14,821 bases of DNA from NCBI GenBank assembly GCA_016933575.1, contig JAFGAR010000010.1, positions 1 through 14,821 of the forward strand. Direction: 5' to 3'. Position numbers and translations under genes: made by a program. How positions within the stretch are numbered: position 1 is the stretch's first letter; every line of letters begins with the position of its first letter. This document shows positions 1 to 14,821 of this stretch, piece by piece. This stretch comes from Candidatus Thorarchaeota archaeon (GTDB lineage: Archaea; Asgardarchaeota; Thorarchaeia; Thorarchaeales; Thorarchaeaceae). The notes under the pieces were generated by a model. It ran no database searches. It saw only the letters and a list, made by a program, of their open reading frames with translations, and was not told the origin of the DNA.

Positions 1-306
1 CCTGTTCAAGAGATTCTGGAATGCGCCTGGGAGTGGCAGATAGATCGGTGTCGCTAGTACCAAGATATCAGCCTCTCGAATCTTTTCATAGACCATCTCC
101 ATATCATCTGTATGAATGCAGACACCGACCTTCTCGAACCAGCATTGGAAATCTCCTATGCATGGTCTGATCTTCAGGTTCTGTGAGAAGAGGAGCTCCA
201 CCGATGCGCCAGCATCCCTCATGCCTTCAAGAAAAGGAGCAAGTATTCGATGCGTGTTACCTTTTTCCATATTTGGACTTCCGTTGATAGCAAGGACTGT
301 CGTCAA
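1..306 (-). CDS. Flavodoxin-fold / iron-sulfur flavoprotein (Isf, FMN_red family), 3'-truncated by window edge
   Basis: Not in the ORF track. Manual translation from TTG at 306 gives MTTVLAINGSPNMEKGNTHRILAPFLEGMRDAGASVELLFSQNLKIRPCIGDFQCWFEKVGVCIHTDDMEMVYEKIREADILVLATPIY...LLNR, open to position 1. It has the NGSP..GNT FMN-phosphate loop, a CxxDxxCx7C cluster motif and ADxxVLATPxY. RBS-like GAGGGAGAGG lies just upstream. Confidence 0.9.
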   Translation of the reverse strand, partial: MTTVLAINGSPNMEKGNTHRILAPFLEGMRDAGASVELLFSQNLKIRPCIGDFQCWFEKVGVCIHTDDMEMVYEKIREADILVLATPIYLPLPGAFQNLLNR

Positions 307-355
307 GACCTCTCCCTCATCATATGGATACAAGACTCCCCAAAGGTAAAGGTAC

Positions 356-375
356 TCTATAAATCATCGCCTTTT
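356..375 (-). promoter_or_regulatory. Putative archaeal TATA/BRE promoter for the flavoprotein gene
   Basis: Minus strand reads AAAAGGCGATGATTTATAGA: a TTTATA box with a purine-rich upstream segment, about 50 nt before the start codon. Confidence 0.4.
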
Positions 376-384
376 CAGGTATGC

Positions 385-420
385 AAAAAAACAGGGGCGA
401 GTCAGGCATATGCTGACTCG
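385..420 (-). terminator. Hairpin plus U7 terminator after the small Cys-rich gene
   Basis: Minus strand reads CGAGTCAG-CATATGC-CTGACTCG (perfect 8-bp stem, 398-420), then CCCCTG and TTTTTTT, starting 15 nt after the stop codon. Confidence 0.65.
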
Positions 421-435
421 TTGGATGTAGAATGA

Positions 436-600
436 TTATTTCTTGAGTTTCAAATCCTTCCCGCAGCAGCTGAATGAGCAACCACAATTGTCCTCATCGC
501 CACAGCATTGCTTGCATTCAGCATTGACCTGAATCTCCAGACCACAATCATCACAGTAGTAGATCTGTCCCTTTTTCATATCATGACAATGGAGTCCCAT
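436..600 (-). CDS. Small Cys-rich metal-binding protein, desulforedoxin/desulfoferrodoxin-N-like (54 aa)
   Basis: MGLHCHDMKKGQIYYCDDCGLEIQVNAECKQCCGDEDNCGCSFSCCGKDLKLKK. The YxCxxCG...CCGK pattern is that of desulforedoxin-type domains. AGAAGGAG upstream of the ATG at 600 favours this start over GTG 624. Confidence 0.8.
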   Translation of the reverse strand: MGLHCHDMKKGQIYYCDDCGLEIQVNAECKQCCGDEDNCGCSFSCCGKDLKLKK

Positions 601-725
601 AAGTATCAATCTCCTTCTGTTCACCTGGTCTTAAGGATATATCAGTTCATCGAAATGTGACAGTTTCTTCTCTTCCTTGAAGTTCGACCTGCCATGAAGG
701 GCTATCTGAGATCGGACAAGTCACT

Positions 726-2012
726 CTACTCATTCCTTAGTGCATCGACTGGCTGAAGATGTGCTGCTCGTCGAGCCGGATAGAGGGCGAACAAGACACT
801 CACGACGATACCGAAGAACAGGGCCATGAGTATCAGGTCTATCGTCAGTACGGGTGTGATAGTCCCAAGTGAACCCAATGGGTTTCCTCCTGATCCTACA
901 CTCATCCCTGTATTGAACCCTCCAAGTAGACCGGATAGAAGAAGTGCGATGACACCTCCAGTGATGATGCCGAACACGCCTCCAAAGATGCCGATCATCG
1001 TGGCTTCAGCCAGAAAGACTGCTAGAACTGTGCTTCCCTTCGCACCTAATGCTTTCAGGATCCCAATCTCTCGTGTCCGTTCCATGATGGATACGATCAT
1101 GATATTCATGATTCCTATCCCCGCGACTAGGAGCGAGATCGCAGCTATCCCACCGAGTAGCAGCTCAATGGTTCCTATCATCGTTGACAGCTGATCTAGG
1201 ATTGCTGTCGCAGAGGTCACTGTCACCTCGCCCTCAAAGAGCGCTCCAATCTCAGCTATCGCCAGATCGATAGTATCTTCAGAGTCGTCACTCAATTGGA
1301 CGATGATGGAGTTGACCTCGGTTGTTTCAAAGAAGTCCACCGCTGTAGACACTGGGAGATACACTCCCATATCACTCGGTCCACCTATCGAGCCACCTAT
1401 CTCATTCAAGATTCCCACCACCGTGACGGATATGTTCTTCTCGGTACGTAGTGTCCCATTGATGATGGTATATTTGATGAGGAACTCGTCACCGATATCA
1501 GCGAATAGGGTACCATTGTCCCATGGATCTGAAACAGAATCTCCTATGACCGCGTCATAGGCTCCTGGATCTGACGGAATCCCGCCACTCGCTGCCGTAA
1601 AGGTGCTACTGTAGATTTCTTGATAGGAATCAAAATCGATGCCAGTCACACTGAGAGACAATTCGTACTCGGTAGTATTTAGTACTGCTTGCTTGTTAAT
1701 GATGGGCGACACGTATTCCACATAAGAAAGCTCCTGAATAACTGCTGTATCATCCACGTAAAGCTTGAAATCTGAGGGCTCAGAAGCAGTCCCCGGTCTG
1801 AACGCGAAGCTCTGGGTGCTTACAGTCACAGTATCTGTGGAAAATCCCTCTGTGAACTGGTTCGTGATAGCTATCTCGAACCCTTGGGTATAAGACATCA
1901 GTGCGACGATAGCAGCGATCCCGATCACGATACCTAAGGTCGTGAGTCCTGAGCGGATCTTCCGAAGCCGAATGGCACCGAAGGAGTATGAGAAGATATC
2001 TCGCGTTCTCAT
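726..2012 (-). CDS. ABC transporter permease, MacB/FtsX (SalY/LolE-like) family
   Basis: N-terminal RSGLTTLGIVIGIAAIVAL, large extracytoplasmic domain, GIMNIM...ERTREIGILKALGA, and C-terminal YPARRAA.L.PVDALR. Confidence 0.95.
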   Translation of the reverse strand: MRTRDIFSYSFGAIRLRKIRSGLTTLGIVIGIAAIVALMSYTQGFEIAITNQFTEGFSTDTVTVSTQSFAFRPGTASEPSDFKLYVDDTAVIQELSYVEYVSPIINKQAVLNTTEYELSLSVTGIDFDSYQEIYSSTFTAASGGIPSDPGAYDAVIGDSVSDPWDNGTLFADIGDEFLIKYTIINGTLRTEKNISVTVVGILNEIGGSIGGPSDMGVYLPVSTAVDFFETTEVNSIIVQLSDDSEDTIDLAIAEIGALFEGEVTVTSATAILDQLSTMIGTIELLLGGIAAISLLVAGIGIMNIMIVSIMERTREIGILKALGAKGSTVLAVFLAEATMIGIFGGVFGIITGGVIALLLSGLLGGFNTGMSVGSGGNPLGSLGTITPVLTIDLILMALFFGIVVSVLFALYPARRAAHLQPVDALRNE

Positions 2013-2696
2013 CTATCGCACCTCGTCCTCTACTATCAGTCCATCCACTATGCGGACCTGCCTTCGTGCTGAAGCACCTACCTCTAGGTTATGGGTCACG
2101 ATGATGACCGTGACCCCCATCTCATGGTTCAGTCTGGTGACGAGGTCCATGATCTCTGCGGCTGTTCTGGTGTCTAGATTTCCAGTCGGCTCGTCCAGCA
2201 ACAGGAAGCTGGGTTCTGTGACCAATGCTCGTGCGACCGCTACTCGTTGGCGTTCACCTCCGCTGAGCTGCGAGGGTTTATGGTCCATTCGGCCATCTAA
2301 GCCCACTTTGCTGAGCATCTCTTCGGCTTGCCGCTCTCTTACTTCTTTGGGAACCCCAGCAATGACAAGTGGCAACTCAACATTGGCTCGCGCTGTCAAT
2401 CTGGGTACGAGATTGAAGAACTGGAACACGAACCCGACATGTCTGCGCGCTTCAGCTAGCTTGTTATCATCAAGCGTAGACACCTCTGTCCCACGGATCT
2501 TGATACTTCCCTTAGTCGGTCTATCCAAGGCTCCAATCATATTCAGCAATGTCGATTTCCCAGATCCTGAAGGCCCAACGATCGCAATGAACTCCCCTTG
2601 ATTCACATGCATGTCGACACCTCGCAGGGCGTTCACAGGGATCTCGCCTAAGTGATAGGTCTTCCTCAATCGTGTCAATTCTAGTACGGTACTCAT
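2013..2696 (-). CDS. ABC transporter ATP-binding protein (LolD/MacB-like)
   Basis: Walker A GPSGSGKS, signature LSGGERQR, Walker B LLLDEPTGNLD and H-loop VTH. The TAG stop abuts the permease ATG. The start is ATG 2696 or GTG 2705. Confidence 0.95.
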   Translation of the reverse strand: MSTVLELTRLRKTYHLGEIPVNALRGVDMHVNQGEFIAIVGPSGSGKSTLLNMIGALDRPTKGSIKIRGTEVSTLDDNKLAEARRHVGFVFQFFNLVPRLTARANVELPLVIAGVPKEVRERQAEEMLSKVGLDGRMDHKPSQLSGGERQRVAVARALVTEPSFLLLDEPTGNLDTRTAAEIMDLVTRLNHEMGVTVIIVTHNLEVGASARRQVRIVDGLIVEDEVR

Positions 2697-2882
2697 TGTT
2701 CTCACTTTTTCTAGAGGAGTACTTCCTCATGTTTGGTATGACCGCTTGGGAATTGCATATATGATTAGACCGAAGTTACGCCAGAGAATCTACCAGATGT
2801 CACCCGAATCCTCTCGATTTTTCGTCACATTTGAGACATGGGATAATCACTTATTACCTACAGGCAGTCATCTCAGGTACTG

Positions 2883-3188
2883 ATGATAACCAAGAGGCTC
2901 CTCTGGTGGTTGCTGGCAGGAACCAGAGGTGGTACCAATCGAGCTAGGATAATCATGGCGTTGCATGAGTTCCCATCAAACGCCAATTATCTAGCGGAGC
3001 AACTCAGCCTCGACTATAAGACGATTCGGCATCACATCGATGTCCTCGTGGAGCACGAGGTCCTGATTCCTCAAGGTGAGGGCTATGGCACGATTTACTT
3101 CGTGTCCGAGGACATCGAGAACAGCTTTGAGGAATTTGTAGCAATTTGGGAGAGAATTGGGAAAACAGGCTTAAAGAAAAAGAAATAG
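2883..3188 (+). CDS. Winged helix-turn-helix transcriptional regulator (archaeal ArsR-like)
   Basis: RLLWWLLAGTRGG.NRARII...P.NANYLAEQL.LDYKTIRHHIDVL...GYGTIYF is typical of archaeal ArsR-like wHTH proteins. It is divergent from the ABC genes. CTTATTA about 27 nt upstream suggests a leaderless transcript. Confidence 0.88.
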   Translation: MITKRLLWWLLAGTRGGTNRARIIMALHEFPSNANYLAEQLSLDYKTIRHHIDVLVEHEVLIPQGEGYGTIYFVSEDIENSFEEFVAIWERIGKTGLKKKK

Positions 3189-3197
3189 GAATGGTGT

Positions 3198-3629
3198 GTG
3201 CATATGAACAACAAAGAACTAATCGCACTTCTCATCACATGTATGGTGATTGCTGGGATGCTTGGCTATATCCTAGCGATATATCTGGTCCTCCCTCGCT
3301 TGGATTCCCCTTCACTCCCCCTTTTCATCCCTCCCCTAGAGGTCATTCATTTCTTTGTGACGATAAAGACCATCGTTTCACTCATCAACATGTCTCTCAT
3401 CTTCTTCACGCTCGCTATCTACATTGATATCTACCGATCGTTGAAAACCAGGTTCACCTTGGGACTTGTGACAATGTTGCTTCTCTTGCTCCTCTATGCC
3501 CTGACCTCGAATCCTATGGTTTTCTCACGATTCGGCTACCAATCGATAGGATTGGGTCCCTTCTCGATACTGCCCGACCTCTTCACGACAGTTGCGATGC
3601 TGATCCTCTTCTATCTAAGCCTGGAGTAG
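3198..3629 (+). CDS. Small integral membrane protein (about 4 TM), probably co-transcribed with the wHTH gene
   Basis: Four hydrophobic segments, starting 9-15 nt after the wHTH stop (GTG 3198 or ATG 3204). Its 3' end overlaps the convergent 981-aa gene by 15 nt. Confidence 0.85.
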   Translation: MHMNNKELIALLITCMVIAGMLGYILAIYLVLPRLDSPSLPLFIPPLEVIHFFVTIKTIVSLINMSLIFFTLAIYIDIYRSLKTRFTLGLVTMLLLLLLYALTSNPMVFSRFGYQSIGLGPFSILPDLFTTVAMLILFYLSLE

Positions 3630-6560
3630 CTCCTGAATCTTGGAGTGGATTCTCTCAACACGAATCTTCAGAGGGTCTCTCGAATTACCTAGATAGTCCT
3701 CGATCTTCGACAACCATTTGTCACACTCCAGTATACACTTGAAGAAGACATCTTCATTTTCCAGAGCTTTACCGATTGCTGGTAATTGCAGCATTACCTT
3801 CTCTAGCCAGTCTAGGTATCCCTTGTCCTTTCCAGTAGCATACACAAATTGTTTCGAGAAATCCCCTTCCCCAGTCAGGAAATCACACAGCATATCATAG
3901 GATGAGGAAAGATGATCGATGTCCTGAACTTTACTCTCATCCGCCAGATTTTGGACGAGTCGAAATGGCAAGCGATCCCCATTCTTCAGCATAGACGCAT
4001 AAGATGATAGAACTTTGATCAACGCATACGCACACTTCGTTTCCTTTACTAATATCTCCAAGAAACCGAGATTATTCCAAGTAGAGGGATCTGAGAACGA
4101 ATGGTCCTCGAATAGCATCTCTGTATTCTGTGTTTCAACCTCTTGTAGGGGGCGTAACCAATTGACCGCATATGCTAGAGGAGTAGGTTTCCCTTCATCA
4201 TCAATCAGACCGCTTTCTCTTGAGAACGATTGTGCTACTTCTTCAAACATCCGCTGTCTTAGAACAATGTCCAAAGTCATTGCTGGCAGGGGTGACAAGG
4301 TATTTGTACACTCTGCAAAAATCATATTCAATCCATTGACAGGACCTCGGATAAGCTGATTACTCCTTGTCAACATCACACAATAGTCAATAGGCGGTGT
4401 AGACTCCCTTTGACAGACCTTTGATACCTTCTCAAGAATCTCTCTGCTATCATCATTCAAGATAAAGGAGTTTCCTGAAGGGAGAAATGACTCTCGTACC
4501 CAAACAAATTCAACATTGGTAGAGCTATTTGGTTCTGATTCTACGAAGGATGCCATTTCTTGGAATCTGACCCGATTCCTCAATATCTCCCAGACATAGT
4601 GATAGTTCCTGTGTGTCAGGGTTTCCAGAAATACCTGCTCTCTAAGAGGATGATGAATAAGCATTAACCCTCTTTGCTCGTCCTTTGTCACTAATCGCGT
4701 GAAGTAGTGCATATTATTTCGCTTGATTATCCATGCCCCAGCACCTGTTGCTGCCCAGACAAGTGTACCTGACTCGGTCACCGATTCAGTCCTTCTGGTT
4801 TCCGAAAGGACCTGCTCTCCTTCTCCTAATCCTAGTTGAGGTATATCAACAGTAAAAGACGCTCTATGCATGCCAGGTTGAATCCCCTCTTGTATTGTGA
4901 TAGGTATCTGGACTTTGCTTGCTAAATGCGCCTGAATTTTCTTTTTGACGTCATCAGAGATGCTGTCCAATCCTAGCAGTCCCGATGTAGCCAAGGTTTG
5001 GGATCCTATGATGGAATCGACTCTCATCTTAGTAAAAAGATGACATGAAGGGCTCACTGTTGTCAGATGTTGTGCTGTTTGTCCCAAGACATTCAATCCG
5101 AGCAAGACTAATGAGATTCTTTTGGGATCGGATAACACATCAGGCTGAATTCCCCTTTGGATTGCTACTTGCCGCTTGATGAAAGCTTCCAACAGCAACC
5201 TGATATTGCTTGGGTCCTCAATAGTAAGGATATTTCCATCTATGGCAGTTTGGAATAGGTCACCCAACAGGAGCCTTTGTATCCGATCCAGATTTTCTGA
5301 AGTCTGTACATTGTCGATGATTTGAATGTTCTTGGGTTCTTCAATTCCGTGCACTAGATAGCCTTCAATGTTTATTGCTGTTGGGGCTAGTGCTGGCTCT
5401 GGATGCTTGTTTTCATAGAGGTTGAATGTGAAATCAGTGGTATGTGGAATCTCAAAGATATTACCTTTCATCGAAGCTCGTTCCATACCATTGGCGCGTG
5501 TGTTCTCTGCTGATGACGTAGATATTGATTCGAAGAAGTTCCTTGATGCAGCATCCTTCCACTGAAGACTCCATATGTCTTTGCTTATCCTTTCGATGTT
5601 TCTTTCTTCGATTTTGAAGTCGTACTGTTTGTCTGTAGATCGTACAATACTGGCAATTGACTCTCTACTGACAATGGATGGAATTGTGATTCTTCTCTTT
5701 TCATCATGATGACTCTCGATTAGTCTAGTCAAAGTCTTGACGAATCTATCTACGTTACCATTCTTGTAGTCTCTAGATACGATACCTTTCTCCAATAGTA
5801 CGATTGGGCTGATCCATCTGCTATTCAACCTATGCAGAATCCTCTTTCCGAGAGAGAATAATCGATCTTTATCTATGCGATAGGTGATAATCTCAATCTC
5901 TTCATTGGTAAATGGAAACTCCAATCCCTTTGGAAAGGGTAGTTCGTTCTTAGCTATAGGAATTGGGTATTCAAGGATGCTTGATGGTGCTTGTGTTGAC
6001 TGTCTCATTCGTGTTTCAATCAATCTCACATAATTGGTGAGGAAGATCAGTTCCCAAATGGTGAGGCCAAGATGTTCTCGTAGTATCCCGATCGGTGTTC
6101 TCTCTTGGACGAATCTGTTTAAGATGGCCCTTCTGAACCAAGCGAATCTTGGTCGTTCATTGGAGATGCTGCTGAGGAATGTCCTGAAGTCCTTTGATTC
6201 ACTATCTGATTTGAGCTGGATGTAGCTGCTATGACCGAGGAGTTCAGCAATCCTTGATACATCCCGATTGAGTTTATCCTCAAATGCACTCGTATCCATT
6301 GCCCATAGAACATGGACTATCAAATAGATGAAACCAACATAGACAAAGAGCCCTATTATGGGAATCATAACTAGGCTTGTAGTTCCTGATAGCGGGACGA
6401 TTCCCAATATAGGAAGAGTACTCAGATAATTGCTGATGAAGATGGCCAAATCTGGATAGAAAACAAAAGTCACAAGCAAAGAGAGATACACACCAAAAAT
6501 GACCTTTCCTTCAAGTAGAGAGTCACTCGTCCAACGTCTAAACCTGCTATGGTAAGTCAT
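3615..6560 (-). CDS. Large hypothetical protein (981 aa) with N-terminal transmembrane helices
   Basis: Uninterrupted 2.9-kb ORF with two, possibly three, hydrophobic segments in residues ~20-87 and GAGGG upstream of the ATG. No family recognised. Confidence 0.85.
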   Translation of the reverse strand: MTYHSRFRRWTSDSLLEGKVIFGVYLSLLVTFVFYPDLAIFISNYLSTLPILGIVPLSGTTSLVMIPIIGLFVYVGFIYLIVHVLWAMDTSAFEDKLNRDVSRIAELLGHSSYIQLKSDSESKDFRTFLSSISNERPRFAWFRRAILNRFVQERTPIGILREHLGLTIWELIFLTNYVRLIETRMRQSTQAPSSILEYPIPIAKNELPFPKGLEFPFTNEEIEIITYRIDKDRLFSLGKRILHRLNSRWISPIVLLEKGIVSRDYKNGNVDRFVKTLTRLIESHHDEKRRITIPSIVSRESIASIVRSTDKQYDFKIEERNIERISKDIWSLQWKDAASRNFFESISTSSAENTRANGMERASMKGNIFEIPHTTDFTFNLYENKHPEPALAPTAINIEGYLVHGIEEPKNIQIIDNVQTSENLDRIQRLLLGDLFQTAIDGNILTIEDPSNIRLLLEAFIKRQVAIQRGIQPDVLSDPKRISLVLLGLNVLGQTAQHLTTVSPSCHLFTKMRVDSIIGSQTLATSGLLGLDSISDDVKKKIQAHLASKVQIPITIQEGIQPGMHRASFTVDIPQLGLGEGEQVLSETRRTESVTESGTLVWAATGAGAWIIKRNNMHYFTRLVTKDEQRGLMLIHHPLREQVFLETLTHRNYHYVWEILRNRVRFQEMASFVESEPNSSTNVEFVWVRESFLPSGNSFILNDDSREILEKVSKVCQRESTPPIDYCVMLTRSNQLIRGPVNGLNMIFAECTNTLSPLPAMTLDIVLRQRMFEEVAQSFSRESGLIDDEGKPTPLAYAVNWLRPLQEVETQNTEMLFEDHSFSDPSTWNNLGFLEILVKETKCAYALIKVLSSYASMLKNGDRLPFRLVQNLADESKVQDIDHLSSSYDMLCDFLTGEGDFSKQFVYATGKDKGYLDWLEKVMLQLPAIGKALENEDVFFKCILECDKWLSKIEDYLGNSRDPLKIRVERIHSKIQELLQA

Positions 6561-6625
6561 ACCAATCCCTCGCCAACGCGAGCTCTCTACAATCGATGCG
6601 ACTAATTAATGATTAGGGTCTTTAT

Positions 6626-7387
6626 TCAATCGTTTCGTCTTTTAGCAATCAGCAGCTCTAATGCCAAAATTAGATGATCTGTTGCAGGTGTATCTTCACG
6701 TCCATCTATGTGCCCCTTTGAGAGAACCTCTCTAATCGCAGATGATTCGATATCCACTTTTAGCAACTCTGAGTGTTCTGGCGCTTCTATCTCAATCTCA
6801 CTAGCCTCGACATTCACTGGGGCATGTATAACGCAGGTCGTATCATGATTACTCCCCCAGACCAGTCCAAGCATGGTGAAGTCACCTTTTGTGAAATTAT
6901 CAGACTTGAGAGTTGTTTCTTCAGTGATCTCTCGTGCGGAAGTATCAACCGGATTCTCAGGAATATAGGTTCCCTCCGGACTTGGGAGGGGGTCTATGAA
7001 CCCACCCCCTACTGCATGGAGTGTATTTCCTTGGTCACTTCCTTTTCTGATTCCGAGAATTATCTTGTCATCCTGAGTATGGATAAGAGTAGTAGCGCTG
7101 AGGGGATTAGGATATTCATCATGTGTCTGGTACGTCTGGTGCCTGAGCACAAAATGCCATCTGTAGGTACATAGACTCACTCTTAGCTTCAAACGATTCT
7201 GTATGAGGTTATAGCCTTCATATCTCCAAAGTGGAAGATCCTGAGCATCAAAAGGCTTTCTTAGCCACTCTGCTTCAACGAGTGTTTTCTGTTCGAGAGT
7301 GGGCTGAAGAGTACCCGGAACTGATTCAATATCGATTTCTGATGGATTCCACAAACCCCTCAGAAGAATGACCCTTTCCACTCTCAC
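6626..7387 (-). CDS. Nudix hydrolase, NUDT22-like
   Basis: Nudix box variant GGFIDP-[insert]-ENPVDTSAREITEETTL, preceded by NPLSATTLIHTQDDKIILGIR. RBS GGTAGGTG precedes the GTG start. Confidence 0.82.
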   Translation of the reverse strand: MRVERVILLRGLWNPSEIDIESVPGTLQPTLEQKTLVEAEWLRKPFDAQDLPLWRYEGYNLIQNRLKLRVSLCTYRWHFVLRHQTYQTHDEYPNPLSATTLIHTQDDKIILGIRKGSDQGNTLHAVGGGFIDPLPSPEGTYIPENPVDTSAREITEETTLKSDNFTKGDFTMLGLVWGSNHDTTCVIHAPVNVEASEIEIEAPEHSELLKVDIESSAIREVLSKGHIDGREDTPATDHLILALELLIAKRRND

Positions 7388-7543
7388 ATTTTCACCTACC
7401 TATCGCACCTTCCCATTCTATTTAGAATTAGTGGCTGTTTTTATATGTCCTATTGATTGCCTATTCTGAAGTGTGTTATACATTCTGCAACAAGCTTAAC
7501 ACTGACGCTGCTGTTTCCTTCCCGTCTGTCCTAAACTCAGTCC

Positions 7544-8896
7544 TCATACGTTTGATGATCTTATTCTAAATCGCAAGATGAGGATTAAGAATAGAGCTAT
7601 GCATCCTACTGATGCCACTGTGACTACTATCGATATCACTCCAAAATCGAATTCATTACCTTCGGTTGGAGTGGGTTGCGTTGAGGTGAGTTGTGTTGGT
7701 GTGCTTACTTGCTGTTCAGGATAGTTATCTACTGCTCCCGCAGGGCCATCGATTAAGTACGTTCCAGTTCCTGAATAATCTCCCCAGCTATTACCAGTCG
7801 ATATCCTATCATCCCATGCATTCCATAGGCCCTCCTGTGTTTGATCATCATAGGCTTCTCCTTGGCGATTTTTCGCTACTCTATTCCCGTAGATATCACA
7901 AAGCGCTGCGTTTGTCATATACACTCCATATTTCTCATTCCAAAAGATATCATTGTTCTTAACTTCGACTCTCGAAGCTCCATCTATCATGACGCCATGC
8001 CCCTCGTTATTATGGATGAGATTCCCTTCAATAGTAGCGAGATCTGATTCTGCAAGAATACCGTTTCCTGAATTATTGTAGATGCTATTGTCTAAGATCT
8101 GGATTCCCTCTGAATCAAGAGCCCGAATGCCATGTCCGGTATCTGAGGACGCTGTAGAAGGTCCGACATGGTGGACCGTGTTCTCAGTAACCGTGACAGA
8201 ATCAGATGATTCGATGAAGATGCCTTCGTGCTTTGCGTTCCAGATAGTATTCCCATCAATCTCCATCCTCTCAGATTCCCTGCAGTATATTCCTTGTTGA
8301 TGGAACGCATCATAGATCGTATTGTTCTGTACCGTCCATCTATCACATAGCCACAAATTTATGCCGATTTGATCCATCTCCCAGATGATGTTGTCCTCAG
8401 CGATGCAATTGCTAGAATCTATAGAGTTGATGCCTTTTGACGCCCATTTGATTCTACTATCTCTAATGCTGCAGTATTGAGACCATGCAAAGGTAGCTCC
8501 GTACCCATCGACATGAATATCACAATCATCAATTTCCACATTTTTTGCATAGGCCAGATGTATACCTGTTGCAGTTCCACCATAGAATGTCTGTATGATG
8601 CAATGTCGAATTATACAATACACATCAGTAGTGTAGATTCTGATGCCATAGCCCCCATGTCCTGTTATGTTCAACCATTCGATGATGTAGGGGTTACTCT
8701 CTGTACCGCTCCCCAGCCATCCTTGTGTTGCGAAGTCTGTATTGCTCTCAATGAGAATATCTTCATGCTCGATATAGCTTTGTGCTAGATGTATATCAGT
8801 AGAGGATAGATGGATTCCCATTTCTTCAGTTACTCCCATACCAACAAAGCCGAGTAAGAGCACCAGTAAAACTATCATGAATCTATTCGCGCCCAA
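7544..8896 (-). CDS. Membrane-anchored right-handed parallel beta-helix protein (NosD/CASH-like)
   Basis: Signal peptide, HEDILIESNTDFATQGW.GSGT..NPYII cap, repeated GIxx...IxxNxIxxN coils, N.WDD...GNSWGDYSG.G.Y.IDG...VDNYP end, Thr/Pro linker, then a C-terminal TM with basic tail. Confidence 0.9.
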   Translation of the reverse strand: MGANRFMIVLLVLLLGFVGMGVTEEMGIHLSSTDIHLAQSYIEHEDILIESNTDFATQGWLGSGTESNPYIIEWLNITGHGGYGIRIYTTDVYCIIRHCIIQTFYGGTATGIHLAYAKNVEIDDCDIHVDGYGATFAWSQYCSIRDSRIKWASKGINSIDSSNCIAEDNIIWEMDQIGINLWLCDRWTVQNNTIYDAFHQQGIYCRESERMEIDGNTIWNAKHEGIFIESSDSVTVTENTVHHVGPSTASSDTGHGIRALDSEGIQILDNSIYNNSGNGILAESDLATIEGNLIHNNEGHGVMIDGASRVEVKNNDIFWNEKYGVYMTNAALCDIYGNRVAKNRQGEAYDDQTQEGLWNAWDDRISTGNSWGDYSGTGTYLIDGPAGAVDNYPEQQVSTPTQLTSTQPTPTEGNEFDFGVISIVVTVASVGCIALFLILILRFRIRSSNV

Positions 8897-9120
8897 ACCT
8901 ATTCATCCCCAATCTCACTGGTGACAAACTTCCTAATGAAGCTTTTAGAAGTAGTGGCTAAGAATGCCAATTGGGGGAAGTTGCCATTAGCTGATAATCA
9001 GGGCTGGATCCACACTATGTAGAATAAATGGCATTACAATAGAGGACAATGTTTCTCAAATTCAATCGGAAAGTCCTGAAAGCAAGTGAATATATACAAC
9101 CTCTTGAATGTGACTCTTAC

Positions 9121-9166
9121 AAAAGTTATACGAATATTTGTCCTATTCCAATAATCTATTAGAATA
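9121..9166 (+). promoter_or_regulatory. Putative promoter plus inverted-repeat operator upstream of the ferritin-like gene
   Basis: AAAAGTTATAC (BRE/TATA-like, 9121-9131) followed by TATTCCAATA-ATC-TATTAGAATA (9144-9166), whose arms match 9 of 10 as an inverted repeat. Confidence 0.5.
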
Positions 9167-9202
9167 TCGACGAACATTCCATAACTTGAGGTGGATTTAG
9201 AA

Positions 9203-9700
9203 ATGGGAAAACGAGGAAGAGAGATTGTAAAACTTGACGTGGATGAGCTGCTCGAACTGCTTAACAAGGCATTCGCTGATGAGTGGCTTGCTTACTACCA
9301 ATATTGGATTGGTGCCAAGGTAGCAGTGGGCCCCATGCGAGGAGCAGTCGTCGCAGAACTAATCGAGCATGCAATGGAGGAGCTCAAGCATGCGGGTATG
9401 TTGACCGAGAGGATCATTCAGCTTGGAGGTACTCCTCTCCTGAAGCCCAGTGATTGGGACAAGCACACCAACTGTGGGTATGAAGCCCCCTCAGATCCTT
9501 CTGTCAAGAAGCTGATCGAGCAGAACATAGAGGCCGAGCGTTGTGCGATCGATGTCTATAACAAGCTGGTCGAGATGACGAAGGATAAGGATCCTATCAC
9601 CTATCATATCGTGCTAGAGATCCTCGAGGACGAGGTGGAGCATGAGGAGGATCTTCAGGCTCTGCATGAAGATATGATGGCCACAAAGAGCATGTTCTAG
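9203..9700 (+). CDS. Ferritin-like protein, DPSL (Dps-like/thioferritin) type
   Basis: Four-helix di-iron ligands ADEWLAYYQY, EELKH, EAERCAI..Y and EDEVEH, plus RIIQLGG.P and the DPSL-type Cys pair (NCGY, ERC). GAGGTGG precedes the ATG at 9203, so the track's GTG 9191 start lies within the RBS. Confidence 0.9.
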   Translation: MGKRGREIVKLDVDELLELLNKAFADEWLAYYQYWIGAKVAVGPMRGAVVAELIEHAMEELKHAGMLTERIIQLGGTPLLKPSDWDKHTNCGYEAPSDPSVKKLIEQNIEAERCAIDVYNKLVEMTKDKDPITYHIVLEILEDEVEHEEDLQALHEDMMATKSMF

Positions 9701-9801
9701 TTTGGCATGTCTTCATCTAACAAGAGATATCTCTCTGATTGATTCTTCTGACAAAGAGAGAAAATCGAGGGCAATCACAGAGGATTGCCCTACGCTATTT
9801 T

Positions 9802-10152
9802 TCAGGAATATGGCTTTCTAATTGGCGGCAAAATCATGATGAAGACGATCAGTACCGCGAACGTAATTGGGAATGCCATCAGCACTGGGTCTGGCAATAG
9901 CAGTATTGCCAATGGTATTGTGATGATGTTGAGGATTATGGCGTACAACCATCCCTCCTTTCGTATTGGCTTGAGGTACATCCATGCAACAAGCATAAGC
10001 GCCAATCCAACTACTACTGGAATAAGCGCAAGGGCACCTATCACCATCAATCCATATAGCGAAAAGAGTGTCAGGAAAGCACCATATCCGATGTTCAAAC
10101 CGAAGAGTATCAACGGAGCTACTTTCTCAAATTCTGCAGATTCAGATGTCAA
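9802..10152 (-). CDS. Small hypothetical membrane protein (about 4 TM)
   Basis: Almost entirely hydrophobic 116-aa ORF with AGGTG upstream of the TTG start. It is convergent with the DPSL gene. Confidence 0.75.
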   Translation of the reverse strand: MTSESAEFEKVAPLILFGLNIGYGAFLTLFSLYGLMVIGALALIPVVVGLALMLVAWMYLKPIRKEGWLYAIILNIITIPLAILLLPDPVLMAFPITFAVLIVFIMILPPIRKPYS

Positions 10153-10412
10153 TTTGTGAACACCTACACTGAAATCCCATCACACATCCAAGTTGCATGC
10201 TGAATTTCGTTCATTGGCAAGAATATACTCCCTCTTTAGTCTGCCGAATCAAATGTCAATTTCTGATCGCTCAGTGATTGCTAATGGCCAGATTCTCTAT
10301 TTCATCGATACTAATAGAAATAATACTATTCAATCAATCAAAAATCACAATATATAGCTAATTAAAATATGACTTCGCGAATTATCTATCCTTTTTGAGG
10401 GAGCGATGTCAA

Positions 10413-12209
10413 ATGAGAAGGATGGTTCGAAAGGTACGACTTCTCCTACTCTGTTCTCTATTGATGGGCACACTTGCTGCATTCCCACCTATGGTTGTGG
10501 AGGTCAGTGCCTATACAGGAAATCATGATGAAACGTTCATAGATGGCTCGTTCATCGATGAGTCCGTTTCCAATATCACGGGAATTGGGTCTGGAGCGAT
10601 TTCGCTTCCGCACCGTGAATTTGATTTGCAGGGATACGAATACATGTCAGGAGGTGGGTCTGAACTTGATATTGTGGGCAACCTTGCGTATATCATCGAC
10701 TACAAGACACTATACATCTACAATATATCTGAAGTAACATCTCCTGATCTGCTTAGTACAACAACAATAACAGCTACATCAGCCTATGCGGATATGGATA
10801 TCGTCGGCGGTTTATTATTCATTCCTACTGAGAGCGGACTGTCCATATACAATATCTCGAATCCTGCATTGCCAACACTTACGAAAAAATACGATCTGGG
10901 TAATCGAAGCTATCAGGTAATCGTAGAGAATGATGTTGCATTTGTAGCATGCTATAGGGAGGGAATCAAGATTCTCAATGTTTCAGATCCTGAAGCAGTT
11001 ATATCGATTGCGAATTATACCTACATGGTTGATAAGGCATACGCTCTGGATTTGCATGGTACCACCTTGTATCTGGGAGAGGAAACCGGATTCCAAATCA
11101 TAGATGTCAGTGATATCTACAATCCCTCTCAAATCTCACAGGTCGCTACAGCTATTGGTGCCGCCTCTGTCCTGGCTGTTGGGAATCTATTTGCGTTCCG
11201 CGCCTCCCAACAAGTATGCCTTTTCGACATCTCAAATCCTGCATCTCCTGAAAGCATATCTAATGTTACTGGCAATTACCACTGCTTCGATATCATCTCC
11301 AATATGCTATTCCGTGCCCAAGATGTGTTTGATATAGTCAATATCACAATCCCCGAACATCCTGTGAAGATCTTCCAGCATCAACGGATTGAAGGCTACG
11401 GACCATACAGGGACTTTGTCTTCACAAATGAGTTCATTTGCTTCACGGGTGACTCTGCCGTGATTGAGATCTATCGATGCAGGAATGTCACAGAGTACTG
11501 GTATCAATATGAGCCGTTCGCAGTAGTCCAATCTGACCCTCTCTTCGAAACATATAACGAGGACGACATTATAGTGGATGTCACACTCCAAGTCGATGCA
11601 TACATCCCAGCTAGCACCTCCATCGTCTACTACGCCTCAGCACGAAATGGGTCGTATTGGAATGAGGTCCTTCCTGATGTGAAGTATAATTTCTATGCTC
11701 GAGGTGAGCAGTTGAAGTGGCGCGCAGAACTCCATAGCTCGAGCTATTCCACATCACCAATTATCTACTCTATCAATATGACCTGCACAGCGCATATTCC
11801 ATCTCCTGAACTGGACGAGCCTTTGTCAGATACGACCCTTGACACGAACACACCATCCTTTGATTGGTACAGTCTCGAGTTCGCAGTGGCTTACCTCTTG
11901 CAGCTCGACACGACCGTGTCATTTGACTCAGAGGACCTCGTGAACCTAACGCTCACAGCATCCGAATATCTAGTCACAGAATCTTTGGATGATGGAAAAT
12001 GGTATTGGCGAGTTGCAGGAATCGATGAGACCGGACAAGTAGGTGAGTTCGCACCGACACGTGCCTTCACCATCAATACTGGCGCAGGTACAGGGACCAG
12101 CACAGGAACCACGTTGCTTCCGCCTGATTTCATGACATACGCAATCATTGGTGGTGTGCTCATTGCTGCTGTTGTGATAGCAGTAGCTGTGAAACGAAGG
12201 AAGAAATAG
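10413..12209 (+). CDS. Secreted, C-terminally anchored LVIVD-repeat (beta-propeller) surface protein with a FN3-like domain
   Basis: Signal peptide; repeats YIYNISEVTSP, SIYNISNPALP, KILNVSDPEA, QIIDVSDIYNP, LFDISNPASP and DIVNITIPEHP; FN3-like TPSFDW...YLLQLD...DGKWYWRVAGID; Gly/Thr linker; TM plus KRRKK. ATG 10413 follows GAGGGAG. Confidence 0.88.
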   Translation: MRRMVRKVRLLLLCSLLMGTLAAFPPMVVEVSAYTGNHDETFIDGSFIDESVSNITGIGSGAISLPHREFDLQGYEYMSGGGSELDIVGNLAYIIDYKTLYIYNISEVTSPDLLSTTTITATSAYADMDIVGGLLFIPTESGLSIYNISNPALPTLTKKYDLGNRSYQVIVENDVAFVACYREGIKILNVSDPEAVISIANYTYMVDKAYALDLHGTTLYLGEETGFQIIDVSDIYNPSQISQVATAIGAASVLAVGNLFAFRASQQVCLFDISNPASPESISNVTGNYHCFDIISNMLFRAQDVFDIVNITIPEHPVKIFQHQRIEGYGPYRDFVFTNEFICFTGDSAVIEIYRCRNVTEYWYQYEPFAVVQSDPLFETYNEDDIIVDVTLQVDAYIPASTSIVYYASARNGSYWNEVLPDVKYNFYARGEQLKWRAELHSSSYSTSPIIYSINMTCTAHIPSPELDEPLSDTTLDTNTPSFDWYSLEFAVAYLLQLDTTVSFDSEDLVNLTLTASEYLVTESLDDGKWYWRVAGIDETGQVGEFAPTRAFTINTGAGTGTSTGTTLLPPDFMTYAIIGGVLIAAVVIAVAVKRRKK

Positions 12210-12323
12210 GCATCATTTTCCGACCTGAGTTTCAGGGTCCATGGACCAAGGTAGTTGTAGGCTCTATCAAATGGTTAATATTCACAATTGTTAATCATGA
12301 TGTCCAGATGAAGGTTGAAGTAG

Positions 12324-12629
12324 ATGCAACTAGAATCCTTGCTAAGTCCTGATGTGTGGCTTATGGCATTCCTGTCCGGTTTTGTGCCTCTAGCCTTTAT
12401 TCTGCTAGTGATCTACAAAGCCTGTACTGCGCGTGCAACAACCGGAGGGTATGCTCGAACACTACCCCGTCCGGTTGATGGCTCCGGTCCGATCTCAGCA
12501 GCCCAAGGGGCAGCTATGTCCTATTTTCCAAATGATACATGTACGTCCACAGGAGCCTTTCCAATAAGCGGTATGGGGCCTTCAGGAAAGGGCGGCTATG
12601 GCTTTCGGCCACATAATAAGGATGAATAG
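12324..12629 (+). CDS. Small single-TM protein with Gly/Pro/Ser/Thr-rich tail
   Basis: One hydrophobic helix at residues ~12-31 followed by a low-complexity tail. GAAGGTTG lies upstream of the ATG. Confidence 0.6.
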   Translation: MQLESLLSPDVWLMAFLSGFVPLAFILLVIYKACTARATTGGYARTLPRPVDGSGPISAAQGAAMSYFPNDTCTSTGAFPISGMGPSGKGGYGFRPHNKDE

Positions 12630-12672
12630 ATATCACCAATTATGCAAGAAAAGAAATGATTGAAGGAAAGCG

Positions 12673-12697
12673 CGGGTGCCCCTTGCGAGGTCATCCG
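12673..12697. other. GC-rich intergenic hairpin (GCAA tetraloop on the minus strand)
   Basis: Minus strand reads CGGATG-A-CCTC-GCAA-GGGG-CACCCG followed by a pyrimidine-rich tract. It may be a terminator or part of a small RNA. Confidence 0.4.
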
Positions 12698-12846
12698 ACC
12701 CTAATTTTACCTTTATCTTCATCCGCCGTCTAGGACTAACTCGTCAATTGTGCAATTACGCTTTGCCAATCCCCTTGATTTGAGAAAAGAATATTTCTAG
12801 TTGCAGTTTTTATGGGTGCATTTTCAAGTAATATTGAGGGCTTGTG

Positions 12847-14358
12847 ATGGCTTCTGAGAAATCAAAGATTGTTGCTTTCAAAGGAATACGTTCTGGTTCT
12901 GAAGTCGAATTGAAGATTGCGAAAAGTGCTACAATACTATGGTTAAATGACAATAGTCTTTCATCTATAGACCTTGATGACATTAGCGAGTTCAATAATA
13001 TTGAGCGAATCTATCTCGAAAATAATTTCCTTTATAATGTGGATTTGTCACCACTCAAGAATAGCTCAAGTTTGAAATGGATAAACATCTCAAATAACGA
13101 GCTTCAGAAAATAGATTTACAGCCACTAGCTTCATGTAAAAGTCTGGCAATTCTTGAACTCGCTTCTAACAAATTAGATGATTTGGACCTATCACCACTG
13201 AGTGAATGCATGGGACTCTCCACGCTCGTACTTTCAGACAATAATCTTCGTGATATTGACTTATCTCCATTGAGAAGGTGTACTAATCTTCAACATATCC
13301 ATCTATCAGGAAACAATCTTGAGGGAGTGGATTTGGAACCTTTGCGGGGATGTAAAGGACTTCAAAATCTGTTCTTGGATAGAAATCAAATCGGTTATCT
13401 CAATCTTTCTCATATCGAATCAGCGAATCTAATTCAGTTGAACTTATCTCGAAATAAAATAGCAGAAATTGATCTAAGTCCTCTAAAATCTGGTGGCTAT
13501 CTGGCAGTAATTGATCTATCGCACAACAACATCAAAAAATTAGATCTCTCTCCTCTTTCCGATAATTCACACATCTGGAAATTGTCACTAATTGGCAATC
13601 CTCTTCCATATCTGGATTTATCTCCAGTCGCACAAAGCTGGTCGGGGAGTTCTTGGTCCCGATCCAAGGTCGTTATTCAACCTCATGATGCAACATACTA
13701 TCAGAACGAGGACGAGAGAGGGAATATTCTCTTGCAAGTAGAAGCGAACACAATATTAGTGATAGATCCCTTTCTAAAGGAAATATTGACATCGAATGAG
13801 AGATATGGATTTTCCCAGGTCATGGATAGGATATCTTGGATTTTAGGTCCTGATCTTGCTGAGAAGATATACAACGATGATGGTTGGCAAGGTGTAAAGA
13901 AGCGTTTGGAGATGCTGCCTAAGAATATCGCACTAAGTGCTCTCTCGATGACTGAATTGGCAGGACTTGAAAAGCCACTAGAAGATGTAACAAATGCGAT
14001 CGAAGAGAACATGTCATTCTCAGAAGGGTTGTATACAGCGTATATGAAGGCGGTCGAACTCCTTGAAAAGCAACTTGAAAGGAATGATTCAACTCACGAG
14101 CTGGATGTTGCAAGAATGAAGGAAACAGTCGCTGCAAGATTGATTCCGAAGATTCTTGAACTTAGAAAGCAGGAACTCAATAGAATTGAACTGAAAAGGG
14201 ATTCAGAAGGGTATATCTCGCTGGAAGAGCTAAAGGGGACCTACTATGGTAGACTGATCTTGGATAAGCTGGGTATCGGTTGGCGCATGAAATCTGAGGA
14301 CCTTGAGGTTTTGAAGTCAACTTTTAGGGAATTGGGACTTGAAATCAAAGGTTCGTAG
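12847..14358 (+). CDS. Leucine-rich repeat protein (about 10 x 24-aa LRR) with an unassigned helical C-terminal domain
   Basis: Consensus LxxLxLxxNxLxxIDLSPLxxCxx, e.g. LSTLVLSDNNLRDIDLSPLRRCTN. No signal peptide or TM is evident. Confidence 0.92.
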   Translation: MASEKSKIVAFKGIRSGSEVELKIAKSATILWLNDNSLSSIDLDDISEFNNIERIYLENNFLYNVDLSPLKNSSSLKWINISNNELQKIDLQPLASCKSLAILELASNKLDDLDLSPLSECMGLSTLVLSDNNLRDIDLSPLRRCTNLQHIHLSGNNLEGVDLEPLRGCKGLQNLFLDRNQIGYLNLSHIESANLIQLNLSRNKIAEIDLSPLKSGGYLAVIDLSHNNIKKLDLSPLSDNSHIWKLSLIGNPLPYLDLSPVAQSWSGSSWSRSKVVIQPHDATYYQNEDERGNILLQVEANTILVIDPFLKEILTSNERYGFSQVMDRISWILGPDLAEKIYNDDGWQGVKKRLEMLPKNIALSALSMTELAGLEKPLEDVTNAIEENMSFSEGLYTAYMKAVELLEKQLERNDSTHELDVARMKETVAARLIPKILELRKQELNRIELKRDSEGYISLEELKGTYYGRLILDKLGIGWRMKSEDLEVLKSTFRELGLEIKGS

Positions 14359-14416
14359 CGTTTTAATACATGCTTATATCACTCTTTGGTGAACAAGTGG
14401 ATAAGGGTGGTGTGTT

Positions 14417-14782
14417 ATGAAGATAAGAACCGATTTCATTACTAATAGTAGCTCTTCTTTGTATCTAATCAAGAATATCACTTCCCAAACAAAAAATCTC
14501 TGGGATCTAATGCAAGAGGCTGCAGGGGGTCCCTGGGAACTGGTTGATTGGGGAGAATACCGTGATGAGGATTGGGATGGAGAAAATCCTCGACAGCTGC
14601 CAGGTGATGATCCTGAGATTCTACAAAGATTTCGAGAAGCTGTGTCAAAGACACGCACATTTCCTCCTAACTCACAACAAGAAATGTGGATTGCTTGGGG
14701 AGATGGAGGTCCAATCTTTTGTCCAAATGGATTGCGCGTTGGACGAACCAAGAGTTTCCACATTGAATATATCGATGGGTAG
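14417..14782 (+). CDS. Hypothetical protein with N-terminal MKIRTDFITNSSSS motif
   Basis: 121-aa ORF with a GGGTGGTG RBS and TTTTAATA TATA-like box at ~14361. Its N-terminus is shared with the next gene. Confidence 0.85.
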   Translation: MKIRTDFITNSSSSLYLIKNITSQTKNLWDLMQEAAGGPWELVDWGEYRDEDWDGENPRQLPGDDPEILQRFREAVSKTRTFPPNSQQEMWIAWGDGGPIFCPNGLRVGRTKSFHIEYIDG

Positions 14783-14789
14783 GAAAGAC

Positions 14790-14821
14790 ATGAAATTAAG
14801 AAATGACTTTGTTACGAATAG
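14790..14821 (+). CDS. Second motif-bearing gene (MKLRNDFVTN[S]...), truncated by window end
   Basis: ATG AAA TTA AGA AAT GAC TTT GTT ACG AAT AG, starting 7 nt after the previous stop. 7 of the first 10 residues are identical to the upstream protein. Confidence 0.8.
   Translation, partial: MKLRNDFVTN

Follow-up and report, generated by a model that had tools for sequence, protein, structure and literature searches.

Radical-SAM/SPASM enzymes are mostly known for producing small modified peptides, and few of them, anSME being one example, act on whole proteins. Their SPASM domain (PF13186) is Cys-rich, lies at the C-terminus and binds one or two extra 4Fe-4S clusters. In leader-dependent maturases the conserved piece of the substrate is usually the handle and not the altered site, and the Ser or Cys that is modified by anSME/AtsB belongs to a short motif close to the N-terminus of full-size sulfatases. 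Here, we analysed a window of 14,821 nucleotides (the whole stretch of DNA under study) from a genome bin of a Candidatus Thorarchaeota archaeon. The window probably ends inside a copy of a widespread two-part system, in which a radical-SAM enzyme is accompanied by client proteins that bear an 18-residue N-terminal tag as recognition handle. A literature search with motif strings and keywords found no published description of such a tag-enzyme system.

The RiPP maturases SuiB/StrB (streptide), SkfB, CteB and PqqE come closest to the enzyme of this system. Its AlphaFold2 model is nearest to SuiB (TM 0.72), SkfB, CteB and anSME (TM 0.59, rmsd 4.4), and it has weak profile matches to solved chains, with PqqE, SkfB, SuiB and anSME as the related ones. 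As in RiPP maturation, one enzyme stands beside several substrates that have a conserved N-terminal piece in common. Unlike there, the clients are not short precursor peptides but whole proteins, which reach 846 aa and have LRR or BRCT domains, the barrel is preceded by a short beta-sheet and not by an RRE-type domain, and the loci have no protease or transporter in common; the combination of short precursor, RRE and leader peptidase or exporter that identifies a RiPP precursor and maturase cluster is absent. With anSME/AtsB the enzyme shares its radical-SAM/SPASM architecture, and the tag is Ser-rich, but the tag is without (C/S)xPxR and the clients are without a sulfatase domain. Moreover, the sequence relation to anSME is confined to the SPASM part (E about 1e-3), the enzyme branch found in the source genome of the window probably has one auxiliary cluster, and no anSME model is among the NCBIfam matches, which places the enzyme outside the anSME/AtsB group.

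In conflict systems, radical-SAM/SPASM enzymes have been described next to variable proteins that carry a short conserved motif, which is C-terminal there (Kaur et al., 2020; PMC7159879). The FxSxx-COOH/FxsB systems and the three-residue cyclophane (triceptide) synthases resemble the present system in their aromatic-x-Ser/Thr type of motif, to which F7-V8-T9 of the tag corresponds. Their motif, however, belongs to a C-terminal piece that is processed by a peptidase, whereas the tag sits at the exact N-terminus, no peptidase is common to the loci and a cyclophane would be hypothetical. The capsid-targeting sequence of phage T4 is likewise a short N-terminal tag on otherwise unrelated phage proteins, but it is removed by the prohead protease and is without a radical-SAM partner, and the tag described here also occurs in cellular chromosomes. 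A glycyl-radical enzyme and its activase would be indicated by an invariant Gly in a C-terminal RVxG; the tag is N-terminal, and its only Gly is found at position 6, where it alternates with Asp.

The genes that concern us lie at the right end of the window, all on the forward strand:

12324 to 12629, forward strand: predicted membrane protein of 101 aa upstream of the cassette, compared by tblastn and blastn within the genome; possibly a flank of the system.
12844 to 14358, forward strand: leucine-rich repeat (LRR) protein of 504 aa (GTG at 12844, ATG at 12847; Pfam LRR_8, 3e-24).
14417 to 14782, forward strand: gene 1, encoding the tagged protein P0001 of 121 aa (stop codon TAG at 14780 to 14782).
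14417 to 14470, forward strand: the 18-residue N-terminal tag of gene 1, MKIRTDFITNSSSSLYLI, delimited by information content and the AlphaFold2 model.
14783 to 14789, forward strand: spacer of 7 nt (gaaagac), an operon-like packing read directly from the sequence.
14790 to 14821, forward strand: 5' end of gene 2 (MKLRNDFVTN plus AG), cut at the contig end after 10 codons.

Gene 1 starts with atg aag ata aga acc gat ttc att act aat agt agc tct tct, i.e. MKIRTDFITNSSSS, and gene 2 with atg aaa tta aga aat gac ttt gtt acg aat ag, i.e. MKLRNDFVTN followed by AG, the opening of a Ser or Arg codon. The start common to both genes reads MK[IL]Rx-DF[IV]TN, with 7 of 10 residues and 22 of the first 30 nucleotides identical. 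A reading of the sequence agrees exactly with the first-pass annotation, which had reported two adjacent genes 7 nt apart with the same N-terminal motif and different codons for four of the six identical non-Met residues (aag/aaa, gat/gac, ttc/ttt and act/acg). Its proposal that selection acts on the peptide is borne out as well: the codons differ, and the tag is retained on bodies which otherwise have nothing in common.

The window is a complete contig (C22), and the reading of gene 2 therefore ends at 14821. A continuation was searched for at the other contig ends of the genome, by frame or by overlap with the last 12-31 bases, and none was found. The one public DNA run with the stretch yielded a single unitig of 112 bases (14695 to 14806) that had no loose end and no bridge, and no public RNA run is listed as containing the stretch. 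Gene 2 is probably a second paralog of gene 1, since in the related locus L070 the gene 1 homolog is followed by a second tagged paralog that starts with MKRRNDFVTNSSSAAFLVRN. The possibility that gene 2 represents the start of the enzyme itself was rejected, as none of the related radical-SAM enzymes begins with the tag.

Judged by its sequence, P0001 belongs to a small uncharacterised family. It has no match in Pfam or NCBIfam, and its sole match in PHROG is weak and N-terminal (phrog_7397, E 0.26). A HMMER search of 1.84 billion representatives returned 19 homologs of about 120 aa each, and MKxRx[GD]F[VI]TNSS stands at or near the N-terminus in 16 of the 16 that retain this end; further conserved positions of the family include N20, K26, D30, E34 and W40. 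Other searches with P0001 returned only itself (word-indexed search), weak matches without the motif (relatives of the source genome), other branches (metagenome scan) or nothing usable (tblastn against cultured phages, where a zinc-ribbon-type tagged protein fared likewise). P0001 is predicted by AlphaFold2 to form a small alpha/beta domain (pLDDT 86), for which Foldseek found no PDB match with E < 1. In a wide VIA structure search the best Z was 3.0 (ferredoxin-like or RRM-type chains); there is no clear solved relative, and an Atlas search gave unnamed viral clusters with scores below 0.9. Residues 1-10 of the model have a pLDDT below 50 and strand 1 spans residues 13-20, which suggests that the first half of the motif is a free tail and not a core strand. 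The first-pass annotation would have been contradicted by ordinary paralogs of a characterised family whose first core strand is the motif; the family is uncharacterised, and residues 1-10 are predicted to lie outside the core.

To delimit the tag, one genome per species was scanned with the pattern MK[ILF]Rx[GD]F[VI]TN, and viral contigs and metagenomes were included as further collections. Across these three collections the tag, with the 18-residue consensus MK[IVF]RxDFVTNSSSSS[FY][IVL][IVL], is present on more than 180 ORFs of 43-846 aa (median 170 aa in the genome and viral sets). Together with the presence of the motif in all gene 1 homologs that retain their N-terminus, this takes the match between genes 1 and 2 beyond chance. 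The genomes gave 55 loci, the viral contigs 28 and the metagenomes 37. The genomes are mostly gut and rumen Clostridia, along with Desulfobacterales, Bacteroidales, Coriobacteriales, Synergistaceae and Gastranaerophilales, and include two cultured strains; cultured carriers are Anaerotignum lactatifermentans DSM 14214 (L034) and Lacrimispora amygdalina (L030). The first-pass annotation had suggested that such starts recur in clustered proteins of bacteria and large phages, and this proved accurate: as many as 10 tagged genes can stand in one array, and a viral contig of 504 kb contains one of the loci. Ten consecutive tagged genes are found in a Gastranaerophilales MAG (L015); the stretch 6859-9881 of the viral contig (L078) comprises the enzyme gene and, after it, four tagged genes.

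Information content was determined for 100 non-redundant tagged proteins whose bodies after the tag have less than 40% ungapped identity to one another. It is near the maximum for residues 1-16, remains elevated at 17 and 18 and has dropped to background by residue 19; the tag positions are partly fixed by the search patterns, with K2, D6, T9, S11-S15 and the aromatic residue 16 free or loosely set. The comparison of what follows the motif, which had been suggested from the first reading, thus shows that the bodies are unrelated and that conservation ends at residue 18. The tagged proteins are not explained by any Pfam, NCBIfam or PHROG family. Among ten long bacterial tagged proteins, Pfam detects LRR_5 repeats in six and BRCT domains in three. 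These fusions of the tag with BRCT or LRR modules, which are encoded by separate genes in the window branch, support a functional connection of the tagged protein with its LRR neighbour.

The second part of the system emerged from the neighbours of the tagged genes. For the linkage counts, loci were picked by the tag alone. Of the 55 genome loci, 46 have a gene of the same radical-SAM/SPASM family next to the tagged genes, as do 27 of the 28 viral loci and 24 of the 37 loci from metagenomes, the last set containing many short contigs; the family matches by phmmer have E-values from 1e-9 and mostly between 1e-40 and 1e-58. In five of five genomes in which no enzyme lies within 10 kb of the tagged locus, it is encoded elsewhere (71-85% identity). 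When the ORFs of 76 loci with a clear enzyme copy were clustered, the enzyme and the tagged genes were all that these loci have in common, and no common protease, transporter or regulator was found among them. The two-part system is distributed over phages, gut and sediment bacteria and the archaeal bin. Gene linkage and conservation provide good support for the inference that the tag is the piece recognised by the enzyme.

The loci of the closest relatives resemble the end of the window. A Radical_SAM/SPASM gene directly follows the tagged gene in L010, L011 and L069, and in L010 and L011 the tagged gene is preceded by a (BRCT-)LRR protein; L011 contains four pairs of LRR and tagged genes with a single enzyme. 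The gene upstream of the tagged gene is represented by its 3' end only in L069 and L070, and the L070 remnant resembles the C-terminus of the LRR protein in the window. In L071 (4229-7869), and likewise in L072 and L073, an LRR gene of 905 aa with one tagged gene on either side is located between uvrA and uvrC, and the flanks within 10 kb of these LRR and tagged genes contain no radical-SAM gene.

The bin to which the window belongs comprises 215 contigs and is 85.5% complete with an estimated contamination of 6.9%. It contains ribosomal protein S8e and is archaeal; the archaeal assignment of C22 itself rests on binning alone, in a bin with this level of contamination and with a variant copy of the contig, C129. 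This contig of 5092 bases is an 81-94% identical variant of blocks 1-742, 3601-7435 and 9070-9546 of C22 and is without the ABC transporter genes (743-3600) and the NosD-like gene (7436-9069). Two strains in the bin or a segmental duplication may be behind C129. The source genome has a single enzyme ortholog, which is situated at the end of contig C74 and is 67% identical to the family member P0022. The reverse complement of C74 begins exactly at CSNGCSFCY, so that the enzyme is cut at its CxxxCxxC motif. C22 is likely followed by a gap, in which the remainder of gene 2 and some 57 codons of the enzyme would be located, and then by C74, with a junction that is inferred and not assembled. From the first reading it had been suggested that a partner enzyme may be encoded downstream, with a radical SAM enzyme among the types named; such a gene is found directly downstream in the closest relatives and on C74 in the source genome. 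The source genome accordingly contains what defines the system, MK[IVLF]Rx[DG]F[VI]TNSS and an enzyme ortholog that is usually adjacent: gene 1 has the full tag, gene 2 has the first 10 tag residues and the ortholog is on C74, their adjacency being deduced across the assembly gap. Neither the P0001 family nor the enzyme was detected in 40 relatives of the source genome, 24 congeners included; the pair comes and goes together.

The enzyme belongs to the Radical SAM superfamily (PF04055; 41.8 bits for P0021 and 52.2 bits for P0022, cut-off 29.5) and carries a SPASM domain (PF13186; 23.2 and 29.5 bits, cut-off 21.5), and none of the curated NCBIfam maturase models comes near its cut-off for either protein. 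Two branches can be distinguished. The window branch has the canonical CxxxCxxC, with which the C74 fragment starts as CSNGCSFCY. The gut and phage branch, which comprises most bacterial and viral loci (for example L015:6788-7852), has GHCxHGxxGLCxKAGxxCYQ, a C-x7-C-x6-C arrangement, instead; of its three members scored against PF04055, two are under the cut-off (28.1 bits; no match) and the third reaches 31.3 bits. A full CxxCx5Cx3C SPASM tail is present in the bacterial branch. P0022 has C142, C240, C264, C282 and C322 as its only Cys residues after the cluster motif (the window branch has about five), and this small number of C-terminal Cys suggests that the window branch probably has a single auxiliary, twitch-like cluster. 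The AlphaFold2 model of the enzyme (pLDDT 86) places a four-strand N-terminal sheet of about 45 residues ahead of the barrel. A complex prediction of the enzyme (A3) and the tagged protein (A4) with SAM and two clusters gave a score of 0.11 (mark 0.32) and is given no weight for or against the proposal below. Full-length homologs of the enzyme are also encoded by T4-like enterobacterial phages (172 records), such as RB16 (L074, 5932-7086) and Matisse (L104, 3941-5086), with 25-28% identity (27-28% in these two). RB16 and Matisse have no tagged gene within 4-6 kb of the enzyme homolog and no F[VI]TN-Ser-Ser-Ser coding pattern genome-wide.

The LRR protein upstream of gene 1 has a conserved non-LRR C-terminal region besides its repeats. 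Its homology to the LRR proteins encoded ahead of tagged genes in L010, L011 (four copies) and L071 extends over the whole length, up to residue ~501, and this sequence relationship supports its assignment as the upstream partner of the tagged small protein. The window protein has no BRCT domain, which is present in the L010 protein and in the first L011 protein. Upstream of the LRR gene, the 101-aa membrane protein has a 47.5%-identical paralog directly after the radical-SAM gene of C74 (reverse complement 1129-1434), and the pair brackets the cassette; about 288 bases, made up of the 3' part of the gene and the following stretch, are 65% identical in DNA. The remaining neighbours in the window, namely a NosD-like beta-helix protein (7544-8896, reverse strand), a ferritin-like protein (9191-9700, forward strand) and an LVIVD-repeat protein (10395-12209, forward strand), show no link to the cassette. 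For a 981-aa ORF on the reverse strand (3615-6560), neither Pfam nor 30 relatives gave a match, and C129 carries a copy with 85% identity.

We propose that the system works as follows. The genes would be ordered as LRR protein, tagged 121-aa protein, second tagged protein, assembly gap and radical-SAM enzyme on C74. The first 10 residues of the tag would be a flexible free tail that, together with the Ser-rich turn into strand 1, would act as the handle for every client. Via SAM cleavage the enzyme would abstract a hydrogen atom and leave a covalent change within about residues 7-25, at or next to the tag, such as oxidation of Ser or Thr, a crosslink (of the cyclophane or another type) or epimerisation of a residue. 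The chances that the enzyme makes a covalent change at this place are about even. The invariant residues F7, T9, N10, S11 and S12 are possible candidates for modification. As the conserved piece of a maturase substrate usually serves as handle, conservation alone does not imply that the modified residue lies inside the tag, and with the whole small domain conserved in the P0001 branch (N20, K26, D30, W40 and others) the modified site could be in the body. The client of the window branch would be one small domain that acts with the adjacent LRR protein, and bacteria would have the same combination, the tag and BRCT and/or LRR, in one chain. A more far-reaching version, in which the covalent mark is installed in the universal N-terminal tag to mature or arm families of LRR/BRCT-linked sensors or effectors as well as small phage proteins and serves as a new post-translational mark in host-virus conflict, is tentative, and we lean against it.

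The linkage of tag and enzyme suits a docking peptide equally well as a substrate. The main rival to the proposal is therefore an adaptor role, in which the tag would only dock proteins on the enzyme, the variable bodies (LRR, BRCT and small acidic domains) would choose third-party proteins or nucleic acids for modification and the tagged proteins themselves would stay unaltered. The bodies that can be named are indeed binding modules, LRR and BRCT, and 1-10 different tagged proteins accompany each enzyme. However, many tagged bodies are tiny (43-120 aa) and have no recognisable binding fold, and the known SPASM/twitch enzymes nearest in fold act on the very peptide or protein that bears the recognition piece; on balance we regard adaptors as unlikely. 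The position of the tag at the exact N-terminus, its frequency in large phages and its flexibility in the model would also fit a sorting signal for phage packaging, export or degradation, perhaps removed at the Asn-Ser bond, with a radical-SAM gene that co-travels for another reason. Such a signal leaves the near-complete two-way travel with one enzyme family unexplained, and the tag occurs in chromosomal loci of the archaeal bin and of cultured anaerobes that have no virion genes nearby, and a protease or transporter common to the loci is absent, all of which makes this explanation quite improbable.

The tandem gene of L070 is, like gene 1, a full-length paralog within one small family, as would be expected if the motif were nothing but the first core strand of that family, or a signal at the DNA or RNA level, with no special role. 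Against this, the same 18 residues are found on about 100 bodies with less than 40% ungapped identity, conservation stops at residue 18, residues 1-10 lie outside the core in the model and the synonymous codons differ between the two genes; we give this explanation hardly any weight. The preferred reading hence remains that of a radical-SAM enzyme with clients that it recognises by their tag.

Through a single 18-residue tag, very many unrelated proteins of full size appear to be served by one enzyme family. A modified tag would constitute a protein mark that is both new and very common; a tag that is only used for docking would be a natural, portable means of recruiting a radical enzyme. Either outcome would be useful for enzymology and for the understanding of many small phage proteins. 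The window branch adds an enzyme with CxxxCxxC, a single small client family and a fixed LRR partner. Owing to its textbook CxxxCxxC motif the enzyme of this branch should be easier to study, and the fixed LRR partner of its client, which is fused to the tag in bacteria, points to a role in sensing or conflict.
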